IMG/VR virus record: IMGVR_UViG_3300045988_154997
Location: 32,001 to 96,000 of that record
Direction: 5' to 3' (one strand)
From: a virus
Lineage: Duplodnaviria; Heunggongvirae; Uroviricota; Caudoviricetes
Length of the DNA stretch: 64,000 nt
Under the pieces are notes generated by a model. That model saw only the letters and a list, made by a program, of their open reading frames with translations, did no database searches and was not told the DNA's origin. Both the position numbers and the translations under genes were made by a program. Below are positions 1 to 64,000 of this stretch, piece by piece; the stretch's first letter is position 1; every line of letters starts with the position of its first letter.

Positions 1-1929
1 CGTTTTAAAGCTCATTGGCTCAATTCCACCACCTAAATCTTTAAGCAGCTTGCGCATTGGGCCTGATTCAAGCTGGAAAACACCTTGAGTGTACCCAGCA
101 GCAAAACCATCCAGCACCTTGCGATCTTCAAGAGAAATGGCATCAAGATTGATATCCTCACCTGTGTTCTCTTTAATGTAGCGTTTTGCACTATCGAGCA
201 AATCGAGAGTCGCCAGGCCAAGTACGTCCAGCTTAATTAGGCCCATAGCCTCGCAGTAACGCTTGTCAAATGCGATACAACGCGCGTCACCACGTCGTTC
301 AACCGGTGTTCGTTCTGTCAGAGGAACACCTGCTACGATCATCCCTGCCGCATGTCTACCATAGCCACGCATAAGGCTTTGTAACTTGCAGGCTGCATTG
401 AATGCATCAGGATATTTTGTCGCGTATTTGTCGAGGCTTGCCAGTTGTTCGCGCAGCTCTTCCAATGGAAGGCTATCATCCTCGACGTTCTTCAGTTCTT
501 TTGATACCGCCATATCTGCGGACTCCACACCATAAATACGAGCGGTGTCACGTAGTGCAGAGGCCGCGCCCAGGTAGGTGAAGTTCGGAATGCCTGCAAC
601 GTAATCTTCGCCGTAGCGTTCATTCAGATACTCGATCACCTCATGGCGACGTGCCTGGCTGAAGTCCAAGTCCGCATCTGGCAAGTCGAGACGCTCAGGG
701 TTGATGAAACGTTCAAACAGAAGACCGTGACGGATAGGGTCGACGTTGGTTATGCCTATGCACCATGCCACCAAAGAGCCAGCGGAGGAACCACGACCAG
801 GCCCGACAGGAATGCCAGTTTCACGGCTGTGATTCATCAGATCGCGTACCATCAGGAAGTAACCACAAAATCCCAGGCGAGTAAGCGTGTCCATTTCGTA
901 CTTAAGTCGCTCAACATAAACCCTGTTCTCAGAAGCCGGTGGTGTGTAGCCAAACTCTTTTGTGGTAAGACGTTTACGCAGCCCAGCAACGGCCAGTTTC
1001 ATCAGCGTTGCAGGCTCGTCGTCTGCCATCTTTGGCAGTGCTGGTGGCAATTCATGCCAGCGCCATGTGCAGGCATCGATAATGGTATCCTGCGTTGTTG
1101 AGGCCATTGCGGCTGTTACCGGCACATCCATGCGAACGGAGAAGGCTTTCAGCGCCTCAAGGAGATGGCGGCGACCATTGACGGCGTTATCTCGCTGGTG
1201 GGGGATACGCAGACGATGCGGCTGGTCGATTTTGATGTTGTTCGTAACCATGTGCGCAATGTCTTTAATGTCTGCATCGTCGATCGATTCGTAATAAGCG
1301 GGATAGAACGCTACTGGCTCTATTTTCAGTGCGCTGGCGACTTTCATCGCCCGGACGTTAATCTGGTCGTAGAATGGGGTAGGGTGCGGATAAACCACAC
1401 TATAGAAGTTGTTTTTTCCACCCGCTGTAATCAGTGAGCTTATGATTTTTGCAAAATCGTTGCGTTGGTACACGCTACCGATGTCGGCAGTGAGCAGGAT
1501 GATGTTGCCTTTGGCATATGTAGAAACCAACTGTTCGAGCGAGAGACGCGGTACAAAGTAGAACTGTTCTCGTGTGTTGGCCGCCGTCATTAGTTCGCAG
1601 ATGTCTCGATATCCCTGCTCATTTTTAATTAGAGCGGTAAAGGAGTAGTTCCGCCCACGCTCTAATGATTCCATACATCCCATAGACTCTTTAGCAAGTT
1701 TAGCCCGGTGCTCGTATGTGGGATCATCAACAATGTTTAGTTTCACACCACAAATAACCGCCATGTCGTCACCAGCGGCACGTTGTAGTGGAATAACACT
1801 CGCAATATTCATGCTATCTGCCGAAATTACAGCGGTGTAGCCAGCTTCTCTGGCAATCTTCACCGCGTTTTCTGCTTTTAGAGCCGACTCCCCAAGAGAG
1901 AAGTCAGTTCGAACCATCAGAGCCTTCAT
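1..1929 (-). CDS. dnaE: DNA polymerase III alpha subunit (DnaE-like), N-terminal part; gene runs off the window start
   Basis: Minus-strand frame is open from the ATG at 1929 to position 1. Translation starts MKALMVRTDFSLGESALKAENAVKIAREAGY (PHP-domain-like) and contains GFCGYFLMVRDLMNHSRETGIPVGPGRGSSAGSLVAWCIGITNVDPIRHGLLFERFINPER, a classic DnaE core motif. AAAGG RBS lies upstream of 1929. Not in the ORF track because no stop codon falls inside the window. Confidence 0.85.
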   Translation of the reverse strand, partial: MKALMVRTDFSLGESALKAENAVKIAREAGYTAVISADSMNIASVIPLQRAAGDDMAVICGVKLNIVDDPTYEHRAKLAKESMGCMESLERGRNYSFTALIKNEQGYRDICELMTAANTREQFYFVPRLSLEQLVSTYAKGNIILLTADIGSVYQRNDFAKIISSLITAGGKNNFYSVVYPHPTPFYDQINVRAMKVASALKIEPVAFYPAYYESIDDADIKDIAHMVTNNIKIDQPHRLRIPHQRDNAVNGRRHLLEALKAFSVRMDVPVTAAMASTTQDTIIDACTWRWHELPPALPKMADDEPATLMKLAVAGLRKRLTTKEFGYTPPASENRVYVERLKYEMDTLTRLGFCGYFLMVRDLMNHSRETGIPVGPGRGSSAGSLVAWCIGITNVDPIRHGLLFERFINPERLDLPDADLDFSQARRHEVIEYLNERYGEDYVAGIPNFTYLGAASALRDTARIYGVESADMAVSKELKNVEDDSLPLEELREQLASLDKYATKYPDAFNAACKLQSLMRGYGRHAAGMIVAGVPLTERTPVERRGDARCIAFDKRYCEAMGLIKLDVLGLATLDLLDSAKRYIKENTGEDINLDAISLEDRKVLDGFAAGYTQGVFQLESGPMRKLLKDLGGGIEPMSFKT

Positions 1930-2107
1930 GTGTTTTTACCTTTCTGGTTTTTTTGATTTTGTCATTGGGGAAGCCTACGAATTTCCCATACATCGAAATC
2001 GCAACTTCTTTTGCTGATTGGTGACAATCGGGCTTGTCTGGACACACCAGACAAGCCTTGCCAGTTTCAGAAGCAGCGATAAGAGAGCCGAAACATCCTT
2101 TACGCAC
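1904..2107 (-). CDS. small Cys-rich protein (possible zinc ribbon); existence uncertain
   Basis: 67-aa ORF with GTG start 2 nt after the upstream stop; Cys pattern C-x13-C-x2-C-x5-C; 3' end overlaps the dnaE start by 26 nt. Confidence 0.25.
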   Translation of the reverse strand: MRKGCFGSLIAASETGKACLVCPDKPDCHQSAKEVAISMYGKFVGFPNDKIKKTRKVKTHEGSDGSN

Positions 2108-2109
2108 GA

Positions 2110-3345
2110 TTAACCAAATATTTTTTGAACAACTTCACGTGCCGCTTGCGCAGAAGCTGAAGGGAGTTTGTTAATGAAAGAACGCTCAATACCTGTCACA
2201 AAGTCGCCTCGCATCATTCCAATCTTGGCCGACAACAAAAGTTCACGAGGGCCAATCGGCTGACTGATCAGGTGTTCTTCGTATCCATCGCGAACGATAC
2301 CGGCAAACTTAACCATCTTTTCAGCGTATTCATCCACGATGCCAGCATTTATCAACATGTTGATCTCTGCCTCTTTGCTCATGTATTTCACATTCGAAAC
2401 GATGCCAAAACGCGAAAAGTTAGCGGCGTTCTGGATGTTTGTACCCTGGTACAAGCCGGTTTCATCACCAGATCCGTTCGTGTTGCCAGTGCCAATGAAA
2501 GCAAACCGTTCATGCGGAGTAATGCGACGCCATTCTTGAGTCGCCTCTTTGATGACCAACGCTTCACCTTCCAGCACTGGCTGATACACGCCAAGAATCT
2601 GTGGAAACGCAAAGTCGTATTCATCCGCGAGGTAAACCCAGCCATGCTTCATTGCGAGCGCAAGCAAGCCAGGCTCGAAATACGTAGAGCCATCACGCGC
2701 CAGAATTTGTCCCGTAACATGAGCCTCTTCCATTGATGCTGTATGTTGGGCACGGATTAACGGACGATTGAGCAAAGCACATAGTTGTGTAGGCAATGAA
2801 GATTTGCCTGTTCCTGCATGACCCCACAAATAGCCTGGTATGCCAAGTTCAAGCATCATGAAAATGTCTTTGATCAGTTCGAAGTCGCCATATACGTATC
2901 CCTTCTTCACTTCTGGAACGAACTCTGGAAACGGCGTATTGACGTTGACGCTAACCATGAGCGGCGTCCCACGTTTTGTTCCGAGTTCTTTCACCGTTAC
3001 ATTTAGCAGTTCGTGAGCTGCGACCAGATCTGTCTTGTACTCAACTGTGCCTGTATAGCCTGGGCTATTGGTCACGCCAGATGATTTGGCCATTTCGCTT
3101 ATTTGCTCGGCACGTTTAGCTTGAATTGCATCAAGTGCCTTTTTCGATAGCGTTGGCTCATCTGGAAACTGCGTTGTGTACATTTTCAGTACGGTGTCAG
3201 GATCGGCATCTTTTACTGACTCAGGAATGCCCTCGCAATTACCATTGGCTACATGGGACTTAAAATAGTGAAATGATTTTCCGCACCACTTGCAAACAAG
3301 GTAATCAGAAGGATTTTTTTCATTTTGCAGTGCAGTAGTAGTCAT
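2110..3345 (-). CDS. AAA+ ATPase, CobS/MoxR-like
   Basis: Walker A GHAGTGKS and Walker B VYLADEYD in a 411-aa protein, immediately downstream of a VWA-domain partner (CobS/CobT-like pairing). Confidence 0.7.
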   Translation of the reverse strand: MTTTALQNEKNPSDYLVCKWCGKSFHYFKSHVANGNCEGIPESVKDADPDTVLKMYTTQFPDEPTLSKKALDAIQAKRAEQISEMAKSSGVTNSPGYTGTVEYKTDLVAAHELLNVTVKELGTKRGTPLMVSVNVNTPFPEFVPEVKKGYVYGDFELIKDIFMMLELGIPGYLWGHAGTGKSSLPTQLCALLNRPLIRAQHTASMEEAHVTGQILARDGSTYFEPGLLALAMKHGWVYLADEYDFAFPQILGVYQPVLEGEALVIKEATQEWRRITPHERFAFIGTGNTNGSGDETGLYQGTNIQNAANFSRFGIVSNVKYMSKEAEINMLINAGIVDEYAEKMVKFAGIVRDGYEEHLISQPIGPRELLLSAKIGMMRGDFVTGIERSFINKLPSASAQAAREVVQKIFG

Positions 3346-3440
3346 GCGTTTTTCCTTTGTTTTCTAATGAGCTTTCAACTTCTTATATAAATATACCATC
3401 AAATATCGTAAGTGATTACTTATCATTAAGGCTATTCTAA

Positions 3441-5549
3441 TCACTTCAAAATGATACGAGATAGTTCAGTAACTACAGATGAACCAAGACTATCAACGCT
3501 CGTTACCAGGGCATGGTTTGCGTAAAATCTCTCCGGTGCGTCAGTCATGATGCCAATTGCCATCAAATCAATGTCAGTCTGCGTTTCAATTTGCTTCGCA
3601 ACCGAACGCAAATGAGCGTCAAAACCTCTCCCAACAGCCCACGGCGCGCCATCGCTTAGAACAAGCATGATCTTCTTGTCCTCCATGCGACCAGAAAATA
3701 ACGATGCAAGGCTGGCTATGCTTTCACCATCCACGTTATTAAGAAGTGGGAATGTGTAGCCTACGCACCCCATACGTGAGCGAACTTCGCGAGAATTGGC
3801 CTTTTCATTCCAATTTTTGATGATAGGTAGCATTAAAGATTCAAAGCGAGAGAACTCATACTTGATTGCCTTAAGCTCTCCTGCTGCCATATGACTACCA
3901 AATGTTGTGAAGCCGGTGATAATGTTGGGAACATTTATTCGATCAAGCGCATCGGCGATGGTATATGCACTTGCAAGAGCCAGTTTAATCGTTTCGCCGC
4001 TCATTGAACCTGATAAATCAATCACTTGTTGAACACAGGCGTTAACGGCCTTAGATTCTTCTTTTTTACGAAACACGCGATCATCATTCATTGCTAATCT
4101 GTAGATACTAGAACCATGAATGCGCCCCCGACGCTGGCCCGGTATAAACTGAACTCTGTTTCTGCTTGCAATTGCACGCTCCAGGTCTTTTGCCAGCGTC
4201 GACGAAACACCTGACGAAAGATGCTTTTCAATATATTTGTCGAAGAGTTGGTTGCCTTCAGGAACGATGCGATAACGGCTGATTGGATATCCACCTAAAT
4301 CAATATCGGAGAATGTTTTAATAAGCCGTTTGATATGGGCTTCTGCCTGATCAATCGAACCGATGAAGTCGTATGAGCGATTGTATGGCCTGTATTCGCT
4401 TTTCGAGCTTTCTGTTAACTCGCTTTTAATCGTTTCGGATAGTGCATCTTCTGTCATGCCTCCGACTTCATCTTCCATGCTATCAAGCTCCTCTAAAGCC
4501 TCTTCCAGACTCATTTTGGACGGAGTGGGAATGTCTGAAGAGCCGTCTTCTGCCGTTTTTCTTTTTTCGTGATCCGAGGTAGTTGCTTCTGTCGTCGCGC
4601 TATTGGAAGTATCAGAATCTAATACCTCTTTATCATTTTTTGTATCATCGAATATTGTTTCTGATGATTCAGAATTATCTGAATCATCACTATCGTTATT
4701 ATCATGTATGTACTTACCTTGTGACTCATCATCTATAGATATGTGGTTATCTAGCATCTCATGTGTCTTGTGATCTTCATTGTCTTCATTACTTTCTCCA
4801 GAGGAATCCGCTTGGTCAGCGTCTGAAGGATCGGGAGTTTTTCCCGGAGCTGACTCCTTACCTTTGCTTTCACTTTCAGTGTCTTTGAGGATCTTAGCTA
4901 TGGTCGCAGCCACCTTTACACAATCCTCGGTGCAGGACATGTTACGCGCGGCCACATCGATACCATGTTTTTTTAATAATGAAATTGGTTTCTCAATGAC
5001 AGGCCAGTATTCATCCATGAAATCTACGAACGGTGCTTGGCCATCCCAGGCTCTTACAACCGGACAGAGAAAGAAGTTTAGAAAAAGCGCGCGCTGATCT
5101 TTGCCACAATAAGCAATAGCCTCTGAAGCCTTTGGTTTAAAGACTTTTTCGATTATAAGGCGCTGAGTTGCCATCAGATTACGTCTTGTTCCGTTAAAGA
5201 CCTGACCCATTTTTCGCTCGATGAACACGTCTTCTAAGGCATTCCATAGCGACCAGGAAGGAACGCGTCCTTTTTCTCTCATTTTGTTGGACACACGAAT
5301 ATCGGTAAACAAAATGTGAGCAACCTCATGATCGAGAAATCCGCGCACAGCATTCATCAATGCCGGTGTTGCGTTATCCGGGATTGATGGGATGTTTACG
5401 AGAATTGGCTCTCCATCATCGTTATAGCGTACATAAGCGTCGTCCCCTCGTTCTGCAACAGGGATGTTTTTACCTGAAAGGAGAGCGACTACTCGTTTTA
5501 CACTGTCACGGAAGTCCTGAACCTCTTTGATGGAACGTTTTTTAGACAT
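3441..5549 (-). CDS. von Willebrand factor A domain protein, CobT-like partner of the AAA+ ATPase
   Basis: MIDAS-like motif VIDLSGSMSGE near the C-terminal third; long acidic Asp/Ser/Glu-rich low-complexity linker; 702 aa. Confidence 0.65.
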   Translation of the reverse strand: MSKKRSIKEVQDFRDSVKRVVALLSGKNIPVAERGDDAYVRYNDDGEPILVNIPSIPDNATPALMNAVRGFLDHEVAHILFTDIRVSNKMREKGRVPSWSLWNALEDVFIERKMGQVFNGTRRNLMATQRLIIEKVFKPKASEAIAYCGKDQRALFLNFFLCPVVRAWDGQAPFVDFMDEYWPVIEKPISLLKKHGIDVAARNMSCTEDCVKVAATIAKILKDTESESKGKESAPGKTPDPSDADQADSSGESNEDNEDHKTHEMLDNHISIDDESQGKYIHDNNDSDDSDNSESSETIFDDTKNDKEVLDSDTSNSATTEATTSDHEKRKTAEDGSSDIPTPSKMSLEEALEELDSMEDEVGGMTEDALSETIKSELTESSKSEYRPYNRSYDFIGSIDQAEAHIKRLIKTFSDIDLGGYPISRYRIVPEGNQLFDKYIEKHLSSGVSSTLAKDLERAIASRNRVQFIPGQRRGRIHGSSIYRLAMNDDRVFRKKEESKAVNACVQQVIDLSGSMSGETIKLALASAYTIADALDRINVPNIITGFTTFGSHMAAGELKAIKYEFSRFESLMLPIIKNWNEKANSREVRSRMGCVGYTFPLLNNVDGESIASLASLFSGRMEDKKIMLVLSDGAPWAVGRGFDAHLRSVAKQIETQTDIDLMAIGIMTDAPERFYANHALVTSVDSLGSSVVTELSRIILK

Positions 5550-5647
5550 GGCTAATCCTTTGTTATGAAAACAAATTATTTACTAGTGTGTTTAATGTAG
5601 CACTGCGCGAACAGGGAACTAAGCCATTCGCGCAGGGAGAAGAGGGG

Positions 5648-5860
5648 TTAACAGATTCTGACGGCTAAAGACCCGGAGCCGGTATTGAGAAGCGTGAAGC
5701 GTTTGTTGTTAAGTTCGAATATAAAGCCAGTGGTGTCATTCACACCAACCTGAATCTGCTCATTCGGTAGATCGGTAAGGATGTCTGTTACACACTCAAC
5801 AGCTAATTTTTGTACGTGTCCGATCTCAAGAGCGATTAGGCTGGAAATAGTGGTGTTCAT
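5648..5860 (-). CDS. hypothetical protein (70 aa)
   Basis: ORF only; no recognisable motif. Confidence 0.25.
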   Translation of the reverse strand: MNTTISSLIALEIGHVQKLAVECVTDILTDLPNEQIQVGVNDTTGFIFELNNKRFTLLNTGSGSLAVRIC

Positions 5861-6066
5861 TCAATCAATCCATTCTAACTTATACTATGGTAAGGAATAC
5901 TACTAAAATTTGTATCAATACTGAATACATTCATATCATATGCAAGTTACTTTTCTTACCTATTTTGGGCTAATTTTTCTCCGTGCAATGGCCTTTAACC
6001 GGTCTTTTAAGTGCCTATCGAAAAAAATGATAATAGCTTTACAACCCTAACCTTTGATGTAATATC

Positions 6067-6080
6067 GGTAAGCACTTACC
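6067..6080. promoter_or_regulatory. perfect 14-bp palindrome GGTAAGCACTTACC, candidate operator upstream of the HTH gene
   Basis: Read directly; lies about 32 nt upstream of the ATG at 6112; same core as the recurrent intergenic motif. Confidence 0.5.
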
Positions 6081-6111
6081 AGAGAGAATTGAACGCGCAA
6101 AGGTTGTGACC

Positions 6112-6498
6112 ATGTCTGATAACAAGATTGAATTTATAGAAAGTCGCTACGCTGCTTTTATCGCAGGGTTGATTGAATCCTCACCTATGAGCCAGGCCCA
6201 GATAGCCAAAACAATTGGGTATAAAAACGCCAACAACCTTTCTTTAATTAAAAGCGGCAAAATTCCTTTGCCTATCGATAAGGTTCGTCCGCTGGCGCTG
6301 GCACTGGGTATTGAGCCAAGTCGTCTTATGATGATGGTGCTGGAAGAACGCCAACCCGAACTCGCAGCATTTTTATACAAAGAAGGCACTGCTCCTCTTA
6401 ACGAGGACGAAAAACAGGTTCTTGCTGCATATAACGAGCGATTCGGTAAAGAGAAAGGCGCATCACAAAAGGTTGTTGAGGCCATAAAGTCTCTATGA
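6112..6498 (+). CDS. HTH (Cro/CI-type) DNA-binding protein
   Basis: SQAQIAKTIGYKNANNLSLIKSGK resembles an XRE-type helix-turn-helix; ATG at 6112 with AAGG RBS preferred over the track's GTG at 6106. Confidence 0.5.
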   Translation: MSDNKIEFIESRYAAFIAGLIESSPMSQAQIAKTIGYKNANNLSLIKSGKIPLPIDKVRPLALALGIEPSRLMMMVLEERQPELAAFLYKEGTAPLNEDEKQVLAAYNERFGKEKGASQKVVEAIKSL

Positions 6499-7596
6499 AA
6501 AATTTACACGAATAAGCTCTGTTGATAGACGATCTCCCTTAAATTTGTGGTCAATTTCGTCTAAATCCGGTTGCTCTACGATTGATGCGATGTACGTCGA
6601 GAAACTTTCTAAGGCGTCTCGCATCTCGTCCATATAATCGTGCCGGTCGTAGACCCGATCTATCCCCTCAAGACTGTGGTTCATGATTTTACGTGATACC
6701 TCCTGGCTTATGCCTAATGCTGGGAAGTAACTACGCGCAGTACGGCGCAAATCTCGGGGTGTAAATGGCTCAAGCTCCATCAGTTCTGGTCGTTCCAGAA
6801 TACGACGTAATGCCTGGGCTATTGCCACTTTAGACATAGGAAGGTCTTTCCCGATTTTTTTATTCGAAGGCACGAGCCACTGGCTGTCTTTACCATATTC
6901 GAACAACTCTTCAATACATGTGCGCATTAATGAGCTTAAAGGCAGAGAATGCTCACGGGCAGATTTGTTCCTCTTGCCTTGATTCCAAACCCCACGCTTA
7001 AGATTGAACTCACTTTTTTTAGCCCGCAGTACTTCGTCAGGTCGTCTTGCGGATACAAGACATAGCCTGGCCGCCCATTTTGTACCAGCACACACATTGA
7101 AGTAGTCCCATATATTCCAGAACACCCATACCTCTGCGTCGGTCAGCTTCCGCTCGCGAGGTGTGGGCTTTGCGCCACCGGCAACTTTGTTAAGTGACAT
7201 ATCGTTTAACGGTGACACGTCGATCATCCCCTGGAAGGCGCACCAGCTGAGGAACTGCTTCATCAGAGAGAAAACGCGGCGACCCATAACAATTTTGCCA
7301 TCCAGTATTAGTGGGTTGACCAGTTGGTTCACCATGAACCTATTAATATCACTTACTTTTACATCGGCAATGTGCGGCAAAACATGTATCAAAATACAAT
7401 GAACAGCGATCTCTGGCCGACGTCTTGTTATCAGCAGAGATAAGCGAGTGAATAACATGAATGCGTCCGAGAATCTCATGTCATTGCTGACCTGGGAGAT
7501 CATAACGGCCTGCATTTGAGATGCTCTTTCGAGATACTCAATCGCCTCTTTTGAGGTGTTCTCCGCAGCGCGTGCTCTGTCAAAGCTATTTTTCAT
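6493..7596 (-). CDS. int: tyrosine site-specific recombinase (integrase/resolvase family)
   Basis: C-terminal catalytic signature DLRRTARS ... NHSLEGIDRVYDRHDY (R..T.R / H / R..Y pattern of tyrosine recombinases); 367 aa. Confidence 0.75.
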   Translation of the reverse strand: MKNSFDRARAAENTSKEAIEYLERASQMQAVMISQVSNDMRFSDAFMLFTRLSLLITRRRPEIAVHCILIHVLPHIADVKVSDINRFMVNQLVNPLILDGKIVMGRRVFSLMKQFLSWCAFQGMIDVSPLNDMSLNKVAGGAKPTPRERKLTDAEVWVFWNIWDYFNVCAGTKWAARLCLVSARRPDEVLRAKKSEFNLKRGVWNQGKRNKSAREHSLPLSSLMRTCIEELFEYGKDSQWLVPSNKKIGKDLPMSKVAIAQALRRILERPELMELEPFTPRDLRRTARSYFPALGISQEVSRKIMNHSLEGIDRVYDRHDYMDEMRDALESFSTYIASIVEQPDLDEIDHKFKGDRLSTELIRVNFS

Positions 7597-7694
7597 ATGA
7601 CAATCACCGAGTTACGCCGATGCACTGTATAAGTAAACAGTATATTAGGCATAGATTCTTATAGGATCAAGAGTAAAAGTAACTCATTTTCAGT

Positions 7695-7727
7695 AATGAT
7701 TCCATACATAGTAGGTATGGAATCATT
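7695..7727. repeat. lox/dif-like recombination core candidate: 13-bp inverted repeats around a 7-bp spacer
   Basis: AATGATTCCATAC-atagtag-GTATGGAATCATT, perfect arms, about 100 bp from the recombinase start codon. Confidence 0.5.
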
Positions 7728-7804
7728 GGGGGGCGATTTTTTTGAATCTATCTTTTCGAACGGAGGGGTTGGCTTCACTTTTATCTTCATCACCTAAAAG
7801 GTAA

Positions 7805-8794
7805 TTGATTTACTTGAAAATGGCTGGTTTTATAGTATTGTCATGCGATCGCTGCAACAGGATAAGAAAAATGATAAAAGAGACACCGGAAGTCAACACG
7901 CTATCTGAGTTATTAGGGGCTACGCCTCCCAAACCTCAGCTAGTAGTGACGACTAAAGGTATTGATTTAGGTCTGGATATCTCCCTCGGAGATTGGAATA
8001 ACTCTTCATTATTATCACGACCTTCAGCTTTGTTAGCAATTGAGCATGGGGAAAATTTATTTGAACTCATGGATAAAGAGTTAGGTCTTGTTGGTATTAA
8101 TGAAGAAGGAGTGATCAAGTCAAACATCATTATCGAACTAGATCCCCATAAAACAACTATGAGAATATTAGGTAAAATTGCGGAAGCACTCATTGTTGAA
8201 GAATGTGAAAAAAACGCGAAACAAAATGAAAACTGGGCATTATTAGCAAAGAGATATACCCCTTTCACAGATAGTTTGTCTAATTATAAAGCTGTTGGGA
8301 CTGGACTCAACTATACGAAAATTAACTATCCTACTAAATATCAACCTAATGATACTCAACGGGACATTGTGTGGATAGACAAACGAGACCCACTTTCTCA
8401 ATTACTTATTTCTGCTCCAACGTCGAATTCAGGTATACAGGCTGGAATTCAAGTGAAGGTCAGTGCAAATGGTCTTAACTATCTATCACCAATGGATTTT
8501 TCTAGCAGAAGATATGAGGTCCCTATTGTTTACTTTGATTTAAATAATGATTTTTTTGAAATTCAGATGAAGATAGTGAACTCAGGAATTGATTCGGTTT
8601 ATGGAATGGATTATCACCGTGGTAGAAACATTTCTCCTGAAATACATGAAAAACTATGTGCATATTATAACCTTATATACTCCATTATCATTGGTGATAT
8701 GAAATTAGAGGCTCTGTTACTAAATGAAGAGGCACTGAAAGGGTATGTGACTGAGATTAAAGATAGACAAGGTAAAAGAATAATCGTGACGTGA
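7805..8794 (+). CDS. hypothetical protein (329 aa), AT-rich cargo gene
   Basis: Long ORF in a roughly 35-38% GC segment; no recognisable motif; true start may be an internal Met. Confidence 0.5.
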   Translation: MIYLKMAGFIVLSCDRCNRIRKMIKETPEVNTLSELLGATPPKPQLVVTTKGIDLGLDISLGDWNNSSLLSRPSALLAIEHGENLFELMDKELGLVGINEEGVIKSNIIIELDPHKTTMRILGKIAEALIVEECEKNAKQNENWALLAKRYTPFTDSLSNYKAVGTGLNYTKINYPTKYQPNDTQRDIVWIDKRDPLSQLLISAPTSNSGIQAGIQVKVSANGLNYLSPMDFSSRRYEVPIVYFDLNNDFFEIQMKIVNSGIDSVYGMDYHRGRNISPEIHEKLCAYYNLIYSIIIGDMKLEALLLNEEALKGYVTEIKDRQGKRIIVT

Positions 8795-8986
8795 AAACCT
8801 AAACTGTAAAGGCAACAAAAGGTGAAATAATAACTCATTAAAAGCACATTGTGTGAAATTTTAATCTGATAATTCATATATCGGAAGGGATTTTAGATAT
8901 TTTTAATATTTATAACTGTCCTTTTCATAGATATAGTTGATTTGAGCGCACACTTTCATGTAAAAAGCCGCCTAAGCGGCTCTTAA

Positions 8987-9232
8987 TTATAATGTACTCA
9001 CCAGAGCGGCGAATTCCGTATAGCCACCGATAGATTCGCCATTTACGAACACCTGCGGTATGGTCTCCACCGGCTTGCCAACCAGGGCGCTCAATTTCTC
9101 TTTGTCTATCCCAGCAGACACAATATCGATGTATTCGTAATCGCCAAAACCGTGACCGTGAAGCTGCTTCGCCAGCTCGACCGCACGTTTGCAGTATGAG
9201 CAGTTATCTCGTCCATAGATAGTGATCGTCAT
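8987..9232 (-). CDS. glutaredoxin-like protein
   Basis: 81 aa; N-terminal MTITIYGRDNCSYCKRA with a CxxC redox motif (CSYC) and overall glutaredoxin/NrdH-like layout. Confidence 0.75.
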   Translation of the reverse strand: MTITIYGRDNCSYCKRAVELAKQLHGHGFGDYEYIDIVSAGIDKEKLSALVGKPVETIPQVFVNGESIGGYTEFAALVSTL

Positions 9233-9372
9233 TGCTTTGCCTCGTTATGCGCTTCGCTGGGGAACGTGTAGCGGTTAGTGAAAGAGCTGAGGTGGTAGTG
9301 CTCGTGAATGTATGGATTTGACTTCTGCACCTGACGAGATGCGCGACGCGCATGTTTACATTTATTTCCCAT
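9229..9372 (-). CDS. small hypothetical protein (47 aa), translationally coupled to the glutaredoxin gene
   Basis: Internal ATG at 9372 preceded by GAAAGGA RBS; stop overlaps the glutaredoxin start (ATGA). The longer track ORF would start inside the conserved intergenic motif. Confidence 0.3.
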   Translation of the reverse strand: MGNKCKHARRASRQVQKSNPYIHEHYHLSSFTNRYTFPSEAHNEAKQ

Positions 9373-9428
9373 ATTGAGTCCTTTCAAGTGAGTATCCGAA
9401 AGAACTATACAGTTAACGTGCGTAAAAA

Positions 9429-9448
9429 GTAAGTGCTTACCTATCATT
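9429..9448. promoter_or_regulatory. recurrent intergenic motif GTAAGTGCTTACCTATCATT (palindromic core GTAAG-TG-CTTAC)
   Basis: Exact 13-mer CTTACCTATCATT also at 15558-15570 and 27927-27939; sits in the divergent region between the glutaredoxin operon and the 273-aa gene. Confidence 0.5.
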
Positions 9449-9521
9449 TATTGATAGAAGAATAGCCGCCTGTCGTGTGATACTATTTACAGAACTAAAC
9501 TGGCTTTCCACAAGGTGTAAA

Positions 9522-10343
9522 ATGACTATCCTTGAAAATCCTGATGCGAATGTTGAATCTGTTTATAGTCTTCATCCAACCACGTTGTTTCATTTTACAA
9601 AAAACGAAGATGCTTTCTATAGCATATTGGCTGAGAAATATTTTAAACCATTTCTTGCTCGCGAGGAAATAAGAGGAGTCGGGGGACGCAGGAGGTTTGC
9701 AGTACCAATGGTATCGTTTTGTGACATAAAACTATCACAAATCAGAGATCATAGCGGAAAATATGGAGAATTCGGTCTTGGGCTAACTAAGTCTTGGGCG
9801 GAAAAGAAAGGTCTACACCCAGTTCTATATATGAATAAGAGTAGTGAAATATTTTCTAAATACAATGCCAGAATTCGACTTATTAAAAATAAGTTGGTGC
9901 CGCTTTGGAAGGCTAGAGGAAATTTAGATACCAAAAACAGAATAGAGTTTGAGAAATTGAAAGCAGAATATTCTGATCTATATAATTTACTGCGTTATAT
10001 GAAAAATTACAGAGGCAAGCTAGAGCGAAAAGATAATAAAACAATAGAGAATTATATATATGCAGACGAGAAAGAGTGGCGTTATGTGCCAGCTCCTTTT
10101 ATTGGTGATTTATGGCCTAGTCTGAGTTTGGAGCGTGTTATCACTTCTGATGACAAAGCAAAAATTAGCTCAAAATTTTCAAAGTTTGGCATTGATTTTG
10201 AGTTCAATGATATAAAATATATACTTATACCTAAAGAACAACATATCCAAAAGCTAATTAACTTTCTCTCAGGTTTAGATGGATTTGAATCTTCAATTAT
10301 TAGCAAAATTCTGACCATGGATAAAGTAAAGCAAGATTTTTAA
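9522..10343 (+). CDS. DUF2971/Abi-like protein (tentative family assignment)
   Basis: ATG at 9522 with AAGGTG RBS. Motifs LFHFTK...FYSIL, FAVPMVSFCD...HSGKYGEFGLGL and C-terminal EKEWRYV echo the LYKY / MWSHY..HKGFCIGF / E.EWR pattern of the DUF2971-like protein at 23116-23835. AT-rich. Confidence 0.45.
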   Translation: MTILENPDANVESVYSLHPTTLFHFTKNEDAFYSILAEKYFKPFLAREEIRGVGGRRRFAVPMVSFCDIKLSQIRDHSGKYGEFGLGLTKSWAEKKGLHPVLYMNKSSEIFSKYNARIRLIKNKLVPLWKARGNLDTKNRIEFEKLKAEYSDLYNLLRYMKNYRGKLERKDNKTIENYIYADEKEWRYVPAPFIGDLWPSLSLERVITSDDKAKISSKFSKFGIDFEFNDIKYILIPKEQHIQKLINFLSGLDGFESSIISKILTMDKVKQDF

Positions 10344-10369
10344 TTTTTGGTTTAACGGGAGCCTAATTA

Positions 10370-11581
10370 GTGTCAATATTTTTAAGCGAAAAGGAAATGC
10401 AAAATTGGATAATTGACAAATTATCTGATCAAGATGGATTATATAATTCAATCATCAATATTGATAAATTAAATGAATTTAATCCGAAAAGACCCGAAGA
10501 GAAAAAAATTAAGGAGAGTTATCAGTTTTGTTTAAAGAACATAACATTGTTACATTTAATGACAGATGATGAGAATATCTCAGCAACAAAATCTGAGATA
10601 TTAAGACCTGATGTCGTTGCTTATTCAACAGAGAATGAATCCTTAGTTCTTATTGAGTTAAAAAATTTTTCAACACCAACAAGGGAAGCTGGAACTGAGC
10701 TAGTGGCATATGCTGCGGAACTAAAAAGTTACTTGTCATACTTGTCTGATGGAGATATTACCAATGTACTTATATCACCTGACTGGCCACCTTTGGTTAG
10801 ACACTTTATTTTTAATATGATCGTGTGGCAGAAGAAAAACTTTCTATGTTTAGAACCTTGCTATGATTTACAAGGTAACGTATCACTTACTCCTTTAGAT
10901 ATTAATAAATTAGTTATTGCGGAAGAAGCACTCAAGTTCTCATTTCGTCATCTTGGCGGGTTTCATATATGTTTGTATGATGATGAAATGTATAATCAAC
11001 CGACTTCCACTTCTCGTTTACATTCGAAATTGAATGTTATTAAAGCCAGCATGGCAAAAATGTCCTCAGACGGTGAAAAGACTAATAGCCATGGGTTTGC
11101 TATTTTATGTAGAAATTTGAACGAGAGAACTTTAGCACCATATACGATTACTCTAGTTAATGTTTCTGCGTTTTCTTCCATAGAGCGATACTTTCATTCG
11201 CCACAAATATCCAATGCTTCTCAACTCCCTAGAATAGGACAAAAAATTTATGACATTTACACTCATTACCAACCATCAGGTTTTGGGGCATCAATGTCGA
11301 AAATTTACAATTCTGGGAGGGCATATTTAGAAAAAATTAATTGCAAGCCGCGGATCGAGGTTATAGACACCTGGGATGTATTGCAAGTACATACACATGC
11401 GCCTTATATGGAAATGGTTCATATTGAAACGTGGGGAGTTTTTAAAGAAAAATTGATTGAAGGTCTAAATGAATGTTATGAGGATGAATATTACACACCT
11501 GATTTTAACGATGTAGATTTTTGCATGGTGTGTATTGAATCCTTAATTGACCAGAATTATGAATTTATAAAACTTTTTTGA
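10370..11581 (+). CDS. PD-(D/E)xK nuclease-like protein with unknown C-terminal domain
   Basis: N-terminal ILRPDVVAYSTENESLVLIELKNFS fits a D ... E-x-K restriction-endonuclease-fold signature; GTG start at 10370 with GGGAG RBS; 403 aa; about 33% GC. Confidence 0.5.
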   Translation: MSIFLSEKEMQNWIIDKLSDQDGLYNSIINIDKLNEFNPKRPEEKKIKESYQFCLKNITLLHLMTDDENISATKSEILRPDVVAYSTENESLVLIELKNFSTPTREAGTELVAYAAELKSYLSYLSDGDITNVLISPDWPPLVRHFIFNMIVWQKKNFLCLEPCYDLQGNVSLTPLDINKLVIAEEALKFSFRHLGGFHICLYDDEMYNQPTSTSRLHSKLNVIKASMAKMSSDGEKTNSHGFAILCRNLNERTLAPYTITLVNVSAFSSIERYFHSPQISNASQLPRIGQKIYDIYTHYQPSGFGASMSKIYNSGRAYLEKINCKPRIEVIDTWDVLQVHTHAPYMEMVHIETWGVFKEKLIEGLNECYEDEYYTPDFNDVDFCMVCIESLIDQNYEFIKLF

Positions 11582-11584
11582 AGA

Positions 11585-11604
11585 AAAGGGGCCGAAGCCC
11601 CTTT
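11585..11604. terminator. stem-loop AAAGGGGC-cgaa-GCCCCTTT, probable intrinsic terminator, likely bidirectional
   Basis: Directly after the stop at 11579-11581; on the minus strand it is followed by TTTTCTTC, so it also ends the tRNA transcript. Confidence 0.55.
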
Positions 11605-11680
11605 GAATATTGCGCTGAAAAAAAGTGTTGCTAGGATGTTAGCAAGCTATGGTTAAGAACGTCTGCCGTAATTGTCAATC

Positions 11681-11758
11681 ACAGCGTTGAGCGGTCTGGT
11701 TTATGTTAGCGGAGTCTTAATCGAGTTGATTAAAAGGCCAAACCGCTCAACGCTGTGT
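11681..11758. repeat. 16-bp perfect inverted repeat (CACAGCGTTGAGCGGT / ACCGCTCAACGCTGTG) forming a long hairpin abutting the tRNA-Ser 3' end
   Basis: Read directly; arms separated by 46 nt. Confidence 0.6.
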
Positions 11759-11759
11759 C

Positions 11760-11846
11760 TGGCGGAGAGTAATGGAATCGAACCATCATCGTTTGCACAA
11801 TGGGACGATTTTCAAGACCGCTTGAGCACCATGCTCCCTACTCTCC
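11760..11846 (-). tRNA. tRNA-Ser (anticodon TGA), type II with long variable arm, CCA encoded
   Basis: Minus-strand sequence GGAGAGT...CGGTCTTGAAAATCG...GGTTCGATTCC...ACTCTCCGCCA: 7-bp acceptor stem, anticodon loop CTTGAAA, T-loop TTCGATT. Confidence 0.7.
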
Positions 11847-12070
11847 GGCCGTTGTGGTGGCCGGTACTGAATCTCCGGCATACGGTGCAGCCAATTAGGA
11901 CTACGGACGATCACCGCTCGCGAAAGGGAAGATTTGCGGCCGCATTTCCCTAACATCCAAGAAAGCTATCGCATCAGTCTGCGAATCCACCACAACGGTA
12001 AGATCACTACCTTTCGACCAGTCATTGTGCACATGAACGACGATTAACCGTAATGATCTTATCGTTGTAT

Positions 12071-12147
12071 TGGTGCCGGTTAACGGACTCGAACCGCTGA
12101 CATCCTGCTTACAAGGCAGGCGCTCTACCAACTGAGCTAAACCGGCA
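12071..12147 (-). tRNA. tRNA-Thr (anticodon TGT), CCA encoded
   Basis: TGCCGGT-TT-AGCTCAGTTGGTAGAGC-G-CCTGC-CTTGTAA-GCAGG-ATGTC-AGCGG-TTCGAGT-CCGTT-AACCGGCA-CCA; canonical cloverleaf. Confidence 0.85.
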
Positions 12148-12150
12148 ATT

Positions 12151-12237
12151 TGGTGGGGAGTGATGGAGTCGAACCACCCGAGTCGCAATGACAGTAGATT
12201 TACAGTCTGTCCCGCTACCTCTACGGACTAACTCCCC
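12151..12237 (-). tRNA. tRNA-Tyr (anticodon GTA), type II, CCA encoded; two non-canonical pairs in the anticodon stem
   Basis: Anticodon arm and variable arm AGACTGTAAATCT.C.GTCAT closely resemble E. coli tRNA-Tyr as recalled from memory; acceptor GGGGAGT/ACTCCCC; T-loop TTCGACT. Confidence 0.65.
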
Positions 12238-12242
12238 TAAAT

Positions 12243-12317
12243 TGGCGATGGTGGGTGGATTCGAACCACCGACCAGTTGGTTAACAGCCAACTGCTCTAC
12301 CGCTGAGCTACACCATC
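12243..12317 (-). tRNA. tRNA-Asn (anticodon GTT), CCA encoded
   Basis: GATGGTG-TA-GCTC-AGCGGTA-GAGC-A-GTTGG-CTGTTAA-CCAAC-TGGTC-GGTGG-TTCGAAT-CCACC-CACCATC-G-CCA. Confidence 0.85.
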
Positions 12318-12581
12318 AATTCAGCACTGCCAGTATTTATTACTCAACAGTGCCAATCGCGGCGGTGTTAGTTTCTGCCAGGAAACACACCGCTACTGGC
12401 ACTTTCCGTTAGTGCCAGACGTTTTCGACTTCGCTCAATAGAAGGCAAAATCTTTAAGTAGATGATGTTTCTGAGGACAGCACCTACTTTGTAATTTATA
12501 CAATGTGATGTATGGAATCATTTGTTGTGAAAACAGGCACTAATGGCAACAGTGGTTAAACCTATACAACAATCCTGTCTT

Positions 12582-12703
12582 CACAACGTTGAGGCCACTA
12601 CTCCGATTGAATGTTTGCCCAACATGTTACATATCAACGCTCGCCGGTATCTCTGTGAATAGAACCTTAGAATTGATAAAAATGTAATGGCCTCAACGTT
12701 GTG
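12582..12703. repeat. 15-bp perfect inverted repeat (CACAACGTTGAGGCC / GGCCTCAACGTTGTG) separated by about 92 nt in an ORF-free region
   Basis: Read directly; similar in sequence to the arm of the 11681-11758 repeat (CACAgCGTTGAG). Confidence 0.6.
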
Positions 12704-12781
12704 TGCTGGCTAACCATACCAGCCGGGCTACGTCGCCGCTTTTTAACCCAGTATAAACGACATAATTGAACAAAATGACGT

Positions 12782-12857
12782 AACAGGATGGGCGGTCATT
12801 GGCTAAGAATCCGGGAGTCGTATATGAGTTGAAAATATACTGACCGCCCATTCTGTT
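12782..12857. repeat. 17-bp inverted repeat (AACAGGATGGGCGGTCA / TGACCGCCCATTCTGTT, one mismatch), spacer about 42 nt
   Basis: Read directly; followed by a further 9-bp hairpin GGAGGGAAC/GTTCCCTCC at 12867-12891. Confidence 0.55.
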
Positions 12858-13094
12858 ACTTCATCGGAGGGAACTCTCATGTTCCCTCCTGCGTTCTGCA
12901 ATCACACTCGCTCAGTGTGTCCCATTTCGGTAACGAGGCTGGAAACTGACCTCGCTGGTGTTTGGCTTATTAGGCTACTGCCAGATAGACTTCTTCGTTT
13001 GCACTTGTATTTAAGTTCAAACAGTCGCGTCTCAACGAAAACAAAGTCATCTTATACATAAAAGATAGGTAAGTAAATACTTATTATTGTATTT

Positions 13095-13385
13095 TTATTC
13101 GGTTGTGACTTTTTTGATCAAGGCCACTCTACGACTAGGTGTTCTTGTGATGGTGGCAGTGAATTGTTTCGCTTGGATAGTAATGGTTTCGTTCTCCTTA
13201 AGTTGCCCGTAGCGAGTTTCCACCAGGGTGCCAAGACGCCACAGACCATCATCGATACGTTTATGACTAGCAAATTTAATCAGCAACAGTTTTACGACTA
13301 ACTGACCTACGTAAAAGGCGAATGCGACTCCGGCCGCTAAGAAATAGGTGACCAACCACCATTCCCAAGAAGTTAACTTGCTCAT
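13095..13385 (-). CDS. small membrane protein (96 aa)
   Basis: N-terminal hydrophobic helix WEWWLVTYFLAAGVAFAFYVGQLVV; ATGA overlap with the upstream small ORF. Confidence 0.45.
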   Translation of the reverse strand: MSKLTSWEWWLVTYFLAAGVAFAFYVGQLVVKLLLIKFASHKRIDDGLWRLGTLVETRYGQLKENETITIQAKQFTATITRTPSRRVALIKKVTTE

Positions 13386-13534
13386 TTTTTCACCTTTGTT
13401 TCATGAACTACTCGATACACGCGCTTTCCGATGCACAGTGTTTTGGTTTTAAGTTCCTGCTTAATCAAATCATGACAGATGCCGAAGCCGATAAGGAAGC
13501 CAGCCATAAAAGCCAATGAGATGTATGGAATCAT
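13382..13534 (-). CDS. small membrane protein (50 aa; below the ORF-track size cutoff)
   Basis: ATG at 13534 with AGGAGCC RBS; translation MIPYISLAFMAGFLIGFGICHDLIK...; overlaps neighbours at both ends (ATGA). Confidence 0.35.
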   Translation of the reverse strand: MIPYISLAFMAGFLIGFGICHDLIKQELKTKTLCIGKRVYRVVHETKVKK

Positions 13535-13746
13535 TTAAAGGCTCCTGATTCTACTAATTGCTGTAGCAATAATTTCCCTTTATCAGTTAACTGGTAGTTG
13601 GCCGAGCGCCACGTTTCAGAAACGTTTGCAACCAACCCTAAACGCTCTAACTTAGCTCGCGTTTTAGGCTTCCAGTACTCAGGGAACTCCGGCCACTTAC
13701 TTATTTCATGAAGCGTTTCTTTCTCCCGTTTACTTAATACGATCAT
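13531..13746 (-). CDS. hypothetical protein (71 aa)
   Basis: ORF only; coupled to the ligase stop. Confidence 0.4.
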   Translation of the reverse strand: MIVLSKREKETLHEISKWPEFPEYWKPKTRAKLERLGLVANVSETWRSANYQLTDKGKLLLQQLVESGAFK

Positions 13747-15065
13747 TCTTTATCTCCGATTCGATCTTCGGTATCGCGTAAGCAACGCGGCCATTTCAGT
13801 CGTGGGTGGCGTAAGCTGCCATCAGGTGTTTTCTCGTGACAATGAACCTCGACAATACGACCACGGTACTTCTCTTTGTTGTTCCAGATCTCGTCCAGAT
13901 ATTTATGCTTAATGCCGCTCGCACGAACGATGACGCCGTTTTCAAGACGAATAACAATTTTCCCAAGCGTGTTGGCAAAACCAGAGTCCGGGTCGCCCGG
14001 CTCAAAATCGATAATTTCACCATCTTCTGAATCTTCGTCTTTTAACTTCCACCAGCTGCGGGTACGTTTAAACTCGTAAACAGAGTTCGGATCTTTGCCC
14101 ATCTCCCCTTCTTCGTTATCGTCCAGGCGTTTCATGAAGCGTTCGATGAAGTCTTCGTGGCTATGGATGATGTAGAACGGATGCAGGTGAATGTCTTGTG
14201 CGTAGCCTTCACTGCGATCGTTTTTGAACAACGCCACGAGCATAGCCAGGCGCTCTTTCAGCTTCATACCTGTCTTTGCATACTCTTTGGATTTAGCCTG
14301 TGCTCGCCATTCCGGTAGGAAGAAGTCGAAAACATGATAAATAGCGCCAATTGCCTGCACGTTCTTTTTGCGCAATGCAGATACGGACTGGTTAAATGAA
14401 CCGGCTGTGCCTTCACCATCGAAGAAGATGTGTTTGTGGCCTGAAAGTTTGCCTAATTCGAGCATGGCTGGCTTTAGGTGATCGAGAGACGTGATTGGAT
14501 TACCAGTACGAGAAAGGAAGTTAACCTCTTCTTCGTCAACAATAACCTCGCAAATTACTCGCAAACCATCGAGCTTAAGGCTGCCAATCATCGGCCATTT
14601 TGCTTTAGGGTTTGGCTTGAAGGGGTATTTGTCGCCTTTTTCTTTATACGGTGACGCCAGCTGCACCTCGAATTTCGGAATGGGATTTTCAAAAACCTTG
14701 TTGCATAGGCTAATCCCAACGCCAGCTTTCGGATCTTTTAAGAGGAAACGACGGAAGACGTCCTGCCCATCGGCGCACATTGACGCCACGATAGACTCAA
14801 CAGCAGCTATTGCTGCGTTCCCCGTCAGCTCGCGAGAGGCCAGCTTATTCAGTACATCAATGGCTTTTTCGTCACTTGGGACGGACTCACTAAGCGGCTC
14901 TGCCACTTTGTATTTCTTTACCCCAAAACGGATGAAAGGGTTGAGCATCAATGAAACCATGCTTTGTTCAAAGTCATCCATGTTGGCCAATGCCTCTTTT
15001 TTTGCATTGGTTCCCATAGCTTTCATTTCGTCCAGCTTATGCTTAAGTGCGATCAACTTTTTCAT
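13743..15065 (-). CDS. ATP-dependent DNA ligase
   Basis: Adenylation motif I KxDGxR present as SLKLDGLRVI; 440 aa. Confidence 0.8.
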   Translation of the reverse strand: MKKLIALKHKLDEMKAMGTNAKKEALANMDDFEQSMVSLMLNPFIRFGVKKYKVAEPLSESVPSDEKAIDVLNKLASRELTGNAAIAAVESIVASMCADGQDVFRRFLLKDPKAGVGISLCNKVFENPIPKFEVQLASPYKEKGDKYPFKPNPKAKWPMIGSLKLDGLRVICEVIVDEEEVNFLSRTGNPITSLDHLKPAMLELGKLSGHKHIFFDGEGTAGSFNQSVSALRKKNVQAIGAIYHVFDFFLPEWRAQAKSKEYAKTGMKLKERLAMLVALFKNDRSEGYAQDIHLHPFYIIHSHEDFIERFMKRLDDNEEGEMGKDPNSVYEFKRTRSWWKLKDEDSEDGEIIDFEPGDPDSGFANTLGKIVIRLENGVIVRASGIKHKYLDEIWNNKEKYRGRIVEVHCHEKTPDGSLRHPRLKWPRCLRDTEDRIGDKE

Positions 15066-15532
15066 TGTTGTTTTGCCTCCATATGTTGATCGATTTGCTC
15101 ATGTGTTTCTTTTGTTGTTTCTTCAATCAACGCCGCATACACGTCAGTGATCGCTGTTTGTGATGTGGCGCTCTTCTTAACCATGCTATTAATCGTTACA
15201 CTGTCACGTTTTCGTTTTATAGTTCTGGCTTGTTTATTCCGTTCTTCAACCTCCTTAATGAGTGCGGTCATATCTTCGTAATACAGAGATTCTCCTTTAC
15301 GAATCTCTTCAACCATCATTTTTAACGCCTTGCATTTGCCTGCTTTAATAGCGGTTGCGCACGACTGGAAAGACGTTCGAGGAAGACGGTTTTCTTTGAA
15401 GGCAAGAATGGTGTGCTGGCAAACGGAGTAGCTGCAATATGCCGACTCACCGTTTATCTTTACTTCCTCACAACGAAGTGAATAACCGTTATTTCCTGAA
15501 ATAGAAGGGATTTTTGACAAATCAGCTTTCAC
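15062..15532 (-). CDS. hypothetical protein (156 aa), GTG start
   Basis: ORF only; preceded by the CTTACCTATCATT motif and a 15-codon upstream ORF beginning MIGK. Confidence 0.45.
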   Translation of the reverse strand: MKADLSKIPSISGNNGYSLRCEEVKINGESAYCSYSVCQHTILAFKENRLPRTSFQSCATAIKAGKCKALKMMVEEIRKGESLYYEDMTALIKEVEERNKQARTIKRKRDSVTINSMVKKSATSQTAITDVYAALIEETTKETHEQIDQHMEAKQQ

Positions 15533-15599
15533 AATTACCGCCAGAAATAATCTTGTGCTTACCTATCATTATTTGCGTAAAAAACGACACACAGAGAGC

Positions 15600-16382
15600 T
15601 TACCAACTTCCCCAGCTAATCATCTTGCGCTGATCGCTTTCTAAGCGATAGGGGGCAAGAAGCTCTGTGACATGATTGGTGGCGTATGATTTGGCCTCTT
15701 GCTCTATCATCGGTAATTCGTTAGCAATCCTGACCATCTTCCCAGCAAATTCCGCCATTACGCCATCACACGCCTTACCCGCATCAACAATGATATGCAC
15801 AAGATCCAACTGGCTTTTGCACATGTCCCAAAGAGTCGAATATTCGCTCTCCCTGATTAGATTTACAGCATCATTAGCCCCTTTATTAATCAAAACCTCC
15901 AACAGATTTGTCGGGGTGACGAAATCGGCTTTCAGAGACAATGTTGGTTCAGCTTTTACCGACAGCAAGTAATCTTCAAAGTTTTGCTTGTCTTCCAGCA
16001 AAGCTAAACTACGCATAGCTCGAATTGATTCTCGAATAACGGCTTCAATATGTTCGTCACCTGGAGGACAGATAATGGTATCTGTATAGATGACTCTGCC
16101 ATCAAACCACGTCCCAACCTGCACTTTTAGAGTTCGTAAGTTTTCTTTGCGTACAAAAACAACTAATGCAGAACGTCGTGCATGTGCAGGTTCGCCCCAT
16201 ACGCACAACTTAACCTTCAGATAAGGTAGCCCCGGTAGCGGGATCTCGACCAAACGAGTGGCGATATGATCCATTGCCGTATTGACGGCTTTTCCAATGA
16301 TGTCTAGCCGATTGCTCTCGCTGATTTCTAAACCAGTTTTATCAATGATGTTGCAGGCTAATCTCTTAATTTCTTCTTTCAT
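15600..16382 (-). CDS. hypothetical protein (260 aa)
   Basis: ORF only; no recognisable motif. Confidence 0.5.
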   Translation of the reverse strand: MKEEIKRLACNIIDKTGLEISESNRLDIIGKAVNTAMDHIATRLVEIPLPGLPYLKVKLCVWGEPAHARRSALVVFVRKENLRTLKVQVGTWFDGRVIYTDTIICPPGDEHIEAVIRESIRAMRSLALLEDKQNFEDYLLSVKAEPTLSLKADFVTPTNLLEVLINKGANDAVNLIRESEYSTLWDMCKSQLDLVHIIVDAGKACDGVMAEFAGKMVRIANELPMIEQEAKSYATNHVTELLAPYRLESDQRKMISWGSW

Positions 16383-16507
16383 ACCAACTCCTAGCTAACG
16401 GATGAAAGTATTCTTACAAAAACTTAAGTATGTATATACTTATCATTTTAGGTGCAATAGTTCTTTATACTAAGATGCCGGGCGTATCCGCAGCCCAGCA
16501 TTCACCT

Positions 16508-16921
16508 TTAATGAGCTACAGCCTCACTGTTGCACATCTTTCTGTAGACCTGCTTATAACGCTGTAAATCATGAGGATCATTAGGTGCCAACGACTTCGA
16601 TAGGATTTTGTATACCACCCCTTTTGAAAACATGCCCTTTGGCTTCATTTCGAGTTCAACAACATATGAGTGATAGCCCACGTATGCACCAAAGCCATTT
16701 TTGGCGTTTAATTCACCACACACAAAGCCTGTCACACTCCCATCATCATGATCAGTCCTGACAAACTTATCTTTCCTAAACATCACCGACGTGGGATCTT
16801 TCATATCATCCGCAATTGCCTGTTGGCCCAGAGTAATAGCCTTCTCGTCTGTAGGCTTACACCCAACTAATGCAAACAAAGACAATAAAGCACCTGTTAA
16901 AATCAACTTCTTTTTGCTCAT
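16508..16921 (-). CDS. lipoprotein (137 aa)
   Basis: Signal peptide MSKKKLILTGALLSLFALVGC with lipobox LVGC. Confidence 0.6.
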   Translation of the reverse strand: MSKKKLILTGALLSLFALVGCKPTDEKAITLGQQAIADDMKDPTSVMFRKDKFVRTDHDDGSVTGFVCGELNAKNGFGAYVGYHSYVVELEMKPKGMFSKGVVYKILSKSLAPNDPHDLQRYKQVYRKMCNSEAVAH

Positions 16922-17154
16922 TTTGACTTCCCTTTATTTATATTTATCGTAGGTATTAGTTAACCAAAACACGAGCCGTGTCACAATAATTCCATAGCTC
17001 ATTATTTCCATCGGTGATTAATATCACATCAACTTTACAGTTCATAAATTAAATTATCAAAGCTGACAGATTAACTAAATTTAAGTACCCTTTTCGCACA
17101 CTTGACGCTTGCCGCGTCTAAACTGTTCATCCTATATCAACAGAACAAAAAAAC

Positions 17155-18300
17155 ATGAAATACATAAAATCTTCATCGTTGCTGGCATTAACTTTGCTTT
17201 TTAACTCTGGATTCGTTAACGCAGACAATAAACAAACGCTGATAGAAGCCGCTACCGCAGGGGATACCGCAGCACAAAGTGAGTTAGGTACAAATTATTT
17301 TGATGGTGTCAATGGTTTTGATAAGGATGTAGTTGAGGCCAAGAAGTGGATTGATCTAGCTGCAGAAAAGGGAGATAAAGTAGCATATTATGCACTTGGA
17401 GTTATGTACACATTTGGCGAGGGTGTAGATAAAGACCTAAATAAAGCTGTTGAGTACTACAAACTTGCGGGGGATGCTCGTGAAGGTAGAGCCTACAACA
17501 ATCTTGGTGCTATTTATCAAAAGGGGATGCTTGGTAAAGTAGATCATGCACTCGCCATTAAATACTTCAAACTAGCCTCTGATGCCGGGTATGTTAAAGC
17601 AACTTCAGTTCTTGGGGCGTATTACCAATATGGTAAAGGCGTTAAAAAGAATTATAAAAAGGCTTTTACTTATTACAAAAAGGCGGCAGACCAAGGCAGT
17701 TCAGAAGCTATGATAGGATTAGGAATACTATACGATGATGGGTTAGGCGTTAAACGCAATGATGCAGAAGCAGTTAAGTGGTATAAAAAGGCAGCGGAAC
17801 TTGGAAACGCCGACGCCATAACCAATCTTGGCATTATGTATGAGAATGGGGAAGGTGTAAAAAAGGACTATAAAAAAGCAGCCGACCTTTATCAGACTGC
17901 TTGCGATAAAGGAGAAAAAAGAGGCTGCGATTACATTGCAGAACTGAAAGAAAGCGGCAAATATCGAGCGCCGGCTTCCAAAGCCAAAACAAAATCCGCC
18001 ACCCAGCGACTTATTGCTAAATCCATTGATAAGGGCGTTAACGCTACATTTACCTGGCAGGGTGATGATGCTACCTTCACCGCTAATGATGGCAAAGTTG
18101 ACTGCACCTTCCTGAAGGATTTTTCAGAGAAAGGAGGCAATCTGGCTACCTCGTTTGTTTGCACCGACAACGTTCAAATCATCCTGAAGCAATTCAGAGA
18201 TACCAAGAATGCCTACCTCGCGGTAATGACTGACAACTTCAACACAGAAGTTAAATCATTTTCGGTCAATGTGTACGTGACTAATACTGGTTCAAACTAA
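17155..18300 (+). CDS. secreted Sel1-like repeat protein
   Basis: Signal peptide MKYIKSSSLLALTLLFNSGFVNA followed by about 7 Sel1-type repeats (A.YNLG.MY..G.GV.KD...A..WYKKAA..G); lone plus-strand gene inside a minus-strand block. Confidence 0.75.
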   Translation: MKYIKSSSLLALTLLFNSGFVNADNKQTLIEAATAGDTAAQSELGTNYFDGVNGFDKDVVEAKKWIDLAAEKGDKVAYYALGVMYTFGEGVDKDLNKAVEYYKLAGDAREGRAYNNLGAIYQKGMLGKVDHALAIKYFKLASDAGYVKATSVLGAYYQYGKGVKKNYKKAFTYYKKAADQGSSEAMIGLGILYDDGLGVKRNDAEAVKWYKKAAELGNADAITNLGIMYENGEGVKKDYKKAADLYQTACDKGEKRGCDYIAELKESGKYRAPASKAKTKSATQRLIAKSIDKGVNATFTWQGDDATFTANDGKVDCTFLKDFSEKGGNLATSFVCTDNVQIILKQFRDTKNAYLAVMTDNFNTEVKSFSVNVYVTNTGSN

Positions 18301-19545
18301 TGCTGCTATGCCTTTTACCTTGCTTAAAAGTTCAAGCTGTCGTGAGTAAGGTTTTGCGCAATAGTAGGCTTTGATAATCTGCCCCGGGGTCGCATCGCCG
18401 GGGTCGAGTCCTTCCTCGCCCAAACATGCAATTTTCACATTAAGACCGATACTGGTCAGTCGCCTGGCTGCGGCCATAGTGTTTCGTATAGCTTGCTTTT
18501 CACTATCCCACATCATGATCACATTACGTAATCCACGCGCCTTGAGCGTCAGGAACGCGCCCAACTGATCTTCTGCATCCTGAGTGGTGTTACCAGATAG
18601 ATGCATCCCGAACGTTCCTATTGGTTCCACGTAATCGCGTAATGTTTCTTCGTCAAAAATAGCTCGTTTGACCCCCATAACATCGAACGCCCCCTCACAG
18701 ACAACTACAGTCTGTTTGCCGACTGCATTGTGGCCGTTGTAGAGAAACTTACCTGAAGCTGGAAGCTGCATAGGAAAGAGGTAGCGGCGTTCTGCTGTAC
18801 CGGTAATGTCTCGTCCTTGAAATGTCTTCATTACCCCATCCAGATCGTAAACCGGTATCAGTATTCGCATATCGAAAATCTGTCCTTTAACCTGATCTGT
18901 ATACGGATCTACATAAGCGTGCTTGCCTTCGACGCAGTATCGTAGGTCAAAATACTTTGCCATTTCAGGCGATATATTTCGTTCAACCAGATAGTCTGGA
19001 AGATGGCCATCTATAGGAAGATCGTAATGACGAGGGAGTGCAACTGGTCCCTCTAACTCGACTGTGCTTGCAAGCACTATCTCTTCTTTCTTTGGTGCCC
19101 ACCCCTGGGAAAGAAGAGCGTTCTGCACATATTCCTCGAACTGTCGTCGTGATTTACCGCTGTAGTGCTTGAGGAAGACCAGCTTATTGAACTGAATCTC
19201 TTCGGGATGATCACCAGCGAAGCATTTACCGACGCCACTGGTCAGATTGAAATATACCTTCCAGTTGGAGCTGCCGCATACCGGACACTCCTTGATATTC
19301 ACTTCACGACCGCGAGTACTCACGCCTCCACGTCGATAAACGATACCTTCAGTATCCAACCATTGTTCAAAATCTAATTCGGTAATTAGCTCTTTCAGCT
19401 CGCTCACGATAATTCCACTTTTAACAGGCAATATTGTGACCAACCTAAATGTTGATATAACATAAAGGCTCATGTGTTTTTCTTTTGTGGTTTGGCAAAA
19501 GAAAAGTTGTTTCACCAATGAATCAAGCGTGGAGGTGTTCTCCAC
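18292..19545 (-). CDS. DnaG-like DNA primase (zinc-binding plus Toprim)
   Basis: Zinc-ribbon-like CPVCGSSNW...C..GDH and Toprim-like VVVCEGAFDV ... MWDSE; start codon uncertain. Confidence 0.65.
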   Translation of the reverse strand: MENTSTLDSLVKQLFFCQTTKEKHMSLYVISTFRLVTILPVKSGIIVSELKELITELDFEQWLDTEGIVYRRGGVSTRGREVNIKECPVCGSSNWKVYFNLTSGVGKCFAGDHPEEIQFNKLVFLKHYSGKSRRQFEEYVQNALLSQGWAPKKEEIVLASTVELEGPVALPRHYDLPIDGHLPDYLVERNISPEMAKYFDLRYCVEGKHAYVDPYTDQVKGQIFDMRILIPVYDLDGVMKTFQGRDITGTAERRYLFPMQLPASGKFLYNGHNAVGKQTVVVCEGAFDVMGVKRAIFDEETLRDYVEPIGTFGMHLSGNTTQDAEDQLGAFLTLKARGLRNVIMMWDSEKQAIRNTMAAARRLTSIGLNVKIACLGEEGLDPGDATPGQIIKAYYCAKPYSRQLELLSKVKGIAALV

Positions 19546-19554
19546 GCTTATTTT

Positions 19555-20895
19555 TTAGGTAACGTCTAAGATTCGCTCAATGAAGCGCATTTGTTCGAGG
19601 TTTTGTTTAACGCGAATGCTGATCCCTCCCTGCTGGTTACGCGAACCAGCAAAGTAGAGACGAGCCTCTCCTTTCGCTTCTTCTTCTTCGGTTTTGTTGA
19701 TCGTTATTACCAGGTCAGCAATACGTACTTTTTCGATGTTGTCGGCAGCGTGCATCATTGTGGCAACTTCTGACGCGCCACCTTCACGGTTTGTTTGCGA
19801 CGCCGTGATACCAGCAACGTTATGCTTGTCATAAAGAGCACGTAAATCGGTGTAGATACTACGAATGTTGGCGCGATCATCACGAAGGTCATAACTGGCA
19901 CGCATCAAATCTGCGTAGTCGACAACAACCATGTCAGGCACCATGCCGTTGGCTTTCATGCTGTTAAGCATACGGTCCAGATCTGCCGGTGACATACTTC
20001 CTGACGGACGCTCAACCACCCACAAACTACCAATCCCCTTCGTGGCTCCCAACTCTGCCAACTTACGATGAACCTCATCGCGCCGTTCCACCAGCTTGGA
20101 CATTTCTGTCTCCGACAATCTTGCATCAAAACGGTCGGATAAAATGGTGGTGTGAACCTCCAGCGAGAGATACAGAACATTGTAGCCAGCAAGCGTTGCG
20201 TTTATGGAAAACTCACCCATTGCGGTCGATTTGCCGGATTTAGCGAACCCCATGAAGAGCACCATTTCACGCTTCGCCCAGCCTTTTTGGTACAGCAACC
20301 TATCGAGCAGAGGGAGTCCAGTTGTAATGCTGTTTGGCACATACTCCTCTGAAGCCTCATATTCACGCGCTTTCAATCGCTCACTTGCGGAGGTGTAGTA
20401 GTCATAGATTCCGGTCGCTTCGTTCGAGCCTATCTGCTGAACCTTGGCCATGATTGCCATCGCCCCCTGAAAGTCGCCCTTCTCTTTCAGTTCAGCAGCT
20501 TTAATCAGAGCATCATCAAACGCTACACTTTTTGCGAATGTGGATACCTGGTCAACCATGTACGAGGTATCAGACAATTTTTCTGCAAGGATGCGCTTAA
20601 ACGCAGCAACAACATCCGGGAAGAGTTCCTCACGGATGGTCTTATCGCGTTTCGCGCGCTTAAGCATATCCAGAATCGCAGATGAAGAAGGCGCGCTCTT
20701 GTACATACGGTAATAGCCCGAAACCATATTAACCAATATGGCATTGGCCGCATTGGCAAATTGGCTAGGCACAACCAGATCTCCCGCACGAGTAAGAAAC
20801 TCGTGATCACGACAAAAATATGCCGTCAGTCTGTTCTGGAAATCTTCATCAAACTCTTCGGACAGCCCGCGTCCTGTATGGCAAAGTTCGGTCAT
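19555..20895 (-). CDS. DnaB-family replicative helicase
   Basis: Walker A GFAKSGKST, Walker B-like VLYLSLE, and VVVDYADLM plus ITASQTNRE matching DnaB H4/arginine-finger regions. Confidence 0.8.
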   Translation of the reverse strand: MTELCHTGRGLSEEFDEDFQNRLTAYFCRDHEFLTRAGDLVVPSQFANAANAILVNMVSGYYRMYKSAPSSSAILDMLKRAKRDKTIREELFPDVVAAFKRILAEKLSDTSYMVDQVSTFAKSVAFDDALIKAAELKEKGDFQGAMAIMAKVQQIGSNEATGIYDYYTSASERLKAREYEASEEYVPNSITTGLPLLDRLLYQKGWAKREMVLFMGFAKSGKSTAMGEFSINATLAGYNVLYLSLEVHTTILSDRFDARLSETEMSKLVERRDEVHRKLAELGATKGIGSLWVVERPSGSMSPADLDRMLNSMKANGMVPDMVVVDYADLMRASYDLRDDRANIRSIYTDLRALYDKHNVAGITASQTNREGGASEVATMMHAADNIEKVRIADLVITINKTEEEEAKGEARLYFAGSRNQQGGISIRVKQNLEQMRFIERILDVT

Positions 20896-20938
20896 GTGCT
20901 TTCCTTTGTTTTTTAAACAAATTGTTTTCTAGTATTAG

Positions 20939-21679
20939 TTAATTAGATAGGGGATCAATAAACCGCCGTGCTTCTTCCAGTTCTTCTGGAAAGTGGGCGG
21001 AAATAAGGCGCTCTGGAACGATTTCCATTAGCCAGATAGCAGAGAAAATTGCGCGTATGCGCTTGCTGCGGGGGATGATGCGCAAACGCTCCAGAATCCA
21101 CTCAAAATAGCTTTCCTGAATCGGGTTGAACTGCATGTCTCCCATATGCTTAAAGCTAACCAGAGAGTCATCCAGACGGGTTGTTGCGCGTCTGGATAAT
21201 TTCTCTTCGAATATCTCAATCAGTTCTGGCTGCCATAAATGCTGTGGGCGCGGCAACTTGTCCCACAGACGCCGTGCAGCTGCGGAAAGAACCGTGGAGA
21301 TAAAGTAGTCGTATGAACAGCAATAGCGATCAGCAAACTGGCGTGCTTTCCATAGCGACGTTTTATTGGCAGTCGACAACTCCTGATAAGGCAGGCGTTT
21401 TAACCCGGTGGTGAACGGAGCTGTTTCAAAGTGTTCGCGACCGTGCGTCAGCATGATATTTGAGTACTGACGTTTGTATGCCTCCGTAAAAAGACAGGTG
21501 GCCATGAGAGGATGCATGTCGCGGTAATCAAACCACTTCGTCTCGAAGAGTTCAGCCTCGTCATTGCAGCGCGACAAACCAATGTTTTCAGCGACCCACT
21601 TGTCCATAACAGCGGTATTCCACTCTGTCATGAAGTCGTACTGGTCGTTGTCAATGGTATCAAAAAAGATTTGGCTCAT
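20939..21679 (-). CDS. hypothetical protein (about 246 aa from the ATG at 21679)
   Basis: AGGTGAG RBS precedes the ATG at 21679; track start at 21688 is a GTG. Confidence 0.5.
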   Translation of the reverse strand: MSQIFFDTIDNDQYDFMTEWNTAVMDKWVAENIGLSRCNDEAELFETKWFDYRDMHPLMATCLFTEAYKRQYSNIMLTHGREHFETAPFTTGLKRLPYQELSTANKTSLWKARQFADRYCCSYDYFISTVLSAAARRLWDKLPRPQHLWQPELIEIFEEKLSRRATTRLDDSLVSFKHMGDMQFNPIQESYFEWILERLRIIPRSKRIRAIFSAIWLMEIVPERLISAHFPEELEEARRFIDPLSN

Positions 21680-21798
21680 GTGGCTCACCTGATAGGTAGT
21701 TACTTACTTATTGCAATGAGCGGATGATAGCGACTGGTGGCAGTTTTTGGAAGTGGAAACGGAAGGGAATGTGTCTGGGAAGTTGGCATAGAAAAAGA

Positions 21799-21851
21799 CC
21801 TGCTTCCGTATAAATAATAATAAGTAACTTAGTATTTATATACAGAAGCAG
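21799..21851. promoter_or_regulatory. about 54-bp conserved intergenic element with terminal inverted repeats (CCTGCTTC ... GAAGCAGG); copy 1 of 2
   Basis: Near-identical copy at 55859-55912 upstream of terS; contains TAAGTAACTTA palindrome and TATATAC. Confidence 0.5.
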
Positions 21852-21876
21852 GTTCCAAATTCAACCAGCAGGATGC

Positions 21877-23073
21877 TTAAACATCTTTTAGAAAGCCTGG
21901 AAACCAATGTTTCATGATATACCTAAAATGTGCTCTAGTTGGTTCAAAAACCTGTCTAGATACCAGCGCTCCATCAGGATGATTCTGAACAGACTGTTCT
22001 TTTTCCATATCGTAAAAATTATGAGTTATCTCTGGGGGGAAGAAAATATTTCTGTCCAGTGGCACTGTCGCAAAAGGATTGTAGTAAATATGAAGGCCGT
22101 CAAAGTGCGTCTCTTCATGAGCAGTGGAATGGCAAACTACAATATCCGCACCAGTGACTTCGTTATTTAAAAAATGCCGATATGTAGTGATGAAATGATC
22201 AGGACCTATCCTTTGTGTGTGCTTTCCCTCGTTTTTCATCCCTTCATTGGCGATGAAATCATTCACATCAATGGCTCGATATCGTGTTGACCTTACATAT
22301 CTACCGATACCGCTTTGAACCACGGCTTTTCCAAAAGTGCCGGTGGTGGAGAAAATAACCGCACTTATTTCTTTATATGAGTCGTTAGTAAATATACCTA
22401 ATGGAATTTCAACGTCTTCATTCTTTTTGATTGAGGTAACTTTAGTTTGGCTGCCAGTCACCAAATTTCTGGTGGTAGGTTCCTCAATGCCAAACAACAC
22501 TCGATTGATGATTGTGTTATTTTGAGACAATGATAAATCGGAGTCAAAGGGTGCAAGCGCCAGAACAAACGGCTTATTAACTACATGAGACATCGTAGAG
22601 TACGGGAATTTTTTGCCATTAACTCCTGTAAAAAGATCATGTTTGTCTTTGATTTTTCCGATTAATTTTAGCGTTGATTGATGTTTGAATTTTGATTCGC
22701 TAAAAAGAGCACCTGCAGGTGGATTATGTGGCCGATCTGATATCACAGCTTCGACGTTAAACTGGTAGCCTGACGGTGTAGTAACACAGAAATCGGGACT
22801 GTCTTTTGTGTAGTCGACAGAATAATCGAGACGAATAAACATTTCGTTCAGATACAATTCCCATAAGGCGGAATTGAAGGTTGTCTGAAACTCTTTAACG
22901 AATTTAGTCTGCTCACCGCTACGCTCCAGTAACCCACGCCCCCACGACTGTATCACTTCTCTTACTGGAGCATATGTATTATCTTGATAAATCTGTTTAA
23001 AAGATTCGTGCAGCTTGTTTTTTGCTATTTTGGTTGAGAACAAATCCATTATTAGCCTCACTAACCAGTTCAA
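21877..23073 (-). CDS. hypothetical protein (398 aa), AT-rich
   Basis: ORF only; no recognisable motif; adjacent to the DUF2971-like gene. Confidence 0.5.
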   Translation of the reverse strand: MNWLVRLIMDLFSTKIAKNKLHESFKQIYQDNTYAPVREVIQSWGRGLLERSGEQTKFVKEFQTTFNSALWELYLNEMFIRLDYSVDYTKDSPDFCVTTPSGYQFNVEAVISDRPHNPPAGALFSESKFKHQSTLKLIGKIKDKHDLFTGVNGKKFPYSTMSHVVNKPFVLALAPFDSDLSLSQNNTIINRVLFGIEEPTTRNLVTGSQTKVTSIKKNEDVEIPLGIFTNDSYKEISAVIFSTTGTFGKAVVQSGIGRYVRSTRYRAIDVNDFIANEGMKNEGKHTQRIGPDHFITTYRHFLNNEVTGADIVVCHSTAHEETHFDGLHIYYNPFATVPLDRNIFFPPEITHNFYDMEKEQSVQNHPDGALVSRQVFEPTRAHFRYIMKHWFPGFLKDV

Positions 23074-23115
23074 TAAGAAAAGCGCCCAACATAATCATTT
23101 GAGGAAAGTCTGGAG

Positions 23116-23835
23116 CTACTTCAGCTTTTCTTTGACAAGAAGATAACCATCATCAGGTGTACTCATTTTGTAAACCTCGATGCTCGTGTCTAGCTGTGTC
23201 CGGGCATATTCTTCTACTTCAGGAGAAACGTTATACCCAAGAATGATCTCTCTAATATATTTCTTATCAAATGCCTGAGCGCCTATTTTTTTAGTAATAA
23301 CCCTTTGTTCTTCCTCATATTTCCAGCATTCGTGCTTGTAGAAAAAGAGCTTATCAAAAAGTACCTTAAACTCATCTGTAACTTCATCGAACACGGGAAC
23401 AGAAGGTATATATTTCACATTATCAAAGCTGTGATACCCCTCAATAGAGGTAACAAAATCATCATCAAAGCCTATGCAGAAACCTTTATGCGACACTGAG
23501 TAATGTGACCACATCAAGATGTTATCTTCGTTTGGTGACAAGCACACCACACCAAAAGCCCCTAATGATTCTTTCCGCAAATCCACAGCCAACGATTTTG
23601 CAGCTTCAGGAGCTACAGCATCCCAGTCTTCAAAGGAAAAATCCTTACATCCATTGTCTTCAAAGTGTTTCCGGCGCTCCACTTCTGTACCTCCCATCGT
23701 TATCGAAACTTTGAACTCTGATGGGTCGTTGAATGAAGAAGGTGCGCTAGCAGAGATAGTGCCGTCCTCTACAAACCGTTTGAGGTTACGTAACACTTTT
23801 TGCGAATCTTCACTTCCAATATATTTGTAGAGCAT
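23116..23835 (-). CDS. DUF2971-family protein
   Basis: From the ATG at 23835: MLYKYIGSEDSQKVL...SFNDPSEF, ILMWSHYSVSHKGFCIGFD, ECWKYEEEQRV, the signature pattern I recall for DUF2971. Track start at 23874 is a TTG. Confidence 0.55.
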   Translation of the reverse strand: MLYKYIGSEDSQKVLRNLKRFVEDGTISASAPSSFNDPSEFKVSITMGGTEVERRKHFEDNGCKDFSFEDWDAVAPEAAKSLAVDLRKESLGAFGVVCLSPNEDNILMWSHYSVSHKGFCIGFDDDFVTSIEGYHSFDNVKYIPSVPVFDEVTDEFKVLFDKLFFYKHECWKYEEEQRVITKKIGAQAFDKKYIREIILGYNVSPEVEEYARTQLDTSIEVYKMSTPDDGYLLVKEKLK

Positions 23836-23879
23836 TAGGGAACCTATAGAAAGAGGTGCCAAGCAGCACCTCAATAAAA

Positions 23880-24239
23880 TTAACCTTTCTTCATCAACTC
23901 GCGTTTGATTTCATCGGTACGCATCGTGACGTCGGCAGCAGTGATCGCCTCGTTAAGTTTCACGATATCCTCGATTTCCTGCGGCGACTTCTCTGCCAGA
24001 TGGAAAATAGCAGCACGAATCACATCAGAGCGGGTGAATTTCTCGAAGCGAGGGATGAACTTCATCATCTCCAGCAGTTCGAAGTATTCGTCTTCCAGTG
24101 ACATTGTGCGGCTTTTAATTTTCTCTTTGCCACGAGTCGGGCGTCCCTGTGGTCTGACTGGTTGGCGCAAAGGAGTTGTGTTCTTAGCCGGTGCATCAGG
24201 CTCTTTGCGCTTTGCTAGGTCACCCATTTTCATGGACAT
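23880..24239 (-). CDS. small partition partner of ParA (ParG-like ribbon-helix-helix candidate)
   Basis: 119 aa, basic disordered N-terminus and C-terminal MSLEDEYFELLEMM ... RSDVIRAAIFHLAE; directly downstream of parA with a 1-nt overlap. Confidence 0.45.
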   Translation of the reverse strand: MSMKMGDLAKRKEPDAPAKNTTPLRQPVRPQGRPTRGKEKIKSRTMSLEDEYFELLEMMKFIPRFEKFTRSDVIRAAIFHLAEKSPQEIEDIVKLNEAITAADVTMRTDEIKRELMKKG

Positions 24240-24907
24240 TATTCTTCTTCCTCCAGACTCAACAGATAATCTACAAATTCTTCAAACTCGGCTTCCGCCT
24301 TTTTGTCGCGCTCGCTACCGGTCATTTCAAAGATAGAACGACCAGACTCTTCCGCATCATCGTAGACGTTGCGGTTATATAGATTGACAGGCGCAGACTC
24401 GATGCCAAACGTCTCGACAATCTCTTTAGCCGCCAGAATGCGAGACACTTGTGATGGCAAAGCCGGGCACTGGTTCATGACCGCGCGGACCTTCACTTTA
24501 TCGTTTACATTGCGAACATTGTCGATAATAGGATCGATGTCACGTAAAGATTTCAAATCACGACGCTTAGGACGCAGCGGGATAATGATAACGTCAGCCA
24601 TCAGCATCGCTTGTCGCTGAATTTCGGAGTCGAAGCCACCAGCATCTACCACTACATACTCAGCTCTACCCTGAAGCGATTTTAGGTGCTTAATGATGTC
24701 ATCCTGAACGTATGCAAAAGGAATCAGCTCAAGGTCTTCGTTCTGTCGACGGTCTTCACACCAGCTCGTTGTCGTGCGCTGAATATCTATATCGGTGATA
24801 TAAACCTTCTTCTTCTTTTTGACTTTCAGGCAAACGGCAATTTGCTGGGCAACGGTGGATTTGCCAGGCCCGCCCTTTGTGCCGCCAACCACAAAGATCT
24901 TGGTCAT
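24239..24907 (-). CDS. parA: ParA/MinD-family partition ATPase (small type Ib-like)
   Basis: Deviant Walker A GGTKGGPGKST near the N-terminus; 222 aa without an N-terminal HTH extension. Confidence 0.8.
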   Translation of the reverse strand: MTKIFVVGGTKGGPGKSTVAQQIAVCLKVKKKKKVYITDIDIQRTTTSWCEDRRQNEDLELIPFAYVQDDIIKHLKSLQGRAEYVVVDAGGFDSEIQRQAMLMADVIIIPLRPKRRDLKSLRDIDPIIDNVRNVNDKVKVRAVMNQCPALPSQVSRILAAKEIVETFGIESAPVNLYNRNVYDDAEESGRSIFEMTGSERDKKAEAEFEEFVDYLLSLEEEE

Positions 24908-25039
24908 TGGAGAGTTCCCTTTGCGTATATAATTATCGTCTGAAACAACTTGTTTTCTTATATGTGATATAGCCTAAATGCCTACGGCTGTGGTGTAAAG
25001 GTTTAATGATAGGTACATAGATTTGGTAAGGACTTAATA

Positions 25040-25064
25040 ACAAAAAACCCGCCGTAGCGGGTTT
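25040..25064 (-). terminator. intrinsic terminator (AAACCCGC-tacg-GCGGGTT plus TTTTTTG on the minus strand)
   Basis: Immediately downstream of the stop at 25070. Confidence 0.6.
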
Positions 25065-25069
25065 AGGAA

Positions 25070-25846
25070 TTAGTGGTTGGTAGACCTGGCATCAAATGTT
25101 GTAACGCCCACTTCAATGTGGCGGTCTTCTTTGGAGATGATGGTGAGAATCTGACTAGATGGGTCTATGCTGACAGCCATAGGGTTCCAGTGACGTAACT
25201 GAGCCTCGCTGTTCAATAGCAGCGCATCCCACGGTTTGACGCCATTCTGCCCAATACCACCTTCAACAAGGACATCTATAAATTCTTTATTTAAATTGTC
25301 ATAGATTTGGACACGCCCGACCAGAAGCATACCGACCGCCCAAATTCTGGCACCGTAAACCGTCTGATGGTCATCACATACCACATGGTCATGCCAATTG
25401 AGAAGGAAATTGTAAACTCTTCTAGCAAGTCCCTTTTGTTCCTTTGAAGGGGTTACAAATGCCCCTTTGATCTGGACACCAAGGTGAGAGCCTTTTTGTG
25501 AGCGAAACTGGAAACGTTTGTAGACGAACCTGGCAATCTGAATGCCGTCATCATCTTCTTGTTCATCACCAACTAACTCACGAACACTATGAACTATCTC
25601 TGCTTCTGAATACCCCTGCTCGTCAAGATCCATTGCATGTTCTTGAAGCCAATCTGCATCAGGGTCGCCTACAAATGATACTGTCAAACAGTAATCATAA
25701 TTAGATCCCGTCAAGGACCATTCTGTGAGCCGTAAAACAGAAAAATCAGAGTTAACCATGTAGCCAACTCTGATTTTCTCTCTTGCTTCACATTCAGGGA
25801 AATCAGACAGAACTTTTGAATACTCTGCTATGAATGATGGTGACAT
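25070..25846 (-). CDS. hypothetical protein (258 aa)
   Basis: ORF only. Confidence 0.5.
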   Translation of the reverse strand: MSPSFIAEYSKVLSDFPECEAREKIRVGYMVNSDFSVLRLTEWSLTGSNYDYCLTVSFVGDPDADWLQEHAMDLDEQGYSEAEIVHSVRELVGDEQEDDDGIQIARFVYKRFQFRSQKGSHLGVQIKGAFVTPSKEQKGLARRVYNFLLNWHDHVVCDDHQTVYGARIWAVGMLLVGRVQIYDNLNKEFIDVLVEGGIGQNGVKPWDALLLNSEAQLRHWNPMAVSIDPSSQILTIISKEDRHIEVGVTTFDARSTNH

Positions 25847-26245
25847 TTAGTTCGCAAGCCGCATATCCGTAGATGAATCCAGTTTCGCTATTTTAACATC
25901 TACGCGGTATTTATCTTTGATAAATTTAGCTATTTTGCTTTCAATCTCATAGAAAGCATCCTGTTCACAACGCACAACATCGGGAAACTGTTTTTCTGGC
26001 TTAACAAGAAAACGTAACCGATTGTTGAGCACCATCATTTCTGCAAACAATTTGATGGTAAACTTGCCTTCTTCAACGTCACTTTTAAGGTTAACGATGA
26101 AACGCTGATCCTTAAGCATACCCGGTTTGTTCATTTCACGAATTTGGAGCGAGTCATTCCAATGCCGCAACGGAACCGATGCGATCATCTTGGTACAGTC
26201 TCTTATCGTCTGAATAGAACGAGATGCGTTAAGTGCAGTATGCAT
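25847..26245 (-). CDS. hypothetical protein (132 aa)
   Basis: ORF only; TAAATG junction with the downstream gene. Confidence 0.45.
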   Translation of the reverse strand: MHTALNASRSIQTIRDCTKMIASVPLRHWNDSLQIREMNKPGMLKDQRFIVNLKSDVEEGKFTIKLFAEMMVLNNRLRFLVKPEKQFPDVVRCEQDAFYEIESKIAKFIKDKYRVDVKIAKLDSSTDMRLAN

Positions 26246-26419
26246 GTTTCCACCTTAGCCGGTAATAACTTTATGTCATAGCGGCGACCTTGTCGGTTTA
26301 GAGGCTACGAGTATGCGTCGATTTATTAAAACAAGGTATGATTTACTTGACATCCATGCTTCAAATCTACCTTGTGCTCTAATAATATGCAAATTTTATG
26401 TTAGAAAATTCCGCTTTTA

Positions 26420-26650
26420 TTATGGCACTTTTCTGCCCCATCCACACAATCGCTCCCCTATCATATTGTGAAAAAGTACTTCCCTTTCAGTCTCTTCGGT
26501 CATGAGATCATCACGGCTGATGTATAGCGGTGTAGCCGCATCGCAGAAAAGCACACCAGAGGATTGAGGCTTAATCACGCAACCACTTATTGTGCAACTC
26601 ATGATGAACAGTAGAAGCATCTTTGCGCCGTAACTCATCAAGTGTTTCAT
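26420..26650 (-). CDS. o-spanin candidate (Rz1-like outer-membrane lipoprotein), overlapped with the i-spanin gene
   Basis: Internal start MKHLMSYGAKMLLLFIMSCTISGC gives a signal peptide with lipobox ISGC; starts inside the i-spanin ORF in another frame and ends beyond it. Confidence 0.45.
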   Translation of the reverse strand: MKHLMSYGAKMLLLFIMSCTISGCVIKPQSSGVLFCDAATPLYISRDDLMTEETEREVLFHNMIGERLCGWGRKVP

Positions 26651-26822
26651 TTTTGACATCCACTGTGCTTTGAAGTCGTTTCCTGTCTTCCTGTTTTGCC
26701 TTCTCTTCCATTGCTCGTCGCGCCGCATTTCCGCCCATCGTGTAAGCGCCGACCAGAACGAAAAGAACGGCAGCCAGCGTAATCAAAGCAACTTTTAGCT
26801 TTGTCATCAGGCTGCCTAGCAT
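26571..26822 (-). CDS. i-spanin candidate (Rz-like)
   Basis: N-terminal transmembrane helix KLKVALITLAAVLFVLVGAY then charged helical region; 83 aa; last gene of the lysis cluster. Confidence 0.5.
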   Translation of the reverse strand: MLGSLMTKLKVALITLAAVLFVLVGAYTMGGNAARRAMEEKAKQEDRKRLQSTVDVKNETLDELRRKDASTVHHELHNKWLRD

Positions 26823-26823
26823 A

Positions 26824-27516
26824 TTAGACCATCCCTTTCTGGTGTCTTCTTACCTGCGACCAGGCGATAAATCCAGCCACAACAATAGTGGCAATACCGA
26901 AGATGATGCGTACTGTATCCCCACTAGAGATATGACCTTGTGCTTTATCCATAGCAGCGGAAACCTGCGGCATAACATCGGCCAGCTGCGCCAGACCAAT
27001 ACCTGCTGTAACAGTTGCGCCTGCTGTTTCTTTAGTTACAGGAACAGCCTTCACGGTTTTCACCGGCTTAACGACGCCAGCTCGACGCAGACCTTCCTCA
27101 ATAACTTCTGCCGCATACCAGGTGTTCAGCGTTTTTAGCGGACCTCGCCCATTCTCATGGCGAATGATTGCCTCAACCAAAGGTCGAAGAATGTCGTAAT
27201 CATGCAGATCGATGATCATGTCTGCGGTTACACCAACGGCTTTAGACACCTCATTAATGTAGGCGTCAGTGTTGTTTTCATTCGGCGGTGCCCAACGTTC
27301 AATAACTTCACGAATGGTATCGATACTTGAGCCGTCTTTTGCGCGACGTTTGTCGTGGTAGGTAATTAGAGTCACCGCCAGCGCACGAATCCCCCAAACA
27401 GGGTCTTTAAACGTGCAAAAGCGCGGTTCGTCTGGATTCGCAACCAGACCTTGCCACGGTGATCCTTTATCAAGATTACCGGGGTTATTATTACGAATGC
27501 CTCTCGGAGTCTTCAT
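26824..27516 (-). CDS. lysis-cassette protein, endolysin candidate with C-terminal transmembrane helix (function unverified)
   Basis: Conserved-looking GIRNNNPGNL motif near the N-terminus; hydrophobic C-terminus IIFGIATIVVAGFIAW; sits between the holin-like gene and the spanins. Confidence 0.3.
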   Translation of the reverse strand: MKTPRGIRNNNPGNLDKGSPWQGLVANPDEPRFCTFKDPVWGIRALAVTLITYHDKRRAKDGSSIDTIREVIERWAPPNENNTDAYINEVSKAVGVTADMIIDLHDYDILRPLVEAIIRHENGRGPLKTLNTWYAAEVIEEGLRRAGVVKPVKTVKAVPVTKETAGATVTAGIGLAQLADVMPQVSAAMDKAQGHISSGDTVRIIFGIATIVVAGFIAWSQVRRHQKGMV

Positions 27517-27529
27517 CCTTGATCTCCTG

Positions 27530-27865
27530 TTATTGCAGTCCATTTTTTACGCCATACGCGGCTAACCCCAAAAGCAGTGCAGTAATAAAGAACGACGTTA
27601 TTTTAGAAACAATGCCGCCAAAGAACCCACTGGAGATGGAATCTAACCGGTTAAGGAGTTTGTCCAGATTGGAGTGTTGAATACTATGTTGCGCCGGGGT
27701 CATATCACCAAAGTAGGTTTTCAGCTGATCATTGACCTCCTGGCCAATTTCTTCACGTAGCTCTTTACCTAATTTGCCAACAACCTCCCGAGCAACGATC
27801 GCGGCAATACGCTCAACTTGCTCTGTTGTAACGCTCGCCATCTCGTTCGACATGTTTTCCTCCAT
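27530..27865 (-). CDS. membrane protein, holin or antiholin candidate
   Basis: 111 aa with C-terminal hydrophobic helix ITSFFITALLLGLAAYGV; first gene of the lysis cluster. Confidence 0.3.
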   Translation of the reverse strand: MEENMSNEMASVTTEQVERIAAIVAREVVGKLGKELREEIGQEVNDQLKTYFGDMTPAQHSIQHSNLDKLLNRLDSISSGFFGGIVSKITSFFITALLLGLAAYGVKNGLQ

Positions 27866-27934
27866 GAAAAGTCAAATCGGGATGGCGGATTTATATCACA
27901 TTTCACCCTTTTGTTGTAGGTGTGTACTTACCTA

Positions 27935-28168
27935 TCATTCAGCATTGCAACGAACTGATGAGAAAGCACCTACTCCTACCCATCGCCAGTTATAGATGCT
28001 ACCCGCTTTGTATAAGGTATAGTCGTTCACTTTTTTAACAGCATATATGGGTATGACTGTCTCCTGTCCACCAATGATAGCCTCACCGTAACATATAGGT
28101 GTCGGCAATTTCTGGCAGCCAGTAAGAGAGAGAACAACAGCTATTGTTAGAAATAATCTTTTCATCAT
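27935..28168 (-). CDS. small lipoprotein (77 aa); possible superinfection-exclusion protein (Llp/Cor-like by context)
   Basis: Signal peptide MMKRLFLTIAVVLSLTGC with lipobox LTGC; immediately downstream of the tail-fiber locus. Confidence 0.5.
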   Translation of the reverse strand: MMKRLFLTIAVVLSLTGCQKLPTPICYGEAIIGGQETVIPIYAVKKVNDYTLYKAGSIYNWRWVGVGAFSSVRCNAE

Positions 28169-28175
28169 TTACTCA

Positions 28176-28784
28176 TCAGTTATACAGATTTCTATTTATT
28201 ACCGGTACTCTGCCATTTACGCTAAAACTATGGCCGCCATTAAGTTGGTTTACGAATATCGAGCTAACAGTATTTCCATATGCCGCATATCCATAAACCA
28301 TTGTCATGGCCCCGCCCGGTACTGGAACCGCGAACACATTTGCATATGTTGGGATTATCGCTGGCGGGTAATCAAAAACATGCCCTCCAGAACTGTTCCA
28401 CTCCGTATTATTAAGAAAGGTAAATGAAAGTGGGATATTTGCCGTATTATAGATCTCCTCTCCTCGCGCATTGAAAAAACTCATGCCCCAAGTTTCTTTT
28501 TTGGCTATACCTTTCGAAAATACGTATATCGTGGCACTAGAATCGCTACCCTGACCTCCGAAACTGTAAATCACCTGGTTGTTACGCACTATTCTGTTGG
28601 CTATTAATGAAACAGCTTTCGAATAGGCAACAAAAATCATCGGTGAACGATCTGGAGATATTTGGGTGTTAAACTCTGTCCCGCCAGACAAAGAAACAAC
28701 CTGCTTTCTCTGAAAAACGATAGGAGACAAAGAAGGAGACATCCAGACCTTCCCGTCAGATCGATATATCTTGCTTCCGTACAT
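28176..28784 (-). CDS. tail fiber-associated protein (202 aa), possible distal adhesin part
   Basis: Gly/Ser/Asn-rich beta-type composition; start overlaps the upstream ORF stop by 1 nt, in the -1 frame. Confidence 0.4.
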   Translation of the reverse strand: MYGSKIYRSDGKVWMSPSLSPIVFQRKQVVSLSGGTEFNTQISPDRSPMIFVAYSKAVSLIANRIVRNNQVIYSFGGQGSDSSATIYVFSKGIAKKETWGMSFFNARGEEIYNTANIPLSFTFLNNTEWNSSGGHVFDYPPAIIPTYANVFAVPVPGGAMTMVYGYAAYGNTVSSIFVNQLNGGHSFSVNGRVPVINRNLYN

Positions 28785-29038
28785 TATTTTTGAAAAACCA
28801 ATATGTTTAAATTGCCACTAGCTCCAGACCATGAAATGGTATTTCCAGAAACCGTAAGACTTGTGTATTTCCCATTGGTTACGTCCATTATGTAATAGTC
28901 GATTCCCAATCCCGCCTCAACCTCATATGTTCTACTTCCTGAACCAGAGGGAGTAAAATAATCGAGGTAATAAACAGGGGCCAACGCATCGACCATCTCC
29001 TGTCTTGATGGCGACCAAACCTGTGCACCATAGCTCAT
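28784..29038 (-). CDS. tail fiber-associated protein (84 aa); possibly the N-terminal part of a frameshifted or split gene with 28176-28784
   Basis: TAATG junction; composition similar to the downstream ORF. Confidence 0.35.
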   Translation of the reverse strand: MSYGAQVWSPSRQEMVDALAPVYYLDYFTPSGSGSRTYEVEAGLGIDYYIMDVTNGKYTSLTVSGNTISWSGASGNLNILVFQK

Positions 29039-29098
29039 AAATATATCCTTATACTTTTAAGCAGGGGCTGGTTTAGTTCCAGCCCCGATTGAAGTTGT

Positions 29099-32000
29099 TT
29101 ATTCTTTAGGTGAATTTAACTTCGTTTCAAGCTCCTCAACCCTTTTGGTCAATTGCTGAATATGATGAATGAGTGGTACAACCAAACGCTCATACATCAC
29201 TCCTTCAGCGACCATACCATTTGAGGAAATATCTCCTGGAGAATCATTATTTGTTGGTTCACGCCAATGGACATATTGCGGGGCAATCTCACCAACCTCT
29301 TCAGCAATAAGGCCGTAATACCCCCAATCCTTTCGGTCACCTCGACAAATTGAACGATACCAAACAGGTCTTAATGACAAAAGTTCATCAGCATATCGAT
29401 CTTGTAATGTTTCAATATCCTTTTTATAGCGCCTTGAAGATGTTGAACGCCAAACTGTATTGATACCTGGGTTTGGATCAATGTACATATTGGCACCGCT
29501 AGTAGTTGTGCCAATATCCCATATAGCAAACCCTCCACTACCGCCTGATTTGACAACCAGTGTTTCAGCAATAATATCCAGGTTGCCACTATAGCCTGTC
29601 AGTGATGATCTGCTTGCATAGGAACTTAGAAGGTTTGTTACCTCTGTTTTCGTATAAGCATTAAGGTTAGCCGCAGTCAAAGTAATATCGGCAGAGCCAT
29701 CAAACGCCACACCAGCAATTTTCCTTGCTGTCTGCAATTTTGTGGCTGTTGCGGCATTACCAGTAGTATTCTGATTACCGGTTGTATTCACACCAGGGAT
29801 TGAATCCTTAGCGGTATATACCTGCGCCCACGCTGACCATGCCGCATCAGTGGTATCTCTTCTGGAGCGAATGAAAACCGGCGCATGTGCACCGCTCGTA
29901 CCACTCCAGCCAATAAGCAACTCGCCCTCACCAGCAGCACTCGCACCTTTCATGTGCAATACGTTGCCATACGTGGTCGGGTAGCTATTGTTGTACGCCT
30001 CGTACATTTGAATGCCAGCAGTACCTTGAGTAGAACCGCTTAAAGCCGTAACTCGACCACGAGAAACCAATGTATTAATATTGATATCACCTGAACCATC
30101 AAACTTAACACCATTGATGTTTCTCGCTGTTTGCAACTTCGTAGCTGTTGAAGCATTGCCATTCAAGCTACCATTTACGCCACCAGTAACATTTAGTCCA
30201 TTACCAATAGACACAACACCGCTGCTATTATTAATTATAATCGGTCGCAAACTGTTCCATGAACCTAACGTATCTCCTGATGCTGTTAGCATGAAATATG
30301 TGCTGCCGCCGTCATTACGGATAAAGAACCCGTAGTTACCGTAAGCAATGCGGAAACCATTTGCATATTTTGAAACGATCTCACCAGAAGACGTTAACCC
30401 TCCAGATAATGTGCCACCTGAAAGCGGTAATGCTCCTACATCAGAAGCTGTTGGTTTGTTTCTAGTGTTATAAGAACGACGCCAGCCTGGTGCATAATCA
30501 CTTCCATTGTACACATAAATAAATTCCGCATTGTTAACACCACCATGACCCGATGTTGTTGTCGTTGTAACACGAATAGTGTAGTGGCTTGTTGCCTTAT
30601 TACTAAACACCTCAATCACGGAACCAGATAGATCGATCCTACCGCAACCAGTGTCGTCTATATAATTATTGTTGGCGTAAGTCCATGAGCACCGTGCGAT
30701 CCAATGTTTGTTTGTAAATGCCCCCTGATTATTTAGCCAAGTTATAAATTGAGCAGTCGTAAATGCCGTTCCGTTACCACTATTTAACCATCCAGCGGCA
30801 GCGGTTGGCGCGTTTATATCAGCCGGCTGAGGCATAAATCCAGTCGTGTAAACCTGCTCCCAACCACTTTCAAAACCATAGCCATCTCTTGAGGAACGGT
30901 AGAACAGACCACCATTTTTATAGTGAGCTTTAATTTGAAGCGTACGGCAACTACCTACACCGGTATAAAAGTTGGCAAGAATATAACTGTCGCCTGTTCT
31001 AGTTACATTGTAAGCACCAGATTCAGCATTCCACGGCACGCCACCATCAGCATCCGCATATGACCCTGTTGCCCTTCTTGCGAAAGCGGCAACATGCGCA
31101 GCGGTTAAAGTGATATCAGTAGAACCATCAAATGGAACACCGGATATTTTTCTTGCAGTCTGAAGTTTTGTAGCAGTTGCAGCATTACCAGTGGTGTTCT
31201 GATTACCCGTAGTGTTTACACCTGGAAGGTTGATATTTGCAGAACCGTCGAAACCAACTCCACCGATAGATCTTGCCGTCTGCAATTTCGTTGCTGTACT
31301 TGCATTACCATTTAATGTTCCGGTGATCCCACCAGTAACAGACAACGGACCTGAAACTGTTCCTCCGGTTGTTGGCAGTGCTCCAATATCTAACGGCGTC
31401 GGTTTCTGATGTGTGCTATACATCGTATAAACAACACCATCGGTAACGCTGGAAGGCTTACTCGCTGAATATGTTGGCGATGTATAAATAGAAACTGACG
31501 CATTTGCAGTACAATCCCAATGGATATTTACACTCGTCGCATAATTGCCAATTTCAACGTAAATATCATATGTATCGCCGGATGTGTTGATCCAGGCGAA
31601 ATTCGTTAATCCGACAGCTGTACGCTTCCACAAAGCACCTGTAATCCCTTTGGGGTTTCCATTGCCTGCTCGTAGAACCAGTTCTGAAATGCCTGCCTGA
31701 TGTGGGGAGCCGACGTTGTAACCAGCGCCACCAATCAATGCGATGTAAACGATGGAACTCGCTTGTGGCATTGTAACAGTAGCCAGTTTGAACCACCCGG
31801 CCCCGCCAGAGAAAGACATCGTTATTGAATTTAAAGTACCAATATCTTTCGGCGTTAATGTGATATCCGCAGTCAGTGCTTTCCCGTTAATTTTTCGGTT
31901 AGATGGCACCCTGCTGTTCGCATTGTCATTGACTACTTTAACTGCTTTTGGCGTTGCGGCCAGCGATTCACTGGTGCTGTCGACAGCACTGCTAAGTTTC

Positions 32001-33397
32001 ACAACACCTTTAGTTGTAAGGCTTGCGTCTTCCATCGCAACTGCACCGGCAATCTCTTCAGCACGATCAGCAGCAGCTTCCGCACGGGTCGCAGCGGATT
32101 CAGCAGCAGTTTTGCTCTGAGATGCTGCCGTCGCACTGCCTGCCGCCTCTGTTGCTTTCGTGGATGCCGTCGTGGCGCTGCCCTTCGCTGCTGACGCCTG
32201 TCTGGTCGCCTCATCTTTTGAAGCAGACGCAGATGATGCCGATGACGCCGCCGAACTGGCGGACGATGCGGCAGCCGTTTTTGAGGATTCTGCGCTGGTT
32301 TCCGACGCTTTCGCGTTCGTTTCGGATGTCTTCGCTGCGGAAGCAGACCTCGCTGCTGCGCTGGCCTGTTCAGTGGCTTCGCCAGCCTTCGTTGTGGCTG
32401 TTGAAGCAGACGATGCGGCACTTTCTGCCGATTTTCCGGCGGCGGTGGCACTGGCTGAGGCCTGCCCGGCACTTGTTGACGCGGCACTGGCAGACGACGC
32501 AGCCGCTGTTTTTGAGCCTGCCGCAGCCGAGGCGCTCTGTCCCGCTGCCGTTTCAGAAGACCTGGCGTTCGTCTCGGACGTTTTTGCCGCCTTCGCGGAA
32601 TTTCCTGCCGCCGTTGCCGAGGAAGCGGCATTACTGGCGCTCGAGGCTGCGCTCGTTTCTGATGATTTCGCTGCCTCTTTTGAGGCCGCCGCATCCCGGG
32701 CTGAGGTGGCAGCTTCTGACGCCTTCGTGGTCGCGGTGGATGCAGAAGTGGCTGCAGATTTTTGTGACGCTGCAGCATTCGTTTCAGACGTTTTCGCGGC
32801 ACCGGCACTGGTGGCCGCCGCGCTTTTTGAGGACTCTGCAGCGGATGCACTTTGAGACGCTTGAGAGGCTTTTTCTCCAGCGGTATTGGCGCTTTCTGCT
32901 GCTGCGGCAGCACTGGCCGCCGCCTCACGAGCTTTGTCGCCAGCAGCATCAATCGCGTCAGTGTTATTTTTATACCACTCAACGTTTTCGTTGTGCTCGT
33001 TGACGATCTGCATTAGCGGCTTAACGGTCACTTCTGTACCGTCTTCACGCTCGATTGTCACCTCATCCAGAGCAGTCAACCAACTGCGCATGGACTTGGA
33101 ATCAGCCGACATACGCGACATTAGTGCTGTAAAGCGCGCGCTAAACTGTGTTAAGTCGCCTTCATAGGTCGTAATGATTCGGCACGGAACTTCAGACTGA
33201 GTTTCGCCGGTATAAGGTTCTGAGAGAACAATGTTCGTATCACTGGTTACGCGCTTGATCTCATACAGCTTATTGTCGGGGCCAATGACGATCATCCCCG
33301 GCAACACACCATTAGCTGTTACGTTCCAGGCTGTCCCTGCCCCAACCAGAGTATTGCTGCCCTGTGTAAATGTGATAGTACCTTCCCTGTACCACAT
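29099..33397 (-). CDS. tail fiber protein (1432 aa) with Ala/Ser-rich repeat region, fibre repeats and C-terminal intramolecular-chaperone-like domain
   Basis: Repeated GN(A/S)ATATKLQTAR...GVxFDGSxDI fibre motifs; long AS-rich low-complexity segment; C-terminal DIETLQDRYADELLSLRPVWYRSI...GLIAEEV resembles self-cleaving chaperone domains of tail fibres/tailspikes. Confidence 0.8.
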   Translation of the reverse strand: MWYREGTITFTQGSNTLVGAGTAWNVTANGVLPGMIVIGPDNKLYEIKRVTSDTNIVLSEPYTGETQSEVPCRIITTYEGDLTQFSARFTALMSRMSADSKSMRSWLTALDEVTIEREDGTEVTVKPLMQIVNEHNENVEWYKNNTDAIDAAGDKAREAAASAAAAAESANTAGEKASQASQSASAAESSKSAAATSAGAAKTSETNAAASQKSAATSASTATTKASEAATSARDAAASKEAAKSSETSAASSASNAASSATAAGNSAKAAKTSETNARSSETAAGQSASAAAGSKTAAASSASAASTSAGQASASATAAGKSAESAASSASTATTKAGEATEQASAAARSASAAKTSETNAKASETSAESSKTAAASSASSAASSASSASASKDEATRQASAAKGSATTASTKATEAAGSATAASQSKTAAESAATRAEAAADRAEEIAGAVAMEDASLTTKGVVKLSSAVDSTSESLAATPKAVKVVNDNANSRVPSNRKINGKALTADITLTPKDIGTLNSITMSFSGGAGWFKLATVTMPQASSIVYIALIGGAGYNVGSPHQAGISELVLRAGNGNPKGITGALWKRTAVGLTNFAWINTSGDTYDIYVEIGNYATSVNIHWDCTANASVSIYTSPTYSASKPSSVTDGVVYTMYSTHQKPTPLDIGALPTTGGTVSGPLSVTGGITGTLNGNASTATKLQTARSIGGVGFDGSANINLPGVNTTGNQNTTGNAATATKLQTARKISGVPFDGSTDITLTAAHVAAFARRATGSYADADGGVPWNAESGAYNVTRTGDSYILANFYTGVGSCRTLQIKAHYKNGGLFYRSSRDGYGFESGWEQVYTTGFMPQPADINAPTAAAGWLNSGNGTAFTTAQFITWLNNQGAFTNKHWIARCSWTYANNNYIDDTGCGRIDLSGSVIEVFSNKATSHYTIRVTTTTTSGHGGVNNAEFIYVYNGSDYAPGWRRSYNTRNKPTASDVGALPLSGGTLSGGLTSSGEIVSKYANGFRIAYGNYGFFIRNDGGSTYFMLTASGDTLGSWNSLRPIIINNSSGVVSIGNGLNVTGGVNGSLNGNASTATKLQTARNINGVKFDGSGDININTLVSRGRVTALSGSTQGTAGIQMYEAYNNSYPTTYGNVLHMKGASAAGEGELLIGWSGTSGAHAPVFIRSRRDTTDAAWSAWAQVYTAKDSIPGVNTTGNQNTTGNAATATKLQTARKIAGVAFDGSADITLTAANLNAYTKTEVTNLLSSYASRSSLTGYSGNLDIIAETLVVKSGGSGGFAIWDIGTTTSGANMYIDPNPGINTVWRSTSSRRYKKDIETLQDRYADELLSLRPVWYRSICRGDRKDWGYYGLIAEEVGEIAPQYVHWREPTNNDSPGDISSNGMVAEGVMYERLVVPLIHHIQQLTKRVEELETKLNSPKE

Positions 33398-33489
33398 GTT
33401 GAATATGCTCCTTGATTTGGTGGGCTATCCTTGCCCACCATTAAGTATGTACCTACTTATTTTTACCGATATAAATATTTTTTTCTACA

Positions 33490-36400
33490 TTACAGAAGGC
33501 CAATTCTTACTCGTAGGACGTTGTTATCGTCATAAACGTCAATCCGCTGACCATTTATGACCAGTCGCCCATTACCCCCGCTATTACCGTTGATCTCAAG
33601 CGTTCCATTTTTGCCGAACCGCCATCCAGATCTACCGCTAACAAAATTGGTAGATTGCAGATCGCCTACTTTTGCATTGGTGATTGTGCCATCCTTGATA
33701 TACGCACCATTCATATAGGCGATACTGTTTTCGATAACAAATGGCGTGGTGATCTTCCCGTTAACAGAGTTGACCAAACCAAACCTGTCAGCCTGCACCA
33801 AAAACTGAGAAAGGCCAGTGGTGTCGATACCAAGCGCAATACCAGCAACATACTTCTGCCCTCCGCTCGTTGAAGTTTCCATTTTCAACGTCCACGCGGT
33901 TGACACTTTTTTGTTGGTATCAGCAATAGCTGTTGCCTGCTGTTGAATTGTCGCGGTATTTCCATCCACCTCTGCTTTCAGAGTATCGATTCGCCCACTC
34001 AGAGCATTATCTGCCTGCGTTCTCGCTGTCGTTTCAGTTGTTACCGCCGCGGAAATGTTGGCTGCCGTTTGAGACTCTAAGTTTGTGATTTGAGTCGCCA
34101 ATGCAGCATCTTGCTCTGTACGCGTTTTCGTTTCGGTTGCTACAGCCGCTTTAATATCCTCTTTGTATTGAGAGGTCAGCTTGGTGATCTGAGACGACAA
34201 CGCCGAGTCAGCATCAGTTCGAGCCTGCGTTTCAACTGCAACGGCCGCACTAATATCTTTCGCTGTCTGTGCTTTTAAACTTGAAACCTCTTTTGTTAAA
34301 GCGGTATCACCATCAGCACGAGCCGTTGTTTCTCTGGCAAGAGATGCCTCGAGATCATTAGCTTTTGCTGTAAGAGACGAAATCTGAGTGGACAATGCAC
34401 TATCGGCATCAGTCCTTGCCTTTGTCTCTACAGCAACCGCTGCGGCAATATCAGTTCCGGTTTGTGCTCGCAGGCTGTTAATTTCTCGTGAGAGCGCCTG
34501 GTCAGCACTTGCTCTGGCCTCCTGCTCCTGAGTGATGGCAGCGGATATATCACCGTCAACCTTTGACTGAAGCTGGTTTATTTGTTTGGCTAACGCAGAG
34601 TCCCCGCTTGCTCGGGCCTCCTGCTCACTACGTATTGCAGCAGAAATATCATCATCAACCTTTGCCTGAAGTTGGGTGATCTGGCTTGCCAGAGCCGAAT
34701 CTTCCGTTGCTCGGGCTTCTTGCTCTTCCTTAATAGCTGCGACGATATCGTTGCTTACTTTCGACTCAAGCTGAGTGATCTGTGTCGTCAGAGCTTCATC
34801 GGCAGATGTGCGAGCCTCCTGCTCTGTACTAATCGCCGCGCTGATATCTCCTTCAAACTTAGATTGCAGCTGAGTGACACGCTTTGCCAACGCTTCATCG
34901 CCATCGGCACGAGCGGTGGACTCTTCCAGAATACTGGCCTTAATGTCTTCGCCAATTTCTACGCGAATTTCCTCAACCTTCGTGGCCATTGCAGACATAT
35001 CATCAGCAAAGGTTTTCTGTGTTGTTGCGATCTTCGCGTTATTGACCATCTGCTTGTGCTGGTCTTCATCTTGACGAAGAGCCAGGTCAATATTTGTTTT
35101 GGCTAACGCCTCAATGTTCGTAGTCAGTTCTGCACTGGCACGATCGACCTCTGCAACCGTCTTTTTCATTTCTTCAACGGCAGCGGAGCTTTCCTCTACC
35201 GTTGACTGCAACACTTCCAGTTGTTTAGCGTTTGCAGCATCGCCTTCAACACGAGCCTCGCTTTCCTTAGCAATAAGAGCCGCCGCTTCATCTCTTGCAG
35301 CCTTTATTGCCTCGACTGTATTAGCGAGAGCTTTATCGTGTTCAGATACGGTGTTTTCGATTTCAACAATTGCAGCATCAGTAGCATCAATTTTTTCAAA
35401 CGCTTCATTGACCTTGTCGATCGTTGCCGAAACCTCACCTTTAAGCTCGGTTTGTGCGTTCTCCAAAGCATCGCTACGCTCGTTGAATTTTATTTCAAAA
35501 CCCGCGAGGTTATCGCTGAACTGCTTATCTAATTCAGCTATATCTTCCTTAACGTCGTTTACCGACCCCTCCAAAGATTCGACGCTCTGGTTGATATGCT
35601 CATTTAACTCGTCAACTGCTTCTTGAGAGGCTTTGCTGTTGATGTCCTCAAGCAGAGCCTGACCAAGCTCGGAAGATGTAATTTTGCCAGCCAGGAACGA
35701 CAGTACATCGCGAGTTGTCGCCTCTGTACCCAAGTTTGAGTTCGGAGGGCTTAACATACCTCGCTTGTTCGATGCTCGAACCCAGTAATACCACGTTTCG
35801 CTATCCCCAAGACCAGCATGTGTAAAGGTGGTGCTTGCAGACTCTGCGATCAGTTTCGCCGTATCCAGATTGTTGGTCTGGGATGCGTAAACATTAATGT
35901 GATCAAGGTCTACCGAATCTGGATTAACCCAATTCAGTATCACATTACGATAGTCTCCAACGGCCGTTAATGACGTTGGTGCATCCGGCGGTGTCATTGT
36001 GCCCAGCACCTGATAAACGGTACTGATAATTTCTGTTTTTTTACCGTTGAATGAAACCGCATACAGTTGGAAGTCGTAGCGTCCATTCTCCGCGACATTA
36101 ACGATTTCGTATTGCTCTTCGGTTACACGCGCCGATTGCCAGTTCGATACATTGTTTTCATCAGAACGTCGCCAACTGATCCAATACTCTGGAGATTTCC
36201 CTTCCCATGTTGCAGTCAGTTTTACTGACAGGTTGCCCGGGCTTGAGAGGTAAGTCCCTTCAGTGATTTGCAAATTAGACGGCTTGGAGTAAGTCGGGTC
36301 CAATACCGTCGTATTCTGCGGGATAAGCGTTGCACCATTGTCGATCGCCTCATATTTAGACGGATTGTTTTCAACAGCGGTGATGTCAAAGCTACCCGAC

Positions 36401-38220
36401 GTTTCCCCCTGAGCGATGTTAACGATGCGAACGCGCATAGGTTCGAGATCTGGTTCTGTAATTGTCCAGACACCGTTCAAAACAGGCGTTTCCGCTGACG
36501 ACAGAGCTTTTGAAAACGTAACCTTTGTTATGTTTTCGCCAGTTTCAAGAACATCGCGCTCAACGATTTTGCCTTCCTGATTCAATATCCGAATAAAGCT
36601 GCCGCTTTTAGCTAACGACACAGGCGCATCGAGAGTGATGCTGTTTTTGGTAAACTCCACAATTCGACCGGAGTTACGTTTACCTGCACGATATTTGTTC
36701 TGAATCAGAACGGTTTCACCGGGCATCAGAAATGAGGCGTCTAAGCCGGCAGTAAATGTAATTACATCCGACTCCATTCTGGCGGTATACAAAAGCCACA
36801 AACCAACTCGGTGAGCCTGGCCTCGGCTTGTACATCCAAATGCTACGACTTCTGTTTTACGCTCACCATAACGGCGCATTGCGTCCTGATCTTCAACGTA
36901 CTCGATATTTTGCTTATAACCGTCCTCCTTGTTGTTGTAGGTTACGAGCGCAACGGATGGGCGATCTTTACGCGCAGAACCTTTATAGGTAAACAGTCCA
37001 TCTTTGACGTTGGAGTTGGTAAACATCATTACCGGATCTGATGGGCTATCCTGCATGATGTTAACCATGCCACCAGCCCAAAACACCATGCCGCGGAATG
37101 CACCGGCAATATCCTGAATTAATCGGTATGCGTCTTGTCGACTGGTGATCTGCGTATTGATTGCAAAGCGTTTCTCTTTACCCCCAAAGCCATCATCGAC
37201 CTCTTCGTCACAATATCGACCAATCTGGTAGAGCTGGCCGAGGTCAATCATGGATTCCGACACAAATTGCCCAAGACCATACCGAGTATTGGTAAGCAAA
37301 TCGTAGAGAATCCACGCAGGGTTTGAAGAAGACAACAGCTTAAAAGTACCGTCCCATACGCCGACATAAGTATTGGTGTATTCGTTGTAGTTTGACGGTA
37401 CTCGGATTTTGATACCGCGCACCAAATACGAACGGGAAGGCATTGTGCTACCAAACTGCTCTGAATTGACCTTCAAGCCAACAAGAGCAGAGTTAGGGTA
37501 GTTCATTGGCGTGTCGACAATCTCACCGATGGAATCAACCCATGTGTCGTTGTAGAGGTACTGGCTACTGTTATCATCTGTAAGACGAATCACCCTAACC
37601 TTGTATGCACGACCAGGCTTAGGTAGTTTCAGCTCATAGCTACGGTAATACACGCCTGTTTTCTTTGCCGTTAGCGTGATATCAACGCTTTTCTCACCTT
37701 CTGCCACCACATCAGAAAATGTTGCGTCTCCGTTGGCGATCTGGAATTTGTACTTCACCGTAGTGCCATTTGTATCGCCAGAGCTTTTATCAACGCTACG
37801 TAAAGAGGGGAATTTCATGATGACACGAACGCGATCAGCTTCATCGTTATCGATTGAAACCGTAACGTCGTGTGTTTTTTTAAGCTGAATATTTACGGAC
37901 TTAGGCGTTTCAACAAAATCAAAACCAGCCATTGGCGTCTGGTCTTGTGAGCCGTCACGAAAATCCCATGTAATACCGCTGAAGTTGGAAGAGCCATCTT
38001 CATTCAAGATCGGTAAATCGTCGATGAAGATCGACTTTGCGCCATTTACCAGGCCACCGATAACCCCCTCGCCAAGAAGGTCGAGGATGGCTGCCATAGC
38101 ACGAGAATTGACAGTATCATCAGCTTCAACCGGGGTACGGCTGGAGCTTTTACTTTTCTTGCCACCAGCACCGGCAATAAGAAGCGGTAATTTTTTCTTC
38201 TTGAACTGTTCCATGTCCAA
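33490..38220 (-). CDS. central tail fibre / host specificity protein (lambda J-like) with extended coiled-coil repeat region
   Basis: 1576 aa; N-terminal two-thirds read as J-like with fibronectin-III-type segments; about 11 tandem 28-aa repeats (EQEARASGDSALAKQINQLQSKVDGDISAAI-like); sits downstream of gpI/K/L/M homologues. Confidence 0.8.
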   Translation of the reverse strand: MDMEQFKKKKLPLLIAGAGGKKSKSSSRTPVEADDTVNSRAMAAILDLLGEGVIGGLVNGAKSIFIDDLPILNEDGSSNFSGITWDFRDGSQDQTPMAGFDFVETPKSVNIQLKKTHDVTVSIDNDEADRVRVIMKFPSLRSVDKSSGDTNGTTVKYKFQIANGDATFSDVVAEGEKSVDITLTAKKTGVYYRSYELKLPKPGRAYKVRVIRLTDDNSSQYLYNDTWVDSIGEIVDTPMNYPNSALVGLKVNSEQFGSTMPSRSYLVRGIKIRVPSNYNEYTNTYVGVWDGTFKLLSSSNPAWILYDLLTNTRYGLGQFVSESMIDLGQLYQIGRYCDEEVDDGFGGKEKRFAINTQITSRQDAYRLIQDIAGAFRGMVFWAGGMVNIMQDSPSDPVMMFTNSNVKDGLFTYKGSARKDRPSVALVTYNNKEDGYKQNIEYVEDQDAMRRYGERKTEVVAFGCTSRGQAHRVGLWLLYTARMESDVITFTAGLDASFLMPGETVLIQNKYRAGKRNSGRIVEFTKNSITLDAPVSLAKSGSFIRILNQEGKIVERDVLETGENITKVTFSKALSSAETPVLNGVWTITEPDLEPMRVRIVNIAQGETSGSFDITAVENNPSKYEAIDNGATLIPQNTTVLDPTYSKPSNLQITEGTYLSSPGNLSVKLTATWEGKSPEYWISWRRSDENNVSNWQSARVTEEQYEIVNVAENGRYDFQLYAVSFNGKKTEIISTVYQVLGTMTPPDAPTSLTAVGDYRNVILNWVNPDSVDLDHINVYASQTNNLDTAKLIAESASTTFTHAGLGDSETWYYWVRASNKRGMLSPPNSNLGTEATTRDVLSFLAGKITSSELGQALLEDINSKASQEAVDELNEHINQSVESLEGSVNDVKEDIAELDKQFSDNLAGFEIKFNERSDALENAQTELKGEVSATIDKVNEAFEKIDATDAAIVEIENTVSEHDKALANTVEAIKAARDEAAALIAKESEARVEGDAANAKQLEVLQSTVEESSAAVEEMKKTVAEVDRASAELTTNIEALAKTNIDLALRQDEDQHKQMVNNAKIATTQKTFADDMSAMATKVEEIRVEIGEDIKASILEESTARADGDEALAKRVTQLQSKFEGDISAAISTEQEARTSADEALTTQITQLESKVSNDIVAAIKEEQEARATEDSALASQITQLQAKVDDDISAAIRSEQEARASGDSALAKQINQLQSKVDGDISAAITQEQEARASADQALSREINSLRAQTGTDIAAAVAVETKARTDADSALSTQISSLTAKANDLEASLARETTARADGDTALTKEVSSLKAQTAKDISAAVAVETQARTDADSALSSQITKLTSQYKEDIKAAVATETKTRTEQDAALATQITNLESQTAANISAAVTTETTARTQADNALSGRIDTLKAEVDGNTATIQQQATAIADTNKKVSTAWTLKMETSTSGGQKYVAGIALGIDTTGLSQFLVQADRFGLVNSVNGKITTPFVIENSIAYMNGAYIKDGTITNAKVGDLQSTNFVSGRSGWRFGKNGTLEINGNSGGNGRLVINGQRIDVYDDNNVLRVRIGLL
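33990..35000 (-). repeat. tandem roughly 84-bp coding repeats inside the J-like gene (boundaries approximate)
   Basis: Protein-level periodicity of about 28 aa; generates shadow ORFs on the plus strand. Confidence 0.55.
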
Positions 38221-38231
38221 AAAATCCTTGA

Positions 38232-38822
38232 TTACATAAGCTGGTCGATGGTGATAGAAGAACTCACGACCTGTGAGCCAACTAAAATTTCCTCGCCATA
38301 GATAAGCTGTACAGGGTTCCCCTGGTTTGTTGTGTTTTGAGGTCCATCAAAGTAATAAGAGTTCGAGTTATCCGCCTGCCTCACACTTTCGTTAGTGGCT
38401 TGCGGAGATATGATTTGCGCTATACCGCCCATCATCAGTGACAAACCGAGAGGCGCAAGAGCGGGCACCCATATCGAGGCAACCATTAATACTGCTCCAA
38501 CAACCGTCTGAAACCATCCAAAAGCAGATCCACCACTTCCTCGCGGAACAGGGGTAATGCGGATTTTTGCAATATTGTCAGACTGCCCCATCATCTGATA
38601 TTCACTCTCGTCCACAGACCACTTGTGGCCCTGTTTATTGGTGATCTGGATGTGGTATCTGTCATAGGTTTTGATATTGCGCTTCATCCATGCTTTAAAC
38701 CCAGGCTTGTTGGCCTCAATTAAATCCAGAGCCTGTTTTGTATTACGCACCTTTAGATGCCAGTGGCGGCCAAAATGTTTGGCCATAGGGCCTCCAAGCT
38801 GCACATGAACTAACTCAGACAC
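38232..38822 (-). CDS. tail assembly protein, lambda gpI-like
   Basis: 196 aa with hydrophobic segment FQTVVGAVLMVASIWVPALAPLGLSLMMGGIAQI; position between K and J homologues. Confidence 0.65.
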   Translation of the reverse strand: MSELVHVQLGGPMAKHFGRHWHLKVRNTKQALDLIEANKPGFKAWMKRNIKTYDRYHIQITNKQGHKWSVDESEYQMMGQSDNIAKIRITPVPRGSGGSAFGWFQTVVGAVLMVASIWVPALAPLGLSLMMGGIAQIISPQATNESVRQADNSNSYYFDGPQNTTNQGNPVQLIYGEEILVGSQVVSSSITIDQLM

Positions 38823-39634
38823 GTCTCATCTCCCTTGAGCAAGTCTCTGTGACGCAAGTGATGCGTCGTATGTTTCTGATACATTCCGCCGTAATAAGCA
38901 CGACAACTTAGGCGGTCGATCTGGTGATGAAGAATCATTCCATCGCCGATATAAACCGCGCAGTGGTCAGGCATTTTCCCGTATTGGATAAAGAATACGT
39001 CCCCACGTTGAGGCTCTGTTCCGGGCGCAAGACGCACCAATCCCTCGTTACGGTAGTTCTGATCGAGAATGTCGTTATCGCCGGTGTACCACGATGGAAT
39101 ATGCAGGTGTGCGTTCGGGTTTAGTTCGACGTTAAACTCACGCTTCAAATAGTCCCGACACAACATCCAGCAATCAAATACGCCAAATACATACGGTCTG
39201 CCCAGGTATGGCATTTCGAAACCATCAGGTGTGATCACATTCATCTCGCTAAAATGGAAAGGGGCATCTCCCTCAACATTCTTGCGAATAGCCAGAATCA
39301 TCCACGGAACTTCCGTCGTTTCGCAGCCTGCACGATCGGCATAAGATGCTTCTGCTGATTCATCAGTATGTGAATGCCAGATTGCGATAACATCACCCGC
39401 ATCCTCTGCCGCCATAATGTCGTCAACGTGCATTACAAAAGTGTTCTGCGGGTTCTCCGAAACATTCCGCGCTTCCATAAAGCGATATTTGTCGCCATTA
39501 GTTCTAACCAGAAAGCCACACGCTTCATTAGGGTAGCGATTTATGGCGCAGAGATAGATTTGCTGCATAACGTCAGAGCCAAGCTCAGGGATTGCTTTAT
39601 TACCCATACCGCGTAGCTCCAATAAATCCGCCAA
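38810..39634 (-). CDS. tail assembly protein, lambda gpK-like (JAB/MPN plus NlpC/P60 domains)
   Basis: JAMM-like IAIWHSHTDESAEAS and a Cys/His hydrolase-like C-terminal half (CWMLCRDY ... DHCAVYIGDG). Confidence 0.75.
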   Translation of the reverse strand: MADLLELRGMGNKAIPELGSDVMQQIYLCAINRYPNEACGFLVRTNGDKYRFMEARNVSENPQNTFVMHVDDIMAAEDAGDVIAIWHSHTDESAEASYADRAGCETTEVPWMILAIRKNVEGDAPFHFSEMNVITPDGFEMPYLGRPYVFGVFDCWMLCRDYLKREFNVELNPNAHLHIPSWYTGDNDILDQNYRNEGLVRLAPGTEPQRGDVFFIQYGKMPDHCAVYIGDGMILHHQIDRLSCRAYYGGMYQKHTTHHLRHRDLLKGDETCLS

Positions 39635-40331
39635 AATGGATCACACCGTCGGCAAAATAATTCCGACGCGCATTACAGGCGTCATAACGTTTTGTGCAGT
39701 AATCCGCACCAGACATAGACGTCTGCTGGTTATTTTTGTCGAAATATGGACCGGTATAGCCGCATTCTGGCCCTCGGTATTTCCACGGGCAGGTGTTTTT
39801 AATGATCTGACGATACGGCAGTTGCACCCCCATCAAATCGAACACACTGGACAATTCAAACTCGACAACCTGATGAGTTTCGAGAGTTTTCTGTTCGATA
39901 AACCACATTTCATCCGGGAAATGTTGGTTTGGATCTGCTGTTGGGTTGCCGTCTTTAAAATTAACGGCATCGAGGAAGCGAGCCAGCGTCATCTTGCGAA
40001 TAATGCGGCAGCCAACAAGATCGTCGTTCGCCTGAACTTCCGCAGAGACGGTTCCGGCAAAGTTCGATACCTGAATTTTTGGACGAGGCAACGTTCCCTG
40101 GCCCGTTTTGTCAAAGCCTGATGCTTTTATTGGCCACGGCTCGTATGTCACTCCTTGCCAGACGACCGGTTGCATCAGTTCGTTTGTTCCGGCGTGGAAG
40201 AATAGCTTCCCCCCTGAAGTTGTGTTCGACATATCCAGTACGAACAACTCAATGAGTGCAGAGGGAGATAAGCTCTGAATATCAGCTTTAATTCCCATTG
40301 TTTCATCCTTGAAATAAGTAGGCGCTAACAT
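39600..40331 (-). CDS. minor tail protein, lambda gpL-like
   Basis: C-terminal Cys cluster CPWKYRGPECGYTGPYF ... CTKRYDAC; position between M and K homologues. Confidence 0.7.
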   Translation of the reverse strand: MLAPTYFKDETMGIKADIQSLSPSALIELFVLDMSNTTSGGKLFFHAGTNELMQPVVWQGVTYEPWPIKASGFDKTGQGTLPRPKIQVSNFAGTVSAEVQANDDLVGCRIIRKMTLARFLDAVNFKDGNPTADPNQHFPDEMWFIEQKTLETHQVVEFELSSVFDLMGVQLPYRQIIKNTCPWKYRGPECGYTGPYFDKNNQQTSMSGADYCTKRYDACNARRNYFADGVIHFGGFIGATRYG

Positions 40332-40380
40332 CCTGTCAGCGCCACAATGATAGTAAATTAGTACTTACTTATCCAGATAC

Positions 40381-40716
40381 TTAAGCCTCAAATACTTGTC
40401 TGAATGTAGCAGTTAAGACACAGTACCCCTGATATCGCTTGACCGTATGACTGTCACATACAACTACAATCTGCTTGCCTCTTGGATTAACCCAATAGAA
40501 CGATTCAACGCCTGATCGCTCAGTCAGGAAGTCATCGATTGCATTAATTTCGTTGTATGATCTGGTAAAGGTTAACGACCATTCTTCTTTAATACGATTA
40601 AGACCTTGAGCCTGTCGCTGCTCGTAGTCATCACCAAAATTAAGTACCGTTACATTCGGTTTTACGCTTTTTTCAGATTCGTAATCTGGATACCAATTAA
40701 ACGTTTGTCTTTCCAT
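40381..40716 (-). CDS. minor tail protein, lambda gpM-like
   Basis: 111 aa, immediately downstream of the tape measure gene. Confidence 0.6.
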   Translation of the reverse strand: MERQTFNWYPDYESEKSVKPNVTVLNFGDDYEQRQAQGLNRIKEEWSLTFTRSYNEINAIDDFLTERSGVESFYWVNPRGKQIVVVCDSHTVKRYQGYCVLTATFRQVFEA

Positions 40717-40758
40717 CTCACATCCTTGTGAGACTGCCCCGGTCGGGGCAGTCGATAG

Positions 40759-43700
40759 TTAGTTACGTTGAGTGTTTGGGTTGAGTGATCCGCCAGGGCG
40801 TTTCTCTTGAGCAATAGTCTCAAGCGCGATTGCTTTCATCCGTTGAGCGGCATTGTTCCATATGCTTTCTGTATCGCCGGATTCAGTTGTGCTACCGTCA
40901 CTATGGACGTTGATCTCAATTGATACCGGAGAAAGAACATTTCCTCCTCCACTCATACCATCGGTACTGAGCGTTACAGGGATTGTTCGGCCATCAGGCA
41001 ATGGAACATACGCCTCATTCATAGAACCTTCCCCAAACAACGCTAATTGAGGCGAGTTAGCAATACCGCCTTTCTGGTATGCCCGGAGCGGGATCACGCC
41101 GTCTTTTCCGAATATTCCTCCATTTGCAAACTTCGGGATTGCAGGAATGCCTTTAGTTCCGTCAGCCACACTGCTGGTTGCGGTTTTAGCAGAGCTTGAT
41201 GTCACGCTGTCGAAACCACCGCCAGCCCAAGCTGAAACAAGACCAGATGCAACCGTTGCTCCAAAACTCAACCACTTATTACCAGAGCCGGAAGCATTAG
41301 CTCCAAGCATTGCAAACGCGGCAGACAGCGCGCCGGTAACAGAGCTTAGGTTCTGCATCGAGAAGATGGAGTCCTTCACTGCTTTTGTCTCAGCATCTTT
41401 GGCTTCAGTGCTATCAAATAGCCCTGATACCCAGCTACCAATCGCATTTGTTGCAGTGCCAATTGCGCTGGTGGTCTGCTGTGTTGTTTGCCCCAATCCA
41501 GTTACCGAACTGGACGTCTCCTTCGTGGCTTCTCCTACTGACTTGTCGCCGTTAACAGTGTTACCCATTCGTACACCTTGATTGGCAACGGCGGAAGCAA
41601 CCCCGGTCAGCAAATTACCACTCTGTGAACTACCAGCTGCGGTGGTTCCCATCCCCAACATGTTCATTAGAGGCAGCGTGATCTGCGACTTCACGACCAT
41701 ATTGGTGATATCTTTCAAAATGGACTGAGATAGGCTGGAGAAGCTCATCTTCCCGTTAATAACGAAATCAGTCAGGGCATCAGTTAAGCCACTAAACAAA
41801 TCAGTCCAGGTGTTTTCGATCTGCTCTGCCAGATTTTCGTATTCCAGTGCCAACTTCTGCGTCGCAGTCCCCGTCTCTTTAATGAGCGCGGTATTTCCAG
41901 CGGCAATAAGTTGATTGATTTTCTTAGTATAAAGCGCCACGACTTTAGGATCAGACGCCTTATCACGAAGTTCTATCAACGCTTTAAGATTACGGTTGTA
42001 GGTGCCTTCGAAATCAGCAACTTTATCTTCGCGAGACGGCGTATAGCCAGCACTAATAATGGAATCCGCCTCCGGTGCCCAAGTGGAGATCATCTGCTCA
42101 ACATTGCGGCGATTAAACATCTCGCGATATTCAGGTGTCGCATTTTTGAGGTCTTCAAGACGTTTTTTCGCCTTGTCGATCATCTCTTGAGTGATGAACT
42201 CGTTAGGAACCGCATTAGCCAAATCTGTCAGCGATTTCGTTGTATCGCGAAGAGACTGATCAAACGATACCGTAGCCTTAGAGCTTTCACCCATTTGCCC
42301 CATAAGCTGATCGGCTTTGTCCAGAGCCTTCTGGTATCCGGCTGCCAGTTTCTGTTGCGCTGCCTGTTCCTTCTTGGCCGCACGCTGCGAGGCGTTAGCT
42401 GATCGTTGGGCTGCTTTCTCGGCAGCTGCTGCATCCTGTTCACGAGCTTTAGTCAGTGCAGCAATGGCTGCGGCACGCTCTTCATCGCTCATTTTCTCCA
42501 GAGAGCTGGCGCTGGATGCTTTCTGCAAATTAAGCTGCGTCTTGAGTTGTTTAGGCCCAATAATCGGCTTACCTTCGAAGTCCATCATCGGAGTGCCGTC
42601 AGGCAAAGTACGTTGATAAGTCGCAGAATCCATCTGGTTTCGCATATATTGCGCCAGCGCCTTCTGAGCTGCTTTATCAGTTGTACCTAACCCAAGAACA
42701 GTCCCCTGGTTTGACATTACGCCCTTACCAGTTTTGGCCGCGTTATCTCTCTCGAACTCTGCCTGAGTCAGCTCCTGAGCAACGGCTTCCAAATGCTCCT
42801 GATAACCACGAATACTGCCTTGCAGTTTCTGGATCTGCTCGGTATTTCCATCCTTTTTGGCTTTTTCAAGCTGATCATTAAGAGTCGCGATTTGCTTCTC
42901 GGTCGCATTCTTACGAGAAGAAAGTGAATCAACCAGTTTTTGCGCAGGCTCCAGATAGCTTTTGTTTACCGTTTCACGTAACGGTGCCAATAGCTTGTTC
43001 TTTTCGTCATCTGAAAGTGAACCGTCATCATTGATTTTCTGGATCTTATCCAGAGCCTCCTGCCGGGCTTTCACGAATGTTGCCGCGAAAATCTGGTTTT
43101 CCGCTCGAATTTTCTCAATCTGAGATTCGGCAGCCTCTTTAGCCAAACGCTTTGCTACAGCGCCGTCACCAAGAGCTATCGTGCCGGTTATCTTTTGATA
43201 CTCTTCCTGATTTTTTTTCAGGCGTGCTTCGATGTCAGCCTTCGACTCTTTGTGAGTAATAACACCGGCAGAGTTAGATACGTAATTAACGCCCTCACCA
43301 TTTTTTAATGCTCGTTGATCAGCGAGAATCTGCTTTTCGAGCTTTTCTGCGCGATCGGCCATCTGTGCTCGTTTGGCCGCTGTCATCGCCTCTGGTATTT
43401 TCCTAATCTCGTCAACGACCTTTGAAGTTTCGCTGCGGAGCATGGTCATGTACGTGATTAGGCCAGCAACAGCTACAGTGGCAACTGTAAATGCTGCCCC
43501 TATAGGGTTTGCTGCAATGAACGCCGTTAATCCCGCAAAAGCGCCTTTAAGCCCCGTAATCGCCCCACGGATGGCGAAAATAAGAGAGGGAATCGGAGCC
43601 AGCCCCATACGTGCCGCACGATTGAATCGAGTTACTGCTGTAGCACCGAGATTAAATGGAGTCTGTATGGCGGTCGCCATCGTGGCAAAGGTGCTAACCA

Positions 43701-45333
43701 TCTGGCTCCCAGCGCCAACTACCCCCATGATCCCTGCTCGCATCAGTTTGAACGCAACCATCGCGGCCACGACCTTACCGAGATTAATTACCAGCTCTTG
43801 GTTCTTTGCTAACCATTGAGCAAGCTGACGCAACCCATCGATTGCCGTTGTTAACCCCGAACCTAAAGAATTGGCAAACGAAATCCCTTCGGCGCTATTC
43901 ATGATTGAAGCCAGTTCTTTCATCCCCTTCGATAGAGAATCCAGATATCCGGCCTGACCAACCCGATCAGCAAATAACGTGAATGACGTCTGAAGTTGCG
44001 CCAGCGCACCTGTGTAGGTTTGCATCATGTCTTTCGCTGCGTTCTCATTCTCCGCACGCAGACCAACAAACATCAGAGACAACGCCTGTTTTGCCTCAAC
44101 CGTACCGCTGGCAACGGCTTTAGTCAGTTCCCCCATAGTGATGCCTGCGGCGTCTGCCATTGCCTGCATCGCGTTAGGAACGGCTTCACCTAATTGCTGA
44201 CGTAGCTCTTCCATTGACACAACGCCCTTACCGGACATCTGCTGAACGGCCACAGCCGCACGTTTCAACAGCTCACTATCACCACCAAAACGAGCAACGG
44301 AGTCCACCAGCGCCTTCAGAGAACCATCGGTTGGATCTAAGCCAGCAGAACGAAACTTCACGAAGGAGTCTGTTAACGCCTGCATCGCGAACGGCGCATT
44401 TTGAGCCATGTCTACGATGTACCTCATATCATCAGCGGCAGCCTGGCCCGGGTTGGACTTCTCCTTATTCAACCCTCGAAGCATCACCCGCATACGTTCC
44501 ATTTCGGCCGCAGCTTCAACAATAGGCTTCTGCCACCCAAACATGATGTCAGTAACCGTTCTGGCTGCATCTCCGATCTCGCCAAGCAGGAAAATGTTGC
44601 CACGAAGGCCAGAGAACATACCTCCTTCGTTACTTTTACCGCTATGGCCAGAAGCGCCGCTACGCCGCCCGCTACCACCATCGCCACTTCCAGATGTACG
44701 AACGCGTACCGGCTTGCTAATCAGTTGCTGACGTCCGATAACTTCGTCCATCTGCTCACGAACCTTTTTCAGTCCCTCGGCAGCCTGACTCGTTGTGACA
44801 CCCCAATTACTGAGTCGCTTCGTCGTGGTATTAAGGCGCGTATTCATGCCACTCACGGACGCAGAGGCTTCTTTGACCTCCGTACCAAAGCGGCTTGCGC
44901 TTTTGCTTGCATAGGTCGCCCAATCAGAGAAATCATTTAGCTCTGATTGCACTTTACGTAATGACGCGGTGAGTTTATCTACTGAAGAAGTTGTCGTATC
45001 GACGCGCTCAATCAGGGCTTTAAGACCAGAATTGAGGCTGGTGATGTTGCCACGCATTTTACGCGTAGCATCTGAAGCAAGCTCAAAACCGGCAGCTACA
45101 TCCTGTAGTTTATCTGCCGTAGAATCGAGCTTGCTTTCCAGAACGCCAATGATACGGGCGACCGAACCCAAAGAGCGTTCAAAGGTTTGGATTTTTTGAG
45201 CAGGCTTTGTTACCTGCTCACCAAATCGAGTAAGCAGTTTCCCCGCACGATCGATTGACGCTGTAAACTGTTTGTCTTCCAGCGACAGGATAAACTCTAC
45301 GTTTTGTGACATTCCCTTGTCATCCTCTGCCAA
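40759..45333 (-). CDS. tail tape measure protein
   Basis: 1524 aa, alpha-helical, Ala/Gly-rich with hydrophobic segments; follows the G/T chaperone pair. Confidence 0.85.
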   Translation of the reverse strand: MAEDDKGMSQNVEFILSLEDKQFTASIDRAGKLLTRFGEQVTKPAQKIQTFERSLGSVARIIGVLESKLDSTADKLQDVAAGFELASDATRKMRGNITSLNSGLKALIERVDTTTSSVDKLTASLRKVQSELNDFSDWATYASKSASRFGTEVKEASASVSGMNTRLNTTTKRLSNWGVTTSQAAEGLKKVREQMDEVIGRQQLISKPVRVRTSGSGDGGSGRRSGASGHSGKSNEGGMFSGLRGNIFLLGEIGDAARTVTDIMFGWQKPIVEAAAEMERMRVMLRGLNKEKSNPGQAAADDMRYIVDMAQNAPFAMQALTDSFVKFRSAGLDPTDGSLKALVDSVARFGGDSELLKRAAVAVQQMSGKGVVSMEELRQQLGEAVPNAMQAMADAAGITMGELTKAVASGTVEAKQALSLMFVGLRAENENAAKDMMQTYTGALAQLQTSFTLFADRVGQAGYLDSLSKGMKELASIMNSAEGISFANSLGSGLTTAIDGLRQLAQWLAKNQELVINLGKVVAAMVAFKLMRAGIMGVVGAGSQMVSTFATMATAIQTPFNLGATAVTRFNRAARMGLAPIPSLIFAIRGAITGLKGAFAGLTAFIAANPIGAAFTVATVAVAGLITYMTMLRSETSKVVDEIRKIPEAMTAAKRAQMADRAEKLEKQILADQRALKNGEGVNYVSNSAGVITHKESKADIEARLKKNQEEYQKITGTIALGDGAVAKRLAKEAAESQIEKIRAENQIFAATFVKARQEALDKIQKINDDGSLSDDEKNKLLAPLRETVNKSYLEPAQKLVDSLSSRKNATEKQIATLNDQLEKAKKDGNTEQIQKLQGSIRGYQEHLEAVAQELTQAEFERDNAAKTGKGVMSNQGTVLGLGTTDKAAQKALAQYMRNQMDSATYQRTLPDGTPMMDFEGKPIIGPKQLKTQLNLQKASSASSLEKMSDEERAAAIAALTKAREQDAAAAEKAAQRSANASQRAAKKEQAAQQKLAAGYQKALDKADQLMGQMGESSKATVSFDQSLRDTTKSLTDLANAVPNEFITQEMIDKAKKRLEDLKNATPEYREMFNRRNVEQMISTWAPEADSIISAGYTPSREDKVADFEGTYNRNLKALIELRDKASDPKVVALYTKKINQLIAAGNTALIKETGTATQKLALEYENLAEQIENTWTDLFSGLTDALTDFVINGKMSFSSLSQSILKDITNMVVKSQITLPLMNMLGMGTTAAGSSQSGNLLTGVASAVANQGVRMGNTVNGDKSVGEATKETSSSVTGLGQTTQQTTSAIGTATNAIGSWVSGLFDSTEAKDAETKAVKDSIFSMQNLSSVTGALSAAFAMLGANASGSGNKWLSFGATVASGLVSAWAGGGFDSVTSSSAKTATSSVADGTKGIPAIPKFANGGIFGKDGVIPLRAYQKGGIANSPQLALFGEGSMNEAYVPLPDGRTIPVTLSTDGMSGGGNVLSPVSIEINVHSDGSTTESGDTESIWNNAAQRMKAIALETIAQEKRPGGSLNPNTQRN

Positions 45334-45589
45334 ATATTTGCATCAGTTGCTCTTTGGCGTCAGGGTCTGCCTTATCCTGGCTTGGATCGTAGACTTTATC
45401 TGTTACGACTGGTCTTCCAATCCTGAGTTGCAAACCCTCCATGAACGCCTTCACAGCCTCGCCATCCGCCTGGGACGCACGAGCGACTTGTAAGTTGCGG
45501 ACATCCTCTTCCGCACGCAGACGGTCTATATTGCGACTGAGCATCCAGAACATCGTGAGAGGAACGTTCAGTAGCTCTAATGGCGACAC
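45320..45589 (-). CDS. tail assembly chaperone T-like segment, expected to be expressed as a G-T fusion by -1 frameshift
   Basis: Frame is -1 relative to the upstream G-like ORF and stays open upstream across G's stop; run GAAAAAG near 45690-45700. Confidence 0.45.
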   Translation of the reverse strand: MSPLELLNVPLTMFWMLSRNIDRLRAEEDVRNLQVARASQADGEAVKAFMEGLQLRIGRPVVTDKVYDPSQDKADPDAKEQLMQIFGRG

Positions 45590-45669
45590 GGCGTAGTGAG
45601 CAACTACACGACTGAAATAGAATCCGAGATCTATTGAGACGGTCCTTGTCCCGGATTCATCGCGGGAAA

Positions 45670-45987
45670 TTACTTTGCCCCTTCGCCAGCCGCTTTTTCG
45701 TTTTCTTCATCAATCACTTCCATAGCGAAGGTGAAGATCTGCTGGAGTTGCGGAACAGTCAGTTTTTCAAGAACTTCGTTAGGTACTGAAGGGATAACCT
45801 TACGAACCAGATCTGCATAAGCTGTCACTTGCTCAACAGGAGACATGTTCATGAGATCTTTGCCTTCCATCTGCTTGATGGAAACGAACAGACCTACCGT
45901 CATTTCAACGATGGGATATTCCTGACCGCCAAATTTGATGCTTTTCTTCGGAGGCAGAATGGAATCTAGATCGAGTAATTTGGTCAT
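45670..45987 (-). CDS. tail assembly chaperone, gpG-like
   Basis: 105 aa, acidic C-terminus, between major tail and tape measure genes. Confidence 0.55.
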   Translation of the reverse strand: MTKLLDLDSILPPKKSIKFGGQEYPIVEMTVGLFVSIKQMEGKDLMNMSPVEQVTAYADLVRKVIPSVPNEVLEKLTVPQLQQIFTFAMEVIDEENEKAAGEGAK

Positions 45988-46042
45988 TGGTTAAAATCCT
46001 TTTAAAAGAGAGGCCCATCCTGAGCCTCTGCTTAATTACTGA

Positions 46043-46789
46043 TTAATCTGCGGGGTTAATCGTTACTGACTTAGTTGCCTTCTTACCACCGCTATTGCTG
46101 GTGAAGGAGATATTTGTAGAACCCTGCGCCACACCACGTACCAGACCCGTTTGATCTACCGTGGCCTTTTTCTGGTCTTCGGATTCCCAAACACCGGTTT
46201 TGTCTGCGGCATCAGCTGGAGTGATTTCGGCTGTCAGTTGCACAGTCTCCCCTGCTTTTACAGTTGGAGATTCCGGTTTGATCGACACGGTTTTTACCGG
46301 TTTAGGGCCGCTCATTCTTCCCAGAACGCCTTCGTCATCAGGGTATGCGCTGAACTGAACAGAGAACACACGAACATCATCAGACTGGTAAGTCATGGTG
46401 AAGTTACCTGCGGTCGCAGCTTTCGGGATGGTCAGAACGTAGTCGGTAGTGTCCTGCGGAGTCAGAACCAGCTCTTTGGCTACGTCGATCAGGTTGACAC
46501 CCTGTGCGGAAGTGATGGTCACAGCGTTGTCGTCTTCGTTCAGAGTAGACCCCGGCATCAGATCGACCATATTTTTCAACACAGACTCGGCCAGCGGCGC
46601 AGTAATGGTAATGTTACGACCCTGCACCAGCTCTGACATAATTGTCTGGCCGTGCTGGTCGACAGTGACTTTCAGCGTTTCAGTGGCTACTTCAACCTGA
46701 ACACCACCTTTGGTGTAACCCAAATCCACACCACCAAACGACACCTTACAGGCACCAAGTTTGATGTTTTTTACATGGGTATTAGACAT
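46043..46789 (-). CDS. major tail protein with C-terminal Ig-like (Big_2-type) domain
   Basis: ATG at 46789 preceded by AAAAGGAG RBS; C-terminal PKPVKTVSIKPESPTVKAGETVQLTAEITPADAADKTGVWESED is Big_2-like. Confidence 0.7.
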   Translation of the reverse strand: MSNTHVKNIKLGACKVSFGGVDLGYTKGGVQVEVATETLKVTVDQHGQTIMSELVQGRNITITAPLAESVLKNMVDLMPGSTLNEDDNAVTITSAQGVNLIDVAKELVLTPQDTTDYVLTIPKAATAGNFTMTYQSDDVRVFSVQFSAYPDDEGVLGRMSGPKPVKTVSIKPESPTVKAGETVQLTAEITPADAADKTGVWESEDQKKATVDQTGLVRGVAQGSTNISFTSNSGGKKATKSVTINPAD

Positions 46790-46838
46790 TGATGGAAAAC
46801 TCCTTTTTCCGTTAATTCTACGCATTCATTGCGCTAAC

Positions 46839-46856
46839 AGTAAGTATATACTTACC
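46839..46856. promoter_or_regulatory. recurrent palindromic motif AGTAAGTATATACTTACC in the leader of the major tail gene
   Basis: Palindrome GTAAGT-ATAT-ACTTAC about 50 nt upstream of the 46789 start. Confidence 0.5.
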
Positions 46857-46863
46857 GATTAAC

Positions 46864-47220
46864 TTAATTCAATAAATAGCCAGCAAATTCAACAGGAATG
46901 CCTGCTTCTATTAATGCTCCATCATTTTTGGGATAAATGATTGGCATCGCCATCGGTCGTACCAGTCGAAAATAAACACCACCAGATTCCGTTTCCTCTA
47001 CTGGAAACATCTCAATGATTTTATTGGCTTTCTCAACCGTCGTAGTAATTGACGAACCACGCACAATTATTGTGAATGATTCGTGGTAAAAGCCCTGTAG
47101 CTCATGATCGATGCTGATACCGGTATTTGGGTTAATAAGCAGGACGCCAGATTTCACATTGGCAGGCAAGTAGTGACAGAAAATGTCAGTCCCGACCGTG
47201 CCAATCTTTGCCTTCTGCAT
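46864..47220 (-). CDS. tail terminator or tail completion protein (by position); start uncertain
   Basis: Track ORF begins at 47370, overlapping the upstream gene by 120 nt; the internal ATG at 47220 (MQKAKIG...) avoids the overlap. Confidence 0.4.
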   Translation of the reverse strand: MQKAKIGTVGTDIFCHYLPANVKSGVLLINPNTGISIDHELQGFYHESFTIIVRGSSITTTVEKANKIIEMFPVEETESGGVYFRLVRPMAMPIIYPKNDGALIEAGIPVEFAGYLLN

Positions 47221-47248
47221 CAAACTTGCAAACGCTTCAATAAACACA

Positions 47249-47722
47249 TTAACCTCTCGTAAAACCGGCTTTTCTGGCAGCCTCAAGAATCGCTTCTGAG
47301 AACTGCTTCTCGCTAATTTCCACCGTTCTTTCCAGAAAGTGTGGCCCAACACGAGGTTTAACACCGGCAATTGGTGGGTTTGTCACGTTCTTCATTCGAG
47401 AAAGATAACCGAGTCGGTATTTACCCAGCTCCATGTACTTAGCATAGTCACCGACTTCTACGCCCGGATGCCCCTGACGTGGTTTTGCTCCAGACACAGA
47501 AAGCTCAATGCGCAGCCCTGAATAACCTTCTTTAATCACCCTGGCAAAGATGGCTGTCTCCAGAGATCCGGTTTCCAGCGGGGCCATTGCACGGCTGAGA
47601 CGCTCAACCAAACGCGCCAGCTTTTCCATGTCCCGAATAAGATATCGCTTAAATGCTTTCTGGCTGTTATTGAGTCTATTCCCCGCACGTTTGAACTGAT
47701 GCGCATCGTATTTCAGACCCAT
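47249..47722 (-). CDS. head-tail joining / tail completion protein (by position)
   Basis: 157 aa; synteny only. Confidence 0.4.
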   Translation of the reverse strand: MGLKYDAHQFKRAGNRLNNSQKAFKRYLIRDMEKLARLVERLSRAMAPLETGSLETAIFARVIKEGYSGLRIELSVSGAKPRQGHPGVEVGDYAKYMELGKYRLGYLSRMKNVTNPPIAGVKPRVGPHFLERTVEISEKQFSEAILEAARKAGFTRG

Positions 47723-48153
47723 ATATTCGCCCCCACTTCAAGATGCCCAGGTCTTCCTCGTAGCCCCCAGCGGCGATGAACACTGGACACCTTTAATTTT
47801 TGACCTTCAAGGATCAGCACATCATCAAGTTGTACAGCCGCTTCTAAAGGGACAACTAACACAGCATCAAACAGCTCCAGACTCGCCTTACCACGACTAC
47901 CAGAGCTATCAGCACGAACTGACGATTTCTCATTACTCTGTTCGAACTTAACCACGCCGACATTCGTCTTCCTGACGAATTGTAATTGCGCCTCGCCGTA
48001 AACGTTCTTTGCGCCAAAGCGGTAGATCGCAATTTCTGTTTGCCACGAAATATTCATGCTCTCTCTCTGTTGTTGTCGGTCGCTCTCATTACTGGCCAAA
48101 AACCCTTTCGACCAAAAGTAAATAATGCGACTGGCGTTACGCACGGCGAACAA
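47713..48153 (-). CDS. head-tail adaptor protein (by position)
   Basis: 146 aa; synteny only. Confidence 0.4.
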   Translation of the reverse strand: MFAVRNASRIIYFWSKGFLASNESDRQQQRESMNISWQTEIAIYRFGAKNVYGEAQLQFVRKTNVGVVKFEQSNEKSSVRADSSGSRGKASLELFDAVLVVPLEAAVQLDDVLILEGQKLKVSSVHRRWGLRGRPGHLEVGANIWV

Positions 48154-48970
48154 TCATACGGTTGTTGATGTAACTGACCAGCAAGCGCCAGGTACTGCGA
48201 GCCACATGCACGTTTGCAGCTTTACCGGTACGGTACATGTTGGTTGTTTCACCGATTGACTCTGATAAAATGCCATCCTCTCGTGCTGCGGCAACATCAT
48301 TGCCATTTGCGATCTCACACGCTTCGTTGACAACGGCAAGCATCAACGCTTCTTTGAAGTAGTCAGGGAACTCTTCAAACTTCTCCTGCGTCATCTTTTC
48401 CCAATCGACTAAATCATGCCGGTACGCTCCATCTGCTCCCCACGGAATGTCATACACATTCAGCATATTTTGAGGGCGATCGTATCGGTCAAAGTCGATA
48501 CGTAGAATTTTGCAGATTGAGAACGGTAAAGTTTTAATTCGTCTGGTAGCCTCAATGAGACGCTTGCGCATTAAGCCTTCACCATCCGACAGCAAAGTGT
48601 CCCCATTCAGCATATCGATCGCCTGCATTTGAGCATCAGCGACAGTTGCAAACGACTGTTCTGGTATCGACAGTTCAAAACTATTCAGCAGAACATACAT
48701 TTGCCGCTCTTCATGCGTCAGACCCGATGCAACAGCCTTCACAATGATGTACCGCAGATCGCGTTCTTTCTCAGAGAGCTGGTTATATTCAGCCGACACG
48801 ACAACCGGAATCGACATTTGACCGCTGGTAATTTCTAGCGGCTCGCCATCAACGAGAATAGCCCCGGTGCTGTCCTTTACTGTGTAGGTAGCAGATTCGA
48901 TATCCAGCACGTTGAAGGCAAATGAAAGGGAAACAGCTTCACCGCTACGATACGAGTCGATCTGCGCCAT
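48137..48970 (-). CDS. head morphogenesis / connector-associated protein (by position)
   Basis: 277 aa; synteny only. Confidence 0.4.
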   Translation of the reverse strand: MAQIDSYRSGEAVSLSFAFNVLDIESATYTVKDSTGAILVDGEPLEITSGQMSIPVVVSAEYNQLSEKERDLRYIIVKAVASGLTHEERQMYVLLNSFELSIPEQSFATVADAQMQAIDMLNGDTLLSDGEGLMRKRLIEATRRIKTLPFSICKILRIDFDRYDRPQNMLNVYDIPWGADGAYRHDLVDWEKMTQEKFEEFPDYFKEALMLAVVNEACEIANGNDVAAAREDGILSESIGETTNMYRTGKAANVHVARSTWRLLVSYINNRMIVRRA

Positions 48971-49404
48971 TACTCACCGCCTTGTGCTTTCAGGATGCCT
49001 TCAATCATCTCGACAATTCCTTTCGCTTTGACACCAACCTGATTACCAATCACACGTAGACCGGCAATGCCTTCATTGTCTGCAATTGACTCCAACTCTT
49101 CTCGTGTGAAAGTCTGGATCTGTTTGGCCGGTTCATCTGGTGTCCCACGTTTCATTGGCACAATGTCAGGTGCTGCTGGCTCGGTAATCAGGTCTGCGGT
49201 CAACTCGCCACGATCACTGTATGCGGCAGACGGAGAAACATTTTTGCCCTCGACTGTTGATGCTCGCATTGAGGCACAAATCCTTTGCTGATCGATAAAA
49301 GGCAACTCCGCTACGGACACCCCGTTCTCGAACTGAACGCCGCACAACATTCCCGAATAACCGGAAAATTGCGGTTCTAATAAAACAATTTTTGCTGGTT
49401 TCAT
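48970..49404 (-). CDS. hypothetical head protein (144 aa)
   Basis: ATGA-coupled to the downstream gene. Confidence 0.4.
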   Translation of the reverse strand: MKPAKIVLLEPQFSGYSGMLCGVQFENGVSVAELPFIDQQRICASMRASTVEGKNVSPSAAYSDRGELTADLITEPAAPDIVPMKRGTPDEPAKQIQTFTREELESIADNEGIAGLRVIGNQVGVKAKGIVEMIEGILKAQGGE

Positions 49405-49448
49405 AACGCATTCTCTCTACATGGGCGGCTTTCGCCGCCCAATATTGA

Positions 49449-50369
49449 TTATTCCTGTGCAGCAGTGACTTCTACGGTCGCTGTCGCTTTGTGGCTACCA
49501 TCTTGGGTAGTAACCTCGATTGTGGCAGTACCAGCCGCAACGCCAGTTACAACACCGGTTTCGCTATCCACCGTTGCAAACTCGGTATTTTTGGATTCCC
49601 AAGTAACGGTTTTATTTGTTGCTCCTGCCGGCTCGACATTTGCGGTCAGCTGAACAGTTTTGTTTGCCTCAACGGTTGTGCTATTTGGGTCGATTTCGAC
49701 GCCGGTAACAGCCACAACAGGCGCAGTTACTTCCACCGTTGCAGTTGCCTTTTTGCTGCCATCTTGGGAAACGATCTCAATCGTCGCAGTGCCAACTTCT
49801 ACACCAGTAACGTTCCCGCTCTGGTCTACCGTTGCCTTATCTTCATTTTTGGAAGACCAGGTAACAGCCTTATTCGTCGCATTTGACGGCTGAACATTCG
49901 CTTTCAGACTGACTGATTTCCCTTTCTCAACAGACGTTGATTCTGGCGTTACCGTTACGGATTGAACGGCTACCGGATTTACGGTGACTTCCACTGAAGC
50001 GGAAAGCTGGGTTTCCTGATCAGTTGCAGTAATTTTTACTTTGCCTGGTGCTGCGCCAGTTACTAATCCAGTGCCGTTAACGGTTGCAATTTGGTCATTG
50101 GCTGACTTCCAGGTGAATGAACTGGCACTCTTACCCATACTAATACCTGCACTAAGTTGAACAGTTTTCCCAACCAAAACTGACGGTGAAGCCGGGGTTA
50201 TGTTTACGGATTGGGAGAGGGGAACCGCCTGCAAACAAGCAGATAGCTGACTTTGTTGCCGCTCGGTTAAAGGTTCATCGGAGATAGAATTGGTAAATCC
50301 GGCACGGCACATATGCCCCGTAAAATCCGAAAATGCCTCTTCCGTAATCTTCATCTTTTGTTCTGGCAT
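49449..50369 (-). CDS. Ig-like (Big_2) domain protein, probable capsid decoration protein
   Basis: Three tandem Big_2-like repeats (VTV.P.S..V..GK.V.L.A.V.P..ATNK.VTW.S.N...ATVD..G.VTGV..GTATI). Confidence 0.7.
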   Translation of the reverse strand: MPEQKMKITEEAFSDFTGHMCRAGFTNSISDEPLTERQQSQLSACLQAVPLSQSVNITPASPSVLVGKTVQLSAGISMGKSASSFTWKSANDQIATVNGTGLVTGAAPGKVKITATDQETQLSASVEVTVNPVAVQSVTVTPESTSVEKGKSVSLKANVQPSNATNKAVTWSSKNEDKATVDQSGNVTGVEVGTATIEIVSQDGSKKATATVEVTAPVVAVTGVEIDPNSTTVEANKTVQLTANVEPAGATNKTVTWESKNTEFATVDSETGVVTGVAAGTATIEVTTQDGSHKATATVEVTAAQE

Positions 50370-50442
50370 TTCTCGCTCCTACAAAAAGGGTGGGCGTATA
50401 GCCCACCCTTTAACATAGATAACTACCTATCTACCACACTGA

Positions 50443-51318
50443 TTAAATTTTTACATTGGTCAGTGCAGCGATAGCCTTATCGTGCTTATTCGCCAGAGAG
50501 CAGTACCACTTCACACGGGTACGTACTGCGTCTTTGTTCTGTACAGTACCAATGTTTTCAACAACGATACCTGCGTTGTCGCCGCCATACAGACCAGTAA
50601 CGCCGTTCTCTTCTGACAGATGCAGGCAGTAGATGCTTGCTTTGCCAGCATCGGTCGGGATGAAGTCGTTGATGATGAACGGAACGCCGTTATGACACAG
50701 CATCGGACGACCGAAGTTCTCCATCATGATTTCAGACGGACCTACGTTTACTGTACGCAGCAGCGCACGGTAAGCACGCAGGTGCTCTGAACGCATCATG
50801 ATGCAGTCAGCACCAAGATCTTTCACCGCATCGACCAGTTCGTCGAACATAGAGAAAGTCATAGATGCACCGGCGATATCGATCTTCTGATCTGCGTGCA
50901 TCAGGCGTGGAATGCCGTCAAACGCCTTGTTGTTGGAGCTGGAGTCACCCAAAATCAGGTTGCGACGGAACGCACGAGCCAGACCTTTAACTTTCTGACG
51001 AACCTGAATAGCCAACTGGTTGTTGGTGTCGGCCATAGTGGTCGCCAGGAATTTATCAACGTCTACGTCACCAGCCAGAATACGCAGTTTCGCAACGCAT
51101 TCTTCGAAGGTTGCTGCACCTTCAGGGATGGTGTCGTTAACGTCGATGAAGGTAGCTTCACTCAGCGTTTTTTCACGGTTGTACAGATATGCCTTTGAAT
51201 TAATTTTCATAAAAGGCAGGATGGCAAACAGGTCATCGCGATCGATGATAGTTTCGATCACACCCTGTTCAAGTTCGTTGTTAGACAGCTTTTCAGCTTC
51301 TTCACGCAGTAGTGGCAT
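50443..51318 (-). CDS. major capsid protein
   Basis: 291 aa directly downstream of the scaffold gene; assignment by synteny and size. Confidence 0.65.
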   Translation of the reverse strand: MPLLREEAEKLSNNELEQGVIETIIDRDDLFAILPFMKINSKAYLYNREKTLSEATFIDVNDTIPEGAATFEECVAKLRILAGDVDVDKFLATTMADTNNQLAIQVRQKVKGLARAFRRNLILGDSSSNNKAFDGIPRLMHADQKIDIAGASMTFSMFDELVDAVKDLGADCIMMRSEHLRAYRALLRTVNVGPSEIMMENFGRPMLCHNGVPFIINDFIPTDAGKASIYCLHLSEENGVTGLYGGDNAGIVVENIGTVQNKDAVRTRVKWYCSLANKHDKAIAALTNVKI

Positions 51319-51343
51319 CTATCAATTCCCTTTGATTTAGATG

Positions 51344-52231
51344 TTACTTAAGTCCAATTTTCCCCAGACCGGAGGCCAACTTATCCATAGTCGACTTGTT
51401 CTTCGGTTGGGATATTGTGTAGGTCGATTTGGAATGTGAGCCTACACCCTGCTTGGCTTCGCTACGCATCAATGCGTCAGCTTCCGGATCTGCCCGCACA
51501 ATGCGTTCAATCGCGGATTCAAACGGCAACGGCTTACCTTCACCGTCAACCAGAACAGCTCGTTCTTTGTGACCTGCCGGTTTGTCATAACCCACTACGC
51601 TACCGTCTTCACCCACTTCAAAATGAGAACCGTAGATCACGCGGGCTTTTGCCGGGGTCATCAGAACTTTGTCACGTAGGAAGAGAGAGTTACTGAAGGA
51701 AGCGCCCACGGTCATCTCGACTAATTGAGATTTCAGTGATGCGTTTTCACTTTCCAGTGCTGCATAACGTTCGTCACGCTGTGCCAGCTCTGCCTGGTGT
51801 GCTTCGATCATCTGTTTTTTAACAGCATCGAACTCACCACGACGCTCCAGTTCAGCTTGCTCCGCCTCACGACGTGCGTTTTCTGCGGCCTGTTCAGCTT
51901 CTAAAAGCTGGCGAGCACGAGCCGGATCGATATCACCGTACTGAGCAAGCTGATCGGCCAATGTGCGCTCTTTCTCTTTGCGCTTCATGTTCTCCTTCAG
52001 CAGTTCAGCACCAGCTTTCTTGGTTTTACGAAGTTCGGCCAGTAACTCTTCCTGAGTCATGCCAGCGTATTCGTCATCGCCCTTCGGCTGCTCTTTTTGT
52101 TCCCCCTGTTTGTCAGGATCTTGTGTACTCTGCTCATTATCAGCAGCTACACCGCCAGCGCCTCCACGCTCATGCGCTTCAGCGACATCCATCAGACCAC
52201 GACGGGCCAAAAGCATTTGCCACAGATTCAT
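51344..52231 (-). CDS. scaffolding protein
   Basis: Charged coiled-coil-like protein (EAEQAAENARREAEQAELERR) between portal and capsid genes. Confidence 0.55.
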   Translation of the reverse strand: MNLWQMLLARRGLMDVAEAHERGGAGGVAADNEQSTQDPDKQGEQKEQPKGDDEYAGMTQEELLAELRKTKKAGAELLKENMKRKEKERTLADQLAQYGDIDPARARQLLEAEQAAENARREAEQAELERRGEFDAVKKQMIEAHQAELAQRDERYAALESENASLKSQLVEMTVGASFSNSLFLRDKVLMTPAKARVIYGSHFEVGEDGSVVGYDKPAGHKERAVLVDGEGKPLPFESAIERIVRADPEADALMRSEAKQGVGSHSKSTYTISQPKNKSTMDKLASGLGKIGLK

Positions 52232-52252
52232 AAAAATTCCTTTTGTTACTTA

Positions 52253-53827
52253 TCACTCGTTCTCTTGAGTAGATGAGTCCCCATTCCCTCGGGGTTGATC
52301 TTGCCCGCTTTCTTGGGCTGCACCACGATCATAAGTAAGTACTGACTTATTTTCAAGGGTATTTAGATCATTTTTTGGAGGAAAATTCAAGAGATCTTTA
52401 TCAAATTCCTTTTTCATCGCCTCAGTAATGTTCGGGAAAATCTTCTCAATAAGCATTTCCATCTGGTGACGACGTACAGAGTCCGGTGCCTGAAGTAATG
52501 ACAGTTTCTCGGCAACAGAAAATTCATCAGTAAGGCCACGAATATCGAAACTTTCTGGATACGCAATTAAAGAGTGGTCTTCGTCCAGATCTACCCCCAT
52601 CCATTTCGCAACCAGTAGCATGATTTGGCGTTCAGCCCTTTCCAGACGCTCTGCTTTTGTGACAAGCAAGCTATTTACACGCTGGAAGTCATACATTTTT
52701 GCGGCACCAGATGAATTATCGATTCCCTGTGCGTTGTCCTGCTTCGTTCGCTCACCAGCTACACCAACTGAATGGTAGATTTCGTTAATCACCGTCTTAA
52801 TCGTAGTGATGATCATCTGAGCTTGTTTCGGGTCTGGTGACAGATAAAACGGCTGGTTTCCACCTTCAGAATCGTAGGTGAAGACTCGCTTTGTGCCCAT
52901 TTCAAGCACTTTAGTGTGGTTTTCATCACCAGGTAAAAGCGACTGTACCGGTATAGCCAACTGGCTAAATGTCTGATCCTGAATAATGGCATCAAGGTTT
53001 GACAGATAGTTTGCAACCGCACGATCAAGATAAGCGATATCATCGATCAACGATGGGCTGAAATACGGTGATTCACTTTCTCCAATACAATCAACAGGAA
53101 ACACAGGAACTACGCCGAGATTATGCTCACCGCTATCCTCTAAAATAACTTTTGCCTGACGGCGACCTGCTCCACCAGCGCCCTTCTTCACTTCCTCACG
53201 GAACAGATACCACTCGTTTTGTGTCCACAGACGATAACGTTGGTATTCCTGACCTGTAGAAGTAAAAGGATCTGCGTCATCACGAGCGACTTCCACAATT
53301 AACGCCCACAACATATTCCCGTCGTCGTCCCATGCCACATCCAGCATTTGCTGAGGTGAAATCCAGTAGGCGTAGGCGCGAGCATCTTTCTTTTTCTCGT
53401 CAGCTACTGACTCAACATCACCACTCATCGTGCTATCGACAACAACCCATATGCGACCGTAAATAGACGACTGCAAATCAATAGCGGCCATAAATGAGTC
53501 AATAGAGGCATTCTGGCGAGTCGCACGTTTCCAGAAATTGCGGATCTGCTCTGGTGCCTCTTCGATATTTCTATGAATGTCTTCTTTAAAGAGATATTTG
53601 TTGATGAGGTTTACCACCTCACGAGTGTGGTTGAAGCGATAAGCACGTTCAACTCGCTCCTTAAACTCCTGATCTCCCTCTTTAAAGTAACGAAAGATAT
53701 TGTCTGTAAACCAACCACGCCCGCCAGCGTAAGTGCTGGCGAGGAAGTCCCAATGTTCTTTTTTCTTTTCGTATTCCGGGTGGCGTCGCGCCACCAGATC
53801 CTTAATTTGTTTGTCGTTCAATTCCAT
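52253..53827 (-). CDS. portal protein
   Basis: 524 aa immediately downstream of terL; synteny and size. Confidence 0.65.
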   Translation of the reverse strand: MELNDKQIKDLVARRHPEYEKKKEHWDFLASTYAGGRGWFTDNIFRYFKEGDQEFKERVERAYRFNHTREVVNLINKYLFKEDIHRNIEEAPEQIRNFWKRATRQNASIDSFMAAIDLQSSIYGRIWVVVDSTMSGDVESVADEKKKDARAYAYWISPQQMLDVAWDDDGNMLWALIVEVARDDADPFTSTGQEYQRYRLWTQNEWYLFREEVKKGAGGAGRRQAKVILEDSGEHNLGVVPVFPVDCIGESESPYFSPSLIDDIAYLDRAVANYLSNLDAIIQDQTFSQLAIPVQSLLPGDENHTKVLEMGTKRVFTYDSEGGNQPFYLSPDPKQAQMIITTIKTVINEIYHSVGVAGERTKQDNAQGIDNSSGAAKMYDFQRVNSLLVTKAERLERAERQIMLLVAKWMGVDLDEDHSLIAYPESFDIRGLTDEFSVAEKLSLLQAPDSVRRHQMEMLIEKIFPNITEAMKKEFDKDLLNFPPKNDLNTLENKSVLTYDRGAAQESGQDQPRGNGDSSTQENE

Positions 53828-53853
53828 TTGAATAACCTTGGATAATTACTTAC

Positions 53854-55110
53854 CTATCGAGAACCACCAAGAATAACACGGTTTTTGACTGGATACCTAC
53901 GATGTACTGGATAGCCCAATGCGTCTGCACTATGCTCAATGCCACCTGTCTTATCCATATCTCGTGTTCCAGGCTTGTAGATGACTTTTTCCAGTGAATC
54001 AATCAAATGCTTGCACTTCGGATCGATATACAGCCGGATATCTCCAGATGCGGACATCAGCATTCGGTTAACAGCATTAACACGATCCGCAATTGGCGGG
54101 TGCTTTTTCGAATAATCGACACGTAAGAATCCCTTCTCTTTGAATATGTCTACGTCAGACTCCCCACGAGCATGTTGGCGATAAGCACCTGCCGGATCTG
54201 GAAATACCGTTACCTGTGATTTCCAGCGCCAGAAGCGTCTCTCAAGCTCATCACAAACTTCTGCCGTGTTAGAGGAAAAGAGCACCAATTCATCAATTGC
54301 CCATAGCTCACCATTTGGCTGAGGTTGCAAAATTACTGAAGACATCGGGTCAATGTTGAAGTCCTGCCCTACCCATATAGGCAACCGAGGGTTGAACTGA
54401 AGCGGTTTTACATGCACGTTACGATCGAACGGGTAGTAAACGCGCCCGGACATGTTCTCAAAGCTGGCCAGGTACTCCTGAGCGAACGATTTGGGGTCCA
54501 TATCGTTCTTAGCAGCTTCAATTTCCGCCGTAGGTACAAACGGAGAATCGGCAGTTACAAACTGCCAGCTCTTCCACTGTCCCTTTCTTTGCAGCTCTAC
54601 GTTCTGGCCTATAGTCCACAGTTTGTGAAATTCCGAGAAGCCTTTTGGCGTACCAATGATCAGTGCACCGCCGCGTGTCGATGAAAGAGTAGGTCGTAAC
54701 ACCTTGTACCAGGTGTCAGCCTTCATATCCTGAAATTCATCAAGCACTACAAAATGCAACGCTACGCCGCGCAGAGTGTCAGGCTTATCAGCACCTTTGA
54801 GGGCGATCTCCGAACCGTTCTTCAACACGATTGTCATCGTGGTGTCGTTCTTTTTCCTAACCCACTTACGAGGCAGAACTTCCTGTAGATCGTCCCATAA
54901 AATCTGGCGAGCCATCTGGTAAGTAGGAGCGACATACCAGACCCTTTGCTTTTTTTCCTTTGCCGCCGCACGAATAATAGTGGAGATCGACAACCGGGAT
55001 TTTCCCCAGCGTCGACCAGCACAAACAACTTTAAATCGATGCGGAGACTGGAAGACTTTCATCTGTCCAGAATGCAGTTGCACAAGACTGAGCGAGGACG
55101 GGATTGCCAT
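53854..55110 (-). CDS. terminase large subunit
   Basis: Walker A CAGRRWGKS and Walker B VVLDEF; 418 aa; ATGA overlap with the small subunit gene. Confidence 0.85.
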   Translation of the reverse strand: MAIPSSLSLVQLHSGQMKVFQSPHRFKVVCAGRRWGKSRLSISTIIRAAAKEKKQRVWYVAPTYQMARQILWDDLQEVLPRKWVRKKNDTTMTIVLKNGSEIALKGADKPDTLRGVALHFVVLDEFQDMKADTWYKVLRPTLSSTRGGALIIGTPKGFSEFHKLWTIGQNVELQRKGQWKSWQFVTADSPFVPTAEIEAAKNDMDPKSFAQEYLASFENMSGRVYYPFDRNVHVKPLQFNPRLPIWVGQDFNIDPMSSVILQPQPNGELWAIDELVLFSSNTAEVCDELERRFWRWKSQVTVFPDPAGAYRQHARGESDVDIFKEKGFLRVDYSKKHPPIADRVNAVNRMLMSASGDIRLYIDPKCKHLIDSLEKVIYKPGTRDMDKTGGIEHSADALGYPVHRRYPVKNRVILGGSR

Positions 55111-55742
55111 TATTCGTCCTCCCCTTCACTTCCATCATCTGTCGCATCAAATTCGCTTAGAGCTTCTTCTTCCAACGTCTCAAGCAATTCGTCATCGATG
55201 ATTTCAGGCTCGTCGTCTTCCTGACGTAATTTCGCCACCTGGGAAGGCGTAAGCTCACCAAATACCAGGTTCGGAATTTCTTCCTCGTCATTTTCCGCAT
55301 GATCCATGCCCAATGCTTTGGACGAAACTTCAAAGCATTTTGCAAGGGTATTACTGGCTCTCTGTAAGCTCTTGAGAGAATCCTCAATCGCCCCTAAAGG
55401 CTTACCCTCACGTTTGGCCGTAGTGACTTCGACCATCACCATCTGCCCCAACGCATACGCCCAGCCGTCATAACGTGTACGACGTTCTTCTATCTTTTCC
55501 GCACGGGCTTTAGCGCGAAGCTCTGCGTCAGATTTAAGAGACTCACGAACCATCTTCCCAACAGAGTCCGCGCCTTTCTCTAATCCTCGCTTTTTGAAAT
55601 GTCTGGAGAGTGTTTCACGACGAATGCCGTACTCTTCCTCCAGCTTTGAGAGTGTATATTCGCCTGACGTCCATTTGGCTTCAGCTTCGGCCCACTCCGC
55701 TGGTGTCAGGCGAGTTTTTACCTCGTCTTTTTCGACCGTCAT
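55110..55742 (-). CDS. terminase small subunit
   Basis: N-terminal HTH-like YTLSKLEEEYGIRRETLSRHFKKRG and acidic C-terminus; directly upstream of terL. Confidence 0.6.
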   Translation of the reverse strand: MTVEKDEVKTRLTPAEWAEAEAKWTSGEYTLSKLEEEYGIRRETLSRHFKKRGLEKGADSVGKMVRESLKSDAELRAKARAEKIEERRTRYDGWAYALGQMVMVEVTTAKREGKPLGAIEDSLKSLQRASNTLAKCFEVSSKALGMDHAENDEEEIPNLVFGELTPSQVAKLRQEDDEPEIIDDELLETLEEEALSEFDATDDGSEGEDE

Positions 55743-55858
55743 AGATCCCTCTAAAACACACAGAGCGCGTCCATGCGCTCTAAAACAACTTGTTTACTGC
55801 ATCTGCTAACCAACTTGTTTTCTGGGGTGTTTAATTAGGTCTGGCATGTCTTACGAAG

Positions 55859-55912
55859 CCTGCTTCCGTATATATTTAATAAGTTACTTATTATTTATAT
55901 ATACAGATGCAG
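55859..55912. promoter_or_regulatory. about 54-bp conserved intergenic element with terminal inverted repeats; copy 2 of 2, upstream of terS
   Basis: CCTGCTTCCGTATATATTTAATAAGTTACTTATTATTTATATATACAGATGCAGG versus the copy at 21799-21851. Confidence 0.5.
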
Positions 55913-55937
55913 GTCTTTAAATAAGCTCCCAGACCGA

Positions 55938-56204
55938 TTACATCACCAGTAACTTCGCTTTGGCTCGACCTAAAGTGGTTAACCCAAGAGTTCGGCGGTG
56001 ATAGCGATTGTCACTGCGTTGGCGCGTATGCCCTTTCTCCACCAGCCCCTTTTTTATCAGAGCGCGAATTGAGAACTGGATACTTTGCTTGGTTGTCTTG
56101 TACGGCAAAACTTCAAGCAATTCGTCCAGGTCAAGTAGATGACCTCGCTCATAACCGAGATTGAGCGTTTTGATGATGTCCTTTTGTTTATCGGTTAACG
56201 TCAT
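55938..56204 (-). CDS. small winged-helix-like DNA-binding protein (88 aa)
   Basis: Composition and size only (IQFSIRALIKKGLVEKG). Confidence 0.35.
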   Translation of the reverse strand: MTLTDKQKDIIKTLNLGYERGHLLDLDELLEVLPYKTTKQSIQFSIRALIKKGLVEKGHTRQRSDNRYHRRTLGLTTLGRAKAKLLVM

Positions 56205-56213
56205 GGCAAATCC

Positions 56214-57104
56214 TTATGCCGGTAAAGCAATTTCTAACGGTTTATCCAAAGGTTGTTTGTCGAATGCCAGCAGTGGCAGCGTGTCAGGCAGTCGACGGCC
56301 AAAGTCAGGGTTTCGGTACACACCATACAACGGAGACGTAAAGCTCAGGTTGTGAATGTCCTTGAGCAGCTTCACAATGCTGGCCTCGTCCACCAGACTG
56401 TCGGCAATGTCCTGAATCGTCGTGCCACGATTCCGCCCAGCTTTTGCCAGGGAACTGTTCTTGTGGTAGTCCGCCACCAGATCACGCAGTGCACGGCGAC
56501 GACGAGACTCGCTCATTGCGAACAACTCTTTGACGATCGCCTCGTTATCACCCGGGTCGGAACGGAAATGGCGCTGGAATACACGCAGTGCACTTTCATA
56601 GCTCTTCGGTCGCTCAGGGCGGATGAACTTAAACCCTGCTTTCATGGCGAAGGGATTGTATTTGCTCATCGAGGACTGGATCTCAATGATTGGCCGGTCA
56701 TGCATCCTGCTAACCAGGTTAATCATTCGATAAGAGACGCCTACGCCACGATACTGAGTATCCACAACTGAGCGACTGATCACCGCAAAGTTGTTATTCA
56801 CGTACCGACCCCAGTACTGGTTAGCCACGGTGGTATTAGTGGTTGGTTTCAACTTAGGAAACATGCGGTGGCGAGGTGCCAACAGTAGTTTCGGGTAAGC
56901 CATAACCACGACGCCCACCAGACGGTCATCAAGTTCGCAGCGATAGTAAGTTGGCGCGAAAGGTTTGCCGTCTGTTTTGTAGTGAAGCGACTTAAGAGCG
57001 TGCCAGTCCTCTACAGTTCCCTTTGTAACAGTCATTCGCTCCAGAAAGTCCAGATGACGCGGAAACTCTTCAGGGCGGTAGCGTTTAATGATGATGTCCG
57101 TCAT
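56214..57104 (-). CDS. GNAT-like acetyltransferase-domain protein with C-terminal extension
   Basis: Acetyl-CoA-binding-like VVDTQYRGVGVSYRMINLV and NPFAMKAGFKF; ATGA overlap with the upstream gene. Confidence 0.45.
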   Translation of the reverse strand: MTDIIIKRYRPEEFPRHLDFLERMTVTKGTVEDWHALKSLHYKTDGKPFAPTYYRCELDDRLVGVVVMAYPKLLLAPRHRMFPKLKPTTNTTVANQYWGRYVNNNFAVISRSVVDTQYRGVGVSYRMINLVSRMHDRPIIEIQSSMSKYNPFAMKAGFKFIRPERPKSYESALRVFQRHFRSDPGDNEAIVKELFAMSESRRRRALRDLVADYHKNSSLAKAGRNRGTTIQDIADSLVDEASIVKLLKDIHNLSFTSPLYGVYRNPDFGRRLPDTLPLLAFDKQPLDKPLEIALPA

Positions 57105-57766
57105 GAATGGACCTCATCATGACTACCATTGTGATATTCCACCTTCACGCGTTCTTTGTAGTGCTTGGTGATCTGCATATCCGGGCGCAGCGCGTTCTTC
57201 AGGTCTTCGTGAGTCGTCGCCACCATTACCGTCGCACCAACCTTTCGAGCGGCACGCTGGAGGTTAGACGCCACAACCTGAGCGGTTACACGGTCGAGAA
57301 CAGCGCCGAACTCGTCAGCAGCCCACACTTTAGCGCCTGACTCAATCAGTTTGGCAATCTTGAGACGATATTTCTGACCGTCTGACATTTCAGAAGGCTT
57401 GCGAACAAACAGATATGCATCGTTCAGACCAGCCATAGATAACAACCCAAGCGCATCGCTGGTCGTTTTGCCCAACTGATCGATGACGTTAACCTCATTA
57501 TCGAAGGTAAAATCATCGATGGAGGCTACAGACAGCCCTTCATCCTTCATCTGTCGTTGCAACTCGCGCAGCACAACGGATTTGCCGGAACCGGATTGGC
57601 CGGTGATGTACACCACATCGCCCTGCTTCACTTCCAGCTCCAGATTGTCGTAAAGCGTCCACTCTTTTTCGTCCAGGCCAAGCCCGAACGACTCAGCGAT
57701 TTCCAACGTGCGCGTGGTTTTATTTACGCGTGTCTGAAACGATACGTTGATGATGTATTTGCTCAT
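57101..57766 (-). CDS. stand-alone ABC-type ATPase domain protein
   Basis: Walker A GQSGSGKS, ABC signature LSDGQKYRL, Walker B VWAADEF, H-loop ATTHE; 221 aa. Confidence 0.7.
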   Translation of the reverse strand: MSKYIINVSFQTRVNKTTRTLEIAESFGLGLDEKEWTLYDNLELEVKQGDVVYITGQSGSGKSVVLRELQRQMKDEGLSVASIDDFTFDNEVNVIDQLGKTTSDALGLLSMAGLNDAYLFVRKPSEMSDGQKYRLKIAKLIESGAKVWAADEFGAVLDRVTAQVVASNLQRAARKVGATVMVATTHEDLKNALRPDMQITKHYKERVKVEYHNGSHDEVHS

Positions 57767-58464
57767 GCAGCCATCTCCCCGGAAGAGATCTTCTCCGCAT
57801 ATGCCACAAATGCGTCTACCCCGCTTTCTCCCGTCATTTCTTCCATGTGGGCAAGCAAATCACCAACAACAATGGCAGAGCCAGCAGGAAGCGTTTTAAA
57901 GCCCAATACGTCGACAACACGTACTTCTTCCGCTGCAACTTCACGACTGATCTCGGTGTGTTCATCCTTCTGTCGTTTAGTTTCTTCGCCAAGATCGATA
58001 ACTAGCGAGTCGGTGTCCATTTCTTCTGTCATGCTACCAACGAGAACATTCAACTCACGCTCTTCAAAGCCGAAAACCTCGATATCGTCCAGAACAAGCG
58101 ACTCAAGCTCTTTCTGTAGCTTAATTGCATCGTAATCAATGCTGGCAAGTCGGTTATCTTCAAGGCGCTTCGCACGAACCTCGTCATCACTGAGATCATC
58201 GCGAACAATAACCGGTACGCGCTCAAGTCCAGCAAAAATTGCAGCCTCACGGCGGCCGTGGCCAGTAATAATTACGTCGTTCTTATCGACCGTAATTGGC
58301 TGGTCAAATCCGCGCTTTTTAATGGCTGCGGCTAGATCTCGGATCTGCTGTTCATCATGCTTTTTGGCATTCATCTCATAGGGAATAAGATCTGCCGGGT
58401 CGCGATATACGATTTCAAACTTTTTGGTCATTACATACGCTCCTTGTAGTAGTCGACCAGCCAC
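57763..58464 (-). CDS. ParB N-terminal (ParB/Srx nuclease-like) domain protein
   Basis: ITVDKNDVIITGHGRREAAIFAGLERVPVIV; acidic C-terminal half. Confidence 0.65.
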   Translation of the reverse strand: MAGRLLQGAYVMTKKFEIVYRDPADLIPYEMNAKKHDEQQIRDLAAAIKKRGFDQPITVDKNDVIITGHGRREAAIFAGLERVPVIVRDDLSDDEVRAKRLEDNRLASIDYDAIKLQKELESLVLDDIEVFGFEERELNVLVGSMTEEMDTDSLVIDLGEETKRQKDEHTEISREVAAEEVRVVDVLGFKTLPAGSAIVVGDLLAHMEEMTGESGVDAFVAYAEKISSGEMAA

Positions 58465-59129
58465 ACCAGAGCCTCACCAGCGTTCTCCATTTCATTACCG
58501 GTGTTAATAGCCTGCTCTTTGATGATGTTTTTTATGGTTTCTGCAACACGATCTGACGCATCGAAAGTTACTTTGAAGCGCATGGTCTGATGTTCCGCAC
58601 CCACACGTTCGGTTTTCTCTCGTTTGTCGGTATCGACAGGCTCATCACTACCACGAGACAACGCCTCCAGTGCTTCAAGGTCGATTGCCGCCTCTTTTGC
58701 TAAAACCATCGAGATTTCGTCGTCATACGGGGCGATTTCAGACAGTTGATAGTCAAGTTCTGACTGAATTTCTTCAATGAAGCGTTGCAATGCGATTTGG
58801 TCGTCTTCACCGTATCGCTCGTTGTCCACCAGTGACATCTGTTTAGCTACGACATCGCTAATTTTGCCCACAGAAAGCACCGGAACCGTTGAAATTCCTT
58901 GCTCAATAGCAGCACGCCAGCGATGTTCGCCGCCGAGGATTTCAAAAAATCCATCTTCAAGTTCACGAGCCAAAATTGGCTTAAAAAAGCCCAATTTTTC
59001 GATAGAACCTTTCAGTTTTTCAAAATTCTGCGCACCAACCGAATTGGTGTTCCAGGTATTCGGGCGAAGGTTGGCAACATCAACCTGCAAAATCGTGATT
59101 TTTACATCCATTTTATTGCTACAATCCAC
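58431..59129 (-). CDS. ParB N-terminal (ParB/Srx nuclease-like) domain protein, second copy
   Basis: FFEILGGEHRWRAAIEQGISTVPVL; overlaps the downstream ParB-like gene by 34 nt. Confidence 0.65.
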   Translation of the reverse strand: MDCSNKMDVKITILQVDVANLRPNTWNTNSVGAQNFEKLKGSIEKLGFFKPILARELEDGFFEILGGEHRWRAAIEQGISTVPVLSVGKISDVVAKQMSLVDNERYGEDDQIALQRFIEEIQSELDYQLSEIAPYDDEISMVLAKEAAIDLEALEALSRGSDEPVDTDKREKTERVGAEHQTMRFKVTFDASDRVAETIKNIIKEQAINTGNEMENAGEALVWLVDYYKERM

Positions 59130-59154
59130 TAAGTAATCACTTACTTATTATAAT
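59127..59154. promoter_or_regulatory. recurrent motif ACTAAGTAATCACTTACTTATTATAAT in the divergent region between the ParB-like operon and the helicase
   Basis: Shares TAAGTAATCACTTAC with the element at 3408-3427. Confidence 0.45.
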
Positions 59155-59193
59155 AGCCAAATAACATACAAAAGGCACTAAGGAAAGAGGTTT

Positions 59194-60753
59194 ATGACTG
59201 TTCGGATTGTATCTAACGCAGTTAATGCGCTTATTTCTGGCGCAGATGACAAGGTAAAGCAAATGGTGCAACAGATGTTGAGCTACGAAGTCGAGACTGG
59301 CGACTGGAAGGGCACAAGCACGATGTTCAACTGGAGTAAAAACTCGTTCCCTGCTGGCTTTGCCAAGCCTGTAGCGGCGAACTTGAACAAGGCGGGCATC
59401 AAATGTGTTCATATCCGCAAAGACAAAGCCCCGGCGCTTGGTAAACCAAATCCTGCGGTTAACCCATTCCCATACAATCCTGATTATGCGTATCAGGATC
59501 AGACTGTGGAAACACTGGTTCGAGAGGGAATGATGATTGCGCAGATCGCTACTGGTGGCGGGAAATCTAACGTTGCCTGCAAAGCAGCTGCACGTATCGG
59601 TCGAATGACATTATTTTTAACAACCCGCTCTGTTCTGATGTTTCAAATGGCCGAAAACTTCCAGAGATCCATCGACTACCGCGCCGAAAATGGCGAACCG
59701 TGGTTAAAAGACCAAAAGGTTGGAGTCATTGGCTCGGGTGAGTTCCAGGTATCACGACATATCAACGTCGCTACAGTTCAAACTCTTGCAAGTTTCCTCG
59801 AAGAACCACCACGCGATGCAACACCAGATAAGAAAAGCTACCACCTCAAACGTCGGGAGTTGGTGAAACGCTTCCTTTCAAGTGTCTCTCTTCTTATTCT
59901 GGAAGAGGCGCATGAGTCTTCAGGCTCAAATTTCTATGACATCGCCAGATTATGTGTGAACGCAGACTATCGTCTGGCGCTTACAGCCACGCCGTTCATG
60001 AAGGATTCGACGGAAGCCAACATGCGCCTGATGGCGGTGGCCGGGCGAATTGAAATTAAAGTCACAGAAAAGTACCTGATTGATCGAGGCATTCTGGCAA
60101 AGCCGTACTTCCTTTATCATAAAGTTGCCTACAAGCCAGACGAGGCCAGAATCAAGGCCGAACTTGCCAACAAACACCTCAATTTTAGAGTTGGTATGAG
60201 CACCGCCTACCAAAAGGCTTATCAGTTGGGGATCGTGTATAATTTGGGACGTAACGAGGCCATTGTTCGCGAAGCATTGCTCTATAAGCAACATTCTCTC
60301 AATTGTATGACTCTGGTTCGTCTTAAACGCCACGGGCAAATCCTGATGGAAATGATGAAAGAGTCCGGCCTTAGAGTTGACTTCATCTATGGGGAATCTA
60401 ACCAGGCGACAAGGCAAGCAAAGCTGAACAGTTTAGCGTCTGGAGAAATAGATGTTTTAATAGGCTCGACTATTCTGGATGTCGGTGTTGATGTGCCAAG
60501 CGTTGGTGCGGTCATTCTTGCTGGTGGTGGGAAAGCAGAAGTTGAAATGAGGCAGCGTGTCGGTCGTGGCTTACGAGCCAAAAAAAATCAGGCAAACGTG
60601 TGTTTTATCACTGATTTCATTGACATTAGCAACAAATACCTGTTGTCTCACTCTTATGAGCGAAAACACATCATCGACACCACACCTGGCTTTGCAGAAG
60701 GTGTATTGCCTATTGATGGAGCATTCGATTTTGGAGTTCTGAAACGAGATTAG
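59194..60753 (+). CDS. superfamily 2 (DEAD/DEAH-type) helicase
   Basis: Motif I ATGGGKS, motif II ILEEAHE, motif III LTATP, motif VI QRVGRGLR. Confidence 0.8.
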   Translation: MTVRIVSNAVNALISGADDKVKQMVQQMLSYEVETGDWKGTSTMFNWSKNSFPAGFAKPVAANLNKAGIKCVHIRKDKAPALGKPNPAVNPFPYNPDYAYQDQTVETLVREGMMIAQIATGGGKSNVACKAAARIGRMTLFLTTRSVLMFQMAENFQRSIDYRAENGEPWLKDQKVGVIGSGEFQVSRHINVATVQTLASFLEEPPRDATPDKKSYHLKRRELVKRFLSSVSLLILEEAHESSGSNFYDIARLCVNADYRLALTATPFMKDSTEANMRLMAVAGRIEIKVTEKYLIDRGILAKPYFLYHKVAYKPDEARIKAELANKHLNFRVGMSTAYQKAYQLGIVYNLGRNEAIVREALLYKQHSLNCMTLVRLKRHGQILMEMMKESGLRVDFIYGESNQATRQAKLNSLASGEIDVLIGSTILDVGVDVPSVGAVILAGGGKAEVEMRQRVGRGLRAKKNQANVCFITDFIDISNKYLLSHSYERKHIIDTTPGFAEGVLPIDGAFDFGVLKRD

Positions 60754-60755
60754 TT

Positions 60756-61034
60756 ATGAGCGAAAAGAAAACAACTTATTGTCAGGTAGCATTGTCTGAT
60801 AAGGCCAATGACAAACTTGGAAAGTTTCAAGTGAAACTAAAAGAAAAAAATATCAAAATGTCTAAGGCTGAAGTCATAAATACCATTCTGGAACAATTGA
60901 CAATGGCCGACTTTGACAAGGTTATATCTTCTGTCGGGGCTTCCGCTAAGACTCGTGAGAAAATCATGCGTATCTATGAGAACTCTAATATGACAAAGGA
61001 AGATCTCGAAACGCTATTAAGCAGATTAAAATAA
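60756..61034 (+). CDS. hypothetical protein (92 aa)
   Basis: ORF only. Confidence 0.4.
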   Translation: MSEKKTTYCQVALSDKANDKLGKFQVKLKEKNIKMSKAEVINTILEQLTMADFDKVISSVGASAKTREKIMRIYENSNMTKEDLETLLSRLK

Positions 61035-61060
61035 TCACGCTATCAATTAGGGAGACAAAG

Positions 61061-61525
61061 ATGAAGTCTCCCATACTGTTCACTTTCTGTTCTAAAACTA
61101 TCATGAAATACTCGCTTCTCCCTCTACTAACGTTACCAGTGTTGATGCTTACCGCGTGCCAATCACGCCCAATATCAATCCATGACGCCAAACCAGCACC
61201 GCAGGCCAAAGTGTTCAAGTATCAAAGCGCAGCGCCAGCTACGTTGGTGGTAATGAGAGACACAGGTTTTGTAGGAGCTGGATGTGATGCTTCCATTTTC
61301 ATCAACGGCGAAACTGTCGCAAAACTGGCTACAGGCGAAAAAGCGACTTTCCATTTAAATGCCGGAGAATTAATTGTGGGTGCATCTCTTGAAGGTGCAG
61401 GTTTATGTGCTCTAAACCCCGCTCGTCAAGAGCGAGAAACGACTCTGAAGAATGGAGACACAAAAGCGTTCAGGGTGTTCACCAGCAATTCTGGTGACAT
61501 CGACATTCTGCCAACAACTCTGTGA
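61061..61525 (+). CDS. lipoprotein (154 aa; true start may be the internal MKYSLLPLL)
   Basis: Signal peptide with lipobox LTAC. Confidence 0.55.
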   Translation: MKSPILFTFCSKTIMKYSLLPLLTLPVLMLTACQSRPISIHDAKPAPQAKVFKYQSAAPATLVVMRDTGFVGAGCDASIFINGETVAKLATGEKATFHLNAGELIVGASLEGAGLCALNPARQERETTLKNGDTKAFRVFTSNSGDIDILPTTL

Positions 61526-61529
61526 TGAC

Positions 61530-62054
61530 ATGACAACCAAAGATATTACCTACGGTATCCAAGCTGAACTCTGGCCGCGAGATTACACTAACGTTGAAAA
61601 ACTACTGATGTTCTGGCGCAGAGAACAAATTCCTGTAAGGGTCACTCTCGAAGATGGCCAGGCGTTTTGCATGTACGTTTATGGCCTCATGCCATCTCGT
61701 AACAAAGTTGACCTTTGCCCAGCCCCTTTTGACAAAGAAAATCGTATAAGGCTCCCACTTGAACGCATTAGTACAATTGAATCAGGTGTGGTTGACAGTA
61801 TCGCTCACGATTTCAAAGGTCGACTAACAGTTCACCCTGATTATGTCGATAATCGGCCATCACGCCGCGATTTTTTTGCAATTTGCAACCAAGCCTACAA
61901 AGCAAACAAATCTATAAGGGTGTACATGGCGGATGGCCGTGAAATTGAGGGGGTGTCAGCAGGCGCAGATGCTTGTCAGGTTACACTACGTGTCGAGAAC
62001 GGTAGAAAAATAGTTGTTTTGTTCGATTGGGTTGAACGAATTTTGCCTTTTTGA
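61530..62054 (+). CDS. hypothetical protein (174 aa)
   Basis: ATG at 61530 just after the lipoprotein stop; the longer track ORF overlaps the upstream gene. Confidence 0.45.
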   Translation: MTTKDITYGIQAELWPRDYTNVEKLLMFWRREQIPVRVTLEDGQAFCMYVYGLMPSRNKVDLCPAPFDKENRIRLPLERISTIESGVVDSIAHDFKGRLTVHPDYVDNRPSRRDFFAICNQAYKANKSIRVYMADGREIEGVSAGADACQVTLRVENGRKIVVLFDWVERILPF

Positions 62055-62057
62055 GTT

Positions 62058-62366
62058 ATGAAATCGATATTGTTACCACCATTATTTTTACTTTGCTCAG
62101 TTGCGGCAAATGCAATGGACTATAAGCCTGTCATTCAGTCGCTGATGAATGACGTGTGCTCAACGTCTCAGAATGTATCAGTTTGCATGTATCAATTTTC
62201 GGCAGCCGTAAAAGCAGGAAAAGCGATAGGTGAGAATGTGGAACTGTGTAAGAAAGTGGCAAATGAAGAACGGGCAATGTTGGATTGCGAATCTAGCGAG
62301 TCATCGGCACAGTTCGTTGATGCGCTATTTGACACCAATCGTAAGGCTGTAGATTCTGTTCAATAA
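62058..62366 (+). CDS. small secreted protein (102 aa)
   Basis: Signal peptide MKSILLPPLFLLCSVAANA; four Cys in the mature part. Confidence 0.5.
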   Translation: MKSILLPPLFLLCSVAANAMDYKPVIQSLMNDVCSTSQNVSVCMYQFSAAVKAGKAIGENVELCKKVANEERAMLDCESSESSAQFVDALFDTNRKAVDSVQ

Positions 62367-62377
62367 ATCTATAAGGT

Positions 62378-62410
62378 TAATAACCGGCTAAGTCCGGTTA
62401 TTATTTTTCA
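62378..62410 (+). terminator. intrinsic terminator (AATAACCGG-ctaagt-CCGGTTATT plus T-run)
   Basis: Directly after the stop at 62364-62366. Confidence 0.6.
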
Positions 62411-62649
62411 CATCACTTCTTTATATCTACAAATCAAATAACCTAAATATATATAAGGTCTAAAGCCGCAATCGATTATTTATTTAGGGAACACCTTCGA
62501 CGATCTCGCTTTTATTTCTAGGACTTTCATCCCTGCAAAAAATTTAAAAAAAACACTTGCAATCTTTTTTCGCATATCGATAATTGAACTCGTCGAAAGC
62601 GAAGACGCTAACGACAATAAATTTTAAATTTACATAAGGAAAAATTATC

Positions 62650-63300
62650 ATGGCTAACATTATCATTTCTAAAAAATCCATCATTGAAGCTGCTTCCATT
62701 GTATCCGATGAACTGCGCGAAAAAGCAGATCTGGCAACTCAAACATATAACGAACATTATAAAAATGGTACGCACACTAAAGCAGACAAAGCAAATATGC
62801 AAGCTGCGACCACTAAACTTGCTTACTTCATCAACAACGTCGTAAACGCAGTAGAAGACGAAAAATTATGCTCTGTTTTCTACTATGCGATTAAAGCAAG
62901 CAAACAAGCGCCAGAAGTATTTTTCCGTGATGCAATGACTAATAGTTATTCTCTGGAAAAACTGGTTTATCTGGTTAAATCAATTAAATCTGGTAAATGC
63001 GTTTATTCCATCGCTGATATGTCTGGATCTCGTGTATTCGCTTTAATCGATATGATTAACGACGAGATCGACACGTTCACTAATGGCGCTGTTTTCGATT
63101 TAATGAATGAAGCTAAAAAAGCGTGTGAAATTAAATTGGACGCTGGTTATACTCAAGCCAACCAGTTGATCAATCTTTGCGAACGTCTTGGACTTGTTGA
63201 AAAAGTCAAAGGAGCTGGGAGCGCGAAAGCTGGTACTCAGCAATATCGCTTCATTAAAAATGATTTCTACAATTATTTAGCTGATGCTTTCAAAGCGTAA
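62650..63300 (+). CDS. hypothetical protein (216 aa), AT-rich gene with distinct codon usage
   Basis: Candidate sigma70-like promoter TTGCAA-N16-GATAAT near 62556-62584. Confidence 0.5.
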   Translation: MANIIISKKSIIEAASIVSDELREKADLATQTYNEHYKNGTHTKADKANMQAATTKLAYFINNVVNAVEDEKLCSVFYYAIKASKQAPEVFFRDAMTNSYSLEKLVYLVKSIKSGKCVYSIADMSGSRVFALIDMINDEIDTFTNGAVFDLMNEAKKACEIKLDAGYTQANQLINLCERLGLVEKVKGAGSAKAGTQQYRFIKNDFYNYLADAFKA

Positions 63301-63348
63301 TTAATGGAATCAAGCGCCCACTATGGGCGCTTTAAAGGAGCTTTGAAA

Positions 63349-63552
63349 ATGGTCAGCTATGACAAGATCCGCGCGGAATATCGCGCAAAGTATCGCGCTT
63401 ATAAACTAGAATTAATCGATGATTTAATCGCGCAACGCGACCAATTAAATTTTACGTTTTCTGATTTGCTTAACAGCAAGCGAGATTGCAAGCGCAAACG
63501 TGAATACTTACGTTTAAGCGCATTAATCGGAAAACTTCAAAATTCTATTTAA
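63349..63552 (+). CDS. small hypothetical protein (about 67 aa from the internal ATG)
   Basis: ATG preceded by AAAGGAG RBS; the track's longer ORF would start inside the conserved hairpin. Confidence 0.4.
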   Translation: MVSYDKIRAEYRAKYRAYKLELIDDLIAQRDQLNFTFSDLLNSKRDCKRKREYLRLSALIGKLQNSI

Positions 63553-63572
63553 TTTTTTTAAGGAGCTTAATC

Positions 63573-63803
63573 ATGTTTGTTCTTATCGCTGGCGTTAACG
63601 TCCATAACGAATATTATGTTAATCGCATCGCTGGGATCGCTGGTTACGCTGGGCGCGCAGTCGAGCTTATAGATGAAACGACGCGCAAAATTGACTTATT
63701 GAGCGACCAGGAGCGAAAAAAAGCAGACGTGAACGACGCTGATATATTTTTAATGTTAAAAGCGTTTGTAGAAATGGGATTTAAAATCAGTTTACACAAA
63801 TAA
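63573..63803 (+). CDS. small hypothetical protein (76 aa)
   Basis: AAGGAG RBS (63561-63566) upstream of the ATG. Confidence 0.45.
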   Translation: MFVLIAGVNVHNEYYVNRIAGIAGYAGRAVELIDETTRKIDLLSDQERKKADVNDADIFLMLKAFVEMGFKISLHK

Positions 63804-63807
63804 AATC

Positions 63808-63834
63808 GAGCGCCCACTATGGGCGCTTTTTTCG
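63808..63834 (+). terminator. intrinsic terminator (GCGCCCACTATGGGCGC plus TTTTTT)
   Basis: Same hairpin, without the T-run, recurs at 63313-63331. Confidence 0.7.
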
Positions 63835-64000
63835 TTTCCAATACTCCCACCATAACGCGCCATCATTAGCACGTTTTTTATTGTCTTTAACTCACTCCAA
63901 CAACATAAAAATAAGCGCCAAAATAACGCTATGGACGCGTTTTTATATCCTTACCAGTACATACCCATTACTTAACACATTAACGCGCTTAAAACACGTT

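Follow-up and report, generated by a model that had tools for sequence, protein, structure and literature searches.

An SSU5-like phage-plasmid of E. coli bears a tightly coupled cassette of five genes, two for ParB-like proteins and one each for an ABC ATPase, a GNAT acyltransferase and a small winged-helix (wHTH) protein. As judged from sequence comparison, the ABC ATPase and the GNAT protein together make up one enzyme; most relatives encode it in a single polypeptide. We tentatively read the cassette as a ParB-assisted, ATP-dependent DNA acyl-modification machine that would mark the phage's own DNA and be expressed beside the packaging genes, a reading to which we give nearly even chances. 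The first-pass annotation had left open whether the operon serves DNA modification or defence, or else packaging. Comparative evidence and the literature favour DNA modification, whereas defence is unsupported because no PADLOC system and no restriction partner were found and the contexts opened are all viral or proviral.

The element replicates as a plasmid, and the cassette is present in 757 PLSDB plasmids, among them 292 from Klebsiella, 218 from Escherichia, 62 from Yersinia and 49 from Salmonella. It is not a known defence system. PADLOC gave no system-level match, only generic ATPase/helicase profiles (mad3, PbeA) and the ParB part of MTase_II (ParB2, 3e-17), with none for the GNAT protein; in NCBIfam, no specific family matched the cassette proteins.

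Layout of the cassette and its flanking elements

Within the window, i.e. the whole stretch of 64,000 nucleotides that was analysed, the cassette and its surroundings comprise the following features:

59194..60753, plus strand: SF2 helicase (UvsW/XPB-like), divergently transcribed; context
59134..59151: palindrome TAATCACTTACTTATTAT, in the divergent promoter region (82 bp) that separates ParB1 from the helicase
58431..59111, minus strand: ParB1, with a ParB/Srx N-terminal domain (~residues 1-100), an acidic linker and a small C-terminal domain
57763..58431, minus strand: ParB2, paralogous to ParB1, its motif (TGHGRREAA) being more degenerate
57101..57766, minus strand: ABC ATPase of the nucleotide-binding-domain type, ATPase half of the split ABC-GNAT enzyme
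56214..57104, minus strand: GNAT-fold acyltransferase, transferase half of the split enzyme
55938..56204, minus strand: small winged-helix-like protein, fifth gene of the cassette (phrog_900, 2e-45)
55876..55894: perfect palindrome copy TAATAAGTTACTTATTA in the 195-bp wHTH-TerS spacer, with a larger inverted repeat around it
55761..55782, minus strand: terminator-like GC hairpin with T-run, ending 19 nt before the TerS start
55110..55742, minus strand: TerS-like DNA-binding protein (phrog_867, 2e-100); context
53854-55110: TerL (Terminase_6N and phrog_2 matches), overlapped by the TerS-like gene

Four minus-strand genes are joined by overlapping stop and start codons (TAATG, ATGA and ATGA), the start ATG of ParB2 sharing 1 nt with the stop codon of ParB1 and the ABC and GNAT genes being joined by an ATGA overlap; the ParB1 reading frame reaches upstream to a GTG at 59129. 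This coupling had been described in the first-pass annotation, whose inventory holds throughout: two tandem ParB N-terminal-domain proteins (Pfam ParB_N above cut-off in both), a stand-alone ABC ATPase domain with all motifs, which is complete, a GNAT-like protein (GNAT fold over the first ~165 residues), a small winged-helix gene downstream (a conserved gene of 88 aa) and the divergent SF2 helicase, which keeps its position in all distant relatives examined.

The standing of the wHTH gene as a conserved fifth member of the cassette had escaped notice. Its product shares 27-45% identity among relatives and matches LexA_DNA_bind, Lrs14/Sta1 and CARF-wHTH weakly. In two relatives (L001 and L002) its start overlaps the GNAT stop codon, and in a third (L005) it lies 3 nt past it. 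The protein is either a DNA-recognition subunit or a regulator.

Four TAATAAGTTACTTATTAT-like sites are present in the window, giving six strand-matches against 0.04 expected, since two of the sites are palindromic and match both strands. A palindrome of this kind lies also at 21817-21835. Relatives have the half-site ATAAGT/ACTTAT again in their helicase-ParB spacers. The search for parS-like repeats that had been proposed earlier yielded one candidate, the TAATAAGTTACTTATTAT palindrome, which is not established as a ParB site and may just as well serve as promoter or operator. A hairpin with T-run comparable to that at 55761..55782 was seen by eye upstream of TerS in L001, L002 and L005. The hairpin at 55761..55782 marks either the end of the transcription unit running from ParB to wHTH or a site at which the late operon is antiterminated.

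The split ABC-GNAT enzyme

The ABC ATPase (ABC_tran 5.8e-13; phrog_293) has neither a coiled coil nor a membrane partner, and its catalytic motifs, with E152 as the Walker B glutamate, are invariant. In the GNAT protein the fold extends over ~residues 1-168 and is followed by a family-specific helical C-terminal domain (169-296); fold and acyl-CoA-binding loop are conserved. The ABC protein runs collinearly with the N-terminal half of P0185 and other fused proteins; in a tblastn comparison, P0185 matches the gene pair of phage Cyrano, which is near-identical to that in the window, with 96% coverage and 36% identity. A profile search returned 897 relatives, many of them 440-560 aa long with the ABC domain N-terminal and this GNAT domain C-terminal, and the domain order of the fusions is the gene order in the window. 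The fusion family comprises more than 2098 matches in phages, prophages and archaeal proviruses; that the two genes represent a split form of this widespread enzyme had been overlooked before. In Tenacibaculum phage pT24, the example cited for the predicted DNA-base acylation system, both P0185 (8e-14) and the family ABC HMM (3e-27) match the gene BPT24_038, a homology at the level of the ABC domain. Some relatives have attached PolB or TFIIB domains, and an intein in the ABC domain was seen. The PolB-ABC-GNAT proteins were rejected as proof of fusion because single representatives could be gene-call merges.

The label COG2401, which is used in the annotation of Cyrano and in JGI names, stands for an 'ABC-type ATPase fused to a predicted acetyltransferase domain' with MK0520 as prototype. 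As summarised by Iyer et al. (2021; PMC7824862), Iyer, Zhang, Burroughs and Aravind (2013; NAR 41:7635) predicted DNA-base acylation for a GNAT that is coupled to an ABC ATPase. DNA acylation by ABC-GNAT proteins is a prediction of the literature. The cassette belongs to this already predicted, uncharacterised kind, with which it shares both homologous catalytic domains and the viral occurrence. It differs in that the enzyme is divided between two translationally coupled genes, two paralogous ParB genes precede it, a conserved wHTH gene follows it and the GNAT protein has an extra C-terminal domain of ~130 aa. In the literature we found no experimental paper on the module and no modified base reported for any phage bearing it; searches on the SSU5 ParB/ABC genes and on COG2401 returned nothing on function, and the Nickievirus papers do not mention DNA modification.

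Compared with viral structures, the GNAT protein has as its second-best match a phage Mom, a GNAT that acyl-modifies DNA adenine, followed by many 'endonuclease-like' proteins of ~550 aa, whereas its top matches in the PDB are protein N-terminal, ribosomal-protein and small-molecule GNATs; the structural likeness to Mom is no better than that to these generic enzymes. Membership of the Mom family was rejected, as alignment of the GNAT family with the sequence profile of Mu Mom gave no relationship (hhalign probability 0.2%), the GNAT-like fold alone being common to both. Mom of phage Mu is a GNAT-fold DNA adenine modification enzyme, in this respect similar, that works without ATPase or ParB and is under Com/Dam control, which is absent here.

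The ParB-like proteins

ParB1 (motif GGEHRWRAA) matches Pfam ParB_N with 3e-13 and phrog_723 with 2e-79, and its PDB matches are the N-domains of Spo0J, ParB and Noc. ParB2 matches ParB_N with 1.5e-8 and phrog_930 with 1e-112; next best are phrog_620 (2e-39) and then phrog_498 (5e-32), for the ParB domain found fused to DNA methyltransferases in phages. The two proteins are paralogous over their full length, with P17, N21, G61, R64 and N97 invariant in the alignment, and the GxxR motif and the conserved Asn are present in both. In an alignment with Spo0J, the invariant N21 takes the place of the Gln of PRQPR, so that Asn stands for Gln in motif 1.

No HTH was detected in ParB1 or ParB2, the profile matches ending at ~residue 105 and the region beyond residue 99 being poorly modelled. 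The AF2 model of ParB1, computed from an alignment of 85-88%-identity homologues only, is confident for the N-terminal domain and falls below a pLDDT of 50 past residue 99. As the C-terminal part gave no usable model, the absence of a DNA-binding domain remains putative. The C-terminal-domain profile had no significant match in the PDB, the best being an HhH segment of Topo V with an E-value of 0.28; on this basis neither a ribbon-helix-helix nor an HhH fold is supported.

ParB-like proteins are known to assist DNA-modifying enzymes. O'Toole et al. (PNAS 2026; PMC13229309) reported a phage ParB-like protein without DNA-binding domain that is required by a dioxygenase acting on dsDNA, a requirement demonstrated in vivo and in vitro. 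In both that system (5mYOX176/ParB176) and the cassette a short phage ParB-like protein is paired with an enzyme of DNA-modifying type, often near the terminase, and ParB176 is alike by description in its nucleotide-binding N-domain, linker, small C-terminal domain, lack of an obvious HTH and Gln-to-Asn change in motif 1. The cassette, in contrast, has an ABC-GNAT enzyme instead of an Fe/2OG dioxygenase and two ParB paralogues instead of one, and its activity is predicted. Similarly, in the Dpd system the insertion of preQ0 into DNA needs the ATPase activity of the ParB-like DpdB, an NTPase required for a base-modifying enzyme to work on duplex DNA (PMC12839542); that 7-deazaguanine system employs the transglycosylase DpdA within a cellular, R-M-like defence island, whereas the enzyme described here is an acyltransferase and viral. 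The cassette resembles ParABS and ParB-SMC systems in that its ParB N-terminal domains contain GxxR and the conserved Asn and in that ParB is paired with an ABC-class ATPase, but it has no ParA partner, detectable HTH or coiled-coil SMC.

Genomic linkage and competing explanations

In the acyl-modification reading, ATP-driven head-to-head dimerisation of the ABC domain would clamp or open double-stranded DNA, and the GNAT active site would use a CoA thioester as donor to transfer an acyl or aminoacyl group to the exocyclic amine of a flipped-out base. The part played by ParB1 and ParB2 might be that of DpdB or of the ParB-like activators known for phage thymine dioxygenases: as a homodimeric or heterodimeric clamp, the pair would load the enzyme onto duplex DNA or hold it there. 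The winged-helix protein may provide sequence recognition or control expression, and the expected benefit would be virion DNA resistant to host restriction.

Every ABC-GNAT context opened is viral or proviral. There are at least 176 such loci in IMG/VR. Among 80 IMG/VR loci a ParB-N gene lies directly upstream in 47, and linkage to ParB is also found in unrelated phages, namely Gordonia BiggityBass (gp1-gp2), Gordonia Jace (gp85-gp86), Leptospira LE4, Arthrobacter EastWest and Streptococcus Javan511. The enzyme is followed by Formyl_trans_N in BiggityBass and in Burkholderia phiE255 (gp30), by an aspartate decarboxylase in Jace and by Amidoligase_2 plus GGACT in Firmicute prophages. These neighbours look like the tailoring enzymes of hypermodification pathways; the SSU5-type cassette itself contains none.

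A large terminase gene lies within 6 kb in 58 of the same 80 loci, TerL is found 1-2 kb downstream in 32/32 complete SSU5-type loci, and in ParB-less loci of archaeal type it lies directly upstream, in 15 cases no more than 300 nt away. That this ancient linkage holds in archaeal viruses too had not been recognised in the first-pass annotation. It is the tightest and most ancient linkage observed and would fit equally well with a packaging accessory that modifies no base: the ParBs, sitting near the packaging start, and the ABC protein, as an SMC/Rad50-like clamp, would organise concatemers or present them to TerS and TerL, the GNAT part having a regulatory role, e.g. by acetylating terminase, portal or a DNA-binding protein. 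The order ParB, ABC-GNAT, formyltransferase and terminase at the extreme left genome end of BiggityBass, where TerS is not annotated, and the linear genomes of SSU5 and Cyrano, which as deposited begin inside the wHTH-TerS spacer, would suit such a role. However, a separate TerS-like gene precedes TerL here and in relatives, in line with the earlier view that this is not a standard packaging module, and the terminator-like hairpin lies between the cassette and TerS. Moreover, some members are remote from the terminase, one adjoining PolIII alpha, that of the Mu-like phiE255 sitting after the tail fibres and that of pT24 beside a helicase; formyltransferase, decarboxylase and amidoligase neighbours would make no sense for a pure packaging factor, and genes for DNA modification themselves often adjoin terminases (19% of 5mYOX loci). 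A packaging accessory of this kind is rather unlikely.

Improbable as well is a protein or small-molecule acetyltransferase for host takeover or anti-defence, comparable to the phiKMV Rac GNAT and its RNA polymerase target, in which the ParB/Srx proteins would be NTP-dependent cofactors instead of DNA clamps. Srx-fold proteins can act on proteins, as sulfiredoxin does, and the amidoligase and GGACT neighbours were reportedly first linked to peptide tagging by Iyer et al. in 2009. The PDB ranking of the GNAT protein described above points in the same direction, and phage GNATs that modify host proteins are known (PMC7824862). By contrast, the ParBs are closest to the DNA-acting ParB, Noc and Spo0J and to the ParB domains of DNA methyltransferases, and the module is linked to genes of DNA transactions (terminase, helicase, polymerases), to a conserved wHTH partner and, in relatives, to PolB and TFIIB fusions and an intein.

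The acyl-modification reading may be extended to packaging-coupled acylation by an ancient terminase-linked ABC-GNAT enzyme of bacterial and archaeal tailed viruses, which we regard as doubtful. In the SSU5 lineage a heteromeric ParB1/ParB2 clamp, loaded at the palindromes flanking the operon, would hand the enzyme to DNA awaiting packaging, and only encapsidated genomes would carry the new N-acyl, possibly aminoacyl, base.

The cassette is not a partition locus. As stated earlier, a canonical partition system is not present at this site and a ParA cassette lies elsewhere (ParA at 24239-24907, with its own small partner); the ParBs neighbour an ABC ATPase and no cognate ParA is adjacent. A second segregation or condensation system of the plasmid prophage, with ParB clamps and an SMC-like ATPase, might be suggested by two ParB-N proteins with GxxR and conserved Asn and by flanking palindromes in an element that replicates as a plasmid. 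It is nevertheless very unlikely, considering the separate ParA cassette, the ATPase without coiled coil that is GNAT-fused in relatives, the lack of a detected HTH and the hosts of the module, which include integrated prophages (L001, on a 3.3-Mb contig), apparently lytic siphophages of ~110 kb such as nickie and RHEph10, not known as plasmids, and ParB-less archaeal proviruses. An RNA or tRNA acetyltransferase analogous to TmcA/NAT10, which form ac4C, would follow the same domain logic, TmcA being an NTPase plus GNAT that acts on nucleic acid, but is hardly credible given the different ATPase class (ABC, not RecD-like), the lack of a tRNA-binding domain and the DNA-related ParB and wHTH partners and neighbours.

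If the acyl-modification reading is true, the DNA of SSU5-type phage-plasmids would bear an uncharacterised chemical mark that affects restriction evasion, host range and horizontal spread and could disturb sequencing-based methylation calls. In its packaging-coupled form, this would be a new DNA modification in hundreds of Klebsiella, Escherichia, Salmonella and Yersinia phage-plasmids. The ABC ATPase-driven GNAT is an enzyme class without characterised representative, and the E. coli version, whose subunits can be expressed separately and come with two ParB partners, offers a convenient model for the family, archaeal viral forms included. ParB-like proteins were recently shown to activate enzymes that modify DNA, and this role would thereby be widened.

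Organization of the cassette and of the element carrying it

The cassette comprises five genes on the minus strand:

58431-59111, minus: ParB1
57763-58431, minus: ParB2
57101-57766, minus: ABC ATPase
56214-57104, minus: GNAT protein
55938-56204, minus: small winged-helix protein (wHTH)

The first-pass annotation had described four coupled minus-strand genes, and the reading frames and junction sequences bear this out. At the ParB1/ParB2 junction, GTAATGACC, the ParB1 stop codon TAA and the ParB2 ATG have one base in common (58431), while ParB2 and the ABC gene (TGCATGAGC) as well as the ABC and GNAT genes (TTCATGACG) are joined by ATGA overlaps. Nine bases, with AAGGA among them, separate the GNAT stop codon from the next gene (55938-56204). 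The same genes are found in the RefSeq annotation of a 100%-identical plasmid, where ParB1 starts at ATG 59111, and each of the four proteins matches a dedicated PHROG near full length (723, 930, 293 and 886). Further elements of the earlier description hold as well: both ParB N-domain proteins lie above the Pfam ParB_N cut-off, the small winged-helix gene downstream matches phrog_900 and is conserved in relatives at 27–45% identity, and the divergent SF2 helicase is UvsW-like. This helicase belongs to the replication-side genes on one side of the cassette; TerS-like, TerL and portal genes lie on the other.

Escherichia phage Cyrano matches the region at 99.5% identity and Salmonella phage SSU5 at 85%; the region is also carried by 757 PLSDB plasmids from Klebsiella, Escherichia, Enterobacter, Yersinia, Salmonella and others; because of these matches the window is assigned, by sequence, to an SSU5-type phage-plasmid. 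Just downstream of the helicase, an ORF at 61530-62054 (+) matches the full Pfam profile Flag1_repress (FljA, phase-1 flagellin repressor; E = 1.5e-84), and therefore the phage-plasmid encodes a repressor of flagellin expression.

The ABC-GNAT pair and the ParB proteins

The ABC protein is a bare nucleotide-binding domain of the transporter type without a coiled coil and scores above the Pfam cut-off for ABC_tran; the Pfam acetyltransferase match of the GNAT protein is weak (E = 0.037). The ABC motif set had been claimed to be complete, and Walker A, signature (SDGQK), Walker B (DE), D-loop and H-loop are all present and invariant from E. coli through archaeal homologues. A profile search with the GNAT protein yielded 897 relatives, many of which are 440–560 residues long and consist of an N-terminal ABC domain and a C-terminal GNAT domain of the cassette type, with the C-terminal W-x-NPD motif present as well. 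For one of these fusions, P0185, over 2098 homologues were retrieved; JGI calls them 'ABC-type ATPase with predicted acetyltransferase domain', and they come from Bathyarchaeia, Nitrososphaeria, Methanocella and Firmicutes. P0185 can be aligned over 96% of its length with the adjacent ABC and GNAT genes of Cyrano, the near-identical phage. The two cassette proteins are thus one enzyme encoded in two parts.

Among representative ABC-GNAT relatives (P0165, P0176, P0204, P0154), some contain a LAGLIDADG-domain intein inside the ABC domain; others have a family-B DNA polymerase attached ahead of ABC-GNAT or bear a TFIIB repeat at the C-terminus. Such arrangements may be genuine fusions or artefacts of merged gene calls. 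The structural matches of the GNAT model include a 214-aa BFVD entry named aspartate 1-decarboxylase.

ParB1 and ParB2 are paralogous from end to end. In each, an acidic linker (about 70 residues) connects a ParB/Srx N-domain to a C-terminal domain of some 50 residues; for the latter, no significant relative was found in the PDB. The reliable part of the ParB1 model is confined to residues 1–98. P17, N21, G61, R64 and N97 are invariant in the alignment of both proteins, N21 corresponding to the motif-1 Gln of Spo0J; GGEHRWRAA is kept in ParB1, whereas its ParB2 counterpart, TGHGRREAA, is more degenerate. The best match of ParB2 outside its own families, phrog_930 and phrog_620, is to the ParB domain found in DNA methyltransferases of phages (phrog_498, 5e-32; also PADLOC MTase_II).

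Viral context, terminase linkage and regulatory elements

Relatives at 41–55% identity, among them a prophage in a 3.3-Mb contig, Ectothiorhodospira and a marine Tara contig, keep the order of divergent helicase, ParB, ParB, ABC, GNAT, wHTH, TerS, TerL and portal, with 0–3 small genes inserted between ABC and GNAT. The wHTH start overlaps the GNAT stop in two distant relatives (L001, L002) and lies 3 nt beyond it in a third (L005). The GNAT gene also occurs in siphophages of about 110 kb (Pseudomonas nickie, Rhizobium RHEph10, Stenotrophomonas and Xanthomonas phages). In Heliorestis and Desulfofarcimen prophages the fused form neighbours TerL and portal, Amidoligase_2 and GGACT lying between; in archaeal proviruses it directly follows TerL, except for one case in which it lies behind structural genes and no TerL was called. 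It adjoins PolIII alpha in a large phage, comes after the tail fibres in phiE255, a Mu-like Burkholderia phage, and is preceded by a ParB-like gene in Gordonia BiggityBass and Jace, Leptospira LE4 and Arthrobacter EastWest. At the Streptococcus Javan511 locus, the gene after the ParB-like one encodes ABC alone (225 aa), and no significant GNAT match was found. Javan511_0034 (L015 4486-5004; 172 aa), annotated 'DNA modification methylase', contains a ParB-N domain only (custom HMM, 7e-26) and overlaps the ABC ATPase gene upstream of the terminase, an arrangement seen in many S. pyogenes prophages.

For a survey, 80 IMG/VR loci were retrieved by ABC alignment, a sample skewed toward relatives of the window protein, and scanned with self-built HMMs; since these cover few TerL families, all TerL counts are lower bounds. 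A ParB-N gene lies upstream in 47 of the 80 loci. Two ParBs with a split GNAT occur in 33, and TerL follows 1–2 kb downstream in all 32 complete loci of this type; one ParB directly precedes a mostly fused enzyme in 14. Another 20 are ParB-less with TerL directly upstream (within 300 nt in 15). Overall, TerL is found within 6 kb in at least 58 of 80. The context is conserved and, wherever inspected, viral or proviral.

Candidate regulatory elements in the window are:

55876-55894: palindrome TAATAAGTTACTTATTAT, cassette-bounding spacer
59134-59151: the same palindrome, opposite bounding spacer
21817-21835: similar copy, intergenic between two hypothetical genes, by the DnaB-like helicase and primase region
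10722-10739: similar copy
55761-55782, minus: GC hairpin with T-run, terminator-like, ending 19 nt ahead of the TerS start

The four palindrome-like sites give six strand-matches against 0.04 expected in a window scan, two sites being palindromic and counted on both strands, and their distribution suggests a common operator or promoter used across the genome. Hairpins of the same kind lie ahead of TerS in L001, L002 and L005; the ParB-to-wHTH genes therefore probably form their own transcription unit, or else antitermination controls the late operon, a set-up resembling that at lambda tR'.

Predicted DNA modification and competing explanations

By homology the cassette belongs to, and would work like, the family for which Iyer et al. 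(PMC7824862) predicted base acylation by a GNAT coupled to an ABC ATPase; the ABC gene of their example, phage pT24, is a member. The split enzyme, the duplicated ParB and the conserved wHTH are particular to the cassette lineage. ParB-like partners have precedent: in vivo as well as in vitro, a thymine dioxygenase works on dsDNA only with a phage ParB-like protein, built of N-domain, linker and C-terminal domain without a DNA-binding domain, and the commonest neighbours in the loci of that study include ParBs (27%) and terminases (19%) (O'Toole et al., bioRxiv 2025; PNAS 2026; PMC13229309). In the Dpd system the ATPase activity of ParB-like DpdB drives preQ0 insertion into DNA (PMC12839542). 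Membership in the Mom family was rejected on sequence, and a known defence system by a PADLOC check.

Our preferred, still tentative, reading is an ATP-gated clamp-transferase, made up of the ABC and GNAT subunits, which would acylate a base in duplex DNA, with ParB1 and ParB2 as putative loaders or activators and the wHTH as a possible source of specificity or regulation. Expression timing and the position by the packaging genes would lead to marking of virion DNA. The analysis establishes the folds, the motifs, the split/fusion relationship and the gene linkages; DNA as substrate, the acyl donor and what ATP and ParB contribute are inferred.

Enzymes next to the core vary. BiggityBass gp3 (L017 1823-2473), annotated as tRNA methyltransferase, matches Formyl_trans_N (PF00551, 7e-10), and phiE255 gp30, after the ABC-GNAT gene, is likewise a formyltransferase; Jace gp87 (L021 5092-5517), directly after the ParB/ABC-GNAT pair, is annotated as aspartate decarboxylase, and Firmicute prophages contribute an amidoligase and a gamma-glutamyl cyclotransferase-like protein. 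A constant core whose accompanying group-transfer and tailoring enzymes change from locus to locus would fit the pattern of DNA hypermodification clusters. The marine relative carrying the same cassette has a PF04447 dATP/dGTP pyrophosphohydrolase gene in its early region (L005 1573-1998, L006 189-614); such enzymes accompany 2-aminoadenine genomes, and the gene hints at nucleotide-pool editing.

A packaging accessory acting without base modification would account for the very tight TerL linkage, but is unlikely given the separate TerS gene, the terminator-like element, members far from the terminase and the tailoring-type neighbours. An acetyltransferase directed at proteins or small molecules for host takeover is rather improbable. 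A second partition or condensation system is very improbable: a ParA-type ATPase is encoded separately, together with a small partner of its own, at 23880-24907, so that a canonical ParABS locus was rejected in agreement with the first-pass view, and the cassette also occurs in integrated and apparently lytic viruses. Equally remote is a TmcA-like RNA acetyltransferase.

A literature search retrieved no experiments on ABC-GNAT proteins, and no mention of a systematic terminase linkage reaching archaeal proviruses was found in the accessible literature. The family is already known by prediction, and the E. coli system lends itself to experiment.
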